From assembly GCA_041690295.1 (NCBI GenBank), contig JAWLHR010000004.1:85019-149018 (forward strand): DNA of 64,000 nt, read 5' to 3'. Numbering within the stretch: position 1 is the first letter of the stretch; every line of letters begins with the position of its first letter. The stretch is from Bdellovibrionales bacterium. GTDB lineage: Bacteria; Bdellovibrionota; Bdellovibrionia; Bdellovibrionales; UBA1609. Position numbers and translations under genes: made by a program. The notes under the pieces were generated by a model. The model was not told the origin of the DNA. It did not search any database and worked only from the letters and a program-made list of their open reading frames with translations. Positions 1 to 64,000 of the stretch are shown here, in pieces.

Positions 1-1590
1 ATTAGGTGAAGCGAGGCCTGCGCCGGAGAGGGCAATCGGCAATCCATCCGTACAGATACCCACGAGCGTGACACCGGTTTGCGCTTCAGTGTTTTCGGCA
101 GGTCCTGTGATTTGGATGGTCGGGCCGGTTGTGTCCTTAATAAAGTTACGATTGTCGGACCCCGTATTGCCCACGGCATCTGTTTGTGAAGCCACGACAT
201 TTTTTACGCCATCGGCGCCGGCCAAGACGATGTCGACGGTGAATTGTCCATTACTGCACGCCGTGGTGACGGATTGAGCATCGCCGCTAATTTGAACGGG
301 AAGTCCGCTTTCACAGGTCCCGGTTAATTTCAGGCCGTCGCGAGTTTCCGTGTTTTCCGCGGGTCCCGTAATTTTGATAATGGGTGGTGTATTGTCACGA
401 ATGAAGTTTCTTTGGTCGGATCCGGTGTTGCCCGCGGCGTCGGTCTGCGAAGCGATGATGGTTTTTGTTCCGTCACCGGCGGTGAATAAGATGGGAACGG
501 AAAACTGACCGTCGGGACAAGTCGTCGTGTTCGGTGAAGCGAGTCCCGAGCCCGAAAGTTCGACGGGTAAGCCCGGTGTGCAAGTTCCCACGAGAGTTAC
601 GCCTTCGCGCGCCGATGTATTCGGTGCGGGTCCGGTGATTTTGATTTCAGGCGGAATCGTGTCGCGAATCACGTTTCTCTGATCCCAGCCGCGGTTGCCG
701 GCCAGGTCGACTTGATCGGCGACAATGTAAAGGACGGCATTGGAATTGGAAACCTGAATGGTGCCCTTGAACTCGCCGTTCACGCAAGACGTGGTCGCGG
801 CCGCCGCCGTGGCCGTACCCGAGAGTTGAACGGGAAGGCCGGTTTCACAAGTTCCACTGACCTGGAGTGTGGCGTCTTTAATGATGGCGTTCGTCGCGGG
901 CGAAGTGATTCGGACCACGGGCGCCACGGTGTCCAGAATATAATCTTGATCGTCGCTTCCGGTGTTTCCCGCCAAGTCGATTTGTTTGGCCAACATGTTC
1001 TTTGTGCCATCGCCGTTGGTCGCCATGCGAGCGAGGAATTGGCCGTTCTCGCACTTCACGGTGGCGGTTTGATTGGTGCCGATTTCCGTGACGATCACAT
1101 CCAAACCGTCTTCACATTCACCGATCACACTGATGGTTTTATTGTTGGTGTACAACGAAGCCGGTTCGTGAATTTTTACTTTGGGCGGCGTCGTGTCCAT
1201 GAACACGCAAAGTTTGTTGTCGCCCTCGATGCCTTCCTGCTTGACTTCAAAATCTTTGCGTCCGTCACCCGACGTCAGGGTCAATTGTTGTGAGAATCGT
1301 CCGTTTTCACAAGGTGTTGTGATCGTGCCGCTGATGCCGCCACCTTTGATGGTGACGGGAACCGTTCCCTCGCATGTTCCCTCCAGCGTGATTTGCGATT
1401 GAACGAATTGGTCTCGCGGCGGAGCGGTGATCTTCGGGCCGGTCGGGGATTCGGGTTCGCCGATCCCGCAAACCGCTTCTATATATTGTTGGGAACCGGG
1501 TTTAACTTCAAACCCGACTTTGGAGCACGCGGTAAGGGAAATAGAAAACAGCAAAAAACATGAGCGTAAAAAACCCATGCGATTTTTCAT
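1..1590 (-). CDS. Large surface lipoprotein/adhesin with tandem Ig-like repeats (partial, runs off left edge)
   Basis: Not in ORF track because it has no stop in the window. ATG at 1590 with GGGGG SD; MKNRMGFFTLMFFAVFYFLTAC lipobox; still in frame at position 1. Repeats of about 87-89 aa: DxxPPxIKITGPAxNT...GTC..G.PV...C..GQF...GDG.K...SQTDAAGNTGSDxRNF. Confidence 0.85.
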   Translation of the reverse strand, partial: MKNRMGFLRSCFLLFSISLTACSKVGFEVKPGSQQYIEAVCGIGEPESPTGPKITAPPRDQFVQSQITLEGTCEGTVPVTIKGGGISGTITTPCENGRFSQQLTLTSGDGRKDFEVKQEGIEGDNKLCVFMDTTPPKVKIHEPASLYTNNKTISVIGECEDGLDVIVTEIGTNQTATVKCENGQFLARMATNGDGTKNMLAKQIDLAGNTGSDDQDYILDTVAPVVRITSPATNAIIKDATLQVSGTCETGLPVQLSGTATAAAATTSCVNGEFKGTIQVSNSNAVLYIVADQVDLAGNRGWDQRNVIRDTIPPEIKITGPAPNTSAREGVTLVGTCTPGLPVELSGSGLASPNTTTCPDGQFSVPILFTAGDGTKTIIASQTDAAGNTGSDQRNFIRDNTPPIIKITGPAENTETRDGLKLTGTCESGLPVQISGDAQSVTTACSNGQFTVDIVLAGADGVKNVVASQTDAVGNTGSDNRNFIKDTTGPTIQITGPAENTEAQTGVTLVGICTDGLPIALSGAGLASPN

Positions 1591-1638
1591 GATTTCCCCC
1601 ACAGCTAAGCCCCCCAAGTTGTATTCAACCTGGACTAA

Positions 1639-1654
1639 GGCAAGGTCGGTGCCT
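1639..1654 (-). promoter_or_regulatory. Sigma54-type -24/-12 promoter motif
   Basis: AGGCACCGACCTTGCC (GG-N10-GC) upstream of the Ig-repeat gene. Confidence 0.6.
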
Positions 1655-1790
1655 ATAGCGACGCGTCATTTATTTAACACGAGAGTTGAAACCGCTGGGG
1701 TTTTTAGACTTCGGTCCAGATTGAGATCGCGAAAATCGTAAAACTCGATCGCAATGTTTAAGCGTCAGCCAGATTTTGAGAACTGCCCCA

Positions 1791-2687
1791 CTAGCCTGCA
1801 GCTAAAGGCCCAGCCCGAATCATATTATTGTGATAAACCGCATAGATGGCGAGATGAAGGCGCAATCTATGAGGAATTTTCGTTGTGCACCAGGTCTTCC
1901 GCACTAGCCTATTGATATTGGCTCGAAGCATCGCACACGTGTGATTCAAACTAAAAAGCGGATCAAATCGGATCTTCTTCAATTCCCCCTGTCCGACAAT
2001 CGAACCTCTTTGCCCTTTAAAGCGCTCATGTGGGTTTAAAGGAAAGTGACGCCTTAGAATTTCTGGATACATTGGATTCTGATCCGATTTGAATTGCACA
2101 TCAGGTGCGGTGAGTGGCTTTAAACTCTCACAAAGTTCACTCAATGCTTTCGGCCTGAAGTCTGGTCTTGGGCCATATTTCTTTCGAGAAATGCGGGCGA
2201 GCTTTCCTTTGGCCGGCATCTGGGCCACTTGGAAGGCCAAGATTCTTCTGGTCTTTGATTCAACGGCTAGTGGAACGGAGAGCGGTTTACATTTCGTATG
2301 TTCAAATGTCTCAAGTTCGTCGAATTCAACGACGGTAGCCGGCGGACAACTATGATTTTGACGTTCAAGCTCATGCACTGCTTTTTGGCCCAGAAAAAGA
2401 AACTTTCGTTCAACCGTGGTTCGGGAAATGTGAAGCAGTTTTGCGATTCGGCGCTGGGAAACGCTTGAAGCTAAAAGTTTGTTGATGCGGTGATTGAGGT
2501 GGCGCTTTTTTTGCCTAAAGCAGGGGTGAAAGGTGGCATAAGAAAAGTATCTAGAGCAGCTAACGCAATAAAATCTTCGCACTCTTTTTCCGTCGGAGGT
2601 TCGGCGGAAAAATCCGGCTTTAAGAATACGCATCCGGCGATCGGACAATTCTTGTGATGAATGACAATAGGGGCAGTTTGGTCGCAT
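1791..2687 (-). CDS. IS1-like transposase (Zn ribbon, HTH, RNase H-fold catalytic domain)
   Basis: CPYC...CVSC zinc ribbon; SQRRIAKLLHISRTTVER HTH; EFDELET and KSDQNPMY acidic motifs; LRANINRLVRKT resembles the IS1 InsB C-terminus. Confidence 0.85.
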   Translation of the reverse strand: MRPNCPYCHSSQELSDRRMRILKAGFFRRTSDGKRVRRFYCVSCSRYFSYATFHPCFRQKKRHLNHRINKLLASSVSQRRIAKLLHISRTTVERKFLFLGQKAVHELERQNHSCPPATVVEFDELETFEHTKCKPLSVPLAVESKTRRILAFQVAQMPAKGKLARISRKKYGPRPDFRPKALSELCESLKPLTAPDVQFKSDQNPMYPEILRRHFPLNPHERFKGQRGSIVGQGELKKIRFDPLFSLNHTCAMLRANINRLVRKTWCTTKIPHRLRLHLAIYAVYHNNMIRAGPLAAG

Positions 2688-2701
2688 GCCCTGTGGTTAA
2701 G

Positions 2702-2717
2702 GGCAAATTTCTCGCCA
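2702..2717 (-). promoter_or_regulatory. Sigma54-type promoter motif inside IS copy 1, upstream of the transposase
   Basis: TGGCGAGAAATTTGCC; GC lies 15 nt before the ATG; motif retained in copy 2. Confidence 0.6.
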
Positions 2718-2747
2718 TTATTTTCTGCAGGCTAATGGGGCAGTTCT

Positions 2748-3797
2748 TTATTGTTTCGTCGGGGTCTCGGGCATGTTCCAAGCTTTGAGAAAACGACTTA
2801 GATCCAGCGACCGGTAATCCTGTGTTGTGAGAGGTTTCGCATCGTCCGAATCATATTGAGAGACCGAGTAGACGACTTTTTTAGTGAAGCGGTCGATCAT
2901 GTGATAGATGCTTTTCTGATGGGAAATCAAAATCGTTTTTGAATCCAACTCCTGAACTCCGCCGCAATTTTTTGAGTAGAAAAGCTGAAGCGGGGAGCCT
3001 GTGAAGCGAAAAAGGAGTTTTCCCGTCTTGGGGTCGACTTCATCAACGGAAGAGTAGGGACCTCCTTCGGACGGCGGCAAACTCTCATTGCTGAAAAGCA
3101 GGATCGTACCCCGTTTGGTGACCTGGGCATCGTGCGTGAGCTTTGATTTTTTGAAAAGGATGCGGAGGAGGACTTTGCTGAGATCGGGCGTGAGAATGTA
3201 CGCGTTCGCCCCCACTTCGTTGACGATGATGTTACCGGGCTTGAAAATGGGATCGCCGGGATAGCGGCTGTTCTCCGGAATCTCGTGTATGCTGTTAAAA
3301 TGGCTGAGTTCCCATTTGGATTCAATTCCGCCCGCCACGTTGGCCGTCCAGTAGGTGGGCATCGGCGAGCGTTCTTCGCCGATGACGGACAGGTTCTGAC
3401 GATGAAGGATCTTCCCCTTCAAATCGATCTTTAGAAATACGTCCTGGCGTATGTTTTTTTCGCCTTGTTGAACGAACTCCGAGGAAAGCGCGAGAAAACT
3501 TTTGCGTTGATCGCTCCAATTCAATTGGTGATGAAAATGTCCCGGAATCGACCAAACCACGCTTTGATTCTTGTCGTACATCTTGAGGCCGTGATCTCCT
3601 CCGGAGATGAAGCGGCCATCATCAAGAAACAAACAATATCTTCCGGGAAAACGTTTGATCAGAGTGCCGTCCAGACTCAGGATGTCGCAGTGTCGAACGA
3701 TATGCCGGCTTCGCCAATCCGCGGCGGCCGAATGACTCACTAAAGGCAAAGACGCGAAACAAAGTGAAAACCAAACCAGCTTCATCACCAACTTCAT
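2748..3797 (-). CDS. Secreted aryl-sulfate sulfotransferase-like beta-propeller protein
   Basis: Signal peptide; HFHHQ, LSHFNSIHEIPEN, THDAQ and FYSKNCGGVQEL motifs typical of ASST-like proteins. Confidence 0.6.
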   Translation of the reverse strand: MKLVMKLVWFSLCFASLPLVSHSAAADWRSRHIVRHCDILSLDGTLIKRFPGRYCLFLDDGRFISGGDHGLKMYDKNQSVVWSIPGHFHHQLNWSDQRKSFLALSSEFVQQGEKNIRQDVFLKIDLKGKILHRQNLSVIGEERSPMPTYWTANVAGGIESKWELSHFNSIHEIPENSRYPGDPIFKPGNIIVNEVGANAYILTPDLSKVLLRILFKKSKLTHDAQVTKRGTILLFSNESLPPSEGGPYSSVDEVDPKTGKLLFRFTGSPLQLFYSKNCGGVQELDSKTILISHQKSIYHMIDRFTKKVVYSVSQYDSDDAKPLTTQDYRSLDLSRFLKAWNMPETPTKQ

Positions 3798-3843
3798 GCC
3801 CTACATGAATAATGGTGAATGGCCGGGAATAGTGAATCAAGCT

Positions 3844-4548
3844 TTATGCTTCATCGATGCGCCGGATAATTCGCAGAATGGGTTGCCGGCGATTGGCCAA
3901 CTCACAAGTGAGTTTGGTTGTCGTCTTCGGACGGCCGATCGGTTCACACGAACGACCGAATCCGAACCAACCGATGCAGCATTCATATTTCTGCGTCTTT
4001 CTGGTCGTGACATCGATTTGAATGGACTCAAGCGGTGAGAAGCCGACTTCAACGCCGTTGACGACCTTTCCGATCTTCACCAGGTATTCGGCTTTGCCCA
4101 TGCGAATCGGGGCGAGTGTATAAAAGTTCAGGTACTTCGGAACTTTCAAGGTGCATTGAGTGCCATCGGCCGAGTTGTAGTAGGCTTTGCGGACCGACGC
4201 GACCTTGGTTTCAATTTCCACGACGTCGATTTCGGAAACGCCGCGAGGAAAATTCACCTTGCGCGTGTCGATCAAAAGGCCGCGTCCGTATTTAACCAGG
4301 TCCTGCAAATCAATGGTCATATAATCGGTCATGACCTTGATCACCTGTCCGTCATTGGTGCGGAGCCAGAAGTCCTCGATCGTGACAACCGTGTTGATGA
4401 TATTGCCATAGACTTGATGGTAGTTCGCCGGACCCGAACGATACTCGCTGATCACTTTGGTTTTATATTCGCTCCACGTTGCGGACGCGCTGGCCGACGA
4501 CAATATAATTGCCAAGCAACCAACCCATTTTGAAAACACGTTCATCAT
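3844..4548 (-). CDS. Secreted hypothetical protein (weak DUF4382-like resemblance)
   Basis: Start reassigned to ATG 4548 (GGGAG SD); signal peptide ending SASASA; beta-rich; VVTIEDFWL...TIDLQDL. Confidence 0.6.
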   Translation of the reverse strand: MMNVFSKWVGCLAIILSSASASATWSEYKTKVISEYRSGPANYHQVYGNIINTVVTIEDFWLRTNDGQVIKVMTDYMTIDLQDLVKYGRGLLIDTRKVNFPRGVSEIDVVEIETKVASVRKAYYNSADGTQCTLKVPKYLNFYTLAPIRMGKAEYLVKIGKVVNGVEVGFSPLESIQIDVTTRKTQKYECCIGWFGFGRSCEPIGRPKTTTKLTCELANRRQPILRIIRRIDEA

Positions 4549-4703
4549 GACGGCACTCCCTATGGAGCTGCAGTGTTGTAATTCGGTTCTGCAGCGGATC
4601 CCGCGAATGCCCTTGCAGTATTTACACCAATGTAAGTTATTGATTTTTGATCGGAACATAACGACCTGGCACCGAAATTTGCCAGTTCCGGTGACGAGAA
4701 TTG

Positions 4704-5210
4704 TTACTCGATGCGAATTTTCGGCGGAGATTCACAGACAGGATCGGCCCGATCCGCGTTCTTTCCCTGAATATGGGTTTCAACCAGGAGCAATTCTTTA
4801 CGGCAGAACGTGACTTGGGTCATGGAAACTCGGGCTCTTTGGCCGCATTCGCCCGGGTTTCCAGCATCGTCCACGGTTAAGCGGGCTTTGAAAAACTCGC
4901 GATCCGATTGGGTTTGGATGTCATGCACTTGATTTCTCGCCAGGCAGTCTTCGGAATACTGAGGGATGCCGAAATAGGGATCATAGGATTGAGTGAGTAG
5001 GGACAAAAGAAACTGCCTGCGGTTGGCCACAAGCGATCGACCTTCGGAGTCGGTTTTCACCGTTAAGACTTGGTAACGGAGCGAATCGATGCCGGGCGCG
5101 GGCGCGGATTCGGTGATGTGCCGGGCTGAGATCTTAAGCGGTATTTCCGACAGCGTACCCCGGCAGGACAAGAGCGAAAAGGCGAAGACCACCAATAAAA
5201 GCGGCTTCAT
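4704..5210 (-). CDS. Hypothetical lipoprotein
   Basis: MKPLLLVVFAFSLLSC lipobox; ATGA overlap with the upstream cytochrome gene. Confidence 0.7.
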   Translation of the reverse strand: MKPLLLVVFAFSLLSCRGTLSEIPLKISARHITESAPAPGIDSLRYQVLTVKTDSEGRSLVANRRQFLLSLLTQSYDPYFGIPQYSEDCLARNQVHDIQTQSDREFFKARLTVDDAGNPGECGQRARVSMTQVTFCRKELLLVETHIQGKNADRADPVCESPPKIRIE

Positions 5211-6088
5211 GGATTGCAATACTCCAGCTTCTGCAATTTTGGTTCTTTGCCTAAAAGTGTGGAAACCGCCAAGAATGAGCGCCCCGCCGGGCAGCCGGGC
5301 CTCTTCACTGGTGTGACAAACGAAAACCTTCGCTCATCCTGGGATAAAAGAATGGCCGCGGTTCGGTGTGATCTGGATTCGATTTCCAGAACCGGTCGAA
5401 TTTCATCCAGTGTTCCTTGAAATAAATTCTGGCGAAGTGAGGAATTGGTCACGGTCCGGACACGTTTTACGTCTTTCGCTAAATAATCTCTGACCGCGGC
5501 TGGCAAACGCTTGGCGTCCAACCAGGTGAACTCGACCGTTTGGGTTTTTCCGGCGCCGGATGAAACGGAAATTTCAAACGGACGGGCGTAATTGGCCAAA
5601 TGAAATGGTTGAGAGAAAACCTGGCCACGATTTGAGGCGATTTGGTGACACGCATAGCATGCGATCGCGGAGGTTCTCGGTTCTTCGGGAAAAGTTTTTC
5701 CTTTGGCGTCAAACAGGGCGTATCCCCAGCCACCGGTCTCAGCGTACTTCTTCTGGTCTCGAACCATGAACTGGTAGCGTCGAGCTCCGCTCGGAACCAC
5801 GGAGCTTGGGAACTGCGGGTCTTCATGGGTTCGCACACCGATTTTTCCGAAGACAGCGCCATCGGGAAAATCAATTGAGCCCGCACTTAATGTTTCCCAC
5901 GCTTTATCATTGGCGTAGGTCCAACGCATTTCTTGAGTGTCTTTCCGGTAACGGATTGTGACGAGCTTCCAATCGCGCTCAAATTGCTGGAAATTTTGAA
6001 AACGGATGTCATTCATGACATCCCGGCCGGACCATTCAGTGGCCAAGACGGGCTGGCAGAGCAGGAACGAGAGGAGAATCAACGCCAT
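5207..6088 (-). CDS. Cytochrome P460/c'-beta family protein with C-terminal extension
   Basis: Signal peptide; YAN..A, FPDGAVFGK, MVRD...TGGWGYALF and CYACH heme motif. Confidence 0.8.
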   Translation of the reverse strand: MALILLSFLLCQPVLATEWSGRDVMNDIRFQNFQQFERDWKLVTIRYRKDTQEMRWTYANDKAWETLSAGSIDFPDGAVFGKIGVRTHEDPQFPSSVVPSGARRYQFMVRDQKKYAETGGWGYALFDAKGKTFPEEPRTSAIACYACHQIASNRGQVFSQPFHLANYARPFEISVSSGAGKTQTVEFTWLDAKRLPAAVRDYLAKDVKRVRTVTNSSLRQNLFQGTLDEIRPVLEIESRSHRTAAILLSQDERRFSFVTPVKRPGCPAGRSFLAVSTLLGKEPKLQKLEYCNP

Positions 6089-6204
6089 TTAGTCATATTC
6101 AAACAGAAATGTGCCACTGGAGCAACTAAACTTAATGTCGATTGAGTTGAGAATCGGCGGAGTTTAAATTCTAATAAACAAAGGACATCAAGATGGGGGC
6201 GCAA

Positions 6205-7467
6205 ATGAAGAAGCTGGTATTCACGACAATCACATCGATCCTTTTCATCTCTTGCGCCAGAGCGCCGATCAAGGATCGAGCCCAGGCCATGCGACCGGCT
6301 CCCATGCCCGAATTTCAAGATGATTTGGGAATGAGTTCCCTGATCAGCGCGCTTGAGGCCAATATCCGCTTTCTTAAGGAGAAGCCCGAGGCGCCCGCGC
6401 AATTTGGATTTGGACCGAGGGTGGTGGAAAAGAGCGAATACATCGCCGCACTCGAAACTCTTTTGAGCGAGGCCAAGGATGATCCGACGGGCGCTCGTTT
6501 TCATCAGGCACTGAAGAACAACTTCGAAACCTTTGAAGTTTATGGTCGTGAGCGGTGGGGTGAAGTCCTGATCACTTCCTATTTTGAACCTGTGATACCA
6601 GGCTCGAAGAAGCGCACCAAGGAATTCAGTCAACCGATTTATGCGCGGCCGAAGGACATGGTGGAAATTGATTTAACTTCGTTTTACGCCGTTCGTCCCG
6701 AGTTGGCGCAAATGAATAAGAAACCTCTGGAACAGAGGACACGCGGGCAAATCCTGCGCGGGATTTGGCGGGAGCCGGCCTCGACACAGGAAATGCCACG
6801 GATCGTGGCCTATCCGGATCGCGCGGGAATCGATACGGGTTCGATCAAGGCCGAGGTTTTGGCTTATGTTCATCCCATCGACGCGTTCATTTTGGAAATT
6901 CAAGGATCCGGCGTGGTGAAGCTTCCGAACGGCAAAGAGTTGAAAGTCGGCTATTCCGCCCAGAACGGACATCCTTACGTTCCGATAGGGAAACATCTCT
7001 TTGATGTCATTCCAAAGGAGAAAATGAGTTTGTGGGCGATTGAGAATCATCTGCGCTCGCTGCCCATGGAAGAGGCCCGAAAGCTGATGCAGCTGAATCC
7101 GAGCTATGTGTTCTTTAGACCTTTGGAGTCTCGAGGCGTGACCTATTCGGGAATGGAACTGATCGACGGACGCACGATCGCCACCGATTACGCCTACTTT
7201 CCCAAAGGCGCCTTGGCGTTTTTGGAATTTGAAAAACCGGAGTTTGCCGACGAGAAGGCCATTGAACCCTCAAGCTGGACGCGCGCGTCCCGGTTTGTCT
7301 TTGATCACGACACCGGCGGCGCCATTCGCGGACCTGGACGGGTGGACTTGTTCACGGGACGGGGAGCATTGGCGAAGCAAACCGCTTCGGTCATGAAGAA
7401 TCCCGGCCGGCTTTATTACCTTGTGCCCAAAGCGGGCACTGTGGAACAACTTCGGGCACAAAAATAA
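6205..7467 (+). CDS. mltA: Membrane-bound lytic murein transglycosylase A
   Basis: Lipobox LFISC; TSYFEP, LEIQGSG, NGHPY, NPSYVFF, DTGGAIRGPGRVDLFTG (3D domain). Confidence 0.92.
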   Translation: MKKLVFTTITSILFISCARAPIKDRAQAMRPAPMPEFQDDLGMSSLISALEANIRFLKEKPEAPAQFGFGPRVVEKSEYIAALETLLSEAKDDPTGARFHQALKNNFETFEVYGRERWGEVLITSYFEPVIPGSKKRTKEFSQPIYARPKDMVEIDLTSFYAVRPELAQMNKKPLEQRTRGQILRGIWREPASTQEMPRIVAYPDRAGIDTGSIKAEVLAYVHPIDAFILEIQGSGVVKLPNGKELKVGYSAQNGHPYVPIGKHLFDVIPKEKMSLWAIENHLRSLPMEEARKLMQLNPSYVFFRPLESRGVTYSGMELIDGRTIATDYAYFPKGALAFLEFEKPEFADEKAIEPSSWTRASRFVFDHDTGGAIRGPGRVDLFTGRGALAKQTASVMKNPGRLYYLVPKAGTVEQLRAQK

Positions 7468-7497
7468 CGGGAAACACACGTATAATTCAGAGGCTCA

Positions 7498-7513
7498 TGG
7501 CATCGGGCTTGCT
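7498..7513 (+). promoter_or_regulatory. Sigma54-type promoter motif
   Basis: TGGCATCGGGCTTGCT; GC lies 15 nt before ATG 7528. Confidence 0.65.
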
Positions 7514-7527
7514 TCGTGAGCTGGTTG

Positions 7528-8058
7528 ATGAAAAATCTGGTGGCTCTCTTAGCTCTTATTGTGTCCTCTTCATCAACTTTTGGATTAGTGCTTGATCAAC
7601 CCTTGTTAACGCCCAATCGGCCCAAGCCCGCGCGGCCTCAGGTTCAACATCCTCAATATCAGCCTCAACCTCAAGGTCCTTGTGCGGTGGGACAGGGCGC
7701 GGCCCGCGAGGTTTGTGAACTCGTCAACCAAATCAGGCAGAGTCAGGGACTTCATGCGCTGGTTCTGGATCCAGTGATGAATCAGGTGGCGTTACGTTAT
7801 GCCCAGGAAATGTATTCCACGGGAAATTTCAGTCACACCGGTGTGCGTGGCGATCGGCCCACCGATCGGTTGCGAGCGGGTGGAGTCAGATTTCGGATGG
7901 CGGCGGAAAATATCGCCATGAATTCCCGAGGCGCCCGCGCCGTGGTGACGGGATGGTGGAATTCGGATGGGCATCGCCGGAACATGTTGAGCCCCCGCGC
8001 CCGCCGGCACGGCATCGGTGAGTATGGCCGTTACTGGGTCCATGTCTTCGCGGATTAA
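7528..8058 (+). CDS. Secreted CAP/SCP domain protein
   Basis: Signal peptide, P/Q-rich linker, LVNQIR, FSHTG, AENIA, WWNSDGHRRNML. Confidence 0.88.
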   Translation: MKNLVALLALIVSSSSTFGLVLDQPLLTPNRPKPARPQVQHPQYQPQPQGPCAVGQGAAREVCELVNQIRQSQGLHALVLDPVMNQVALRYAQEMYSTGNFSHTGVRGDRPTDRLRAGGVRFRMAAENIAMNSRGARAVVTGWWNSDGHRRNMLSPRARRHGIGEYGRYWVHVFAD

Positions 8059-8059
8059 G

Positions 8060-9367
8060 TTATCTCGTGTACTCTTTTTCCAGATCTTCACCGAGATCGC
8101 GGCGCAGAGTTAAGATTAATCGGTTATAGGCGAATTGTGTAGACGTGAACTGTCGTTCAGCATCATATCGCGTGCGTTGGATGTTCAGAACGTCATTGGC
8201 CGAGATCAAACCGTTTCGATAATCTCTCAGCGCGGTTTCATAGGCGGTTTGCAAGGTGGTCGCGGATTCCTGGGTGAGCTTGAGGCGTTGAAATTCCCGA
8301 TCCAAAGCGGCCACGGTTTTCGCCAAACTTTTGCGTAGGTCCATTTGCTTGATCGCCAGGTCTCTTTCTTTCTGCAGCAGTTGTTCGCGATACTGATCCG
8401 ACTCGGCGAACGAACTCAGCCCAGAAAAAAGAGGAATTTTTAAATTCAAAGTGAGTGCATAGGCTTCGGAATTATCTTTAAACCAATCCATCCGGTCTCG
8501 GGCATCGTATCCATAGGAGCCGACCACGGAAAGCTTCGGCCGGTGATTAATCATTTTGACCTTGTTTTCATTCTTCAAACTTTCCACTTCCAACCGAGCC
8601 GCGCGGATTTCGGGATTCTGCAGAACCGCTTTTTGATAGAGTTTCTCCGCGGTCAGAGGTTCATACTTCGCGGTCTTAATTTCGGTTTCCAGTTGGACGT
8701 TGGATTCGGTCAATCCTAAGAGGCGAACCAAATCTTGCCGGTTTTGTTCCATCTGGCTTTCGGACGCCAGCACCTGGGCTTCGCTCAGCTTATAACTCGA
8801 CTCCGCCTGAAGATAATCGATGCGCTTGCTTCGTCCGATGGAAGCGTATCGACGCGTGATATTCGCATAACCTTTCAAAATGCGCTGGTTGTTGCGGGCA
8901 TGGCTGAGAAGAATCTGGGCCTCGGCCGCCCGGTAATAGGCATCGATGATGTCATAAATATAGTTCTGCTTTACGGCGAAAAGGTTTTGCGAAGCCGCTT
9001 CCTTTTTCGTCTCGGCGGCCGAGATGCCCGCCCAAATCACGCCGCCTTGATAGAGCGGTTGTTCCAAATCCAGGCGGGCGCGATAGGTGTCCGAGACTCC
9101 GCTACCGGTTTGATTGGTTGAATTGGCCAGCGAGCGCTTTTCCGTTCCACCGGCCGCGTTTAAATCCAGGGTGGGAAAAACTTTGGATCGGGCCTGACGA
9201 TAAGCCTGGTCGGCCTCGCGCTTTTTGGATTCCGCTTTCTTGATTTCCAGACTGAATTCCAAGCCTTTTCGAATCGACTGCGGGATGCTGAGCGATGTGG
9301 TCGCGGCTTGAACATTAAGGGATGACGCCAAAACGACACAGAGTTGTAAAATCATGATGGCCCTCAT
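8060..9367 (-). CDS. TolC family outer membrane efflux protein
   Basis: Signal peptide; FPTLDL, LEQPLYQGG, NPEI, LKIPLFSG, YRNGL repeat architecture. Confidence 0.88.
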   Translation of the reverse strand: MRAIMILQLCVVLASSLNVQAATTSLSIPQSIRKGLEFSLEIKKAESKKREADQAYRQARSKVFPTLDLNAAGGTEKRSLANSTNQTGSGVSDTYRARLDLEQPLYQGGVIWAGISAAETKKEAASQNLFAVKQNYIYDIIDAYYRAAEAQILLSHARNNQRILKGYANITRRYASIGRSKRIDYLQAESSYKLSEAQVLASESQMEQNRQDLVRLLGLTESNVQLETEIKTAKYEPLTAEKLYQKAVLQNPEIRAARLEVESLKNENKVKMINHRPKLSVVGSYGYDARDRMDWFKDNSEAYALTLNLKIPLFSGLSSFAESDQYREQLLQKERDLAIKQMDLRKSLAKTVAALDREFQRLKLTQESATTLQTAYETALRDYRNGLISANDVLNIQRTRYDAERQFTSTQFAYNRLILTLRRDLGEDLEKEYTR

Positions 9368-9385
9368 TGTTAAGATTTTGGGAGT

Positions 9386-10159
9386 TTAGGTCCCTCCCAT
9401 CCAACGTTGAACGCGTCGTGTAAATGCCGCCGGATCCTCTACATTCCAACAGTGACCTACGCCACTCAAAACTTCAAGCTGCGCATGAGCTAAAGTTTGA
9501 GCTGTTATTTCAGAATCTTTGACCGGGATGATCACATCTTCTTTGCCATGGACAATCAGGGTGGGGACCTTGATGTTTTTGGCGTCCTCGCGAATGTCCG
9601 TGGTTTTCAGGATTTCAAGGATCGAGGAGCCGATCCCCTTGACCGCTTTAAAAGCATCGTCGGTGATTTCTTTTTTGAATTCTTCGGTGAGATTTTCGTC
9701 TTTAAAGACCGTACCCAGGATCACCGTGCCGGTCAGTTCACGGCTCTGGGTCATTTGATTAAAGGCCTCATACATGCTGTCGTCGAAGACAATCCCGGTC
9801 ACGCCCACGGGATCCAGCAGAAAGGCGCTTTCAAAACGCTTCGGGGCCAAGGCCATCATTTGCATGGCGATCAGGCCGCCGAGCGAGTGAGCGACTAATC
9901 GCACCCGTTCCAGGCGTTCGCGCTCCAGCAGCTCCAAGAAATCATAGCTCAAGTCCTTCAGAGTGAATGGCTCGTGCCAGTCCGGATTATTTCCACAACC
10001 GCGCCAGTCGGCGAAAAAGAATGAACCGGGCCCTGTCGCGCCGGTTTTCTTCCATTCTCTTAAAAAAGGATGCCACCACCGGCTTGACGCCAGGTTGCCG
10101 TGAATAAAAAGGGTATCAGCGGGTGATAGATTTGAGTGGCGCTCGCAATAGAGATTCAC
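9386..10159 (-). CDS. Alpha/beta hydrolase
   Basis: FIHGN, DWRGCG, AHSLGG nucleophile elbow, VHGKED, GVGH; GTG start at 10159 with GGAGG SD. Confidence 0.88.
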   Translation of the reverse strand: MNLYCERHSNLSPADTLFIHGNLASSRWWHPFLREWKKTGATGPGSFFFADWRGCGNNPDWHEPFTLKDLSYDFLELLERERLERVRLVAHSLGGLIAMQMMALAPKRFESAFLLDPVGVTGIVFDDSMYEAFNQMTQSRELTGTVILGTVFKDENLTEEFKKEITDDAFKAVKGIGSSILEILKTTDIREDAKNIKVPTLIVHGKEDVIIPVKDSEITAQTLAHAQLEVLSGVGHCWNVEDPAAFTRRVQRWMGGT

Positions 10160-11156
10160 AGTTCGCCTCCTTATCCAGAGGAATGGTTCGGTCTCCATTG
10201 ACGGCTACACGATTGATCGGGTCGCCGTCAAAAACCAATCCATCCTGTAAAGCAGGAAGCCCTTTGGCGATATTCAAAAGCCATACAGCCGTGATCCTCG
10301 GCCATTCCTCAGGGATTTTATGACGTGAATGGTTGAGGCGCAGATAACTGGCCCCTCGGCCGTTCAACGACTCCCAGAACTCGTCCAGCCGATCGATCTT
10401 CACATACTCATCCTGAACGGCGCCAAAGACGTGCACGCGACCCGCGGGAAGCTGGTCGGCTTTTTCATAAGCATTCCAATTCTTGGCGCCCTTCACCATG
10501 CGGTAAACGGCTTCAATTTTGTACTTATTCTCCAAAATAATCGGTTCCGCGATCGGATAGGTCGAATAAACCAGGATGCGAAGATAGTAGTCGTAGAGTT
10601 CGTCGTCCGTTCGGGGATCGAAGGGATTACTCATACGGTGAAAGCGAACATAGTTATTAATCAAAGTGTCCTGGGTTTCCAGGCGCTCAAGAAAAGGCGC
10701 GATCGCCACGTAAACATCAAAATCATCCGGATACTCCGTGGCGGCGTAAAGGCCCACGGCGCCGCCATAGGACAATCCGGCGGCGATGGTGCGCCCTTCG
10801 ATGTTGAGGGATTTTCGTAAGTCATGAAGATCGCGAACCTGATTTTTAATGGGAATGTCGATGCGAATGGGCGCATCGGCGAGCAGGGTTTGTCCCATGC
10901 CCACCATATCGTAAGCCACAATGCCGATGCCCTTATCCAAATTCCGGATCGCGGCGATCAACGGATGGAATTCGCGAGTTGAGTAGGTGAGGCCGTTCAG
11001 CAGGAAGATCGTGGGCTTGTTCGGTGCGGCCGGATAATGTTCGACAAAAAGCTTATGGCCTTTGCGAATCTTCACAAAACCGGAAAAATGAGACGACGTT
11101 TTTGACCATGCGGTGGCGCAGCTGAGCGCCAGACATGAAATTGCCAACCACTTCAT
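10116..11156 (-). CDS. Secreted alpha/beta hydrolase
   Basis: Signal peptide; LNGL, YDMVGMG, GLSYGG, QDEYV, SRH. Confidence 0.82.
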   Translation of the reverse strand: MKWLAISCLALSCATAWSKTSSHFSGFVKIRKGHKLFVEHYPAAPNKPTIFLLNGLTYSTREFHPLIAAIRNLDKGIGIVAYDMVGMGQTLLADAPIRIDIPIKNQVRDLHDLRKSLNIEGRTIAAGLSYGGAVGLYAATEYPDDFDVYVAIAPFLERLETQDTLINNYVRFHRMSNPFDPRTDDELYDYYLRILVYSTYPIAEPIILENKYKIEAVYRMVKGAKNWNAYEKADQLPAGRVHVFGAVQDEYVKIDRLDEFWESLNGRGASYLRLNHSRHKIPEEWPRITAVWLLNIAKGLPALQDGLVFDGDPINRVAVNGDRTIPLDKEANCESLLRAPLKSITR

Positions 11157-11158
11157 AA

Positions 11159-11902
11159 TTAAAGGACCAAGCCGCCGTCCACGCTTAGAACGGTTCCGTT
11201 AATGTAGGAAGCTTCATCACTGGCCAGGAACATGCAGGCGTGAGCGATATCCGAGGTCTCGCCCAAGCGCTGTACAGGCACCTTGCTGGCGATTCCGTCG
11301 AGAACTTCCTTCGGCATGGCTTCAGTCATTTTGGTACGAATGAATCCCGGTGCGATCGCGTTGGATGTAAAACCTTTACGGCCCAATTCTTTGCCCCAGG
11401 TTTTTGTCATTCCTACAACGCCGGCCTTAGCGGCGGCGTAATTGGTCTGGCCGAAATTGCCATATAGAGCAACTACACTAGCCATATTTATGATACGTTT
11501 GGGGCCATTGGCGTCAAATTTCTCCAGCATGGCCTTGGTGACGTTAAAAAGGCCGGTCAGATTGGTTTGAATCACCTGATCCCACTCGGTCTCCGCCATT
11601 TTAGCGAAACTTTTATCGCGAGTGATGCCGGCGTTATTGACGAGAATATTCAGCGGCTGCGCCAGATTATCGGCCAGTTGCTTGCAGCTCGCGCGGTCCG
11701 TGACGTCGAGGTGAGCGGTGTGTAATTGGCCGATTCCACTGAGTTCCTTGGAAGCGGCTTCAAGAGCGGCTTTGTCGTAATCCGCGACGGTGACAACCGC
11801 TTTGGATTGCAGAAAGCATTTTGCGATTTCAAAACCGATTCCTTGAGCACCACCGGTAACGAGAACATGACGGTTACTAAAATCGAAGTTTGTCTTCCTC
11901 AC
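11159..11902 (-). CDS. fabG: 3-oxoacyl-ACP/CoA reductase (FabG/PhaB-like SDR)
   Basis: TGGAQGIG, NNAGITRD, NYAAAK, IAPGFI. Confidence 0.85.
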   Translation of the reverse strand: MRKTNFDFSNRHVLVTGGAQGIGFEIAKCFLQSKAVVTVADYDKAALEAASKELSGIGQLHTAHLDVTDRASCKQLADNLAQPLNILVNNAGITRDKSFAKMAETEWDQVIQTNLTGLFNVTKAMLEKFDANGPKRIINMASVVALYGNFGQTNYAAAKAGVVGMTKTWGKELGRKGFTSNAIAPGFIRTKMTEAMPKEVLDGIASKVPVQRLGETSDIAHACMFLASDEASYINGTVLSVDGGLVL

Positions 11903-11994
11903 CCGTATTCACCCCTTGTTTTTGTTGCACGTCTTAGCTATTTTCCGCCCATCAAACAACAACAATCAAATGCTGTGATGCAGAGGAATGTGGA

Positions 11995-12996
11995 ATGCGG
12001 AGAGCGGTCATACGTGGAACTGGATCTTATGCACCTGAAAAAGTGATTCGAAACGAATATTTCAACGAGCTGTATGGCCGCGATGTCGACAGTTTCCTCC
12101 GTGAAAAACGTAATATTTTTGAGAGACGCCATATGTCAGAGGCGCAGGCCACATCCGACCTGATTTTACCTGCCGCTCAACAGGCCATTCGCAATGCCAA
12201 TCTGGCCCCACAGGATATTGATCTCATTATCGTCTCAACGGACACGCCTGATTATTTGTCGCCGAGCACGGCCGCCGTCGTGCAATACGCACTTAAAGCC
12301 CATCGGGCGGCGGCTTTTGATATCAATTCCGCCTGTGCCGGCTTTGTGACGGCACTCGATATGGCGAGCAAATATGTGGTCGATCCACAATATAAAAACA
12401 TCTTGGTCGTCGGTGCCTATGGCATGAGTAAATATTTGAACTATGACGATTATAAAATCGCCACACTCTTTGCCGATGGCGCCGGAGCGGTCGTGGTTCA
12501 GGCCGAGGAAACGGACGAGGATGTGGGCGTGTTGGCGTCCACCTTATACGCCGACGGGCAGTATCATGATTACATGGGTGTTTACGCCGGCGGAACCCGG
12601 ACCCCGATCACCCATGAAGTAATTGAACAGAAGAAACACCTCTTGGATTTTGCGAAAAAAATTCCCATCGAGACCAACGGCACTCACTGGCCGCGACTAA
12701 CGCGAATTTTACTCGATCGGATTCAAAAAACCGAAAAAGACATTGATCACTTCTTCCTGACGCAAATTAATATTCAAAGCATTTTCGAGGCCCTGGATAA
12801 TCTGGGCTTACCCCACTCCAAGTCGCATAACATTATGGACCGCTATGGATACACGGGAAGCGCGTGCATCCCCATGGCCTTGCACGATGCGGTTGAGCAG
12901 CACAAGCTGAAGAAGGGTCAATTGGTCTTTATGTTGGGTTCGGGCGGCGGATTGTCGATGGCCGCGACAGCGATGAGATGGGCCTATGACACTTGA
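11995..12996 (+). CDS. 3-oxoacyl-ACP synthase III family protein with non-canonical active site
   Basis: GTGSYAP, DINSACAGF, LFADGAGA, GSGGG; TQIN replaces HQAN and YGYT replaces YGNT. Confidence 0.88.
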   Translation: MRRAVIRGTGSYAPEKVIRNEYFNELYGRDVDSFLREKRNIFERRHMSEAQATSDLILPAAQQAIRNANLAPQDIDLIIVSTDTPDYLSPSTAAVVQYALKAHRAAAFDINSACAGFVTALDMASKYVVDPQYKNILVVGAYGMSKYLNYDDYKIATLFADGAGAVVVQAEETDEDVGVLASTLYADGQYHDYMGVYAGGTRTPITHEVIEQKKHLLDFAKKIPIETNGTHWPRLTRILLDRIQKTEKDIDHFFLTQINIQSIFEALDNLGLPHSKSHNIMDRYGYTGSACIPMALHDAVEQHKLKKGQLVFMLGSGGGLSMAATAMRWAYDT

Positions 12997-14464
12997 TTGG
13001 TTGGAACGCTGGAACCGTTACTCACCGGAAAACATCGCCGTTCAGTGCGGTGAAACCGGGCGCGCGATTTCCTATCGACAGTTTTACCGTCAGGCGCAAA
13101 ACATCGCCGCCTATCTGCGCGATGAGTTCGGCGTCGGTCCGCGGGATCGAGTGGCCTGCATGGCTCAGAACGAAATCGAGTATCTTTCGCTTTTTTATGC
13201 CTGTCAGAGACTGAACGCGATCTTGGTGCCGGTGAATTTCCGATTCACCAGTTCGGAAGTTCAACACATTCTGCGCGACAGTGGCGCCAAAGCGTTCGTC
13301 GTGCAGCCGGATTACTTCCCGGTGGTGGAGAAGTTCAAAGATGAAATCCGTATTTGGGATTTCACTCAGCTGATGGATTGCGCGCGAAAGGAATCGGATA
13401 TCCAGGTTCCATTCACCGGCGACGCGGAAGATTCGTGCATGATTCTATACACCTCGGGCACGACAGGCTTTCCGAAAGGCGCGATCATTTCCCATCGCAT
13501 GATCTTTTGGAATTCCATCAACACCGGTTTGCGGCTCAATCTCACGCAGAATGACGTGGTGGTGACCTTTTTGCCGCTCTTCCATACGGGTGGTTGGAAC
13601 GTTTTGACCAATCCCTGTTTCCATCGCGGCGCCAAGGTGATTCTGCTTAAAAAATTCGACGCGGATTTGATTTTGGATCTTTGTGAAAAGGAAAAGGTGA
13701 CGGTCTTGTTCGGTGTTCCCACCACGATGGATCTTCTCCGCCGCTCGCCCCGATTCAGTGAAGTGGATCTGAAATCCGTGCGCTATGCGATCGTGGGTGG
13801 CGAACCCATGCCGTTGGAATTGATCCAAGTTTGGGAAGAGCGGGGCATTCCCATTCGGCAGGGTTACGGCTTAACGGAATTCGGACCGAGTGTGTTCTCG
13901 CTGAACCAGGAAGATAGCCGCCGTAAGATGGGCTCGATCGGTTTTCCCAATTTCTACGTCGACGCGCGGATCGTGGACGATGAAGGTAAAGATGTCGGCG
14001 CCAACGAGGTCGGTGAGTTGATCTTAAAAGGGCCCGCCATGATGTCGGGCTATTGGAACAATGAAAAGGCCACGCGGGAAACCATCCGAAACGGCTGGCT
14101 TTACACCGGGGATCTGGTTCGCCGGGATGAAGAAGGTTATTACTTCGTGGTTGGCCGCAAAAAGGAAATGTTCATCAGCGGCGGCGAGAACGTTTATCCC
14201 GCTGAAGTGGAAAAGGTTTTGCGATCGATTCCGGGCGTGCGTGAAGCCGCGGTCATTGGAGTTAAGGACATCCGCTGGGGTGAAACCGGTAAGGCTTTTA
14301 TTTCCTTCGAGGACAACGCCTCGGGTAAGGCGCTTAGGCCGGAAATTTTACGGGAACATTGTCTTAAGCATCTGGCCAAGTTCAAGGTGCCCACGCAATT
14401 CGTGATTCTTCCTGATCTACCCAAGACTGAAAGCGGAAAAATCGCGAAAAAGCTGCTCACTTAG
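12986..14464 (+). CDS. Acyl-CoA synthetase / AMP-binding enzyme (MenE/FadD-like)
   Basis: YTSGTTGFPKG, QGYGLTE, GWLYTGD, GGENVYPAEVE, LPKTESGK. Confidence 0.92.
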   Translation: MTLDWLERWNRYSPENIAVQCGETGRAISYRQFYRQAQNIAAYLRDEFGVGPRDRVACMAQNEIEYLSLFYACQRLNAILVPVNFRFTSSEVQHILRDSGAKAFVVQPDYFPVVEKFKDEIRIWDFTQLMDCARKESDIQVPFTGDAEDSCMILYTSGTTGFPKGAIISHRMIFWNSINTGLRLNLTQNDVVVTFLPLFHTGGWNVLTNPCFHRGAKVILLKKFDADLILDLCEKEKVTVLFGVPTTMDLLRRSPRFSEVDLKSVRYAIVGGEPMPLELIQVWEERGIPIRQGYGLTEFGPSVFSLNQEDSRRKMGSIGFPNFYVDARIVDDEGKDVGANEVGELILKGPAMMSGYWNNEKATRETIRNGWLYTGDLVRRDEEGYYFVVGRKKEMFISGGENVYPAEVEKVLRSIPGVREAAVIGVKDIRWGETGKAFISFEDNASGKALRPEILREHCLKHLAKFKVPTQFVILPDLPKTESGKIAKKLLT

Positions 14465-16457
14465 TTTCAACTCCGAAGGCGGATGTTTCGAGATCGTCGA
14501 TGGCTTCCTTCAAGGATTGAGCACGCTCAGGGTCACTGACCGGCGGTTCCACATCGACGGATTTGCCGAGAATCTCGTCCACCCTGGGTTCTTGCCGTTC
14601 CATGAACCAATCGTGAACAGCCTCGTTCCAGCCACGTCGCAGGCTTCGCTCATCCAGACGCACGAACAACTTGGCGGCCAAGTGAGCGCCCACGATGGCG
14701 GCCACGGTCCGAACGTCAAATATGCTTGTCCCCCGAAGGGCGATATAGAAAACGGCGATCACCGCGGGCAGAACCGCCATGGACAGATAAAGCGTTTGAA
14801 TGGTCCGCTGACGAAACGTTTGCGAGCGGTCCAGTTCGGTGAGATTGGACTGCAAGCGCAGCGTGAGATTGGAAAAGTTCTCGCGCACGTCCCGCTTGAT
14901 GTCGGGAACGATTTCCTCCCATCGTTGATTCAAATAATTTGAGAAGTAATGGTCCAGGGACTTGGATTTCGGCAGGCGAATCTCGTAGAGCCCGTTTTGA
15001 ACCGAAGCGATCGGCGGTTCATCGATGCCGATGCTATTTTTGCGTTTAAATTCCGGAAACTGATTCACTAGTTGAGTGGCCTCGGCCACCGTGGTCGGTA
15101 TGCGGATCACACCCTCGGAAACGGCCAGACGCAGGCGAAACACGATATTGTCGACGGTCATTTCCAGGTAACGTTCCAATTCCCGAACGGCCGGAATGTT
15201 TCCCGCCAGATCCCCCAGCTCCAGTCCGGCTTTGGCGACGGGATTGGCGAGCCAGTGGGCGAAGCCACGGAGACCTCGCGTCTGCTTACTCCACTTTCCT
15301 TCAAGTTCGGCGGCCAGCCGGTGATAAGGCGCCTGCGACAAAGAGTCATTGATCAGGTGTTTGATGTACACATCAAACAGTTCTTTGGTGAGTCTGATTT
15401 CGTCGCTGTCCCTGACCATCATGCTGTAGGTTTTTTCCGCTTCATTGAGAACGTGCTCAAGAACCAGATTCAATGTTTGCCGGCGGTGGCGGGCGGCGGT
15501 TTGGTCCAAGGTGCTGAGGAGATCCGCGAATTCCATGGAATCATAAATGGGGCGCAGCCGTAAGACCTCTTCGCCAAGCGCCACTTTTTCATCGTGAACC
15601 ATATGGTAAGCGCCAAGAACTTCCTGCGGAAGAGCGGTGGGGTCTCGTTTGCCGAAAAGCTTGTCACAGATGAAGTTAATATGAGTTTCGATGATGGTTT
15701 GCGGGATCGCGGCGTTGACGTTGTAAATCAGAATCAAATCCCTGGGGCCATTGGCTTTCAGAAGACGTTCGAGAAATTCCAGGTTGGGCTCGCTGGCGTA
15801 ATCCACGTTGGTGAAGACGTAAATCAGGATATCCGATTTCATGGCCATGTCAGCCACGAGTTCGTTACCGAGAGGGCCGTTATAAGCCGGGGTGTCCACG
15901 AAAATGAGATTGCGGTAAAATTGTTCCGACGGGTAAATGAGTGGGGGACCTTCCTGACTTGTTTGTTGAATGTTTCGCCAAAGTTCGGATCGGTGAATGC
16001 GCGGGTCGAATTCTCCCGTTTCATCGATCAACTTGGCGTTGAACAGGATCAACGGTCTGGCGGTTGAGTCGGCATGAAAGCTCACCAGCGACGGGCCCTC
16101 GGTGAGACGCTTGACCTCTGATTGGTGGGCCCAGATTTTCGGGATCGCGTTCAACACCGCGGATTTTCCCACATTAGTGGCGCCAACGATGGTGATCATT
16201 CGTGCCGGATTTTTGGCGCGGGCGGACGGGATCAGGTATTGGGTGATCACCTTGGTCCACGGAGGCTCTTCGGAAAGGCCTTTGACCGCGTTCAACATTT
16301 GAATCAGGCTTTGCTCCGTGGTTCGCGACGGCGCCGGAACGGATAACTCGGTCGCCGTCAGTTCCAATTCGCAGCGAAAGGGCCTTACGGCCCCGGCTGC
16401 GATCGAAGCATGCAGAATGGAAAACGAACAGAGAAGCGCGAGGCTCCGTTTAATCAT
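14457..16457 (-). CDS. Dynamin-like P-loop GTPase with N-terminal signal peptide and C-terminal hydrophobic hairpin
   Basis: GATNVGKS (G1), DST (G2), VDTPAY (G3), long helical region, two hydrophobic segments near the C-terminus. Confidence 0.7.
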   Translation of the reverse strand: MIKRSLALLCSFSILHASIAAGAVRPFRCELELTATELSVPAPSRTTEQSLIQMLNAVKGLSEEPPWTKVITQYLIPSARAKNPARMITIVGATNVGKSAVLNAIPKIWAHQSEVKRLTEGPSLVSFHADSTARPLILFNAKLIDETGEFDPRIHRSELWRNIQQTSQEGPPLIYPSEQFYRNLIFVDTPAYNGPLGNELVADMAMKSDILIYVFTNVDYASEPNLEFLERLLKANGPRDLILIYNVNAAIPQTIIETHINFICDKLFGKRDPTALPQEVLGAYHMVHDEKVALGEEVLRLRPIYDSMEFADLLSTLDQTAARHRRQTLNLVLEHVLNEAEKTYSMMVRDSDEIRLTKELFDVYIKHLINDSLSQAPYHRLAAELEGKWSKQTRGLRGFAHWLANPVAKAGLELGDLAGNIPAVRELERYLEMTVDNIVFRLRLAVSEGVIRIPTTVAEATQLVNQFPEFKRKNSIGIDEPPIASVQNGLYEIRLPKSKSLDHYFSNYLNQRWEEIVPDIKRDVRENFSNLTLRLQSNLTELDRSQTFRQRTIQTLYLSMAVLPAVIAVFYIALRGTSIFDVRTVAAIVGAHLAAKLFVRLDERSLRRGWNEAVHDWFMERQEPRVDEILGKSVDVEPPVSDPERAQSLKEAIDDLETSAFGVETK

Positions 16458-17619
16458 CGGTAGTCAGGGCCTTTATAAACGAGTCTTGTCCAAGACCGTG
16501 GTGGACAAGCATCGCTTGCTTCTCAGGGAGATAAACGTAGCGTCGAATGGGAACACTGCCGATCAAAACCCGGGGCGCCGCCGTCACTTGCTTTCGCTGC
16601 GTGCTCATTTGGGCGATGGCCTTGCGGAGATTGTCCAGACCTTCGCGGCATTCACGGATCGAGATATTTCCATACTCCTCCGACTTCAAGACGCACTTGA
16701 CCTCGATGTTCGGCAGATTTGACTTGAACCAGGCCTTCATCTCGTGCACATGGCGGCGGTTTTCACGGAACGTGTTGATGTCATGCCAGGTCCACGCGGG
16801 CGCGAAGTTGCGCGTGAAAGGCCAACGGCTTTCATGATGGTCATTCAGGCCCTGGATGATGTCATGAAACATCTGTCCGGGATGATCGTCCACGTTCAGG
16901 CGGCGGCGCAATTCACCTTCGTCTTCATAAATCGGAGATGAAAATTGCGAGATCACCAAGGAGTCCACGCCAAGTTGGGCGGCCAGCTCCGGTGACGGCT
17001 GCTTGCCGACGAAGACCATCTGCAATGCCAGATCCGCCTTGATCAAACCATCATGATAACGCTCGTCAAGAACGTCGTATCCCGGAATGACTTTGACGAA
17101 ATAAGTGTCCTTGATCTTCTTGGCCAGAGCTTTATTGAGCTTGATCATATCCGCTTTGCTGAGACCGAAATGCATCTTGAGCTGTCGGTTGATGAACTGA
17201 CTCATCCGGTCCGGGGTGGCGTTATAGGGCACCTTCATCTCACGGTTGAGAATCGTCAGTCCTTGCCAGAGACCGGGCCGGCCGATTTCGATCGTCACAT
17301 AAGTGGCTAAATCCGCCGGATCGACGATCCGGTCGACTTTGGCCAGGGCCGCCTGCAGATGGGTCAGACCATAGACGCAGTTGTGTTCATCCAGTGCGCC
17401 CCAAAAACGGACATATCCTTTGTCACATTCCGCTTTGAAGCCGTACTTCTGCAGGATTTCATTCTTTAGTTTTTCCGACATTTCACTTTGGGCGGGAGCC
17501 AGATTCTGCAATTCCCTTGTTAGTCGATCGCGCCAGGATCGGGCTTCGCCGTCGGACTCGGCGAGTGCCCAGACATTAAGGCAAAACCCGAGTACCGCGA
17601 GTTTTAAGAGCATTTTCAT
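16450..17619 (-). CDS. Secreted hypothetical protein with internal repeats
   Basis: AGGAGG SD; signal peptide; overlaps both neighbours in the operon. Confidence 0.75.
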   Translation of the reverse strand: MKMLLKLAVLGFCLNVWALAESDGEARSWRDRLTRELQNLAPAQSEMSEKLKNEILQKYGFKAECDKGYVRFWGALDEHNCVYGLTHLQAALAKVDRIVDPADLATYVTIEIGRPGLWQGLTILNREMKVPYNATPDRMSQFINRQLKMHFGLSKADMIKLNKALAKKIKDTYFVKVIPGYDVLDERYHDGLIKADLALQMVFVGKQPSPELAAQLGVDSLVISQFSSPIYEDEGELRRRLNVDDHPGQMFHDIIQGLNDHHESRWPFTRNFAPAWTWHDINTFRENRRHVHEMKAWFKSNLPNIEVKCVLKSEEYGNISIRECREGLDNLRKAIAQMSTQRKQVTAAPRVLIGSVPIRRYVYLPEKQAMLVHHGLGQDSFIKALTTDD

Positions 17620-18715
17620 TTTTTAATTCCTCCTTCAAAGTTTTGAGCGCTTGGTCGACGGAGCCGAATTCTTGTTCGGCGCTGGTGAGCAGTTCCTCAT
17701 TCTCATTCAAGAACTCGAGAATTCGTTGTTTCTGAAGCGATGTGAAGAGTTCAAGGTAGGCCTTGTAAAGGGCCGGCGAGGCCAGATCCGAAGCGGTGAA
17801 CTCCTCACCGAGCTCCATGATCTGCTGCCAACTTGAGAGCGTGCGACGGTTAAGAATATCCGGGTCGGGTGCGAGAAAATCAAACGTGTTGCGCGCCCAT
17901 CGGTCAAACGCCACCCATCCGATCAGGTAGGCGACGCCGCCACCCACGTTAATCAGTTTGCCGATGGCCGTGGCGGACGCGGCTTGCGCGAGAACGTGTA
18001 AGGTCGGCGCCACATATTTGTCCCACAACACGATGGATACGGCGATTTCACCGATCAGGAATCCGACTTGTTTATAAATTGAGTTGCGGCTGTACCGCTC
18101 ATCAATCCGGCGAATTCGCTGTAACATCGGTGAATCCGCCGCGGCGCTGGGTTCGCCGAAAACATCCAGGCGCAACGCGGTCAACGCTTGATGGGATTTT
18201 AAAAGCAAACTGGTCCACGCCGTGCGATCGGTCGTCGTGCAAGTGGATCTGGCCACGATATCGAGTTCCGAGCTGCCGGCTTCCGCGCGGGCGATCACCA
18301 GGCCGAAAAGAGCGGCTTCGAAAAACTGCAAAATTTGGATCCGGGCGGAAAGGAGCTGCTGAACGTCCTCCGATGGACGGCGTTCGGAAAGATACCAGGT
18401 GTAGGAGTTGGCGAGTTGATTGCCCACTTCATTGTATAAATTGATGAATCGCCGGCATTTCTCATCGGCGCGAAAGGCTATGGCTTTGTTCGCCTCACGG
18501 GCGTTTCCCAAGGCCGTCAGGTAATGGCGAAGGTGCCGGCGCTGTATGTCGACGAATGGTGATGGACGAATTCCATCGCGCAGCCGGATGTACGTTTCGA
18601 GAACGTTGACGGCCATTTCAAGATCGGATTTCTGACCTATTCCGTTCATCGCGCCCTCGCTTGCACCGGCGGTCCAGGCGATCACCGCCGGAAAAATCAT
18701 TGCGAAAAGGATCAC
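17576..18715 (-). CDS. Exported/membrane helical hypothetical protein
   Basis: Hydrophobic N-terminus plus 2-3 hydrophobic helices; GTGA overlap with upstream gene. Confidence 0.7.
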   Translation of the reverse strand: MILFAMIFPAVIAWTAGASEGAMNGIGQKSDLEMAVNVLETYIRLRDGIRPSPFVDIQRRHLRHYLTALGNAREANKAIAFRADEKCRRFINLYNEVGNQLANSYTWYLSERRPSEDVQQLLSARIQILQFFEAALFGLVIARAEAGSSELDIVARSTCTTTDRTAWTSLLLKSHQALTALRLDVFGEPSAAADSPMLQRIRRIDERYSRNSIYKQVGFLIGEIAVSIVLWDKYVAPTLHVLAQAASATAIGKLINVGGGVAYLIGWVAFDRWARNTFDFLAPDPDILNRRTLSSWQQIMELGEEFTASDLASPALYKAYLELFTSLQKQRILEFLNENEELLTSAEQEFGSVDQALKTLKEELKNENALKTRGTRVLP

Positions 18716-20247
18716 AATCGACCTGATGTGGCTTTCTTCCGTTCGTGGTCGATGAAGCTGTCGATTTTGATGCCTTCTCGTTCAAGGTCCCGAACGTAAT
18801 CTTCGAGTGTGAAATAGGAAGTATCGATCGGGCGAAGCGCAAGCAGGGTGCCGATAGTGATGGGCGCGCCGACGGCCACACCTTGAGCCACTCGGCGACC
18901 GAAGGGATCCGTCGACAAATATTTATACGCGTTGGTGTTTTGAACTCCGGTTTTGATTTGGCGTCCCGTCGAGGTCACGAAGTTGACCGTCTTTTGTCCC
19001 CAGTTGCGCAGTCGCGAACCGACCAATCCCGCCATGGCGTCGGAAGGGATCACCATTTCGGCTCCATCTTTCGTCACGGCTTTGATGCCGAGTCCGCGGA
19101 CGTAGTAATATTCAAGTTCTCCGCCTCGCGCCACCACTTGAGCGGTCAAGTAATCGGTGCCCGGAGTTTGATTGATTTTGAAGCCGGGGATACCCGTCCG
19201 TTGGAAAATCAGTTTTTCAACTTGAGGGATGTCGGCGGGAGGCACGGCGGTGACGCGGTAGCCTTTCGCCAGTTCAGGTGAATTGATGACCCGATAAATA
19301 TTCTGGAACACGGCTTGTTGTCGTTGCTCGCGGGTTCCAGGGGCCGCCATCATCCCCAGCGCTTTTCTATATATTTCAGACGATTTTTGCACCACTTCCA
19401 TAACCGGTTCATTTTCCGGTTGGCGCACTTGGCGTTTGAGCCAGTTGGCGATCGCTTGAGGGCTTCCTTTAAGTTGAGCGTAAACCTGGCGAATCCCGTT
19501 CATCGGCGCTTGCATGATGGGAGATTGGCCGAGGCGGGTGAGTCCATCGATGATTTCATTGGCGTAAACACCGCCCAGCACGCCGAGCGCCACCGCGGTT
19601 GAATACTCCATCAGCGCGCGGAATTCTTCGTCCCGTTGAACTTTGTCATTAAGGAACTGTGTCATCGCGCCTTCAAGCACGAGAACCTTTTGCTGATCTT
19701 GCGGTGTATAGCGGCCCGCCTCCTTGAGCTCTTGAATGGCGAGAGACATTTCCGCCATCGTACTCATGACGAGATCATCATGATCAAATGTTTGAGCGAC
19801 GACCTGCTCGCCCGTCATTTGGCCTGAAAGATAAGCGGAGATCAATTGACCACCGAAGGTGTCAAGTGGTGTGGCCAGGGGAAGACGTTCTTCCAGTTTG
19901 CCGAGGTCAAGTGGAGTTTCGGTTGGCTGTGATGGTGTGGAAGGCGAGGGAGCGGGTAACACCGGGGCGCTTGGCTCCCGGACAGTCGGGCCACGCTGCT
20001 CATTTTGCGCTTCCGAGGTCTGTTGTTCCTGGGTTTGGGTTGGTCCGGCGGCGGGTCCACCGGCGGGGCCTTGGGCGGTTTGGTTGGTTTGACTTTTATC
20101 GCCTTGCTCTCCTCTTTTGGAATCACTCGGCGCAGGACTCTCCTGAGTCTGTTGACCACTCTTTGTTGATCGACCTTTTCTGTCGCAACCGACGATGGTC
20201 ATTGACAGGGCGATAGCCATTATAATTGAGGTTTTAAAAACTGACAT
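18712..20247 (-). CDS. Lipoprotein with P/Q-rich linker and hydrophobic helices
   Basis: IVGC lipobox; low-complexity linker; TAVALGVLGGVYA and VAQGVAVGAPITIGTLLAL segments; AAGGA SD. Confidence 0.78.
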   Translation of the reverse strand: MSVFKTSIIMAIALSMTIVGCDRKGRSTKSGQQTQESPAPSDSKRGEQGDKSQTNQTAQGPAGGPAAGPTQTQEQQTSEAQNEQRGPTVREPSAPVLPAPSPSTPSQPTETPLDLGKLEERLPLATPLDTFGGQLISAYLSGQMTGEQVVAQTFDHDDLVMSTMAEMSLAIQELKEAGRYTPQDQQKVLVLEGAMTQFLNDKVQRDEEFRALMEYSTAVALGVLGGVYANEIIDGLTRLGQSPIMQAPMNGIRQVYAQLKGSPQAIANWLKRQVRQPENEPVMEVVQKSSEIYRKALGMMAAPGTREQRQQAVFQNIYRVINSPELAKGYRVTAVPPADIPQVEKLIFQRTGIPGFKINQTPGTDYLTAQVVARGGELEYYYVRGLGIKAVTKDGAEMVIPSDAMAGLVGSRLRNWGQKTVNFVTSTGRQIKTGVQNTNAYKYLSTDPFGRRVAQGVAVGAPITIGTLLALRPIDTSYFTLEDYVRDLEREGIKIDSFIDHERKKATSGRL

Positions 20248-20317
20248 CGGGTCGTCCTTTCAAAGTTTTTTACTCGGGTATCCCGGAGCAAATTTAAAAT
20301 TCAATGCATGTAAGTTT

Positions 20318-20333
20318 AGCAATGGATATGCCA
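20318..20333 (-). promoter_or_regulatory. Sigma54-type promoter motif for the 20247-14457 operon
   Basis: TGGCATATCCATTGCT. Confidence 0.7.
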
Positions 20334-20441
20334 CCAATACGGTAGAGCAGAGGTTGGTGCCCCTGGCACCATATGGAGATTTGGGTCCGTGATTGAGGTA
20401 AAAATCCTCATTGCCCTTATCTCCGCAGGGCTCCTTGAATG

Positions 20442-20457
20442 TGGATTCATTATTGCA
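20442..20457 (+). promoter_or_regulatory. Possible sigma54-type promoter motif for 20497
   Basis: TGGATTCATTATTGCA (GG-N10-GC). Confidence 0.45.
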
Positions 20458-20496
20458 GCATCGAATGCAAATTCGAATCACGATTCGGAGTGAAGA

Positions 20497-21498
20497 ATGA
20501 GCAATCGAGCGGGGCTCGCATATTTGTTGGCGATAGTGTTCATGAGCGGCTCGATGAGCGCGACGCCACAACAACCTGAGCCGCCGGAAGCGCCACCGCA
20601 ATTGCCGCCGCAAATGCAACAACCTGTTCCCGAGCCGCGGACGCCACCTCAGCGGCCGTCCCCCCAGGATCAAGACTCCATCTTCGGAGACGCTCGAAAT
20701 CTTGAGCCGGTCACCGGATCATGGAATCCCTTGCGAACGGAAGAAGGTTACGTGCTTGGATCCTTGGCGTCGGTGGCGAGGCGGGGAGTGTTCGTGCAAA
20801 CCGTCGAAGGGGAAATCAAGTTAGGCCGGTTCAGTTCGCGCGGCGGATTTCTCGATCGAAGTTGTTTCGAGGCGGGCGTCGCCGAGATTGAATCAAATAC
20901 GGGCGTTCCCGCGACTTTTCAAGAACGGCAGGAAATCATCAACCGCTGCACCGAACTGATCAATCCATGGCCCTTCAGTAATTACGATGAAAATCTTTGG
21001 GCGGCGGTCCAGCGCGCGGGCGGAGATTTCATATTAATGTTTTATCGCCGGTATCTGGTTGTTCCTTTCACCGATTCACCGAATCTTTTCGCGAAAATTT
21101 ATTTCGTTGATCCGGAAATTCTGCCGGTGGGCGCGCAAAAGACCGCGAGTGGCTTGATTTTCTCGCGCAATTTTCATTACGCGCAAGGCTCCTTGGAAGG
21201 TCGCATCGTGAAAGCGTCTTTGAACGGAATCGTCCGCAAGACTTATGAGATCATCATGCAAGTGGGCCATGCGGGAGACGTTTTCCGGGCCTTCAGTATT
21301 TCGGATAAAGACCTTTTTGACTTCGCCATTAAAACCATGGCCACGGGAAGATTCGTTCGCGTGAGTTTCTATGAATTGTTCTCCATCGTGGCCATTCCAC
21401 AGGCTCTTGTTCGTGGTTACGACACGGACTACCGCGTGTTCCGCATTGAAGTTTTGCCGGAGCCACCACCCATCGGACCCCCGGAAGCGAGACCATGA
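20497..21498 (+). CDS. Secreted protein with Pro-rich N-terminus and duplicated beta domain
   Basis: Signal peptide; two similar segments EEGYVLGSLASVARRGVFVQTVEGEI and AQGSLEGRIVKASLNGIVRKTYEII. Confidence 0.75.
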   Translation: MSNRAGLAYLLAIVFMSGSMSATPQQPEPPEAPPQLPPQMQQPVPEPRTPPQRPSPQDQDSIFGDARNLEPVTGSWNPLRTEEGYVLGSLASVARRGVFVQTVEGEIKLGRFSSRGGFLDRSCFEAGVAEIESNTGVPATFQERQEIINRCTELINPWPFSNYDENLWAAVQRAGGDFILMFYRRYLVVPFTDSPNLFAKIYFVDPEILPVGAQKTASGLIFSRNFHYAQGSLEGRIVKASLNGIVRKTYEIIMQVGHAGDVFRAFSISDKDLFDFAIKTMATGRFVRVSFYELFSIVAIPQALVRGYDTDYRVFRIEVLPEPPPIGPPEARP

Positions 21499-22136
21499 GA
21501 TACATTATTCTTTTGCTTTGTTTTTTACTGACAGGATGTCCCGATGATCCCGCCGCCATGATGGAGGAACGCGAACGGGCGGAACGTGAGAGGAAAAGAG
21601 CGGCGGCGGAAGAAAACGAATCGCCGGTGTACGTTATGTGTCGTACGAAACGGGCTGGCAAAATCCGCTTGCGCGGTCCCGTGGCGATCGACTCAGGATG
21701 GGTTTCGGCGACGCCACAGTTGTTGCGCGGTCACGATCCGGTTCCGGTCTCTCCGCCGCGTGTGGCGGCGGTTCAAAGCGGCTGTGATGCATCGATGCTC
21801 GAACACCTCGCTCCCAATGTGCGATTCGAGCGGTTCACGCACTCGACAAGCGCGCAAATCGCGGTTTTTTGCGGAACCCTGCCGAGCGAGTTTGGTGCCT
21901 TAAATATCGATGCGGACCGCGTGATCCTTTATTACTTTTTGCATATTTCCGAAGCGGATCGTCGCGACGTTGTCATCAACACGCGCCGCCTCGAACTGGT
22001 GGGCGATAACCGTATTGAAACCCGATCGGGCCTGAGCTATGAGGCCGGCGATCTAAATATTTCGATCAGTGAAAGTGTGACGGGCCAGGGCCGCCTGTGG
22101 CTCGCGTCCACTGGCTACAGTTGCCTGACTCATTGA
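21495..22136 (+). CDS. Hypothetical lipoprotein
   Basis: MRYIILLLCFLLTGC lipobox; ATGA overlap with upstream gene. Confidence 0.75.
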   Translation: MRYIILLLCFLLTGCPDDPAAMMEERERAERERKRAAAEENESPVYVMCRTKRAGKIRLRGPVAIDSGWVSATPQLLRGHDPVPVSPPRVAAVQSGCDASMLEHLAPNVRFERFTHSTSAQIAVFCGTLPSEFGALNIDADRVILYYFLHISEADRRDVVINTRRLELVGDNRIETRSGLSYEAGDLNISISESVTGQGRLWLASTGYSCLTH

Positions 22137-23164
22137 AGTTGCAGGGCACGAAGCTCGACGCCGTTTTCGCTCAGAATTCGCGCCGCCTCGACCAAAAGTT
22201 GCTCCTGCTGTTCGGGAAGGGCCGCTAGCGCGGAGCTATCGATCCACACGACCAATTCAAAGTCATAAGTATTCTCCGTCGCCTGCTTGATGTGACAGCG
22301 ATCAAACTCGAGTTTTTCCGTTCGCTTCGCGCTCTCGCGAATCCATTCGGGTACGCGAGTGACCTTATCCATGGGAGTGGATCTGGCCACGCTCAATTTG
22401 TATTCGATTCTTCGTCTTCGCATTCGCCGATGATTGCGGATGCGGCTGTTCAACATGTCGCGGTTGGAAAAAATAATTTGTTCGCCATTGGGGCTGCGCA
22501 AACGGGTGGTCTTTATACCGATGTATTCCACGGTGCCCGTGTCGGGACCGATGGAGATTTGATCGCCCACGGTGAAGGGCCGGTCGAGAATGATTGAGAA
22601 CGAGGCCAGCAAGTCGCCAAGAATGTTTTGCGCGGCCAAGGCCACCGCGATGCCTCCGACGCCAAGCCCGGTTAACAAGGCTTGAATGTCGACGCCGACT
22701 TCACTGAGCGCGATGAGCGTGATCACGACGATGAACGCGCCTTGAGCCACCGTGCCGAGAAGGTTGATCGTGGCGGCGCTGGCGGCGTCTTTTTGAAGGA
22801 GTTGTGCGAAAAAGCGCTGGTTCCAGTTCCGAATAAAACTAAGTCCCCACTTACCGACCTGGTACGTCAGCGCGGAAATCATGATGATTTCAAGAAAGCG
22901 GGTGTTCGGCTCGCCCCAAATATAGATAAAAATGAAAACCAGAGCGAGAAGATCGGTTTTGTCGATCAAATCGATTACTTGTTCGATGATGAGGCTGATC
23001 TTTTCGCGCTTACGCAACCAGTGGCGGAGCCAATTAAGCAACGTTTTAATGATGATCGCACTGACGGCGGAGGAACCGATGACGACAATCCAGTAAATAA
23101 AACGATTGCCGGCCATCAGATCGATGGCCGGGCGAAGGAGTGGAGAAACGGATTCTGGAATCAT
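22130..23164 (-). CDS. mscS: Small-conductance mechanosensitive channel (MscS family)
   Basis: GLGVGGIAVALAAQ, DRPFTVGD, GTVEYIGIKTTRLR, IRN. Confidence 0.9.
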   Translation of the reverse strand: MIPESVSPLLRPAIDLMAGNRFIYWIVVIGSSAVSAIIIKTLLNWLRHWLRKREKISLIIEQVIDLIDKTDLLALVFIFIYIWGEPNTRFLEIIMISALTYQVGKWGLSFIRNWNQRFFAQLLQKDAASAATINLLGTVAQGAFIVVITLIALSEVGVDIQALLTGLGVGGIAVALAAQNILGDLLASFSIILDRPFTVGDQISIGPDTGTVEYIGIKTTRLRSPNGEQIIFSNRDMLNSRIRNHRRMRRRRIEYKLSVARSTPMDKVTRVPEWIRESAKRTEKLEFDRCHIKQATENTYDFELVVWIDSSALAALPEQQEQLLVEAARILSENGVELRALQLQ

Positions 23165-23212
23165 TTGAACCGGCGGGCGCCAGTGTCTGACGCCACGTCA
23201 GTGACGAAAAGA

Positions 23213-23794
23213 TTAACGTCGCGGAGCGGGGACGATGTAGTAGCCGACGTAGGCGCCGGCCGCGCTACATGCGAACCCGACAGCTCCCATTCCAAGTTTC
23301 GAGGCCAAATCAATTCCGCGCATCGCGCCCGCACCGGTACCAAAACCCAGCGCGAATCCCGAAGCGTTATCCGAGAGCATTCGGTTGTTCGAAAGATTGG
23401 CCGCGACAACGATCGCCGTGCTGATGGCGAAATTCGCGAGACAAATCGATCCGATCAGCGGTGGAACGGCGGCCACCGCGGCGACTTTGTGTTCGAGCGG
23501 CTCGGAAACGATTTGCGTGATGGCTTTCATCTGTTCTTCATCACAGATCTGATGACTGGATTTGAAATCCGATGTTCCGGATTCGGCCACGGTCAATCCA
23601 CCGGGAACCAATTCCGGATGGCCGGACACATCTATCGCGCACGCGGGTCGACCCGTGCCATCAGCATCAACAGTAAAAAGTACGGCATGAGTGGCTAGAG
23701 GCGGGGATAATGTCTCCTCCCCCTCGTTCACCTTTGCCCCGGCCAGCGGACTCAATGCCATGCTAGCGATTAAGGTTGAGATCAGGATACGCAT
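23213..23794 (-). CDS. Secreted protein with Gly/Ala-rich hydrophobic C-terminal helices
   Basis: AAGGAG SD; signal peptide; GFALGFGTGAG and GMGAVGFACSAAGAYVGY glycine-zipper-like segments. Confidence 0.7.
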   Translation of the reverse strand: MRILISTLIASMALSPLAGAKVNEGEETLSPPLATHAVLFTVDADGTGRPACAIDVSGHPELVPGGLTVAESGTSDFKSSHQICDEEQMKAITQIVSEPLEHKVAAVAAVPPLIGSICLANFAISTAIVVAANLSNNRMLSDNASGFALGFGTGAGAMRGIDLASKLGMGAVGFACSAAGAYVGYYIVPAPRR

Positions 23795-23860
23795 AGATAT
23801 GAACTCCTTCGTTTTGTGTTCGCGACCAACCGACCATCGGTGGTATTCGGGGATTTGTTT

Positions 23861-23876
23861 TGCATTCCATATGCCG
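23861..23876 (-). promoter_or_regulatory. Possible sigma54-type promoter motif
   Basis: CGGCATATGGAATGCA (GG-N10-GC). Confidence 0.5.
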
Positions 23877-23895
23877 AGTCCGGCATTGACTAACG

Positions 23896-25005
23896 TTACT
23901 CGCCGGCGACGTGCGGCAACTCAACACCTAATGTTTGGCTCACGTCGATCGTGGATCCGCTTTTCAGGCGTCCGGCGAGATGCGGTAAACGCCTGCCGCG
24001 ACTCATGATAATCTTAATCAGTTGGTGAGGTTTCAGATCGCCGCCGGGTTCTTGATTGGAAATAAGGAGGGCGGCGAGTCCGGTCACGAAGGCCGTGGCC
24101 TGCGATGTTCCCGTCATGTACCCATAATGTCCACCGGGCAGCGTTGAGTATATGTTTTTCCCTGGTGCCGCGATGTGGGCCGTGGCCGTTCCGAAATTGC
24201 TTTGCGGGATCAGACGATCGTAACGGTCGACGGCCGCCACGCTGATGATGTTGGATAAACCGTAGTTCGCCGGATAGAAGTGAAAGAAGTCCGAGTTGAG
24301 CCCTTCGTTTCCGGCCGCGGCCACGAAAAGCACGCCTTGTTTTTGCGCCCAACGGATGGCTTCTTCTTCCTCTTCACTGCGCATGATTCCGCCGCCGGAG
24401 TAGTTGATCACCTTCGCTCCCATGCGCACGGCGTACCGGATGGCGCGGACCGTGTGGTTTAAATTATCTTCTCCCGAGGACTGCGCATCATAATATTTTA
24501 GAATCATGAGACTCACACCGGGCGCGACACCATCCTTGGCCGCGATAATTCCCGCGATGTGAGTCCCATGCCCGTGGTCATCCGTGACATCGGGTGAATG
24601 TTCGGCGAAGTTCCATCCGTGGACATCATCGATGAATCCGTTGCCATCATCATCGATGCCGTTTCCGGATTTAGGGTTGCCGTTTTCGTCGATCCCGGTT
24701 TCACCGGGATTCACCCAAAAACGCCCCCGCAAATCCGGGTGGTGAATGTCACATCCCGTGTCGATCACCGCCACAACGACGCCTTGGCCGCTTTTGTCAG
24801 GATAAAGAGAGCCGCGCGCCCGAATGGCCCTCAGTCCCCAGTTCAAAGAGAGTTCCGGATCGACACTCGGTCCATGAGTGACGGTGGGCTCGACGTTCAG
24901 AATTTTGTTCCGGCTTAAGTTTCGGATCCGTGACCAATTCGCCAACGTGCTGAAGGCGATGAATCCGATGACGAACGAGATGAAAATCTCTTTGTACCCT
25001 TTCAT
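23896..25005 (-). CDS. S8 family subtilisin-like serine protease
   Basis: VAVIDTG (Asp), HGHGTHIAG (His), AAAGN, GTSQA (Ser); ATG 25005 with AAGGAG SD; N-terminal membrane anchor. Confidence 0.92.
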   Translation of the reverse strand: MKGYKEIFISFVIGFIAFSTLANWSRIRNLSRNKILNVEPTVTHGPSVDPELSLNWGLRAIRARGSLYPDKSGQGVVVAVIDTGCDIHHPDLRGRFWVNPGETGIDENGNPKSGNGIDDDGNGFIDDVHGWNFAEHSPDVTDDHGHGTHIAGIIAAKDGVAPGVSLMILKYYDAQSSGEDNLNHTVRAIRYAVRMGAKVINYSGGGIMRSEEEEEAIRWAQKQGVLFVAAAGNEGLNSDFFHFYPANYGLSNIISVAAVDRYDRLIPQSNFGTATAHIAAPGKNIYSTLPGGHYGYMTGTSQATAFVTGLAALLISNQEPGGDLKPHQLIKIIMSRGRRLPHLAGRLKSGSTIDVSQTLGVELPHVAGE

Positions 25006-25262
25006 TCCGCAAACTCCTTTTCCGCCGCAGCGGCCGCCCTCGTGGCGGCTGGTTGGCCGCCGTAGCGGCTCTGCAGCTCCGAACTGAGAGAGTACAATGG
25101 CTGGCAGAGCAAGTTTCAAACCTGCCGAGACAGCGAAAATTTATGGCTTGTATAATCAAGGCTTGGGCGTATGCCTGTCGCTCTTTCACATGTCTGCATT
25201 GCTTCTACATGTGCAAGGAATCCGGCGATCGACAGATTCGTGATGGACTGTCTAAAACTTGA

Positions 25263-26363
25263 TTAAGCCGCGCGGGTTAAAGGATCGGGCGCCACCGTAT
25301 AGCGGTTTCGTCCCGTATTTTTGGAATTATAAAGCGCCAGATCCGCGCGTTTGATCCAGGCCTCCTTTGACTCGCCTTGAGACAGTTGGGCGATGCCGAT
25401 GGAAACGGTGAACCGGATCTGGTTTTGATCGTGAACATACACCTCACCGCGGACCTTGTTGAGGACCTCTTCGGCCTTTTTGACCGCGTGTTCGGCTTTG
25501 AAGTCGGGGAGAATGACGGCGAACTCCTCGCCGCCGATGCGGGCGAGCAGGTCGGACTCGCGGGTGAACATTTGTTTTAAAGTCGTGACCAGTTCTTTGA
25601 GCACGAAATCCCCGACCTGGTGGCCGAAGGTGTCGTTGATGCGCTTGAAGTGATCAATATCGACCAACATCAGACTGACGGGCTGTTGCGAGGCCTGAAA
25701 CAGTTTGAAATGTTGGTCCACGTATTCTTCGAATGTTTTTCGGTTGAAGGCTTCGGTGAGATGGTCCACCCGCGCGGAGTTTTGCGCTTCGCCCAACTGC
25801 TTTTTGACCGCGTTCAAGTTTTTGCGGATGGTTTTCATGCGACTGTTGCGCCGTTTGTCTTTCTTATATTGTTTTTCCATATAAGAATCGATGAACCGGC
25901 GCGACTGATCCTTGAGCTCGGCGATGGAGTTGGACTCGACCGCTTCCTTCAGTTGTTCCAGACTAAGCCGGATTTCCGAGTCCTCTTTCTGTTCCTCGCT
26001 GATGTCCTCGGCGAGCTGGTCCACGAAGTCCCAGATGATGGCGCGGAAATCCTCGAAGGTTTTTTGTAAGTAAGCGGCCTCGTCGATTCGGTAAACCGAA
26101 AAGAATTGGCGGAAGCGGAAGAGAACTTTTTCGAGCTGGCTTTTGGGATTCACCAGTTCCTTGGCGAATTCATCAAGTGTCTCCCGCGTCTTGCGGACGG
26201 GGTGCCCTTCGAAATCAATCAGATGTTTGTTGAAGACGTCGATGATGTAAAGCAAGGTGGCGCGTTCTTCGGACAGGGGTTCCCGGCCTTTGCCGTTGGA
26301 TTTGGCGCCGTCGTTCCAGTCAAAATCAAACTGTTCGATGAGTTTTTCGACCCATTTTTTCAT
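25263..26363 (-). CDS. Diguanylate cyclase (GGDEF) with helical N-terminal region
   Basis: DHLTEAFN, DIDHFKRINDTFGHQVGD, RESD I-site, GGEEF, SKNTGRN; start 26363 or 26375. Confidence 0.92.
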   Translation of the reverse strand: MKKWVEKLIEQFDFDWNDGAKSNGKGREPLSEERATLLYIIDVFNKHLIDFEGHPVRKTRETLDEFAKELVNPKSQLEKVLFRFRQFFSVYRIDEAAYLQKTFEDFRAIIWDFVDQLAEDISEEQKEDSEIRLSLEQLKEAVESNSIAELKDQSRRFIDSYMEKQYKKDKRRNSRMKTIRKNLNAVKKQLGEAQNSARVDHLTEAFNRKTFEEYVDQHFKLFQASQQPVSLMLVDIDHFKRINDTFGHQVGDFVLKELVTTLKQMFTRESDLLARIGGEEFAVILPDFKAEHAVKKAEEVLNKVRGEVYVHDQNQIRFTVSIGIAQLSQGESKEAWIKRADLALYNSKNTGRNRYTVAPDPLTRAA

Positions 26364-26663
26364 TCTTCCACTCATCGGATAATCCGCGACATGGGGTTAC
26401 AGACTTTGGTGGGATTATTGACAGCCACTGGATCGAAGTCTATAGACGTTAGTCTGCATTCGGTCTGGCTTGTTAAGCCGTCTCAGCGTCAATCCGAAAG
26501 GTAAGGCATGCTGCGTGAAGATTTAGCTCGGCTAAAACCTTTATTTAAACGCCTGCTTGCGGCGATGATCATCTGCTCGCCGGTTGTGGCGTTGACGAAT
26601 AACCAGCGGGCTAAGGTTAAAACGCAAAAAGCCGTTGAAAAGAAAATCGATAAAAAATCATCC

Positions 26664-27410
26664 TCATTCCAGGATGACCGTTGTCTCGGGATTCAACCCC
26701 CACGATCTTAAAATCGCACTTTCGTCCCGCTCACTCTGCGCTTTCTTGAATTTAGCTTGTGACTGGCCCTTCACACGGCGCTCACATTCGGCCCAGGTGC
26801 GATGGCGCATGACCACTCCGCCATGATAGCTGAGATAGGAATAGGCCGCCGGTTTTTTCTCATAGACCTTCATCGGTGGAAGTTCCTGGGGCTCGGGCAG
26901 GTCATGAATGGCCACTGGATACTGCAGAATCGAACCTTCATAGAGTGAAACGCGTTTGCCTGTGGCGAAGGCCACCGCGATTTCATCACAGCGTTCATTA
27001 CCCGGCACACCGGTGTGCCCGCGGACGTATCGCCAGTCGATCTTGGCGGGTTTTAACCGTTGGATTTGGCGCAAAAGTTCTTCCCACAAATCGCGATTGG
27101 AGACTTCGTTGCCTTCGGCGGTTTTCCAGCCTCGTTTTCGCCATCCCCATACCCATTGGGTGATTCCGCGAATGACGTAAGTGGAATCGGTGTACAGAAA
27201 GATTTCCGATGTGGGTGAATCAATCGCCTGCAGCGCTCGGATCGCCCCCACCATCTCCATACGATTGTTGGTGGTTTCGGGATTGGATCCGCCCAATTCG
27301 CGAACATGTCCATCGGGTGTGACCAGAATAGCCGCCCATCCTCCCGGTCCAGGGTTGCCGGTGCACGCGCCGTCTGTAAAGATCAATATTGAGTGAAATT
27401 CCAAGGCCAC
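26664..27410 (-). CDS. rnhA: Ribonuclease HI with C-terminal hybrid-binding (viroplasmin-like) domain
   Basis: FTDGACTGNPGPGG, TTNNRME, TDSTY, VRGHTGVPGNERCD; C-terminal TWAECERRVKGQSQAKFKK. Confidence 0.92.
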   Translation of the reverse strand: MALEFHSILIFTDGACTGNPGPGGWAAILVTPDGHVRELGGSNPETTNNRMEMVGAIRALQAIDSPTSEIFLYTDSTYVIRGITQWVWGWRKRGWKTAEGNEVSNRDLWEELLRQIQRLKPAKIDWRYVRGHTGVPGNERCDEIAVAFATGKRVSLYEGSILQYPVAIHDLPEPQELPPMKVYEKKPAAYSYLSYHGGVVMRHRTWAECERRVKGQSQAKFKKAQSERDESAILRSWGLNPETTVILE

Positions 27411-27450
27411 AGTTAGCCCTAGAGTAGGAAGGGGCCCGTCGGGAAGTCAA

Positions 27451-28614
27451 ATGGATCATTCCTGGAAAAAGCTGAGTTTCTTCTGTGCTCTCTATTATCT
27501 GCAAGGCGCGGCATTGGCCTACGTGGTGAACTTTCAAAAACCCTTCCTTTCCGCGCATGGAGTCAGCAAAGAAAGTATCGGGCTTTTCACTTCGTTACTT
27601 CTTGTCCCGTTCATCGCCAAAGTGTTCCTGGGGATGTTGAGTGATCGGGTCCCGATCGGTCGCTATGGTTCGCGCAAGCCGTACATGTTGTTGGGGCTCT
27701 TGGTCTTCACCGGATGTTATGGCTCGTTGGCGATGATCAATCATCCTGGAGAACAATTCTTCGCTTTCGCTCTGCTGAGTTGGTCAGCGGCTTTGGGACT
27801 GGCGCTGTTCGACACTTGTGGGGATGGCTGGGCCGTGGATGTGGCTCGACAAAATGAACAAAGCTCCATTCAGGCGTCCATGGTGGCCGGCAAATCACTG
27901 GGCTTCATCACCATGGCGGTGACCTTTGGGAGCTTGACTTCCAAATATGGCATGTCCGTCGTCTTTATGATTTTAGCGGCCTTAAGTTTATTGGTGCTCA
28001 TGTTAATCTCTGTCGTGCCCCATCAGTCCCATTCAACCGGCAAGTCCGAAGCGGAACCGACTTGGCGCGCCCTTCGGTCGGGTTTTTTCGCCGTCTTCGC
28101 CGCCTTCGGCGTGCTTTACTCGGTGTCTTCGTTTGGAACGGACGGTTTGCTTACCTTGTTTCTGACTGAAAAACGAAATGCCTCAATGAGCGATATCGGT
28201 TGGTTCGGGATGTGGCGGGGAGCGGGCGCATTATTTGGGGCGATCGCCTTCGCATCAGCCGTCCGAGTTTGGCGGCTGAATACGGTTTTGAAATCGGCCT
28301 TGGTGATATTAGGAATCGGTTGTTTGCTGCCGCTTCTACCTCTTTCAACGGCGTGGAGCGGATTGCTTTGGGGTTCGGCCTGGGGATTTCAAGAGACGGC
28401 GTATGTGACGTTAGCCATGACTTTGGCCAAGGGACCGTGGTCCGCAACCCATTTCGCCATCGCCATGATTTACTCGAATGTCGGAACGGCCTTGGGTGAA
28501 GCCATCGGAACTCCGATGGCGCCTCGGTTCGGTTACGCGGTGATTTTCGCGGGATTCGCGGCATTGTCTTGGTCATTGCTCTGGCTCATCCCGAAAGTCA
28601 CGCGAAAATTTTAA
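27451..28614 (+). CDS. MFS transporter (AmpG-like)
   Basis: About 12 hydrophobic segments; LYYLQG, SDRVP...GSRKPY, DTCGDGWAVD, SATHFA. Confidence 0.82.
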   Translation: MDHSWKKLSFFCALYYLQGAALAYVVNFQKPFLSAHGVSKESIGLFTSLLLVPFIAKVFLGMLSDRVPIGRYGSRKPYMLLGLLVFTGCYGSLAMINHPGEQFFAFALLSWSAALGLALFDTCGDGWAVDVARQNEQSSIQASMVAGKSLGFITMAVTFGSLTSKYGMSVVFMILAALSLLVLMLISVVPHQSHSTGKSEAEPTWRALRSGFFAVFAAFGVLYSVSSFGTDGLLTLFLTEKRNASMSDIGWFGMWRGAGALFGAIAFASAVRVWRLNTVLKSALVILGIGCLLPLLPLSTAWSGLLWGSAWGFQETAYVTLAMTLAKGPWSATHFAIAMIYSNVGTALGEAIGTPMAPRFGYAVIFAGFAALSWSLLWLIPKVTRKF

Positions 28615-29249
28615 AGATCGTCTTCAAGAGCTTTTTCTTCCAACTCATCGGCCATCTGAACGCGCTTGGCGACCTTGGTGGCGAGTTGGTTGTTTTGCTT
28701 GGTCAAGCGGCGCTGTTCCTGGCGCATGCGACGGATCGTGGCCTGAGCCCGCTTAATGCGTTCTTCAGCCGCGCGATAACGGGCATTGAGGTCCGCTTGT
28801 TCCTGTTTCATTTCGCGCAATTCTTTATCCAAAGCCTTTTGAAATTCTTCGGCGTTTTGCAAACGGTTCTGGGATTGTTCAACGCGAGCCTTCAGGCTTT
28901 CCAATTGGGCTTTCTTTTGATTGCGTTGAGCTTCCAATTTTTTGGCCTGGCGCTCGGCCGCTAAAGCGGAACTGTGCACTTTCTGAAAGCGCTTGCTTTG
29001 CTGGTCGATGCGTTTGGCGATGGATTTGGATTCACGGCGAAGGCGCTCGGCTTCCTGTTCCAACTGCTTCGCCTGGCGCTCCATCTGCTTGGTTTCCTTG
29101 CGAGCCGTGGCTTCCAGTTTTTGTTTTTCAAAAACATCCATGCGTTCGGCTTCAACTTCGGCGGAAAGTTCATCCAGCCGTTGTGCGTTCGCGGACGCCC
29201 ATGCCGGTAAGGCCAACATTAAGGTTAACGCCAAAATCATTCGTTTCAT
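28611..29249 (-). CDS. Secreted coiled-coil protein
   Basis: AAGGGAG SD; signal peptide; continuous E/K/Q/R heptads. Confidence 0.78.
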   Translation of the reverse strand: MKRMILALTLMLALPAWASANAQRLDELSAEVEAERMDVFEKQKLEATARKETKQMERQAKQLEQEAERLRRESKSIAKRIDQQSKRFQKVHSSALAAERQAKKLEAQRNQKKAQLESLKARVEQSQNRLQNAEEFQKALDKELREMKQEQADLNARYRAAEERIKRAQATIRRMRQEQRRLTKQNNQLATKVAKRVQMADELEEKALEDDL

Positions 29250-29296
29250 GGTTCCATACTCCCTTTTTGATGACGGACGCACTCACGCGCCATTTG

Positions 29297-29312
29297 AGCA
29301 AGCACGGTGCCA
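29297..29312 (-). promoter_or_regulatory. Sigma54-type promoter motif
   Basis: TGGCACCGTGCTTGCT, near-perfect consensus. Confidence 0.78.
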
Positions 29313-29419
29313 TGGCGAAATTTAATTAATTCTGAGATCCATTATAATTCTTCTAAAGCGGTGACGAATTACGGCCCTAATCTATTGCCCTTTTCCCAGT
29401 GAGCGATTAATTTTGCGGG

Positions 29420-30184
29420 ATGCAATCCATTTTAGATCCGCTCTCGTACATCCGGGGCCCCCTGGCGAGCCTGACCATCGGGATTTTCACCTTGTTCCAG
29501 TCGGCGGTGGTGATTGCCGTGGCGGCGCTGACCCATTCCCGCCGGGCGATGGATTTCATATGTATTCAGCTTTGGGCGCGGCCGGTGCTGTGGCTGGCGG
29601 GCGTGAGGCTGGAGGTCCGTGGTGGGGAGAATGTTTCCGAATCCAAAAAAGGCTTCCTTATCCTCTTCAACCACAGCAGCCTGATGGATATTCCCATTCT
29701 GTTTTGTTTTCCGCGGACCTTCCGTTTCGGCGCTAAAATCGAGCTTTTTAAAATTCCTTTTTTCGGCAAGGCCATGGAAGTGTGTGGAGTTCTTCCCATC
29801 GACCGAGGTGACCGAAATAAAGTGATGAAGGTCTATCAGAACGCGATCGCCAGGGTGAATCGGGGAGAGAGTTTCGCCTTGGCGCCGGAAGGGACCCGTC
29901 AAAAGGAACCCAGAATCGGAAGTTTCAAGCGGGGTCCTTTTGAGTTCGCGATGAATGCCCAAATGGATATCGTTCCCGTGGTGATCGTGGGCGCTTATGA
30001 AGTTTTGCCGAAGAACAGTCTTTGGGTGAACATGGGGCGCTGGCGGCGAAAAGTGATTATGCAGATTCTCCCTAAAGTTCCAACCGCGGGACTGGGTCCT
30101 GATGATCTCGAGTCCCTTCAAACCCGGGTGCGGGAGCAAATGGTTGAAGCCTTTAATCGCGTTAGGTCAGCCGAGGCTATCTAA
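29420..30184 (+). CDS. plsC: 1-acyl-sn-glycerol-3-phosphate acyltransferase
   Basis: NHSSLMD (HX4D), PIDRG, APEGTR. Confidence 0.9.
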   Translation: MQSILDPLSYIRGPLASLTIGIFTLFQSAVVIAVAALTHSRRAMDFICIQLWARPVLWLAGVRLEVRGGENVSESKKGFLILFNHSSLMDIPILFCFPRTFRFGAKIELFKIPFFGKAMEVCGVLPIDRGDRNKVMKVYQNAIARVNRGESFALAPEGTRQKEPRIGSFKRGPFEFAMNAQMDIVPVVIVGAYEVLPKNSLWVNMGRWRRKVIMQILPKVPTAGLGPDDLESLQTRVREQMVEAFNRVRSAEAI

Positions 30185-30548
30185 GCGAATCCTGCTCCTG
30201 AATTTCTGGGATATAGCAGGTCTTGCAGCCCCCTGGATTTCCGCCATCACAGGCCGGCCGCGAGCAGGCCAAATGGATCAGGGAACCATCGGAGAGAACG
30301 AGGTTGCCGGCCAAGGCTTCTTCGAGGAGTTCCAGCTCTTCGAGGATGCTGGAAATCGTTTGAGGTTCATAGGAATCGGCAACGACTTTTAGACGCAGAG
30401 CGGGATAGCGGTGATTTAAATCCGCCGTCCAGGACCGGACCATTTTCACATGGTCCGTGGAGCTAATGGGTGTATCGATATGTAAACTCGCCGAAGCGAA
30501 ACTCCCCCAAAAGGCAACCGCCACTAATATTGCCGCATGCCGACCCAT
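30177..30548 (-). CDS. Small secreted protein with Cys-rich C-terminus
   Basis: GGGAG SD; signal peptide ending FASA; ACSRPACDGGNPGGCKTCY. Confidence 0.65.
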   Translation of the reverse strand: MGRHAAILVAVAFWGSFASASLHIDTPISSTDHVKMVRSWTADLNHRYPALRLKVVADSYEPQTISSILEELELLEEALAGNLVLSDGSLIHLACSRPACDGGNPGGCKTCYIPEIQEQDSLR

Positions 30549-30783
30549 GTAACTCTCCCGTCCTGGAGGGCGCTTTCCCCCTCAACCCGTGGAAACGACA
30601 ATTCAAATCCAAGGCCAGCGGATTTTGAATGTTTTCGGTGTCGTCGTGGCCCCGAACGTCATTGATTTGATATTCGGGAATTGGAGCGCCGGTGTAATTG
30701 CGCACCGTTTAGGACAAAATGATCCCAGCACGCCTTGGCCCGCAGGTGACAAGTCCGGGCTGGTTGTCTAGCTTGGATGCTTA

Positions 30784-32013
30784 ATGCTCAAAAGAACTTT
30801 GGCCCGCATCGAAAAACTCATGGGTGCCCAATTGCGGGCCAAAGATTTAAGTTTCGTTCATTCAGACCTTCCTCTTTCCGAATTGGAACTCCTTAAAAGG
30901 TTCACCGAACTGGACACCGGCACGTTGAACAAGTCGGGTGTGGAGCGCGCGCAAAATTTGGTCAGTGAAACTTTGGACGATCTGGGGTTCAAGCAAGAAA
31001 CCATCGAAGCCGATCCGCGCTTCGCCCGCTTGATCGTTGCCGAGCGACCGGGCCGGAGCCGGCGTTACATCACGTTAGTTACTCATACGGATACAGTCTT
31101 GGGGAACGAAGTTCCGTTTTCTCTGGATCTGCCGGGCAATCGCGCGTTCGGTGCCGGAGTGATCGATAATAAGGGTGGAGTCGTGGTGGGCTTGAGCGCC
31201 CTTCGCCGTTTTTTGCGCGCCTATCCTGAGACCGAATATTCCTTGCGATTCATCTGTTCGCCCAATGAAGAAATGGGTTCCATCGGGTTCACTTCCATTT
31301 ATCGCGAATTGGCCGTGGACACGGTGGTGGGCTTCGGGCTGGAGCCCGCGCTTGATAATGGATCCATCATTCACCAACGGCGGGGGAATCGTTGGTACGA
31401 TATTTCGATCAAAGGGCGGGAAGCGCATGCCGGGCGCAGTTACGGCACCCATTCCAATGCCGGCCACGATCTCGCGCACAAGCTTTATCAAATGGCCCAA
31501 CTCACCAATTACCGCAAACATGTGAGCGTGAATGTCGGTCACATTTCAGCCGGCAAGGCCAAACATAACATCATCTGCGGGTTCGCCGAGGCGAAGCTGG
31601 ACGTTCGCTTTCCCACCATCGAAGCGCGCGATCAGTTACATCGAAAAATTCAAAAAATTCTTTTCAGTCCGAGTGAAAATCATTGCGGTGAAATTCAAAC
31701 GGAATGCAAGTTCGAGATCGTGGACGATTGCCCGCCGTTTTCGCTCACGCGCCAGTCACGGCGCCTGGCGCGAAGTTACGCGGCATTGATTTCCCAATTG
31801 GAAAAACGCGTGATTTATTCGCAACCGGCGGGCGGCGCGGGTGATGTGAACTACCTGAGCACGCCGACGAACTTTATCCTGGACGGCCTGGGTCCGGTCG
31901 GCGGCGATATGCATACGAACGCCGAGTTCCTGCACGTGAACACGCTTTCGACCAGATCGAAAGCGTTGGCCGGTTTTCTCTTTCACTTACAATCGTTGGA
32001 TCTTAAGCCGTAG
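30784..32013 (+). CDS. M20 family metallopeptidase (glutamate carboxypeptidase-like)
   Basis: THTDTV, GVIDNKGG, NEEMGS, GREAHAG, DGLGPVGGDMH. Confidence 0.88.
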   Translation: MLKRTLARIEKLMGAQLRAKDLSFVHSDLPLSELELLKRFTELDTGTLNKSGVERAQNLVSETLDDLGFKQETIEADPRFARLIVAERPGRSRRYITLVTHTDTVLGNEVPFSLDLPGNRAFGAGVIDNKGGVVVGLSALRRFLRAYPETEYSLRFICSPNEEMGSIGFTSIYRELAVDTVVGFGLEPALDNGSIIHQRRGNRWYDISIKGREAHAGRSYGTHSNAGHDLAHKLYQMAQLTNYRKHVSVNVGHISAGKAKHNIICGFAEAKLDVRFPTIEARDQLHRKIQKILFSPSENHCGEIQTECKFEIVDDCPPFSLTRQSRRLARSYAALISQLEKRVIYSQPAGGAGDVNYLSTPTNFILDGLGPVGGDMHTNAEFLHVNTLSTRSKALAGFLFHLQSLDLKP

Positions 32014-33127
32014 CGGGCAGGCTCATCAGAAAACTATGGTATTCCCGCCATTGGCGGAGCGCTTGATGAAATTCCGCTTTGGCCAGACGGAGCTGGCGTT
32101 TCAGTTCGTCCATCCGGTCCAGGCGGGATTTTTTATACTCTTCCTTAAGGGCTTCAAAGCGTGAATAGGCCGCTTCAACTCGCGCGCGCAGGTTGTCGAT
32201 TTGATTTTGAAATTGAACCTGCCAACGGGAACTCAACCGGGCTTTGATGCGTTTTTCGTCCATTTGCATCTGCGCCTTGATGACCTCGCTCCAGGGGGTG
32301 CGCCGCAATCCGTACGCGCCGCCGATCAGCTGAAAAAACGAGATCAGCCATTTGGTCGGATCCCAATGATACCAGCGAACACCGTTACGGTAGTCGTTGG
32401 CGAAAATGTGATGGAAGTTGTGGTATCCCTCACCGAACGTGAGTAAGGCCATGATGAAAGAATCCTTGGCGGTGTTCGTGTCGGTGTAGTTTTGTTTGCC
32501 CCACATATGGCACCAGGAATTGATCAAGAACGTGGCGTGGTGAACGGCCACGACACGAAGGAATCCCGCGACGGCGAGTCCTCCGAACGCGGATCCCAGA
32601 AAATACCCCACCAGCGTGGGAAGACCGAGACCCATCATTAGCGCGATCAACACATAATGCCGGTCCTGAAACATGACCACCGGATCCCGTTCGAGATCAC
32701 GTCCATAAGGCGCGGCCAGTTGGGCGCTCTTTTCTTCGTTGACCATCATCCAACCGAAGTGCGCGTACCAAAATCCTTTGTTAATTGAATAAGGATCATT
32801 GTCGGAATCCACGAAGCGGTGGTGCACGCGGTGATCGCGGGCCCAAACCAAAATTGAATTCTGAAATGAAGCCGCTCCGAACAAGGCCCAAAACCATTTC
32901 AACCACGGTCGGCACTCGTAAGCGCGATGGGAAAAGTAACGATGATAACCACCGGTGATACTGCCGGCGGTGAGCGCGTACATCGCGACCGCGAGCAGCC
33001 AGATCGGCCACATGAAACCATCTAAATAAATGTGAATGACGCTAAAGACGACAGCCACCACTGGTGACAAAGTTAAAAATAAAGCGCCGAACCAATTGAT
33101 CGTTTTCTTTTTCTTATTTTGAGACAT
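32003..33127 (-). CDS. Delta-9 acyl-CoA/fatty acid desaturase
   Basis: His boxes HRYFSH, HRVHH, HNFHH; WDPTKW; C-terminal coiled coil. Confidence 0.92.
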   Translation of the reverse strand: MSQNKKKKTINWFGALFLTLSPVVAVVFSVIHIYLDGFMWPIWLLAVAMYALTAGSITGGYHRYFSHRAYECRPWLKWFWALFGAASFQNSILVWARDHRVHHRFVDSDNDPYSINKGFWYAHFGWMMVNEEKSAQLAAPYGRDLERDPVVMFQDRHYVLIALMMGLGLPTLVGYFLGSAFGGLAVAGFLRVVAVHHATFLINSWCHMWGKQNYTDTNTAKDSFIMALLTFGEGYHNFHHIFANDYRNGVRWYHWDPTKWLISFFQLIGGAYGLRRTPWSEVIKAQMQMDEKRIKARLSSRWQVQFQNQIDNLRARVEAAYSRFEALKEEYKKSRLDRMDELKRQLRLAKAEFHQALRQWREYHSFLMSLPATA

Positions 33128-33196
33128 TAATGATCTTCCCCGTTCCCTAGCCGCAGCCGATGCTGCAACTTTAGAACAGGGTAACACAAGCCGCTA

Positions 33197-33850
33197 TCAA
33201 TCGCGAGAAGCCGTCATGAGTTTTTTGATTTGGCGATACTCTTGTTCCATAAAGAGTTCGGCCCTTGGATTGGAATTTCGCACTCGTGTGATCAGTCGTC
33301 GCGCATGGTCGTAGCGGTGATGACGGATCAACATCCTGACATAATTACGGATTACGGGAAGTTGAAGAGATTTTGATCGGCTTTCGAGGATGGCTTCGAA
33401 AAATCGACTGGCCTCTTCGGCTTGACCTAATTCTGACAGAGCGAGCGCGTAAGAATACATGGCTTCAAGATCACGACCCCCGCGTTTGAAATAAATCGCG
33501 AAACTTCGCGCGGCCCGATCCAATTTGGCACGTTTGAATTGGAGTTGCCCTAGCCGTAAGTATTGTTTCGGGTCATTCTTGGCGATTCGCTCCAGTTCAT
33601 TTTCCACACAGTCCCAATTTTTGAGATCCGTGCACATGGCGGCCTTTTTCTCCCAATCGGCGGGCGTGGTTTTTCCGACCCAGTCTTTGACGGTGAGGGG
33701 AATGATCTCCAACGCGTATTTATCCCAATTAATGATATGTACGGCGGTTAAAATGATGAAACCGGTGATAAAGAGCATCACCGTCATGCTTAATCGTTCA
33801 AGTTCTTCTTCAACTTCGCGTCGCTTTTTATTGTCGTTCAAGTTGTACAC
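33197..33850 (-). CDS. Membrane-anchored TPR protein
   Basis: GTG 33850 with AAGGAG SD; one TM; TPR-like helices (YLRLGQLQFK, YSYALALSELGQAEEA). Confidence 0.75.
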   Translation of the reverse strand: MYNLNDNKKRREVEEELERLSMTVMLFITGFIILTAVHIINWDKYALEIIPLTVKDWVGKTTPADWEKKAAMCTDLKNWDCVENELERIAKNDPKQYLRLGQLQFKRAKLDRAARSFAIYFKRGGRDLEAMYSYALALSELGQAEEASRFFEAILESRSKSLQLPVIRNYVRMLIRHHRYDHARRLITRVRNSNPRAELFMEQEYRQIKKLMTASRD

Positions 33851-33891
33851 CGTGCTTGCTCCTTTTATTTGCGACCTCATGAGGGGCATGG

Positions 33892-33907
33892 AGCAAGCGT
33901 GAGGCCC
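33892..33907 (-). promoter_or_regulatory. Sigma54-type promoter motif
   Basis: GGGCCTCACGCTTGCT upstream of the TPR gene. Confidence 0.55.
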
Positions 33908-33996
33908 CGGGTAAGTCATTGAATTTCGGCGCCCGCGCCGTGAATAGAGTGAAAATACTAAAATTCGTGGGACGCTTTTGGGCACCGGACAATGGA

Positions 33997-34193
33997 CTGC
34001 CGCCCGGGTGAGAACCCGGGAACTCGGACTGGCAGGTGAAAGGGGAGATGTTTTTAAGAGATCGCCCGCCTCCCCTTTCGAAGAGGCGAGCGGACAGGAG
34101 GGCCGCAAGTCCTTCCTGGACTCACGGTCTGTTGGGTTGGTTCATGCGTGAGACCATCCAGGTCTCGACGAACCAATGAGCAAGTCGTGTTCC
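33997..34193. ncRNA. Candidate structured RNA (unassigned family)
   Basis: Consecutive hairpins with G-U pairs and GNRA loops in an intergenic region; no known family recognised. Confidence 0.35.
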
Positions 34194-34282
34194 TAAATAT
34201 CCACGCTGATCGGTGAGTTGACATTTCTTTACGATTTTTCAAAGTGACTGGTGGGGAGCGCCTGAGTTGAAATGGAAGCTGA

Positions 34283-35104
34283 ATGAGCGTTGTTAAACTT
34301 TTGTTCGAATTTGGAAAAAAAGTGCAAGGCCGTGTTCGGCATTTCCTTTTCTCCAGGGTGGTGACGACAATTGTCCTTTTTGTGATTCTCGCCCCACCAC
34401 CGGCATTGGCCGATGCCGATTTAAGTTTAGGCGGTAGCTTCAGATCTTATCCCTTAAGTGGAGTGGCGGAAGTTAAATCCGGCTATGGAATGGTTCTCTA
34501 CGGCCAAAAGAATTCCCCGTTCTCCGGTTACATTCGTCCGGCTTTGGAAGGGTACTCCGCGCTCCTATATAATTCCGGGATCGCCAAACTTGAGATTTTC
34601 CCTTTGGCCATTTTAGGCGCGCGCGCCGGCGGTGAAAGTATCCAAAACGACAATGAATACACCGCCTATGATTGCAAAAAATATCGCTGTTTGGGCCGCA
34701 ACTACCGTACGTTCTTTGAAACCGAACTCACCTTGGGCGCGGGTCCTTTCTTTATTCAGGGGCGTTGGCGGCGTGAGCGGTGGACGCAACCGGATCCCGA
34801 AGCCGGTGATTTCGTCGATCCCACATCCGGTTTGCTGATGAAATCACAAGGGGAGTCGCAAACGGTTTATACCGCGGTTTCCGGAGTTAAACTTTCTCCG
34901 ACATGGACCGTGATGGCGGGTTTGCGCTATGCCGAGGATGAGGATGGAATTTCGCGAATGCCCTTCTTGCTGCTCAGCTGGAAGAATTCGAGTTGGACGG
35001 TTTCCGCGGGCGGCGGCGGTTTTGAGTCGTCACTTAAAGATCGGAGCGCGACGGCTCTGCTTTCAGTGACCTGGGAGATCCTCCCCAGCGTAGCCCTCCG
35101 ATGA
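34283..35104 (+). CDS. Putative outer membrane beta-barrel/secreted protein (start uncertain, possibly about 34358)
   Basis: Signal-like segment ending PPPALA; alternating amphipathic beta strands. Confidence 0.65.
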   Translation: MSVVKLLFEFGKKVQGRVRHFLFSRVVTTIVLFVILAPPPALADADLSLGGSFRSYPLSGVAEVKSGYGMVLYGQKNSPFSGYIRPALEGYSALLYNSGIAKLEIFPLAILGARAGGESIQNDNEYTAYDCKKYRCLGRNYRTFFETELTLGAGPFFIQGRWRRERWTQPDPEAGDFVDPTSGLLMKSQGESQTVYTAVSGVKLSPTWTVMAGLRYAEDEDGISRMPFLLLSWKNSSWTVSAGGGGFESSLKDRSATALLSVTWEILPSVALR

Positions 35105-36274
35105 AGTGGGCGTTTCCCCGATCAATACGCCTTCACATTTCAGGAATTCCATTTTGTTCACGTGGCTTGAGAATTCCGATAAAGCTTTGTTCACGGTCAC
35201 GGGATCAAGCGTGCCATCGCGAAGATAATTTTCCGGCAGACACACCATCATACGGTTCACATCACGGGACAGGGCGACGGCGTACCATTCCGTTGAGAAA
35301 ATCAGAAGTCCGTTCGTGAAGAGATCCTGCTGGCTGAAATCGCGATTGACATATCTCAGCTTGGAGAGTGACCAGATGTTTGGACCCAGCCGTTCATTTT
35401 CGTATTGTCCGCGCAAATACGAATATAAATCCAAGTGGTCCTCTGGATAGACTTCGGTGAGTGATGCGTTCTTCCTTGTACTGATGATTTCATCAACCAC
35501 ATCCCGTCCCCAGAGTTTCGCGAAAAAAGACTCCAGTGCGAATTTTCTGAACGGCGGATCATTCTCGGGCAAGATCACGTCGAAAATCTGAAAGTGATGA
35601 TTGGCTTCGAGGAGTTTTTCCATTTCGGGGCTGATAAGGGGAGCGTTATTGATTCGCTGGTAGCGTGCGGCCCGGAATTTCAACACATCCACTTCAAACG
35701 GTGAAACGGTGATGGAATCCGCGTTCACGAAATATTCTTTTCCCGCCGAGTAAAAATAAAGGCGGCCAACCGGCCTCAGTGGCATCTTCTTTGGGGTGAA
35801 GTTCCAGGTGAACCGCCATTGGGAAGTCACAATATGTTCTTCATGTTCTTCATCTAGATCTTCCGGAGTGTATTCAAGCCGACTTGGCTCCGGGGCCTCG
35901 CCGTTGTCTTCATCGTGAAAGGTGCCCGAGGGTTCACCGATTTCTTCCGGCGATGGTGTTGTGGATTGCAGCGGAATAACTCCCGGAGGCGTGGGAATGG
36001 GTGGCGGTTTGAACCCGGCCATTCCGGGAACCGGGGGGCCGCCCGTGGTTTTCGGCCGTGGAATTTCATTCTCGTAGGATTTTTCAAATTGGCCCGCCAT
36101 TAAATTCTGAAAACCATCGTTCAAAATAAAGACCTGCGAGCAAATAAAATTGTATGGTTTATTGGAACTAAACGGCCTTTCTCCCGGACGCCAATAGGCG
36201 GGAGGTGGTTGCGCGAACGCAATGACGTTCCAAAAAAGAACCGCGGCGGCGAAGCCACCGGATCTCCACTTCAT
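35063..36274 (-). CDS. Secreted hypothetical protein with Pro-rich/acidic linker
   Basis: Signal peptide ending AFA; 403 aa open frame. Confidence 0.75.
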   Translation of the reverse strand: MKWRSGGFAAAVLFWNVIAFAQPPPAYWRPGERPFSSNKPYNFICSQVFILNDGFQNLMAGQFEKSYENEIPRPKTTGGPPVPGMAGFKPPPIPTPPGVIPLQSTTPSPEEIGEPSGTFHDEDNGEAPEPSRLEYTPEDLDEEHEEHIVTSQWRFTWNFTPKKMPLRPVGRLYFYSAGKEYFVNADSITVSPFEVDVLKFRAARYQRINNAPLISPEMEKLLEANHHFQIFDVILPENDPPFRKFALESFFAKLWGRDVVDEIISTRKNASLTEVYPEDHLDLYSYLRGQYENERLGPNIWSLSKLRYVNRDFSQQDLFTNGLLIFSTEWYAVALSRDVNRMMVCLPENYLRDGTLDPVTVNKALSEFSSHVNKMEFLKCEGVLIGETPTSSEGYAGEDLPGH

Positions 36275-36288
36275 GGAGTATCCGGTGA

Positions 36289-36304
36289 AGCAATCGTTGT
36301 GCCG
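36289..36304 (-). promoter_or_regulatory. Sigma54-type promoter motif
   Basis: CGGCACAACGATTGCT directly after the sucB stop; GC lies 15 nt before ATG 36274. Confidence 0.7.
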
Positions 36305-37549
36305 CTAGATTTCAAGTAACATGCGAGAGGGATCCTCGATGCACTCCTTGATGCGTACGAGGAAGCTGACGCTTTCGGCCCCATCAATGATGCGGTGATC
36401 ATAGGAAAGCGCCACATACATCATCGGACGAACCACAACCTGGCCGTTCATCGCGATCGGGCGTTCCTCGATCTTATGCATGCCAAGAATTCCGCTTTGC
36501 GGCGGATTCAAGATCGGCGTCGACATGAGCGAGCCGTAAACGCCCCCGTTACTGATGGTGAACGTGCCGCCATTCAAATCATCCACCGTAATCTTTCCTT
36601 CACGCGCTTTTTGCGCGAAAGCCTTGATCGCGAGTTCGATTTCGGCGAGCGACATGTGCTCCGCATGTTTGAGCACGGGAACCATCAAGCCTTTGTCGGT
36701 GCCGACGGCCACGCCGATATTGTAGTAGTTGTGGTAAACAATATCGTTTCCTTCAATGAAGGCGTTGACCCGGGGATAAGCTTTTAAAGCCTCGATGGCG
36801 GCTTTTACGAAAAAGCTCATGAAGCCCAGGCCGATGCCATAACGCTTTTCGAACTGCTCCTTGTACTTCTTGCGCAAAGCCATGCAATTGCTCATGTCGA
36901 TTTCGTTGAATGTGGTCAAAATCGCGGCCGTGCTTTGCGCTTCCACCAGCCGTTGAGCGATACGTTTGCGAATCGTGCTCATGGGTTCACGCACGATTTC
37001 TTCGCCAAGAAGCGTTTTAGTCTCCGGTTTTTTCAAGACGCTGACCGGAGGCGCGGGCGGCGCCGGCGGCACCGTCGCCAGACTCGCGCTGGCGCTGAGC
37101 ACATCGGCCTTGGTGAGACGGCCGCCACGGCCGGTCCCTTGTACCATTTCCGGATTGATGCCGGTCTCGTTAACGATTTGGCGAACGGAAGGACTCATGG
37201 TTTCGGTTTTGAACGACGCGGTCACGCCGTTGGTGGGCTTTGGCGCCGGCGCCGGTGTCGGTGTCGCGGGCGCGGCGGCGGGTTTTGGCGCTTCCGCGCC
37301 GGCGGGCGGTTGGGCGGAGGTGTCGATCTCGCCGATCACGCTTCCCACTTTCACCACATCACCCTCGTTGGCGGTGGTTTTTAAAACACCATCCGCCTCG
37401 GCCACCACTTCCACGCTCGCTTTGTCGGTTTCAAGAACAAGAATGACGTCGTCACGCTTAACGTATTCACCATTCTTTTTGGTCCATTGAGCGATAGTGC
37501 CTTCGGTGATCGATTCACCAACGGCCGGAACCTTAATTTGTACTTTCAC
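36305..37549 (-). CDS. sucB: 2-oxoglutarate dehydrogenase E2 (dihydrolipoamide succinyltransferase)
   Basis: ETDKA lipoyl site, [26 protein letters not shown]. Confidence 0.97.
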
Positions 37550-37559
37550 AAACCACTCC

Positions 37560-40295
37560 TTAGGCCTTTAAAGCCTTTTCTATAATCGCTGTTTGTTCTT
37601 TCAGATGAATATGCGGGGAACCCACGGCCGGACTGGCGCGCTCATCGCGGCCCACATATTCGACGGTGAGTTTCTTGCGGCCCAACTCTTTCAATAACTC
37701 GGTGATTTTGGGTGCGATGTACGAATACGCTCCCATGTTCTTGGGTTCTTCTTGCACCCAGAGCAGGCGGGAAAGTTTCGGCAAACCGTTGAGCAAAGGA
37801 GTGAGTTGCACCCTCGGGAACGGATAAAGCTGTTCGACCCGTACGATCGCGGTGGTCGGTGTTTTAAACTTCTTCTCCCGCGCTTCATCCAGGTCGTAAT
37901 AGATTTTGCCCGAGCAGAGAATCAGCGTTTCCACGTTTTTCGGATCCGGCATCTGCGGATCGGCGATGCACTCCAGAAATTGACCTTCGGTAAAATCTTT
38001 CCACGGCGAGATCACTTTTGGATGGCGCAGGAGCGACTTGGGCGACATCACCACGAGCGGTTTACGGAAATCCCTTTTCACCTGACGGCGAAGGGCGTGA
38101 AAGAGGTTGGCCGGGGTGGTGAAGTTACAAACCTGCATATTGCCTTGAGCGCAAAGTTGCAAGAAACGCTCAAGGCGGGCACTCGAGTGCTCGGGACCTT
38201 GCCCTTCGTAACCATGGGGGAGTAACAGCGTTAACCCGGATCCTCGCATCCATTTTTCTTCGCTCGAACTGAGGAACTGGTCGATGATGATTTGCGCGCC
38301 GTTGGCGAAATCGCCGAACTGCGCTTCCCAGATCGTCAGATACGTCGGATCCGAACAGGAATTGCCGTATTCAAATCCGAGGACCGCCATTTCCGAAAGT
38401 GGTGAGTTGTAAATGCAGAACTCACCCTTATCCGGATTGAGCGTCGCCAGCGGGCAATATTCCTCATTGGTTTTGATATCAAAGTAGACGGCCTGGCGGT
38501 GAGTGAACGTGCCCCGTTTGGAGTCTTGTCCCGAAACCCGCACCGGAGTTCCTTCGAGGCACAAGGATCCATAGGCCAGAAGCTCACCCATGGCCCAATC
38601 CAAGTTCCCGTTTTCCACCATCTGTTTTCGCGCCTGAATGAGCCGACTTAATTTCGGATGCAAATTGAAGCCTTGCGGCTCTTCGGTGAGAACGTCGGCG
38701 GCCTTTCGCACAATGGACTCCGCCGCCCGCGTGTCCACCGGGTGATCGAAATCCTCAAGCCGCCCGCGCCGCAAACCACTCCATTGGGCGCCGAACGCAT
38801 TCGGTTTTATGACCGGCGGATTCTTGCGCACATGATCCAGGATTTTTTGTAAATGGTCGATGCGTTCTTTGTAAAAGCGCTCGCCTTCTTCTTTGCTGAT
38901 GAGATTTTCCTGACTGAGCTGATCAAGGTACTTGTTCATCAACGTGGGGTGTTTGCGAATCACTTCGTACATCAGCGGTTGGGTGAAGGCGGGTTCGTCG
39001 CCTTCGTTGTGACCGAATCGCCGGTAACACACCAGATTGATCACCACATCTTCGCCGAATTCCTGGCGGAAGCGGATGGCGATATCCATGGCCCGCACAC
39101 AGGCCTCGGGATCATCGCCGTTCACCAGCAGGATGGGGGCGTTGATGGCTTTCGCCGCATCCGCCGCGTAGCGCACGCTTCGCGCATCTTTGGGATCGGT
39201 GGTGAAACCCACTTGGTTATCAATCACCACATGAACGGTGCCGCCCACGGTGTATCCTTGAAGCCGCGACATCTGAAGCGTTTCATAAACCACGCCCTGA
39301 CCCACGAAGGCGGCGTCACCATGTAACAACACCGGAACCACTTTCTTGCGCTCGTTCGAATCCAAACGCCGGCGTTGGCGCGCGCGGGCCATGCCCATGA
39401 CCACCGGATCCACCACCTCAAGGTGGGAAGGGTTGAACGCCAGCGAAATGTGACATGGGCCGTGTGGCGTTTGTTTATCCGTGGAGTAGCCCAGGTGGTA
39501 CTTCACGTCGCCGTCGTAATCGAAGCTGTCAAAGGCGGTTCCGTCGAACTCGGAAAAAATCACCTCAACGGCTTTGTCCATGAAGTTGGCCAACACGTTA
39601 ATCCGTCCGCGATGGGCCATGCCGATGACGATTTCTTCGACGCCCAGTTCGGTCCCGCGCTGAACACAGCGCTCGAGCATGGGGATCATGGCGTCGGCGC
39701 CTTCGATCGAAAATCGTTTCGTGCCGACGTAACGGGTGTGAATGAATTTTTCCAGGGACTCAGTGCGGGCTAACTGTTGAAAAATGGCCCGTCGTTCATC
39801 GGGATTTAATTTAAATTCCCCGCGTTCCATTTCGGCCCGGAACCAATCGCGGACTTCTTGCCGGCACTCCGCCACTTGCACGGTGGGTGTGCGGCAGTAG
39901 GCCGACTCGAGAAAAGTGATGATCTGGCGCAAGCTGGCGGTGCCCAATCCCAACAAGTTCCCGACGGCGAAGGGCTGATCCAAATCCTGTTCGGATAATC
40001 CAAATCTCGCCAGCTCGAAGGACTCGGTTTCAGGTTTGGTCAAACCCAGAGGGTCCAGGTCCGCTTTCAAATGTCCGTAGTCGCGGTAATGTTCAATGAG
40101 GTTATAGGCCGCGAGCTCTTTTTCGGAAAAGCCGGCGGCGCCCACTGAAGGTCCAGAGAGATTTTGCGCGAATTGCACACCTTCGAAAAACAATCGCCAC
40201 TGGGGATCCACGGACTCGGGGTTTTGTAAGAACGCCGAATATAAGTTTTCGATGAACTCAAGGTTGGAATGATTGATCGAGGAAAGGGGCTCCAA
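37560..40295 (-). CDS. sucA: 2-oxoglutarate dehydrogenase E1
   Basis: [45 protein letters not shown]. Confidence 0.97.
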
Positions 40296-40454
40296 TTTAA
40301 TGTCTCCTAAGTGACTAGTTTATAACAAAGAGGTGGGGGTACTGCACCTTCCCCAGACTTATAAATGCGATGCATAAATTGCCCGAATAAGACAAGAGTC
40401 GATGTGCTTCAATGCGGAAAATTCTATACTGATTGGGAAACGGCGAGGTGATGA

Positions 40455-43265
40455 GTGGCCAAGTGGATAATGGTTTTCGCCATTTCGATCCTGATCGCGA
40501 TCGTGGGCGCATTCTTTTTGGTCAACAGTGGAATTTTGCAGGCCCGGCTTCAGCAAGAACTCCAGACTCGCTGCCAATGTCAGGCGAAGCTGGGGCCCGT
40601 CCGCATTCCTTTTCAATGGCCATTGAGTGTCCGCGTGGGGCCGACCACGATCACCCGTGGTCCGATCAGCGCCGAGGCGCAGTGGCTGCACGTCGTGATC
40701 GCCAGTTTCACCGCGCCTTATGATATCCGAGTTCAACTCGTAAAACCTAAAGTAACGGTTCAACTGGAAGTCACCAAAATGAGTGAGGAGTCCGGGGGCG
40801 CGGCTCCATCGGCGGGTGCGCCATCCACGCGCTTTGTGCCGCCGCCACTGCGGCTTCGGGTGAAGATTTTGGACGGCGAGTTCAAGGCCAATGACATTTC
40901 GGTTCAAAAGCTGAATCTTGAATTCGCGCAGAAACTGCTCATGCGTTCGTCAGCCGAACTTCTGGTTTCGGCGCGGGTGCGGACCCCGTGGGTGCCCGGT
41001 GACTGGCCGGTCACCATTGATGGCAACGGACTCACGTTCGGCGAAGAGGTCATCAAAGCCACCTCGATCAAGGCCTGGGTCGCCGATCTGCATGCGAATA
41101 TTCAAGGGACGAGTTTGTTGGCCGAGGGACGGCACCGCTGGTTGGCCGAAATTCAAGTTCCTGATTTAAGTAAATTGCCCAAGCCGCCTTTTGAAATTCC
41201 CGCCAGCGACTGGCGCGGGGCCTTGCATGTGCAAGCCGAACTCATCAAGCCTGATGCCGCCACCGGATGGCAGGCGAATGGGCGGATCAATGCTTCGAAC
41301 GTCAGCGCCAACGTCAACTACCGTCAGGAAAAGACCTCGGTGATAGGGCCGGTGGCGGTTCAATTGCAAAGTCAGTTCAATTACACCGACAAAGGGATCG
41401 CCGTGCCCAAAGTCACCGGCGTGGTGGATTTAACTCAAGCACAGGTGGAGTCGGCCGGTGTTTTAACCAAGCCGGCGCATGTGCCGCTGCGCTTTGAAGT
41501 GGCCGCCGAAGGGCCGGGTGAAACTCTGACTCTAAAAAAATTCGATGCGCATTTTTGGCAGTTACACGCCAACGCCACGGGGCAACTCAATTTGAAAGCC
41601 CCTTACAGCGCGAACATCAGTTTCAATCTTCCGCTGACCGCTTTGAATGGATTGGAAACTTTGATCGTTCCGTTAAAAAGTTCACCGGTGAAAGGTCAAT
41701 TGGCGGCGCAAGCCGACTATGCCGGTCCGCTCACGGATCCGATGGCGGCGAAAATCAACCTGCGAAGTCTCCAGCTTAATAAGTTTTCCGCGGATGTGGC
41801 TTATGAGGTGCAGGATTCCATGCGTTTGCGCGGTCCCGTTTCAGTGAATGTGGACGCCGCGGGCGAACTCGACGCCGGCAAACCCAAATCCTTTCGCGCT
41901 TCGGGTCAGGCTGAGTTGAGCGGACTCTCGCTCGTGGCGGGTCCCTTTCGCAAGGAAGCCCGTCAGAAACTGGCCGCGGATTTCAAGTTGTCAACGCTCG
42001 GAGAATCTTTGCGCATTGATCATTTGAATGTGGCGGGCTTTCCGGGCGATGTGCGTCTTTGGGGTAAAATCGAACAGCCCACCAATCCCAAAGTGGATGT
42101 GGTCATTGTCGCCCGCGCGCTCAATCTCTCGGCTCTGCGCAAGGCGCTTGAAGAGTACAATGAACTTATCCCCAACGGAAACATCACGGGCCGTCTCGCG
42201 GTCGCCGGTTCGATGAAGCAGGGAAGTCCCTGGGCCGAATGGCCATTGAACGTCAGTGGCCAAATCAAGGCGGATCTGCCCGAGTATCATTTCGCGGCCG
42301 CTGCGCCCGCGGACAAGGCGGCGCCGGCTGAACCCGCCCCGCCGCAACCATTGGCCCAGGCTGGATTTTTACCCAAAGGGCCACTCACGGAAAAATTGAA
42401 TCTCGCTTTTGAAGCCACCATCGGTCTTGTTCAAAAGGATAACCTCACAGCCAAAGGCGCGAGCTTGAAGGGACGGGTGGCGCAAGGGCGCTTCAACGGT
42501 GAGGCGCAGGTGAAAGAAATCTTCGGCGGCCAATTCCGGGTGCAAAGCCTGCAGGTGCCGCTGCTCGAACCCAATGCATTAATCAAAGGGCAAGTGGGTT
42601 TTTCGCAAATCGTGATTCAAGATTTTCTTGATTTCGTTAAGCCCGAGTTGAAATCGATGGCCACGGGTCGAAGTGCCGGAACCATCAGTTTCTCCACCCG
42701 GCTTCCCAGCGCGCCCACGTTCATGGACGAACTCGAAGCGAACGGGAAATTGAACCTGAATCCCGTGACCTTCAATACGGTGAAAATCGGCGATCTGATC
42801 AATGAACTGATCGCCAAAATTCCCGGCGTGGATTTGCCGAAGGCCAAAGTGGAACCGTTAAAGGGCAAGGCCGCGGCGGGTTTCAGTTTATCCAAACAAG
42901 TGATCACGCTTTCGTCATTGAGCGCGCAGGATGAAGGCAACAGTGAATTGGATGTGAAAGGCACGATTTCTTTGGCCACGATGGAGAGTGATTTAAAGGG
43001 CAATTTTCATTGGGCGAACTCGCCGGTGAAGGGATGTTTGGCGGAAGGGAATGCGGATGCCAAAGGTCGGTTTGTGGTGCCTTTGGCGCTCCGCGGTTCC
43101 ATGCATCAGCCCAAGCTGTCATTGGTGTCGGATTTGGCGGGCAAACTCGCGGCGCGCGCCTTGGAATGCGAGAAAAACAAGCTGATCGAGAAAGCGAAGA
43201 AGGAAGGCGTTAAGAGCCTGCAGAAAGAAGCGGTAAAAGCGCTCAAAGGGATATTCGGTCAATGA
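40455..43265 (+). CDS. AsmA-like protein
   Basis: N-terminal TM anchor, 936 aa beta-rich, C-terminal VPLALRGSMHQPKL. Confidence 0.75.
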   Translation: MAKWIMVFAISILIAIVGAFFLVNSGILQARLQQELQTRCQCQAKLGPVRIPFQWPLSVRVGPTTITRGPISAEAQWLHVVIASFTAPYDIRVQLVKPKVTVQLEVTKMSEESGGAAPSAGAPSTRFVPPPLRLRVKILDGEFKANDISVQKLNLEFAQKLLMRSSAELLVSARVRTPWVPGDWPVTIDGNGLTFGEEVIKATSIKAWVADLHANIQGTSLLAEGRHRWLAEIQVPDLSKLPKPPFEIPASDWRGALHVQAELIKPDAATGWQANGRINASNVSANVNYRQEKTSVIGPVAVQLQSQFNYTDKGIAVPKVTGVVDLTQAQVESAGVLTKPAHVPLRFEVAAEGPGETLTLKKFDAHFWQLHANATGQLNLKAPYSANISFNLPLTALNGLETLIVPLKSSPVKGQLAAQADYAGPLTDPMAAKINLRSLQLNKFSADVAYEVQDSMRLRGPVSVNVDAAGELDAGKPKSFRASGQAELSGLSLVAGPFRKEARQKLAADFKLSTLGESLRIDHLNVAGFPGDVRLWGKIEQPTNPKVDVVIVARALNLSALRKALEEYNELIPNGNITGRLAVAGSMKQGSPWAEWPLNVSGQIKADLPEYHFAAAAPADKAAPAEPAPPQPLAQAGFLPKGPLTEKLNLAFEATIGLVQKDNLTAKGASLKGRVAQGRFNGEAQVKEIFGGQFRVQSLQVPLLEPNALIKGQVGFSQIVIQDFLDFVKPELKSMATGRSAGTISFSTRLPSAPTFMDELEANGKLNLNPVTFNTVKIGDLINELIAKIPGVDLPKAKVEPLKGKAAAGFSLSKQVITLSSLSAQDEGNSELDVKGTISLATMESDLKGNFHWANSPVKGCLAEGNADAKGRFVVPLALRGSMHQPKLSLVSDLAGKLAARALECEKNKLIEKAKKEGVKSLQKEAVKALKGIFGQ

Positions 43266-43313
43266 AAACCGGTTCTGGTTGACCGATCTCCACCCGTGTT
43301 TCAAAGTCGAACT

Positions 43314-44342
43314 ATGTCAGAGGCCGCGGATTTTTATCAAGACCATTTGGACCGGGTGAGCCGGAGCTTCGCGTTTTGCATTCGCCAGCTGCCGTCGCCG
43401 CTCAGGGAGTGGGTGGCTCTGAGTTATCTTCTTTGCCGGGTCTTGGACACGATTGAAGATGCCCCTTGGCCGGATCAGAAATCGCAGATGGAGGCGTTCG
43501 ATCAGTTTGATCGGGCGCTCAATGAACCGGGGTCGGATGTGCGATTTCAGCATTTGCTTCCCGATCAAATCACCGAAGGCGAAAAGAAATTGCTGGCCGA
43601 TAGCCCGCGACTGATCGGCGACTTGCACGATCTCGACCCCAAGGTACGAGGTGTGATTCGCCAATCCGTCTTGGTGATGTCGGCGGGAATGCAGTACTTC
43701 GCCGGTCAGCGGCGCAGCGGATCTTTGCACTTAAGGACACTATCCGAAGTCAATCAGTATTGTTTTTTCGTGGCGGGCATCGTGGGAGAACTATTGGCCA
43801 AACTCGTGGCGTTGGTGGAACCGCGATTCAAACTCTCCACGGGAGAGCTGGTTCGGGCCCACCACTTCGGTTTGTTTCTGCAAAAAGTGAATCTTCTTAA
43901 AGACCAAGTCGGCGATGAGCAAATGGGGCGCCATTTGATTCCTTCGCGGGTGGAAGTTGAAAACAGCGCGGAAGCGAACGCGCGATCGGCGTTGGATTTT
44001 TTGTTGGCCGTGCCATTGGATCAAATGGAGTTTCGGCGTTTTTGTGCGTGGTCACTTTACCTGGGGCTTGAGGCACTCTATGCGGCCCGCCGATCCACCG
44101 TTGAAAATCGAATTGTGAAGGTGGCGCGCGAGAGAATGAATGAGATTCTGTCCACCGTGGAGTCCTGCTTAAGTGATGATCAAAAATTGAAGTCGCTCTT
44201 TATGGCCGCCTGCGAGAAGCTGGGCTGGGCCGGTCAAACGGCACCGGCTCGGAGTCATGGAACCGTGCCGGAATGGCTTTTAAGCCGTTACCACGGACCC
44301 CTTGACGGAATGCACCTTGGCCAACTTGGAATAGCACATTGA
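43314..44342 (+). CDS. Squalene/phytoene synthase family protein
   Basis: VSRSFA, YLLCRVLDTIED, YCFFVAGIVG, FGLFLQKVNLLKD; start 43314 or 43296. Confidence 0.88.
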   Translation: MSEAADFYQDHLDRVSRSFAFCIRQLPSPLREWVALSYLLCRVLDTIEDAPWPDQKSQMEAFDQFDRALNEPGSDVRFQHLLPDQITEGEKKLLADSPRLIGDLHDLDPKVRGVIRQSVLVMSAGMQYFAGQRRSGSLHLRTLSEVNQYCFFVAGIVGELLAKLVALVEPRFKLSTGELVRAHHFGLFLQKVNLLKDQVGDEQMGRHLIPSRVEVENSAEANARSALDFLLAVPLDQMEFRRFCAWSLYLGLEALYAARRSTVENRIVKVARERMNEILSTVESCLSDDQKLKSLFMAACEKLGWAGQTAPARSHGTVPEWLLSRYHGPLDGMHLGQLGIAH

Positions 44343-44356
44343 CAATCATTTTCAAT
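44338..44356. promoter_or_regulatory. Fur box-like operator upstream of fur
   Basis: ATTGACAAT-C-ATTTTCAAT 9-1-9 imperfect inverted repeat matching TGATAATnATTATCA. Confidence 0.7.
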
Positions 44357-44376
44357 TAGAATAGCCAAATATCTCT

Positions 44377-44868
44377 ATGGAAACAGCCATACCGAGCCTT
44401 GCCAAGGGTAGTGTCCCCATTGAGCCAGAGAAGTTAATTCGTCGTGATCCGGTTGATCCGGCTAAATTTAAACGAATGATCCGGCAGATGGGGCTGAAGG
44501 TGACCCAACAGCGACTGGCCATCCTTGAATCATTGAGTTCAGGCCGGGCGCATGTGACAGCGCAGGAGGTCTTTGAAACCGTGAATGCGAAACACCCGGA
44601 AATCGGATTCGCCACGGTTTATCGTTTCTTGCGGAAAATGGCGGAGGCGAAGCTCGTGACTGAGGTTCGCATGGGTGGATTACCGGCGCGGTACGAATTA
44701 ACCCCGCGCCGCCACCACGATCACCTCACGTGTGTCCAATGCGGACAGATCGTGGAATTCGAATGTCCTTCCATCGAGTCCTTGCAAGAACAAGTGGCTG
44801 AGGAGCATAATTTCCGGCTGACTCATCATGTCCTCGAACTGTACGGCATTTGTCCACGCTGTCAGTAG
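44377..44868 (+). CDS. fur: Fur family transcriptional regulator
   Basis: [35 protein letters not shown]. Confidence 0.92.
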
Positions 44869-44877
44869 GAGAAGAAT

Positions 44878-47475
44878 TTGTCGGCCTTACCCGAAAATGA
44901 CGGCATCCTGGTCAAGGGCGCCCGCGAGCACAATTTAAAAAACATCGATGTTTTCATTCCCCGTGACAAAATTACGGTGATCACGGGTCTGAGCGGAAGC
45001 GGAAAATCATCCCTGGCCTTTGACACGATCTTCGCCGAAGGGCAAAGGCGGTTCATCGAAAGTTTGTCCACCTATGCCCGCCAGTTTCTTGAGCAAATGA
45101 AGAAACCGGAAGTGGACGCGATCGAAGGTTTGTCGCCGGCGGTGGCGATCGATCAAAAATCCATCAGTACCAACCCGCGCTCCACGGTGGGAACCGTGAC
45201 CGAAGTGTACGATTATTTGCGTTTACTTTTCGCCCGGGTCGGTACCGCTTATTGCCCCACTCACAATCTGCCGCTCGAAGGTCAATCCCCACAGGAAATC
45301 GTGGATTCCATCATGGCGATGAAGAAGGGCACTAAGTTTCTTCTGATCGCGCCGGTGATTCGCGGAAAGAAAGGGGAATTCTCGGCGGAATTTCAAAAAT
45401 GGGCGAAGAAGGGATTCACCCGCGCGCGCGTGGACGGTGAGTGGATGGAATTGGAAAACGCCACCAAGCTGGCTCGCCATAAAACCCACGACATCGATCT
45501 GCTGGTGGATCGCTTGATCGTGGAAGAACGATTCATCCCGAGGATTAAAGAAAGTTTGAATTTAAGCCTTTCGCTGGCCGGTGGCCTGGTGAAAATCGAG
45601 CCCCTGCAGAATGGGGAACCGCAGACTTACTCCATTCATCGCAGTTGTCCCAAGTGCGGTCACACCATGCCGGATTTGGAACCCCGGCTGTTCAGTTTCA
45701 ACAATCCGCGGGGCGCCTGTCCGACCTGTAGTGGCATCGGCACCTTGGATTTTGTGGAAGAGGAGCCGGAAAGTGACGAAGACGAAACGGAAGTGGATGA
45801 GTACGCTCTTACGGTTTGTCCGGATTGTCAGGGCGCGCGATTGAATGAGAATGCCCGTAATGTTCGAATCGGCGATTACAATATCGCCCAGGTGGCGGAA
45901 TTGCCGGCCACGGAGATTATCACCTGGATTGAAGGCGCGAATTTAAATCAGCGCCAAGCGCTGATCGGAGAGAAAATTCTTCGGCAAATTCTCTCGCGCG
46001 TGGAATACCTGATCCGGGTGGGCGCGGGATACCTGAGTTTGTCGCGACCCACACGAACACTTTCCGGCGGCGAGGCCCAGCGTATTCGTCTGGCTTCGCA
46101 GGTGGGATCGGGTTTGGTCGGGGTTTTGTACGTGCTTGATGAACCCAGTATCGGTCTTCATCCTCGCGATCACAAACGCTTACTGGAAATGATCCAGGAG
46201 ATTCGCGATCGGGGGAACACCGTTCTTATGGTCGAGCACGATGAAGAGACCATTCGCGTGGCGGATCACCTGATCGATATGGGACCGCGAGCCGGCCGTT
46301 TGGGCGGTGAAGTTTTGGCGGCGGGGACGCCAAAGGACATTATGCGGAATCCGGCTTCTTTGACCGGCCAGTATCTTTCCGGCCAAAAACAAATCGGCAT
46401 TCCCAGTCAGCGTCGAAGCGGAAACGGGAAGTGGCTGAGACTCGAAGGTGCTTCAGGTCACAACTTGAAGAACGTGGATTTCAAAATGCCGCTGGGAACG
46501 TTGGTGTCCGTAACCGGTGTGTCCGGTTCGGGAAAAAGCACACTGGTGATCGATACACTTTACCGGATCCTGGCTCGGGAATTTAACAAATCACCCCTTG
46601 AACCCGCGCCTTTCGCGAAAATCAGCGGTCTGGAACATATCGATAAGGTCATTGAAATCAATCAGCGGCCCATCGGTCGCACGCCGCGTTCGGTGCCCGC
46701 CACCTACGTGGGTCTTTTTCCCATGATAAGGGATCTTTTCGCGTCCTTGCCGGAATCGAAAATCCGCGGCTATCGCCCGGGACATTTCAGCTTCAATGTG
46801 AAAGGCGGCCGTTGCGAAGTTTGCCAGGGCGGCGGCCAAATCCGGGTGGAGATGCACTTTCTTTCCGATGTTTTTGTCCGCTGCGAAGCCTGTCAGGGGC
46901 AACGGTACAGCCGGGAGATTTTAAATATTCGTTATCGTGAAAAATCCATCGCGGATGTTCTGAATATGACAGTCGATGAAGCGATGGAGTTTTTCGCTCA
47001 TCACCGCCACATCCACCGCAAGCTGCAGACCCTGCACAGAGTGGGTTTGGACTACATCACGCTCGGGCAGAGTTCGACCACGCTTTCCGGTGGCGAAGCG
47101 CAAAGGGTGAAGCTTTCGCGCGAACTCTCCAAGCGCGACACGGGCCGGACCATTTACATTCTGGATGAGCCGACGACGGGGCTTCATTTCGAGGACGTGA
47201 AAAAGCTGGTTGATCTTCTGCAGGAGTTGGTGAACCAGGGGAATACGGTTTTGGTGATCGAACACCAACTGGATGTCATTAAAGCCAGCGACTACATCAT
47301 CGATCTTGGGCCCGAAGGGGGTGAGGCCGGCGGTCGCATCGTTGCCTGTGGCACGCCCGAGGAAGTGGCTCGCAACCCGCAAAGCATCACCGGTGAATTT
47401 TTGCGGCCGATGCTGAGGTCGTTCGCTCCCTCCACCGGCTCGAATTATCAACATGGCATGAAAGCCACGACCTAG
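44878..47475 (+). CDS. uvrA: Excinuclease ABC subunit A (insertion domain absent)
   Basis: GLSGSGKSS and GVSGSGKST Walker A, two LSGGEAQR signatures, Zn fingers. Confidence 0.96.
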
Positions 47476-47505
47476 AGAACTGCCCCACTAGCCTGCAGAA
47501 AATCC

Positions 47506-47521
47506 TGGCGAGAATTTTGCC
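47506..47521 (+). promoter_or_regulatory. Sigma54-type promoter motif inside IS copy 2
   Basis: TGGCGAGAATTTTGCC; GC lies 15 nt before ATG 47536. Confidence 0.6.
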
Positions 47522-47535
47522 TTAAACCACAGGGC

Positions 47536-48432
47536 ATGCGACCAAGCTGCCCCTATTGCCATTCATCCTCAGAGATGTCCGATCACCGGATGCGTATTCA
47601 AAAAGCCGGATTCTTCCGCCGAATCTCCGATGGAAAAAGAGTGCGAAGATTTTATTGTGTAAGCTGCAGTAGATACTTTTCTTATGCCACCTTTCACCCC
47701 TGCTTTAGGCAAAAAAAGCGTCACCTCAATCATCGTATCAACAAACTATTAGCTTCAAGCGTATCTCAGCGCCGAATCGCAAAATTACTCCATATCTCCC
47801 GAACCACAGTTGAACGAAAGTTTCTTTTTCTGGGCCAAAAAGCAGTCCATGAACTTGAACATCAAAACAATTCCAGTCCCCTGGCCACTGTTGTTGAATT
47901 TGATGAACTTGAAACCTTCGAGCACACAAAGTGTAAACCGCTTTCCGTTCCACTAGCCGTTGAATCAAAAACCAGAAGAATTTTAGCCTTCCAAGTGGCC
48001 CAGATGCCTGCCAAAGGAAAGCTCGCCCGCATTTCTCGAAAGAAATATGGCCCAAGACCAGACTTCAGGCCGAAAGCATTGAGTGAACTTTGTGAGAGTT
48101 TAAAGCCACTCACCACACCTGATGTGCAATTCAAATCCGATCAAAATCCAATGTATCCGGAAATTCTAAGGCGTCACTTTCCTTTAAATTCGCATGAGCG
48201 CTTTAAAGGGCAAAGGGGTTCGATTGTCGGACAGGGGGAGTTAAAGAAGATCCGTTTTGATCCACTTTTTAGTTTGAATCACACGTGTGCGATGCTTCGA
48301 GCCAATATCAATAGGCTAGTGCGGAAGACTTGGTGCACAACGAAAATTCCTAATAGATTGCGTCTTCATCTCGCCATCTATGCGGTTTATCACAACAATA
48401 TGATTCGAGCAGGACCATTAGCTGCAGGCTAG
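47536..48432 (+). CDS. IS1-like transposase
   Basis: 13 aa differences in 298 relative to copy 1 (manual count); stop codon lies within the right TIR. Confidence 0.85.
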   Translation: MRPSCPYCHSSSEMSDHRMRIQKAGFFRRISDGKRVRRFYCVSCSRYFSYATFHPCFRQKKRHLNHRINKLLASSVSQRRIAKLLHISRTTVERKFLFLGQKAVHELEHQNNSSPLATVVEFDELETFEHTKCKPLSVPLAVESKTRRILAFQVAQMPAKGKLARISRKKYGPRPDFRPKALSELCESLKPLTTPDVQFKSDQNPMYPEILRRHFPLNSHERFKGQRGSIVGQGELKKIRFDPLFSLNHTCAMLRANINRLVRKTWCTTKIPNRLRLHLAIYAVYHNNMIRAGPLAAG

Positions 48433-48443
48433 TGGGGCAGTTC

Positions 48444-49640
48444 TTAATCGACTCTAGGAAACGTCATGGTCACAATGGTTCCGTGATCGACTTTGCTTTG
48501 AATGGAGAAGGTTCCCCCCATATTTTCAACATTTGCACGGGCATTGAAGACTCCGATTCCTGAACCGCTATCGCCGGCCTGCTTACCATAACTGATGGGC
48601 TCTTTGCCGAGTCGGCGTAGAATTTCTTCGGGAATGCCTTTTCCTGTGTCGCTAATAATCACGGCAATGTCCCGTAAGGAAGATCGTAGCGCTACCGTAA
48701 TTTCGCCGGCCCCATTTAACGCTTCGACGGAATTGTTGATCAAATTGGAAAGTGATTGAGCATACATTTTCCTGTCTAACAGGCAAATGGCCTCTTTCGT
48801 ATCGCCCTGAACACTCGATGTTATCTTGATTTTGGAATCCGCGGGTAATGAAGCTCGCTTTTCTAAAACCAGCTCCTGAAGAAAATCCGCGACTTTTACC
48901 GGGGTTAGAAGGTTTTTTTGCTTAAGAGCCTGGCCGGAAAACGGTTTGCTTTGGGAAGGCATCTTATATTTGGCCAAGAGGTCGTTGGCGATTTCATTAA
49001 TTCGCTGAGCCGCGTTTTTCACGATGGATCGTTTTTCCTCGGGAAGGTCCTTAAGCGAGGCAATGACCATGTTCAGCGCGGACAAGGGAGATCGAATGTC
49101 ATGAGAAACTTGGGTCGCCAGAGCGTTGAAAGCCTCTTTTTGCTCAATGCTCAACGAAAGATTATAATCGGCGATGAGTCGAGCCCGCATGCGTTTTGAG
49201 AGAAAGTGCATCATAAATCCGCTGAGCAGGACGGCGACAATCGAAACGAACACAAAAAACGTGAGATCGAGGCCGAACTCGATGGAACCGATCTTTTCAC
49301 GAAAGGTCTCTGGTTGAGCGTCAATGACGAACGCGCTTTGTAAAAGCGGCTTCTTGTACAGAGGAGGGACGGTCAATGACTCTCGTCCGTCCGCGCTGAT
49401 ATAGCGAATGTAGGTGAAATGGGAGCTTACACTTAAACTGATCTCGATCATGGCGCTTCGATAGTCGCCCTTAATGAGATTCGGATGTGATTGTGTCACG
49501 GCGATTGACGCCAGTTGTTTTTTGAACGAATGAAAAAGCCAAAAGCCGGCGCCAACGCCCGAGAGCGTGAGACAAAGAAAGTAAATCCTGAGATTGAACT
49601 CCGCTTTCTTTATTGTTCTCTCGATGTTTTGAACGCTCAT
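48444..49640 (-). CDS. Membrane sensor histidine kinase
   Basis: Two TMs around a small periplasmic domain; QVSHDIRSPL H-box, NLINNSVEA N-box, DTGKGI, GSGIGV. Confidence 0.93.
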   Translation of the reverse strand: MSVQNIERTIKKAEFNLRIYFLCLTLSGVGAGFWLFHSFKKQLASIAVTQSHPNLIKGDYRSAMIEISLSVSSHFTYIRYISADGRESLTVPPLYKKPLLQSAFVIDAQPETFREKIGSIEFGLDLTFFVFVSIVAVLLSGFMMHFLSKRMRARLIADYNLSLSIEQKEAFNALATQVSHDIRSPLSALNMVIASLKDLPEEKRSIVKNAAQRINEIANDLLAKYKMPSQSKPFSGQALKQKNLLTPVKVADFLQELVLEKRASLPADSKIKITSSVQGDTKEAICLLDRKMYAQSLSNLINNSVEALNGAGEITVALRSSLRDIAVIISDTGKGIPEEILRRLGKEPISYGKQAGDSGSGIGVFNARANVENMGGTFSIQSKVDHGTIVTMTFPRVD

Positions 49641-49642
49641 GG

Positions 49643-50575
49643 CTAGCCTATAAAATGAGGAAGTGAATTGGGTTTGAAGCCGCAGTCGTATTCGATCAAA
49701 TCACGATGCGAGACCTGCACAACGCTCATCCGATCTCTTAGGTCTTCCAGGATGTCGGGAATTTTGAGTTTTCGAACATCGAAGTCGTCCAAACGGAACG
49801 GTCTTTTTTCACGGAAATCAGGTCCATCCATTTGAGCATCGGGAAAAAGGTGGCGGATTTGTCTGACGTAATCGGGATCCAAACCGAGGAGTCCATGGTG
49901 AATCGGTTGCCAGCTCGATAGCGATCGGAATTCGGTCAAACTTACGGCCTGGACGGGTCTCGATGAAAATAAGAGCGGAAAGTTTTGAACGCACTCGAGG
50001 ATCGCCTTTGTGGCAGCGCTCTCCCGGCTTTGGGCCGAGCCAAAACCGAAGATATATTTTTCGACTCCCTTGCCATCTGACCTTTTGGCGACGCAAATGA
50101 GAACTTCGCATTGTTGAAAAAGGCTCTCAGCTCGATAAATAGATACTGACACGTTTCGCTCGCGGCACTTATCCAGGAAAAAGCCAAAGGCCTTATCCGT
50201 CGGTTGCAAGTTTTGTAGCTTATATGGAATGCCATCATTGAAATGGGCGAGGACCGCATCGCGCTCGATGGCCTCGAGCGCCGCGTTGATAATGGCTTGG
50301 TCCTCATCGAAATGCGCGGCAATTCCACTCAAAGATTTCGATTTCGAACGATGCAAAGTGATTCGCTCAAACATCTCAATTAATGATTTGCCCACGGCGC
50401 GCTCGTCAGTTTCGGCCACGGATCGGCCGACGATCTCAACCCCGGAATCGGCACAAATGGCGCGAACGTCAAAATAACCCGGAAGCCAATCTTTTATATA
50501 AGTGAGATTCTCGAATCGAAGATTGATCTTTCGTTGAGCCAGCGCCCAATTTGTCAGTTCTTCGAAATTTTCCAT
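49643..50575 (-). CDS. YcaO-like protein (compact, stand-alone)
   Basis: KSLIEMFER, SLSGIAAH...ALEAIERDA, GFGS...KAILECVQ, C-terminal LPHFIG. Confidence 0.8.
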   Translation of the reverse strand: MENFEELTNWALAQRKINLRFENLTYIKDWLPGYFDVRAICADSGVEIVGRSVAETDERAVGKSLIEMFERITLHRSKSKSLSGIAAHFDEDQAIINAALEAIERDAVLAHFNDGIPYKLQNLQPTDKAFGFFLDKCRERNVSVSIYRAESLFQQCEVLICVAKRSDGKGVEKYIFGFGSAQSRESAATKAILECVQNFPLLFSSRPVQAVSLTEFRSLSSWQPIHHGLLGLDPDYVRQIRHLFPDAQMDGPDFREKRPFRLDDFDVRKLKIPDILEDLRDRMSVVQVSHRDLIEYDCGFKPNSLPHFIG

Positions 50576-52098
50576 AAAGGTGAATTGGGGAACAAAATCG
50601 AAAAGTCAGCACGCCATGGCTTGCGAATAACTGACACATAGGGGGTTCGTAAAATGGGAATGATCACCGGATTTAGCAAGCTTTCGAGGTGGAGCTGTTT
50701 AAGAGCTTGAAGTCGTTGTTCCTCGTCCGTCAAATAAAGGTATTTCTCGATCCACAACTCACGTTCCTGCTCCGTCGTGCCGAGAAAACCTGATTTTAAG
50801 CTGTTTATGACATTCGGAAGTTGCTCAAGAAACCCGGTATCCATGGAAACGATGTAAAGATGGGGATATTCAGGCGCATCAACATTTGAATCGTACGAGG
50901 GAAGCCTCTTTAGTTGTACGATCTGAATGCCCGGTAGAATTTCCTGAACGACAGGCCGCATGCGATCGAAGTTACGGGCAAAGAAGCCGAGCACAAGCTC
51001 TGATCCGTCCTCGTGTTTTGGGACCGGTGTTTTTCGCTTTTCGAGGACAGCGCTTAACTGCTCGTCCGTAAGACTTCCTTTCCCGCCCTCGGGAAAATAC
51101 TGGTAGGTCGATTGATAACCGGTTCTCCCGCCAAAAACGGATGCGAGTTGATTGGCCACGGCGTTTCCAACCGCCCATCGGCGATCTGATGACAATTGGA
51201 GACCTTTTTGCGTGAAAACCAAGAGCTCAAGCCGCACGGGGAGAGTTTGAAAAAGCGTGGCCTCATTTGAGTCGCGATATTTGTCGATACGCTCACTGAT
51301 GTCGGTTTGATCCAACGTACTGAGCAGATCGATTTGACCCGACTCAAATAGTTCAAGACCCGACTTCGAGGATTCGCGCGTGGGAATAAAAACCGGATTC
51401 TGTGGAATATCTTGCGAATAGAGGAAGTGCCGGGGGTTCGCGCGAAGCACAATGGCGCCGTCACTCCGGCGTTCTTTAACAGAGTAGACGCCGGACGTAA
51501 TGGATAGATTCAAAGATCTGAGATCGTTGGGATCCACCGAGCGCTTGGGGATTACGGCAAAATCGATGGAGCTGAAGTTTTCGAAGATGGTGAAGGTTTT
51601 CTTGCTCGGTTTTAATCTAAGCTTGCCGTCCACAATGCGGATTCCAGCACATTGATCGTTCACGGACTTGGGTTGGCTATCCGGACAAATCAGTTTCTTC
51701 AAATCGCCGTGCGTGCTTGATCCCAGCACAAGCAATCGCATCAATGAAAAGTAGGCGTCCTCGACTGTGATCTTTTGTCCCTCGGAATCAACTAAATCCT
51801 TGTTGATTTCAAATTCGATTTCATCATCGACCCAATAGAATTTCGACGCGGCTCCGGGAATGAGTCGGCCGAGATTGTCTCGCAACAAAAGGGGAATATA
51901 CAGATTCTCTAAAAAAGCATACTGTCCGGCGACTTGAACTCGAGCGGGATCGAACTCGGAAAGGGAAGTCTCATAAGGGAATCCAACTTTGAACTCGTGA
52001 ACATTTGAAGGGACGGTCATGAGATAACCTCTGAGGCTAAAAAAAATGGCACTCAGAATGAAGAGTGCCATTGTTGCTAGAAAAAACTTAATGTTCAT
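50554..52098 (-). CDS. Family-5 (OppA-like) extracellular solute-binding protein, orphan
   Basis: N-terminal anchor/signal; FDPA...ENLYIPLL...LIPGAA, ITVEDAYFSLMR, TSGVYSV, LRANP, FESGQIDL. Confidence 0.8.
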   Translation of the reverse strand: MNIKFFLATMALFILSAIFFSLRGYLMTVPSNVHEFKVGFPYETSLSEFDPARVQVAGQYAFLENLYIPLLLRDNLGRLIPGAASKFYWVDDEIEFEINKDLVDSEGQKITVEDAYFSLMRLLVLGSSTHGDLKKLICPDSQPKSVNDQCAGIRIVDGKLRLKPSKKTFTIFENFSSIDFAVIPKRSVDPNDLRSLNLSITSGVYSVKERRSDGAIVLRANPRHFLYSQDIPQNPVFIPTRESSKSGLELFESGQIDLLSTLDQTDISERIDKYRDSNEATLFQTLPVRLELLVFTQKGLQLSSDRRWAVGNAVANQLASVFGGRTGYQSTYQYFPEGGKGSLTDEQLSAVLEKRKTPVPKHEDGSELVLGFFARNFDRMRPVVQEILPGIQIVQLKRLPSYDSNVDAPEYPHLYIVSMDTGFLEQLPNVINSLKSGFLGTTEQERELWIEKYLYLTDEEQRLQALKQLHLESLLNPVIIPILRTPYVSVIRKPWRADFSILFPNSPLWKISKN

Positions 52099-52110
52099 TT
52101 GAAAGCGAAC

Positions 52111-52275
52111 TTACCTCTCTCCAATTCCAGGAGTATAGGTGCCGATTTCGTCTGGCCTATCCGTCAATAAATCCGCATTCTTGAGCTTCTTGATCACATT
52201 TCCATCCTGAGAATCAGCGGCATGTGCTGTAGCAAGTCCAAGGATCGTTCCCAGCAAAACTAACAATGCCTTCAT
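52111..52275 (-). CDS. 54-aa secreted small peptide (candidate signal/RiPP-like precursor)
   Basis: Below ORF-track cutoff. AGGAGGG SD 5 nt before ATG; MKALLVLLGTILGLATAHA|ADSQDGNVIKKLKNADLLTDRPDEIGTYTPGIGER; stop 12 nt before the SBP start. Confidence 0.8.
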   Translation of the reverse strand: MKALLVLLGTILGLATAHAADSQDGNVIKKLKNADLLTDRPDEIGTYTPGIGER

Positions 52276-52322
52276 TATGTCCCTCCTGCCAAACGATGAA
52301 CTGGTCAGATAATCTATAGTTA

Positions 52323-52338
52323 AGCAAAGCTAAGGCCA
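52323..52338 (-). promoter_or_regulatory. Sigma54-type promoter motif for the peptide-SBP-YcaO-HK operon
   Basis: TGGCCTTAGCTTTGCT, 47 nt upstream of the peptide ATG. Confidence 0.68.
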
Positions 52339-52461
52339 ACAAATCAACCGGCATTAAGCAAATGCTTGTCCGATAAAGGCTTCCAAGTTTTAGGATTTTG
52401 GTCTCAATTTGAAGACGAGTTAGCGATGTGTCGAATTCGATTATGAAAAAATAACAAGGTT

Positions 52462-53946
52462 TTAAAAATCTTTTCTCCCATCCAATTGGAGTTCATACTC
52501 GGTCACCTGTGTCGTCTTGGCTTCGCCTTTCCAGGTGTAGCTGTTGCCGTTCGGGGTGAACCCAAGTTTCCGCCAAAAACCGCTGACGTCGTTTTCTTCG
52601 GAAATTCCCAATTGGATTTTTTCGATTTTGTAGGTTCGTTTCAAGAAATCGGCGATCAGCTCAAAAGAACGGCGGCCCAATCCTTTACCGAAAACGTCCT
52701 CAACCAAGAGCAGCAGTCCGATGTAGGCCACACCCTCCTGGGGATGATGGACATGAACGTCGGCGGCGCCGATCGGTTTTCCTTCATGTTCGATGATCAT
52801 GAAGGTTTTCCGATAGGCGGCGACTTTTTCTTTCGGCTCCAGGGTCATCTCGGTCTTGACCGTGTGTTCGCTCGGCTCGCAGCCATCGACTTTGCGAAAA
52901 TACTCCGGAGATCTTTTGAAAATCTCAAGAACGGTGGCCGCATCCTCGGGCGTGGCGAAACGCACTCTGAGGTGATCGGGAGGACGAGCGGGCGGGCGAC
53001 CGTTGTGTGGGCCCATGGGTACATCCTTGGGCGCGTCCTCCCACAGCCAGCCGCGATCCTTGCCAACCAGGTTACGGAAGGTCTCCGTCGGATAGATGAA
53101 TTTATCGTCTTTTGTGCGGGAGTGATCTTCGCCGATGATAAGGTAAAGGAGATCCGAATCGGTTTCATTGATAATGGTGTGCGCGATGTTGGTCCCCGCC
53201 GGAAAAACCACGCCGGTGCCGGCCTTGGCCTCGCACGTGTACCCATTCATCCAGATCGTGGCCGTTCCGGAAAGGATGAAAACAAATTCTTCTTCGATTT
53301 TATGAGCATGGGGGAAGGAGGATCTATGCCCGGGAGCGAGTTTTTCCACGCCAATGCCGAGCGCGCTCAACCCCATTTTCTCATTTAAACGAGCCCAGTG
53401 CGTGAAGGACTCTGTATCGCCGGGATAGGTCCCGGGGCCTTCGAATTCAAGTCGATTGCAATCAATGATAAACGAGGGCCATTCGCGGCCTTTTTCCTCA
53501 GGAAGAACCGGGCCGGGTTTACCCTTGTGCGGTCCCAGCTTTCGTTTCGGAGCGGACTCCCACCATATGGGAGAGGTTTCCCGCTGCTCCGGATTCACGG
53601 GAAAAGCGCAAAGGTTTTCTCTCTTCGTTTGCTCGCCCGCCACAAGAAGACGGACCGGGCGATCCGTGTTGTTGATGAAACAATGTCCAATCCCGGTTCC
53701 CGCCGGAAATCCCACCGCGCACAAGGGATGAAGACTGTGGATGTAGCCGTCGATCCAGACATCCGGATGACCTTCCAGGACGAAGACGAACTCCTCTTCC
53801 AAACTTTCGGCATGAGGAAGCGAGGACTGGCTGCCCGGTTCCAAGATTTGGTGGTGGAGGCCCACCCGCCGGAATCCTCCAAGCTCGCTGAAGCTGAGCG
53901 CCTTGTCCGCCGGGACAACGTATTTTGTGTAAGGATTTTGATTCAT
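52462..53946 (-). CDS. Cupin-cupin-GNAT acetyltransferase fusion
   Basis: SLPHAESLEEEFVFVLEG...GHCFIN and SFPHAHKIEEEFVFILSG...AHTIIN; C-terminal YIGLLL...GKGLGR...FWRKLGF; start 53946 or 53967. Confidence 0.82.
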   Translation of the reverse strand: MNQNPYTKYVVPADKALSFSELGGFRRVGLHHQILEPGSQSSLPHAESLEEEFVFVLEGHPDVWIDGYIHSLHPLCAVGFPAGTGIGHCFINNTDRPVRLLVAGEQTKRENLCAFPVNPEQRETSPIWWESAPKRKLGPHKGKPGPVLPEEKGREWPSFIIDCNRLEFEGPGTYPGDTESFTHWARLNEKMGLSALGIGVEKLAPGHRSSFPHAHKIEEEFVFILSGTATIWMNGYTCEAKAGTGVVFPAGTNIAHTIINETDSDLLYLIIGEDHSRTKDDKFIYPTETFRNLVGKDRGWLWEDAPKDVPMGPHNGRPPARPPDHLRVRFATPEDAATVLEIFKRSPEYFRKVDGCEPSEHTVKTEMTLEPKEKVAAYRKTFMIIEHEGKPIGAADVHVHHPQEGVAYIGLLLLVEDVFGKGLGRRSFELIADFLKRTYKIEKIQLGISEENDVSGFWRKLGFTPNGNSYTWKGEAKTTQVTEYELQLDGRKDF

Positions 53947-54065
53947 AGGTGTCGAGTAAAAGCTCAAAATAAGACATTAAACAAGGGGAAAATCCCGGCT
54001 CGGCGTCTCAGCCTGAAACAGGCGCTTCTGGCCATGCCTCAAAACGGGATTGAACTGGAATTTTG

Positions 54066-54093
54066 TCAAGTTCGTTTGAACAGTCTCCGATTA
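54066..54093 (+). promoter_or_regulatory. Sigma28 (FliA)-like promoter motif
   Basis: TCAAG-N15-TCCGATTA upstream of the HD-GYP gene. Confidence 0.5.
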
Positions 54094-54121
54094 GTACGAT
54101 GTCTATTGGGGAGAATGTATA

Positions 54122-54778
54122 GTGGCATGGGACGATATCCCTGACTGGTCTGTGCAGGTCGCCGAAGAACTACTCGCACAAGTCAAAGAAAAAGACGCGT
54201 TTACATTTTTCCATTGTTGTCGTGTCGGACGTCGTTCGCGAAAGTTGGCGAAGGCCATCGGACTCAATGAATTCGAGCAGTCGGTGATCGAGTTCGCGGG
54301 ACTCTTTCACGATATCGGCAAAGCCAAAATTCCACTGGAAATCCTCACTAAACCCGGCCGCTTGAACGCGAGTGAAATCGAAGTCATGAAGTCCCATCCG
54401 GAACTGAGCGCCGATATGATCAAACATTTGAGCCACGTTCCTTTCTTCCGGTTCATGTTACCGGGTGTGCGTTATCATCACGAAAAAATCGAGGGATCCG
54501 GTTACCCCAACGGACTGGCCGGAGACGCGATTCCGCTCTTCGCCCGAATCATCGCCGTGGTGGACAGCTTCGATGCCATGACCCATGCGCGACCGTACCG
54601 CAACGCTCTTCCCGAGGAAAAAGCCATTAAAGAACTCAAGGATTTTTCCGGACGTCAATTCGACGCGAAGTTGGTGAACTACTTCCTCGAACTGATGCCT
54701 CATCTGAAACGTGAAGACGAGAAAAATCAGCACGACAAAGAAGTCGTGATCGCTCACCTCATCAAAAAAGCCGCTTAA
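54122..54778 (+). CDS. HD-GYP domain cyclic dinucleotide phosphodiesterase
   Basis: FHDIGK, HPELS, HHEKIEGSGYP, VVDSFDAMT..RPY. Confidence 0.9.
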   Translation: MAWDDIPDWSVQVAEELLAQVKEKDAFTFFHCCRVGRRSRKLAKAIGLNEFEQSVIEFAGLFHDIGKAKIPLEILTKPGRLNASEIEVMKSHPELSADMIKHLSHVPFFRFMLPGVRYHHEKIEGSGYPNGLAGDAIPLFARIIAVVDSFDAMTHARPYRNALPEEKAIKELKDFSGRQFDAKLVNYFLELMPHLKREDEKNQHDKEVVIAHLIKKAA

Positions 54779-55752
54779 TTCCCGCTCATCCAGCGCAAAA
54801 CGTCGGGCGTGTGATAACTGAAGATCATGGTCGCGCCCGCACGGCGAATGGAAAGCAGAATCTCATGGACCGCGGCTTTTTCATCGATCCAACCGTTTTG
54901 CGCGGACGCTTTGACCATGGCGTATTCGCCGCTCACATTGTAAGCCGCGATCGGTAAATCGGAAAGTTCACGAAGACGGCGAATGATATCCAGATAACTG
55001 AGCGCGGGTTTAACCAATAAAACATCGGCGCCTTCGTCCTGGTCCAGGCGAGCCTCACGTTCGGCTTCCAAGGCGTTGGCCGGGTTCATTTGATAGGTTT
55101 TCTTATCACCAAATCGGGGCGCGCTCCCCAGCGCATCACGAAAGGGTCCGTAAAACGACGACGCGTACTTCGCGGTGTACGAAATGATTCCGGTCTCGGA
55201 AAATCCGGCTTCATCCAATTGCTCCCGGATGTAACCCACGCGGCCGTCCATCATATCGCTGGGAGCCACGAAATCCGCTCCGGCTTCGGCCTGAACGCGG
55301 GCCTGCTCGCCGAGAACAAGCAAAGTTTCATCATTTAAAATTTTTCCGTTCTTAACGATGCCATCATGTCCCTCGGAGGAATAGGGGTCGAGGGCCACGT
55401 CCGTGATCACGTTCAAGTGGGGGAACTCGGATTTGATCTTACGAACGGCGCGGGGAATGAGGCCATCAGGATTGGCGGCCTCACTGGCCTTGGCGTTTTT
55501 CAAATTGTCGGCGATGCGCGGAAAAAGCGCCAGAGCGCCAAGCCCCATGGCGCTCAGACGGTCGCAGTCGCGAAGAAGCTCATCCACGCTCACGCAGTCG
55601 CAGCCGGGAAGGGATTTGATCGGCTCGCGTCCGTTTTCTTCTTTGATGAACGCCGGCCAGACCAAATTTTTCGCGGTGAGTGAGGTTTCTTCGGTCATTT
55701 CGCGAATGGCGGCGTTTTTTCGTAACCGGCGGGGACGTTCAACAATTTTCAT
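54775..55752 (-). CDS. hemB: Porphobilinogen synthase
   Basis: RPRRLR, DVALDPYSSEGHDG, APSDMMDGR, YASSFYGPFR, VKPA, AYNVSGEY. Confidence 0.97.
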   Translation of the reverse strand: MKIVERPRRLRKNAAIREMTEETSLTAKNLVWPAFIKEENGREPIKSLPGCDCVSVDELLRDCDRLSAMGLGALALFPRIADNLKNAKASEAANPDGLIPRAVRKIKSEFPHLNVITDVALDPYSSEGHDGIVKNGKILNDETLLVLGEQARVQAEAGADFVAPSDMMDGRVGYIREQLDEAGFSETGIISYTAKYASSFYGPFRDALGSAPRFGDKKTYQMNPANALEAEREARLDQDEGADVLLVKPALSYLDIIRRLRELSDLPIAAYNVSGEYAMVKASAQNGWIDEKAAVHEILLSIRRAGATMIFSYHTPDVLRWMSGN

Positions 55753-56345
55753 GATCGACTCCAGATTTGAGGTAAGTGCAGGCCCAGTTCTTTTAATGCT
55801 TTCGTCAACGCGATTAAAGGCAATCCTTTAATGGCGCTCGGATCCGAACATTCCATGGACTCAATCAGAGCGAGTCCGGCTTTCTCGATCTTAATGGCTC
55901 CGGCGCAGTCATAGGGTTCATCTTGTTTGAGATAGCTCACGATTTCACCCTCGCTCAGTTGGCGCAATTTTATCAGGGTGATTTCCGTGTGGGTCACGCT
56001 TTTCAGGGGGCTGATCACCGCAAGCGACGTGATCAAACGATGGTTTTTGCCTTGAAACCTTTTGAGTTGTTCAAGGGCTTTCTCGAAGGTCCCCGGTTTG
56101 TCCAAACGTTCACCTTCAACTTCGGCGATTTGATCACTGCCGATAATGATGGCCTTGGGAAATTTCCCGCGCAGGCTTTCGGCTTTTTTAAGGGCTAAAA
56201 AACGCGTGAGTTCCACCAAGTTGGCGGGACCTTGAGACTTCAATTCGGCTTCATTGACGAGCGGATTCTCGACTTGAAATGAAATTCCGAAATTCTCGAG
56301 CAGCGATCTTCGATAAGGGGAACGGCTGGCCAGTATGACTTGCAT
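55749..56345 (-). CDS. maf: Maf family nucleoside triphosphate pyrophosphatase (YceF-like)
   Basis: LASRSPYRR, GSDQ, KP, DCAG, GLPL. Confidence 0.92.
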   Translation of the reverse strand: MQVILASRSPYRRSLLENFGISFQVENPLVNEAELKSQGPANLVELTRFLALKKAESLRGKFPKAIIIGSDQIAEVEGERLDKPGTFEKALEQLKRFQGKNHRLITSLAVISPLKSVTHTEITLIKLRQLSEGEIVSYLKQDEPYDCAGAIKIEKAGLALIESMECSDPSAIKGLPLIALTKALKELGLHLPQIWSRS

Positions 56346-56426
56346 GCCGAAACCGTAATCAAAAAGCCAAAGCGTGTCAAAATTTACTCTTTTGACCGTC
56401 GATCAGGTCCGTGACAACTTGAAATT

Positions 56427-57479
56427 ATGTCCTACGTTCATGATCTGAGCCCTTTCGCGATTCAGTTTACTGAAAATTTCGGCATACGCTGGTACGGGCT
56501 GGCCTATCTCGCGGGATTCATCTGCGGTTATTACGCGATTCTGTTAAAAACCCGCTGGGGGCAGACCCAGTTCAAAGAGGCGCAAGTCGCGGACTTCATC
56601 ACCTATGTGGCGATCGGCGTGCTGGCCGGCGGCCGCCTAGGTTATTGTCTGTTCTATGCGCCCGAGCTGTTCACCTCGATCGATGGGAATTTTCCCTACT
56701 GGAGCGTTCTCAAGGTGAACGAGGGCGGCATGGCCAGTCACGGCGGGATCTTCGGCGTGATGGTTGTTTGTTGGCTCTATGCCCGCGCCAATAAAATGTC
56801 TTTCCTTCATTGTCTGGATCTCACGGTTTTCGGCGGTTCCTTGGGATTTTTCTTCGGTCGGCTGGCGAATTTCGTGAACGGGGAACTCTTTGGTCGCGAA
56901 GCGCCTTCGGGATTCGCTTGGGCGGTGAAGTTTCCCCAGGAAATGGTGCTTTGGCTGCAACGGGAATTTCACCGGTTGAGGGATTTAGGGCCGGCGGTGG
57001 AACAACTCAAAACCCTGTCCGAGCCGAATGGAACCGTGGATTTGACGGCGTCACGATGGCAGCTTTGGCTTGATAACTATGCCACTGATCCAGTGGCCCG
57101 CAATCGGGTGAGTGCCGTGATCGATTCCTTGATCCACCAGGTGCAGGCGGGGAATGAAGCGGTGAAAAACGCTTTGGCTCCGGTCTTAACCGCGCGTTAT
57201 CCATCACAGCTCTTTCAAGCGGTGCTCGAGGGACTGTTGGTCTTTATTATCCTGTGCTGGATTTGGCGAAAGCCGCAAAAACCTGGCGTGGTCGGGGGAT
57301 GGTTCGGCGTTCTTTACTGTTTGGCGAGGATCATCGGCGAGCAGTTCCGCATGCCTGATGCGCACATCGGATTTCAATGGCTGGGGCTGACTCGTGGGCA
57401 GTGGCTCAGCGTGGCTTTCTTCACCTTCGCCCTTGGCTATCTGATTGTGGCTTACCGCCGCGACACCAAGAAAATGTAG
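56427..57479 (+). CDS. lgt: Prolipoprotein diacylglyceryl transferase
   Basis: IRWYGL, GGRLGYCLFY, GGMASHGG, GRLANFVNGELFGR, YPSQL, LTRGQWLS. Confidence 0.95.
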   Translation: MSYVHDLSPFAIQFTENFGIRWYGLAYLAGFICGYYAILLKTRWGQTQFKEAQVADFITYVAIGVLAGGRLGYCLFYAPELFTSIDGNFPYWSVLKVNEGGMASHGGIFGVMVVCWLYARANKMSFLHCLDLTVFGGSLGFFFGRLANFVNGELFGREAPSGFAWAVKFPQEMVLWLQREFHRLRDLGPAVEQLKTLSEPNGTVDLTASRWQLWLDNYATDPVARNRVSAVIDSLIHQVQAGNEAVKNALAPVLTARYPSQLFQAVLEGLLVFIILCWIWRKPQKPGVVGGWFGVLYCLARIIGEQFRMPDAHIGFQWLGLTRGQWLSVAFFTFALGYLIVAYRRDTKKM

Positions 57480-57531
57480 GCCGTTCCTTTTCAGGATGCG
57501 TGGCATCCTGAAAAGGAACGGCCTACATTTT
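57471..57531. repeat. Perfect 29-bp inverted repeat (3-nt loop), bidirectional terminator / REP-doublet-like
   Basis: AAAATGTAGGCCGTTCCTTTTCAGGATGC-GTG-GCATCCTGAAAAGGAACGGCCTACATTTT between convergent lgt and nrdB. Confidence 0.9.
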
Positions 57532-57535
57532 GAGA

Positions 57536-58534
57536 TTAGAACGATTCGTCGAAGTTCACGCTGCCGGTGACACCGACTTGATAGGCCGCCACCCGACGTT
57601 CAAAGAAATTGGTCAGTTCTTGAGTGTCCTGAAGTTCCATGAAACTGAACGGATTTTTCGCGCCGAACTGGTGGGGAATGCCCAAGCGCTCAAGCCGCAA
57701 ATCCGTGATGTACTCGAGGTAGGTGCGCATGTCGCGCGCGCTGAGCCCGGCCACGCCGTGATCCAAGATGTCGTGGGCGAAGGTCATCTCGCAGTCCACG
57801 GCTTCTTTAAACATGGCGATGACCATGTCTTTCATGCGGTCATCAAAAAGCTCAGGCTCTTCCTCGATGGCGGTGTCGATGACTTTAAAGGCGAAGTCGA
57901 TGTGACCGCTTTCATCGCGGAAGACCCAGTTGGTTCCGGTGGCCAAACCATTCAACAGGCCTTTTGAGCGCAGGAAGTACACGTAAGCGAAGGCGGCGAA
58001 GAAGAACAGACCTTCGATCGTGCCGGCAAAACAAATCAGATTCATCAAGAAACGGCGACGATCCTCAACAGTCTCGAGTTTTTCGAGTTCGTTGATGGAA
58101 TCCATCCACTTAAAGCTGTACTGACCCTTCTTTTGAATTGAAGGGATATTGTGAATGGCCGCGAACGCCTGCTCACGCTCCTTCAAATCCGGAATGTAAG
58201 TGTCGAGCAGAGTCAGATAGAACTGCACATGCAAGGCCTCTTCATAGAGCTGGCGCGAAAGATAAAGCCGCGCCTCGGGCGAGTTGACGTGCTTATAGAG
58301 ATTCAAAACCAGGTTATTGCCCACGATGGAATCACCGGTGGCGAAAAAAGCCACCAGCCGATTGATCAAAAAGCGTTCCGCGGGCGTGAGCTTGCGTTGC
58401 AAGTCGACGATGTCGCTGGAAAAATCGACTTCATCAACGGTCCACGTGTTCTTGATGGCGTTTTTGTACATCTCGTAGAACACGGGATAACGCATTGGAC
58501 GTAAAGTCAGATTAAAGCCGGGTTGTAATATCAT
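57536..58534 (-). CDS. nrdB: Class Ia ribonucleotide reductase beta subunit
   Basis: FFATGDSIV, EEALHVQFY (radical Tyr), IEGLFF, RDESGH, NFFERRV; GAGGAG SD. Confidence 0.95.
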   Translation of the reverse strand: MILQPGFNLTLRPMRYPVFYEMYKNAIKNTWTVDEVDFSSDIVDLQRKLTPAERFLINRLVAFFATGDSIVGNNLVLNLYKHVNSPEARLYLSRQLYEEALHVQFYLTLLDTYIPDLKEREQAFAAIHNIPSIQKKGQYSFKWMDSINELEKLETVEDRRRFLMNLICFAGTIEGLFFFAAFAYVYFLRSKGLLNGLATGTNWVFRDESGHIDFAFKVIDTAIEEEPELFDDRMKDMVIAMFKEAVDCEMTFAHDILDHGVAGLSARDMRTYLEYITDLRLERLGIPHQFGAKNPFSFMELQDTQELTNFFERRVAAYQVGVTGSVNFDESF

Positions 58535-58556
58535 GATGTCTCTCCTCATTTCCTAA

Positions 58557-60965
58557 CTATTGACAAGCTTCGCAATATTCCGGGTTCTCCAACGAGCAAG
58601 CCAGAGCCTCTTCATCCGTGTACTTCTTCTTTGGCTCTTCGCTGGTTCGTGTGGTGACCTTGGCGATGCGAGTCGCTGGACGTGAACGCAGGTAATAGGT
58701 GGTCTTAACACCCATCTTCCACGCGTACATGTACATCGACGAAAGTTTGCCGATGGTCGGGCTTTCAATGAACAGATTCAACGATTGCGACTGATCGATA
58801 AAAGCACCGCGGGCGGCCGCCATATCAATCAAGGCTTTCTGCGGGATTTCCCAAACCGTTCGGAAAACCGATTTGATGTCATCCGGAATATCTTCAATGG
58901 ATTGAATGGACCCTTCCGCCGCTTTGATGCGATTACGGATATCCTCATTCCAAAGATTGCGCTTCTTCAAGGCGTCCACCAGATACCGGTTCACCTGGAT
59001 GAACTCGCCGGAGAGAGTTTCCCGTTTGAACAGGTTTGAGACCTGCGGTTCGATGGCTTCATAAGCCCCCACGATCGACGCGATGGTCGCCGTCGGTGCG
59101 ATGGCGATCATTAAGGAGTTCCTCAAGCCGATGGTTTTGATTTTCCGGCGCAGACGCTCCCAGCGCTCGCTGTCTTCGGGTTTAACGCCCCAAAGATCGA
59201 ACTGTAAGATTCCCTTGGCCGCACGGGTTTCCGCGAAGGCCGGGTGGGGACCGAATTTTTCCGCCAAAGCACACGATGTTTTCAAGGCGTTGAAATAAAT
59301 CTCCTCTTGAATCTTGGTGGAGAGTTTCAGCGCCTCTTCCGAATCAAAAGGCAGGTTGAGTTTAAAGAAAACATCCTGCAAACCCATCACGCCGAGACCG
59401 ACAGGGCGCCAACGTTGATTGGAGCTCGCGGCGGTCGGGATCGGGTAGAAGTTAATGTCCACCACGCGATCCAGGAACTTGATCGCGATTTCAGCCGTAT
59501 GGGCCAGCTTTTCAAAATCAAACCGGCCATCGACCACGTGAGCGCCCAGGTTGATTGAACCCAGATTGCAAACGGCCGTTTCACCATCGGATGTCACCTC
59601 TAAAATCTCAGTGCAGAGATTGGAAAGGTGAATCACATTGTGAGCCAAACCGGTTTGGTTCGATTTTTTATTGCAGGCGTCTTTGAAGGTCATCCAGCCA
59701 TTGCCGGTTTGAGCCAGTGTCTTCATCATGCGGGCGTAAAGATCACGGGCCTTCACTTGCCGCACATATTTCTTTTCAGCCTCGGCCTGTTCATAGGCTT
59801 TTTCAAATTCTTCGCCGTAGAGATCCACGAAATGGGGCACTTCTTTAGGATCAAAGAGCGACCACATCTCATCGGCTTCCACTCGCCGCATGAAGATATC
59901 CGGAACCCAGTTGGCCAGGTTCAGATTGTGCGTGCGTTGCGCTTCATCACCGGTGTTGTCGCGGAGCTCGAGGAATTCCTCGATATCCGAGTGCCAGGTT
60001 TCCAAATAAATGCAAGCCGCGCCTTTGCGGCGGCCGCCTTGATTCACCGCCGCGACCGACGAATCCAAAGTCTTGAGCCAGGGCACGAGACCGTTGGAAT
60101 GCCCATTCGTGCCTTTGATCAAAGAACCACGGCTTCGCACGCGCGAAAACGAAACACCGATACCGCCGGCGAATTTCGACAAGAGCGCGATGTCTTTGTA
60201 CTTGTCGTAAATCGACGACAGATCATCTTGGGGGGAATCCAGCAAATAACAAGACGACAACTGCGGGCGATTGGTGGCCGAATTGAACAGCGTCGGCGAA
60301 CTGGGCATGTAATCCAGGCTCGAAATCAATTCATAGAATTCTTTGGCTTCCTGAAAGGTGTTGGCCAGCCCGCAAGCCACGCGCAAAAAGAAATACTGAG
60401 GCGTCTCCACGACCTGGCGGCTGACCGGATCTTTTAAAAGATAGCGGTCATAGATCGTCCTCAAGCCGAAATACTCGAAACGATGAGTGCGGGATTCATC
60501 AACAATGATGTTCAGCGCCTCTTTGTGCTCTTTCACGAACTTGTATTTCTCTTCGCTCACCAATCCCTGTTTATAGGCCAAGGTGATGGAGTCATAGAAG
60601 TTGCGCACATTCTGATTGGTCACTTCCTCACCGATGTAACGGGCGAGCAACCGCGAGGCCAGGCGTGAGTATTGCGGCTCTTCGCCAATCAACAAAGCGG
60701 CGGTTTGAATGCAAAGCTGGTCGAGCTCTTTGGTGGTGGCGCCATCATACAGGCCGCTGATGACTTTCGCCGCCACACGCATGGGATCCACTTCCTTGAG
60801 TCCCGTGGAGCAGGCCAAGACCACGTTCACGATTTTGTTGACGTCGACCGGTTGTAAACTGCCATCGCGCTTGCGCACGCGCATGACGATCGGTCCCTCG
60901 CCTCCGGCTTCAGGAGCGATTGGATTCATGGCGACCTTTTCCATGGTCTCAGTTTGTACGTTCAT
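58557..60965 (-). CDS. nrdA: Class I ribonucleotide reductase alpha subunit with ATP cone
   Basis: VRKRDG ATP cone, SPTLFN, SSCYL, SNLCTEI, VCNL, APTA, KTTYY, C-terminal CEAC. Confidence 0.96.
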   Translation of the reverse strand: MNVQTETMEKVAMNPIAPEAGGEGPIVMRVRKRDGSLQPVDVNKIVNVVLACSTGLKEVDPMRVAAKVISGLYDGATTKELDQLCIQTAALLIGEEPQYSRLASRLLARYIGEEVTNQNVRNFYDSITLAYKQGLVSEEKYKFVKEHKEALNIIVDESRTHRFEYFGLRTIYDRYLLKDPVSRQVVETPQYFFLRVACGLANTFQEAKEFYELISSLDYMPSSPTLFNSATNRPQLSSCYLLDSPQDDLSSIYDKYKDIALLSKFAGGIGVSFSRVRSRGSLIKGTNGHSNGLVPWLKTLDSSVAAVNQGGRRKGAACIYLETWHSDIEEFLELRDNTGDEAQRTHNLNLANWVPDIFMRRVEADEMWSLFDPKEVPHFVDLYGEEFEKAYEQAEAEKKYVRQVKARDLYARMMKTLAQTGNGWMTFKDACNKKSNQTGLAHNVIHLSNLCTEILEVTSDGETAVCNLGSINLGAHVVDGRFDFEKLAHTAEIAIKFLDRVVDINFYPIPTAASSNQRWRPVGLGVMGLQDVFFKLNLPFDSEEALKLSTKIQEEIYFNALKTSCALAEKFGPHPAFAETRAAKGILQFDLWGVKPEDSERWERLRRKIKTIGLRNSLMIAIAPTATIASIVGAYEAIEPQVSNLFKRETLSGEFIQVNRYLVDALKKRNLWNEDIRNRIKAAEGSIQSIEDIPDDIKSVFRTVWEIPQKALIDMAAARGAFIDQSQSLNLFIESPTIGKLSSMYMYAWKMGVKTTYYLRSRPATRIAKVTTRTSEEPKKKYTDEEALACSLENPEYCEACQ

Positions 60966-61111
60966 TCTTATTTACCCCCATAAGTTTTAAGGTGTGCAAT
61001 GCCTGTGAGACGTTTCCGTCCATTCGAAAAGTCACTGAAATCCCCCTACAAACTTCAGAACTTTGGTTCGTTGAATTGTCAGGATTAGCTGACAGAATTT
61101 TAACAATTTCA

Positions 61112-61141
61112 ACGCTAGCTCCACCTCTGAAAACATGTCAA
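61112..61141 (-). promoter_or_regulatory. Possible sigma70 promoter for nrdAB
   Basis: TTGACA-N18-TAGCGT. Confidence 0.35.
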
Positions 61142-61374
61142 TGGCGATGCATTTGGCCGAACGAATAAAAAATTTTTTGTGATTGAAAAGACAGCACTCG
61201 CGAATGGATGAAGAAGAAAAATCATGAGCCGCTCCTGCTGCGCTGGCAGTCGTGAGTTGACTGCCAATCCGTGCTTAAATTGTATGCACCGAAAATGAAA
61301 AACCACAAGCCCTGAATCAGGGAAAAAAGTGGTGTGCCGCTTTTGACGCTCGAAACTTAATCAGAGCCAAAATT

Positions 61375-63309
61375 TCAACGTCTCATGCGCTGAGACATCA
61401 ATTCTTTGACGACGTTAGGATCGGCGAGAGTTGACGTGTCTCCAATATTATCGAGTTCATTGCAGGCGATCTTGCGCAAAATACGCCGCATAATTTTACC
61501 GCTTCGCGTTTTCGGCAAACCAGGCGCCCATTGAATCAAATCCGGCTTCGCCAAGCCGCCGATTTCCTTTTTCACCCATTCACCTAATTCCGCACGCAGT
61601 TCGTCCGTGGGTGTGACATCGGCGTTTAAGGTGACAAACGCGTAAATACCTTGGCCTTTGATATCATGGGGAAATCCAACCACCGCCGCTTCGCAGACTT
61701 TCGGGTGAGCGACGAGCGCGCTTTCGATTTCAGCGGTTCCCAAACGGTGACCGGACACGTTCAAGACATCATCCACGCGCCCGATAATCCAGTAATCGCC
61801 ATCGGCGTCGCGCGTACATCCGTCGCCGGTAAAATAAAGCCCCGGATAAGTTGCGAAATAAGTTTGATAAAAGCGCTCGTGATCTTTGTACACCGTTCGC
61901 ATCTGTCCCGGCCACGAGGACTCCATGCAAAGATGACCGTTGGCCACACCTTCCAGGCGTTGTCCTTTGTCGTCCACGATCACGGGCTTCACACCGAAGA
62001 AGGGTTTGGTCGCCGAGCCCGGTTTAAGTTCCGTGGCGCCGGGCAGGGGTGTGATCATGATGCCGCCGGTTTCCGTTTGCCACCAGGTATCCACGATGGG
62101 GCAGCGGCTGTCGCCGACCACGCGATGATACCAAAGCCAAGCTTCCGGATTGATGGGTTCTCCCACCGAGCCTAAAAGGCGAAGGCTCGCCCGCGAGGTT
62201 TTCTTGACCGGTTCTTCTCCCAGCGCCATCAATGAGCGAATTAAAGTCGGTGCGGTATAGAGGATGCTGACTTTGTATTGATCGACGATTTCCCAGATCC
62301 GGCTGGTGGTGGGAAAAGTCGGCAGGCCTTCGTAAAGCACGCTAGTCGCGGCATTACTCAACGGACCGTAAAGGATGTAGCTATGGCCCGTGACCCAGCC
62401 GATATCCGCCGCGCACCAATAGATGTCTTCCGGATGGTAATCAAAGACCATCTGGTGAGTGAACGAAGCGTAAACCAGATAACCGGCGCTGGTATGCAAA
62501 ACGCCTTTGGGTTTGTTGGTGGAGCCTGAGGTGTAAAGAAGAAACAGCGGATCCTCGGCGTCCACGACTTCCGGTTCACACTGTGTGGATTGATCGGCGA
62601 CCAACTCGTGGTACCAGACATCCCTCTCAGGATCCATCGGCACATCGCCGCCGGTGTGTCGAACCACGATCACGGATTTAACTCGCGGTGCTTTTTTAAT
62701 GGCTTCCACCGTGTTGGCTTTCAGCGGCACTTTACGCCCACCGCGAACGCCTTCGTCCGCGGTGATGACATAATCGCTTTCACAGTCGTTGATTCGATCG
62801 GCGATGGACTCAGGGCTGAATCCGCCGAAAACAACCGAGTGAGCCGCGCCGATTCGCGCGCAGGCCAACATGGCGTAAACCGTTTCGGGAATCATGGGCA
62901 TATATATGGTCACTCGATCGCCTTTTTTGATACCGAGCTTTTTGTAGCCGTTAGCCAGGCGACCCACATGGTCATGAAGCATTTGGTAAGTGATGGCTTG
63001 GCGCGAATGCCGGGCGGGATCCTCGGGTTCCCAATAAAAAGCCACCTTATCTTTATGAGTGGGAAGATGGCGATCGACACAGTTGAAGCAAACGTTGAGC
63101 TTTGCTCCGCTAAACCATTCGATGTGCACGGGATATTCAAAAGTACAGTTTTGAACCTTATCCCATTTTTTGATCCAAGTTATGCGTTCGGCGATTTGAC
63201 TCCAAAACTGATCGGGGTCATTGACGCTCATTGGATAGAGGTCGTTGTACTTCGCTGAATTGATCCAAGCTTTCTGACTCCACTCCGCGCTGACTGGAAA
63301 ACGGCTCAT
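61375..63309 (-). CDS. acs: Acetyl-CoA synthetase
   Basis: [44 protein letters not shown] 63309 with GAGGGGG SD. Confidence 0.97.
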
Positions 63310-63380
63310 GTGATTTCCCCCTCTTTCAATTCGGTAACATGAGTTGCTTCGCCCGCTCAAGGCCGATTATACTTGCCTCT

Positions 63381-64000
63381 GTGGCCAACGTTTTAGCGCG
63401 TAAACACTTTCGTGAACTCACGGATCTCGAGTCATTGATCGAGGGGTTCGGCAAGCGCGCGCGGCACCGGGTGGTGGCCGAAGTCACGCACGAAGGCAAA
63501 ACCTATCCGCTCTATTGCGTCAGTCTGGGAAGTCAGGATCCTAAAGCCCCCGCGGTCGGGTATTTCGCCGGCGCGCACGGTTTGGAAAAGATCGGATCCG
63601 AAGTCGTCTTGGCCTACATGCACACCCTGTTGGAGTTGATGCGCTGGGATCGGCAAATTCAGGTGAGGCTGCGCCATTCCCGCTTGGTGTTCATGCCCAT
63701 TTTAAATCCCGTGGGGATCATGCAACGCACACGCTCCAACGGCCGGGGCGTGGACCTCATGCGAAACTCACCTTTGGACGGTGAAGACTCGCATTCCTCG
63801 GCGATTTTTCGCGGTCATCGGATCTCACCCAAGCTGCCTTGGTATCGGGGGCCGGAAAATGAGGAAATGGAGATTGAAGTCAAAGCGTTGATGGAAGTGG
63901 TTGAACAGGAACTGCTTTGCTCCTCCTGTGCGCTGTCCGTGGATGTCCATTCCGGATTCGGCGCTAAAGATCGATTCTGGTTTCCTTACGCGCACACGCG
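63381..64000 (+). CDS. M14 zinc carboxypeptidase family protein (partial, runs off right edge)
   Basis: Not in ORF track. AGAHGLEKIG (HxxE), PILNPVG, RSNGRGVDLMRN, VDVHSGFG; GTG start uncertain. Confidence 0.85.
   Translation, partial: MANVLARKHFRELTDLESLIEGFGKRARHRVVAEVTHEGKTYPLYCVSLGSQDPKAPAVGYFAGAHGLEKIGSEVVLAYMHTLLELMRWDRQIQVRLRHSRLVFMPILNPVGIMQRTRSNGRGVDLMRNSPLDGEDSHSSAIFRGHRISPKLPWYRGPENEEMEIEVKALMEVVEQELLCSSCALSVDVHSGFGAKDRFWFPYAHT

Follow-up and report, generated by a model that had tools for sequence, protein, structure and literature searches.

Which function could be fulfilled by a block of four tightly packed genes encoding a short exported peptide, a family-5 solute-binding protein (SBP), a YcaO enzyme, and a histidine kinase in the genome of a Bdellovibrionales bacterium? 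The block is located on contig JAWLHR010000004.1 within the analyzed window (the whole stretch of 64,000 nucleotides), and a previous sequence-only reading had proposed it to be a new peptide-signalling system. All four minus-strand ORFs were confirmed; their coordinates, together with those of the associated sites, are as follows:

47476–48444, plus strand: neighbouring insertion sequence (IS) with 28-nt inverted repeats and a 298-aa transposase (47536–48432), flanking and outside the cassette
48444–49640, minus strand: 398-aa histidine kinase with a periplasmic domain of about 90 aa, H180 (HDIRSPL), HATPase_c, and no receiver
49643–50575, minus strand: 310-aa stand-alone (mini) YcaO (Pfam PF02624 and fold), no signal or transmembrane segment
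50554–52098, minus strand: 514-aa family-5 SBP (SBP_bac_5) with an N-terminal hydrophobic helix (2–27), no adjacent permease or ATPase
52111–52275, minus strand: 54-aa precursor with a Sec-type signal (1–19, by eye), a recognition helix (about 27–38), and the core G45-T-Y-T48-P-G
52132–52134, minus strand: codon of Thr48, the predicted methyloxazoline site, at the family's Cys position
52282–52287, minus strand: Shine-Dalgarno sequence AGGAGG of the precursor gene, read from the sequence
52323–52338, minus strand: σ54 (-24/-12)-type site TGGCCTTAGCTTTGCT with two mismatches, 63 nt upstream of the precursor start

The order and tight spacing described for the four genes were confirmed, with 12 nt between precursor and SBP, a 22-nt overlap of SBP and YcaO, and 2 nt between YcaO and kinase. 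Pfam matches above the cut-off were obtained for SBP_bac_5 (40.1 bits), YcaO (57.1 bits; cut-off 25.7), HisKA (31.1 bits), and HATPase_c (68 bits), and none for the 54-aa ORF. For the latter, the strong Shine-Dalgarno sequence was found as claimed, and the Sec signal was recognized by eye (MK, a hydrophobic core, and A-H-A followed by A-D). Regarding the two transmembrane segments attributed to the kinase, the second was clear by hydropathy, and the first remained below the 1.6 threshold and was read by eye. The cassette was indeed AT-richer than the genomic backbone (GC content of 0.479 vs. 0.525 ± 0.019 across 725 genome blocks of 3.9 kb, i.e., within the lowest 2.3%), but the shift is modest. 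The adjoining IS, also noted previously, abuts the kinase stop codon; it is IS1-like (match below the cut-off) and represents a multi-copy resident element of this genome. Truncation of the kinase by the IS was rejected, since the two closest homologues of the kinase (387 and 423 aa) likewise end without a receiver. A DNA search with the neighbouring gene on the upstream side yielded no syntenic locus defining the insertion site. DNA contigs from four studies (four runs) contained stretches nearly identical to parts of the cassette (0–2 differences), none of the contigs covering the whole cassette and one run possibly being the source sample. At none of the joints did these contigs contain an empty site, and no RNA datasets holding this stretch were listed.

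To what extent the arrangement recurs was deduced from homologous loci, for which SBP alignments were used, as divergence of the YcaO alignment (A2) precluded its use in the locus scan. Within Bdellovibrionota the cassette is conserved, SBP and kinase both being present at 70 of the 80 YcaO-seeded loci with full flanks, and gene order was conserved in two versions, namely SBP-YcaO-kinase (52 loci) and YcaO-SBP-kinase (18 loci). Furthermore, a fifth family gene, overlooked in the sequence-only reading, encodes a σ54-dependent response regulator and is adjacent in 49 of these 70 loci. The window genes belong to a widespread and apparently undescribed gene set, whose chemically modified signal is probably both produced and sensed by the set itself. 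The σ54 motif noted upstream of the precursor gene is present, but significance of this site by itself was rejected, because matches in the window (29) equal those expected by chance (29.6). Support comes from an equivalent site with one mismatch that likewise precedes the start by 63 nt in L151, the nearest relative, and from the rarity of such sites, found within 100 nt upstream of only 57 out of 2734 ORFs of the genome; rpoN is present. Among five-gene cassettes, such sites precede 12 of 49 (1.0 expected); for the other 37, the scan gave no good site, and their starts may be miscalled.

The small ORF was retained rather than absent in homologous loci: a signal-peptide ORF directly 5' of the SBP gene passed the strict filter at 99 of the 130 SBP-adjacent loci. 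It is under protein-level selection, as seen from synonymous divergence between the window peptide and that of L151. Within the last 33 aligned codons, seven of the nine identical residues are specified by different codons, among them all five identical residues of the G-T-x-T-P-G motif. Across 99 precursors, the target column is occupied by Cys (85), Ser/Thr (10; background 0.20), other residues (3), or a gap (1), thus by Cys, Ser, or Thr in 95 cases. The window precursor contains no Cys; Thr48 follows the conserved Leu of the helix at a distance of 17 residues, which is the place of Cys in 51 of 71 Cys-type precursors (leave-one-out scan), and Thr is also found there in L151. Replacement of Cys by Ser/Thr recurs, six changes being forced by well-supported branches of the SBP tree, and includes the close sister pairs L040/L106 and L114/L121; these swaps rule against a Cys-specific role of the residue, e.g., in a disulfide. 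A profile of Cys-type precursors did not distinguish the window peptide among 2413 small ORFs (rank 10, E = 10), which leaves position, spacing, and a single relative as the grounds for its homology. In a profile search of 1.84 billion representatives with the two Thr-type peptides, these queries themselves were the only full-length matches, and the ESM Atlas yielded nothing above 0.79.

The compact YcaO predicted previously was corroborated by its fold (Foldseek E-value of 1e-10 to 6ci7). E67, E70, R71, E101, E104, R105, E194, and Q197 are conserved in the window enzyme; the first seven, representing Mg-ATP ligands, are kept in 52–54 of 54 rows, and E101 and Q197 correspond to E167 and Q264 of McbD. 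Thr148 of McbD is needed for efficient turnover. Its position is taken by Leu82 in the window YcaO and by Ser/Thr in 48 of 54 relatives; the equivalent residue is missing from all eight rows of the window lineage, seven of which feature Ser one place on (Ser83). Since YcaO cyclodehydrates Cys, Ser, and Thr, an azoline (-18 Da) is the likely product and not a thioamide (+16 Da). Both masses had been suggested for the product; the former appears favoured by the target column and by the lack of TfuA (no PF07812 match in the 99.9% complete genome, with the positive control matched), and the latter was set aside as the main reading because of this lack. SagB and PqqD (TIGR03605 and PF05402) were likewise without a match in the genome, and the cassette itself comprises no E1-like or RRE partner and no SagB dehydrogenase. 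One family member (L118) adjoins a SagB dehydrogenase (above the cut-off) and a PqqD protein, which is the standard arrangement for azoles.

The window YcaO shares its fold, acidic Mg-ATP ligands, (predicted) Cys/Ser/Thr targets, and a Pro-containing C-terminal tail with McbD (microcin B17), TruD/LynD, and MusD, but differs from them in its size of about 310 aa, the lack of an E1-like/RRE partner or dehydrogenase, the tail PHFIG instead of PxPxP, Leu at the Thr148 position, a single target residue, and a Sec-exported precursor. The archaeal thioamide YcaO (6ci7, 6pe3), likewise compact and stand-alone, was the best match in structure and sequence; unlike archaeal TfuA-YcaO systems, however, the genome is devoid of TfuA, and the target column points to side-chain cyclisation. 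A PxPxP C-terminal tail motif of azoline-forming YcaO was named in bioRxiv 2025.07.11.664356. The window enzyme ends with LPHFIG, and the family tail is PH(P/F)xG, one clade being tailless. All 46 YcaOs without the PH tail are paired with Cys cores, except that of L151, which is cut by an IS, and nine of the ten Ser/Thr cores are paired with tailed YcaOs. This pairing echoes the C-terminal deletion of McbD that, according to PMC6395948, processed only Cys; as support it is weak, because tailless YcaOs belong mostly to one clade.

The SBP was regarded as an orphan in the sequence-only reading, and in agreement with this, no ABC permease match was found between positions 42000 and 58500 of the window or near any fetched locus. 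Its structure model (pLDDT 93.9) revealed OppA, MppA, NikA, and AapF as fold neighbours at 13–17% identity, the fold being equally close to metal-chelate binders (NikA, CntA) and peptide binders. Co-variation of peptide and SBP, proposed as a check, was found: across 46 loci, similarity of the peptide helix tracked that of the SBP most closely (r = 0.52, vs. 0.26 for YcaO and 0.19 for the catalytic part of the kinase). For the periplasmic domain of the kinase, the correlation was 0.71 with the SBP and 0.53 with its own catalytic domain (46 loci). Common ancestry of the loci confounds these values, as does the length of the SBP, which exceeds that of the other markers.

Concerning the output, the σ54 activator of the cassette is absent from the window copy and from the genome, and none of the 12 σ54 activators of the genome fell in the cassette-activator clade in a quick tree of 32 of the 78 cassette activators and these 12. 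For 26 of 45 five-gene loci, the fetched flanks contain VirB3/VirB4-like genes; in this genome neither had a match, and location of the window cassette on a conjugative element was rejected on this basis.

Judged from these sequence comparisons, the cassette appears, on a somewhat better than even estimate, to encode a self-made modified mini-protein that is sensed through the SBP and the kinase. The earlier interpretation as a signal-modifier-receptor-kinase cassette is thus partly supported, with quorum or kin sensing as a putative output. The putative σ54 promoter would drive the four genes as one operon, and the cytoplasmic mini-YcaO, given the conserved column, would cyclodehydrate one residue with ATP to an azoline, putatively Thr48 in the window and Cys in most relatives. 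With bufferins as a precedent, the modified precursor would then exit by Sec and lose residues 1–19; since the cassette contains no protease gene, the entire 35-aa mini-protein is the probable product. The membrane-anchored SBP would bind this product, including the helix, and act as a co-receptor on the small periplasmic domain of the kinase rather than as a feeder of a transporter. The kinase would signal to a σ54 activator, which in five-gene relatives would be encoded by the neighbouring gene, so that a feedback loop would be closed; conjugation genes are often nearby. As the cognate activator is missing from the genome, the window kinase would have to rely on a host regulator, possibly one that further kinases of its clade also use. 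A broader reading is tentative: the family may represent a phylum-wide undescribed class of signalling RiPPs in Bdellovibrionota, i.e., Sec-exported mini-proteins with a single YcaO-made azoline (thiazoline, oxazoline, and methyloxazoline being alternative signal types), read by a family-5 SBP co-receptor for kinase and σ54 activator and controlling conjugation of mobile elements. The set would be modular, the modifier being exchangeable (G000:C19 has a radical SAM/SPASM enzyme instead), and several orphan kinases from a single clade would feed a shared host regulator. The label of a predator previously given to the host derives from the Bdellovibrionota names borne by homologues.

A sensor of metal or envelope status, in which the azoline mini-protein is a periplasmic bufferin-like chelator kept with the cell and the kinase reports binding of the metal-peptide by the SBP, with no message between cells, is unlikely, although it is the best of the alternatives. 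As described in PMC11626156, bufferins are Sec-exported RiPP metallophores with Cys-derived heterocycles formed in the cytoplasm, thus resembling the periplasmic mini-protein proposed here, but they involve MNIO/DUF2063 enzymes and several Cys. The cassette instead features a YcaO, one Cys/Ser/Thr, an SBP, and a kinase, and Pfam revealed no MNIO or DUF2063 genes in it. The closest fold neighbours of the SBP include NikA and CntA-staphylopine, and a product of 35–90 aa would hardly cross the outer membrane. However, a single modifiable residue that can be swapped to Ser/Thr within variable flanks, the co-occurrence in one genome of cassettes that differ in their cores (in 14 of the 15 multi-copy groups listed), and frequent linkage to conjugation genes argue against a chelator.

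Somewhat less probable still is that the family signals but the window copy is a decaying or rewired remnant, having lost its activator, with a weakened YcaO and an adjacent IS. The missing activator and conjugation genes, Leu82, and the interrupted YcaO of the nearest relative would fit this scenario. Nevertheless, all reading frames are intact, the peptide core diverges synonymously, many loci, and likewise the closest homologues, have short kinases with no activator next to them, and the YcaO changes are lineage-wide in a lineage keeping the PHFIG tail and Q197.

We consider it improbable that the small protein remains unmodified and serves as an accessory subunit of an SBP-kinase receptor for an outside ligand (e.g., prey-derived peptides), with the YcaO having another target or tuning the kinase. 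This would leave the restriction of one residue at fixed spacing to Cys/Ser/Thr unexplained, even though the helix co-varies with the SBP and not the YcaO, and the genome harbours further pairs of SBP and same-clade kinase without YcaO. Moreover, L071 and L072 retain activator, YcaO, and kinase with neither precursor nor SBP between them, so a YcaO can persist without an adjacent substrate. Delivery of the peptide by the SBP to a distant Opp/Dpp permease, for import signalling or nutrition and with the kinase as a mere neighbour, is very improbable: six permease pairs exist elsewhere in the genome, and the PDB titles 7kz8/7kz9 name a signalling molecule as the ligand of an SBP5, AapF, but pairs C1 and C10 each have their own SBP, the kinase is adjacent in 70 of 80 loci and a permease in none, and the periplasmic domain of the kinase tracks the SBP.

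The sequence-only reading knew of no system with this layout, and no description of it was found in the open-access literature searched; the same literature contained neither a YcaO product acting as a signal nor a family-5 SBP that reads a self-made peptide on behalf of a kinase.

Known cases of kinase-based signalling by modified peptides are mostly from Gram-positive bacteria. There, agr, ComQXPA, and nisin NisRK each unite precursor, modifier, sensor kinase, and regulator within a single autoregulated locus, and their peptide types vary, the peptide binding the kinase directly and the chemistries being others; the present cassette differs in its Gram-negative phylum, the YcaO, the proposed SBP co-receptor, and σ54. 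A sensor kinase neighboured by an orphan periplasmic binding protein, as in the cassette, is known from LuxP/LuxQ, TorT/TorS, ChvE/VirA, and XylFII/LytS, which involve small-molecule ligands, other SBP families, and no encoded peptide or modifier. Enterococcus PrgZ/cCF10, PrgZ being a family-5 binding protein, and ICEBs1 RapI-PhrI employ unmodified conjugation pheromones imported to cytoplasmic receptors; they resemble the cassette in the (here proposed) peptide signal, the family-5 SBP, and the transfer-gene linkage of its relatives, but the window copy lacks transfer genes. The cassette offers a testable handle on communication and control of gene transfer in Bdellovibrio-like bacteria, and its 310-aa stand-alone YcaO with a defined single predicted target may be useful for enzymology and peptide engineering. 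New in the window copy itself is Thr instead of the family's usual Cys at the target position.

The four minus-strand genes of the cassette (encoding a 54-aa precursor, a family-5 solute-binding protein (SBP), a YcaO enzyme and a histidine kinase), their spacing, the Shine–Dalgarno sequence and the neighbouring insertion sequence (IS) were found as the sequence-only reading had described. SBP_bac_5, YcaO and HisKA plus HATPase_c all scored above the Pfam cut-off, and the 54-aa ORF had no Pfam match. The block, described as AT-richer, has a GC content of 0.479, which ranks in the bottom 2.3% of 725 blocks from the genome. Regarding the reported σ54 motif, a σ54-like site is present, but the frequency of such sites across the window is at chance level (29 found vs. 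29.6 expected). Named homologues belong to Bdellovibrionota, and the host genome (99.9% complete) contains one YcaO and an rpoN gene. The IS is multi-copy in this genome, with roughly six complete copies and many partial ones. Two features adjoin the cassette:

window:47476-48444, IS with ends AGAACTGCCCC, sitting precisely between the uvrA and kinase stop codons; target duplication not evident; matches to IS1 and ISL3 models below cut-off only
window:52462-53967 (-), directly upstream, 501-aa protein fusing two cupin domains to a GNAT acetyltransferase; none seen next to related cassettes

The window YcaO had matches in 17 of 101 related genomes, and a YcaO profile matched in 155 of 401 genomes from this phylum, where weak matches may represent other YcaOs. 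Fetching 100 regions around the best matches yielded 101 YcaO ORFs, 80 of them with full flanks, and the proposed gene order proved to be conserved: 52 were arranged as SBP–YcaO–kinase, 18 as YcaO–SBP–kinase and 10 otherwise. According to a domain check, a σ54-dependent response regulator (the activator) adjoins 49 of the 70 loci featuring SBP, YcaO and kinase. Pooled with 72 SBP-seeded loci, 141 distinct YcaOs were obtained, and the trio was present in 93 of the 103 with full flanks. Most kinases in five-gene type-A loci are 508–560 aa long with a receiver-like C-terminal part, and VirB3/VirB4-like genes lie near 26 of 45 such loci vs. 1 of 14 loci without the regulator. Four loci (L071, L072, L187 and L191) encode activator, YcaO and kinase without precursor or SBP, the family SBP genes being located separately behind their own σ54 sites (as a tandem pair in L191). 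Cassettes L220, L160 and L218 reside on contigs labelled Elusimicrobiota and Chlamydiae, which may reflect transfer or mis-binning.

A signal-peptide ORF directly preceding the SBP passed the filter in 99 of 130 SBP-adjacent loci; the other 31 had been set aside ahead of the count because of contig edges, miscalled starts or the lack of a candidate. Common to these precursors are a hydrophobic N-terminal region, a helix motif (Leu in 69/79, Gly in 62/79) and, close to the C-terminus, a single target residue, which is Cys in 85, Ser/Thr in 10, another residue in three and a gap in one. Occurrence of Ser/Thr at 10 of the 13 non-Cys target residues (background 0.20) gives p = 2e-5, an overstatement since related precursors do not count as independent. 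The SBP tree (93 rows, nine Ser/Thr) forces six separate target-residue changes. The window peptide has no Cys. In a gap-free scan, for which the helix matrix was built from Cys-type rows, position +17 from the conserved helix Leu holds Thr in the window (Thr48) and in its nearest relative, L151, and Cys in 51 of 71 Cys-type rows; the full-length alignment concurs on the Thr placement. The SBPs of both loci are 65% identical. Since the L151 core (G-T-W-T-P-G) resembles that of the window (G-T-Y-T-P-G), seven of nine identical peptide residues use different codons and the σ54 site lies 63 nt upstream in both, the objection that the small ORF is untranslated can be considered refuted as far as sequence permits. 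Counting against the homology evidence, a profile from Cys-type precursors alone scored the window peptide at E = 10 only, and a sequence search turned up no further Thr-type relative beyond these two. One precursor (L123:3621-3974) with tandem G-G-R-T repeats, like the L078 core G-G-R-C, is possibly a multi-core Thr-type precursor.

The YcaO model (pLDDT 87.6) matched archaeal YcaOs, LynD, McbD and TruD. Its Mg-ATP ligands are retained, with E101 and Q197 corresponding to E167 and Q264 of McbD in the alignment. According to PMC6395948, full activity of McbD requires Thr148 and the C-terminal Pro, and Cys processing alone remained without the last residue. The window YcaO has Leu82 at the Thr148 position, a change common to its lineage, which retains Ser83 (7/8), Q197 and, mostly, the C-terminal PHFIG tail. 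Nine of the ten Ser/Thr cores are paired with tailed YcaOs, the tenth YcaO being cut by an IS. In L118:4525-7612, the gene immediately after a mini-YcaO encodes a SagB dehydrogenase (scoring above cut-off), PqqD and a Peptidase_S74-domain ORF lie upstream, and sensor genes are absent. In L119:5077-7936, L127:5125-7981 and L128, a 134–137-aa ORF with a Thr/Ser-rich end, at which copies differ by a Cys/Ser swap, precedes a mini-YcaO and a glycosyltransferase, representing a candidate separate RiPP cluster. The host genome had no match to TfuA, SagB or PqqD. On this evidence, an azoline is the best-supported predicted product.

Our best reading, of moderate confidence, is that YcaO would cyclise Thr48, that the mini-protein would leave by Sec, as bufferins do according to PMC11626156, and that a membrane-anchored SBP would bind it and control the kinase. 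The 35-aa product could signal within the periplasm, at contact range or among cells inside one prey. The SBP model (pLDDT 93.9) shows an N-terminal helix and an OppA/NikA fold, whose closest ligand class is not clear-cut. In a set of 46 non-redundant loci, peptide-helix similarity tracked that of the SBP (0.52) more closely than that of YcaO (0.26). The periplasmic domain of the kinase likewise followed the SBP (0.71) more closely than it did the kinase's catalytic domain (0.53); partial correlations were also computed. This co-variation is a hint, as it is confounded by shared descent.

A metal or envelope sensor with unchanged chemistry appears unlikely. That the window cassette is a decaying copy seems less likely still, and the shortness of its kinase is a native trait of the lineage (homologues of 387 and 423 aa). 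It is improbable that the small protein is an unmodified accessory subunit, a view favoured by the retention of YcaO in L071 and L072 without adjacent precursor or SBP. Import via a distant permease is very improbable: the SBP, described as an orphan, had no permease match in any fetched locus. The host genome does carry six permease pairs elsewhere, which count in favour of this reading.

The cassette resembles a modified-peptide quorum system coupled to a binding-protein-assisted kinase, and it falls outside the LAP/TOMM, TfuA-YcaO, bufferin and ABC-importer families. Systems considered for comparison were agr, ComQXPA, NisRK, LuxPQ, ChvE/VirA, PrgZ and RapI-PhrI. Literature searches, including the accessible portions of PMC9602780, PMC8120280, PMC9426513, PMC8067016 and bioRxiv 2025.07.11.664356, provided no description of it. 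The window adds a Cys-free, Thr-type member and a Cys/Ser/Thr test of the target residue.

Of 32 cassette activators sampled, 31 grouped in one clade with support 99, which contains none of the 12 activators of the host genome, G000. Four other G000 kinases belong to the clade of the window kinase, with a near-identical H-box, and may converge on one host regulator. Three of them adjoin an orphan SBP5 (contigs C2, C14 and C19), and a further SBP5–kinase pair is cut off at the end of C3. The C19 locus (L223) is the cassette layout with a different modifier: a radical SAM/SPASM enzyme takes the place of YcaO, and an exported protein of 101 aa that of the peptide. The C2 and C14 loci are L224/L225.

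G000:C19:21762-25920 (-), radical SAM/SPASM enzyme, 101-aa exported protein (Trp end), orphan SBP_bac_5, 123-aa ORF, same-clade kinase
G000:C2:28440-35206, orphan SBP_bac_5, MFS transporter, same-clade kinase, also methyltransferase and B12 radical SAM gene
G000:C14:72669-76823, orphan SBP_bac_5, MFS transporter, same-clade kinase apparently split into two ORFs
G000:C4:30576-34341, same-clade kinase, 82-aa exported ORF (Trp end), two hydrolase-like ORFs; SBP absent
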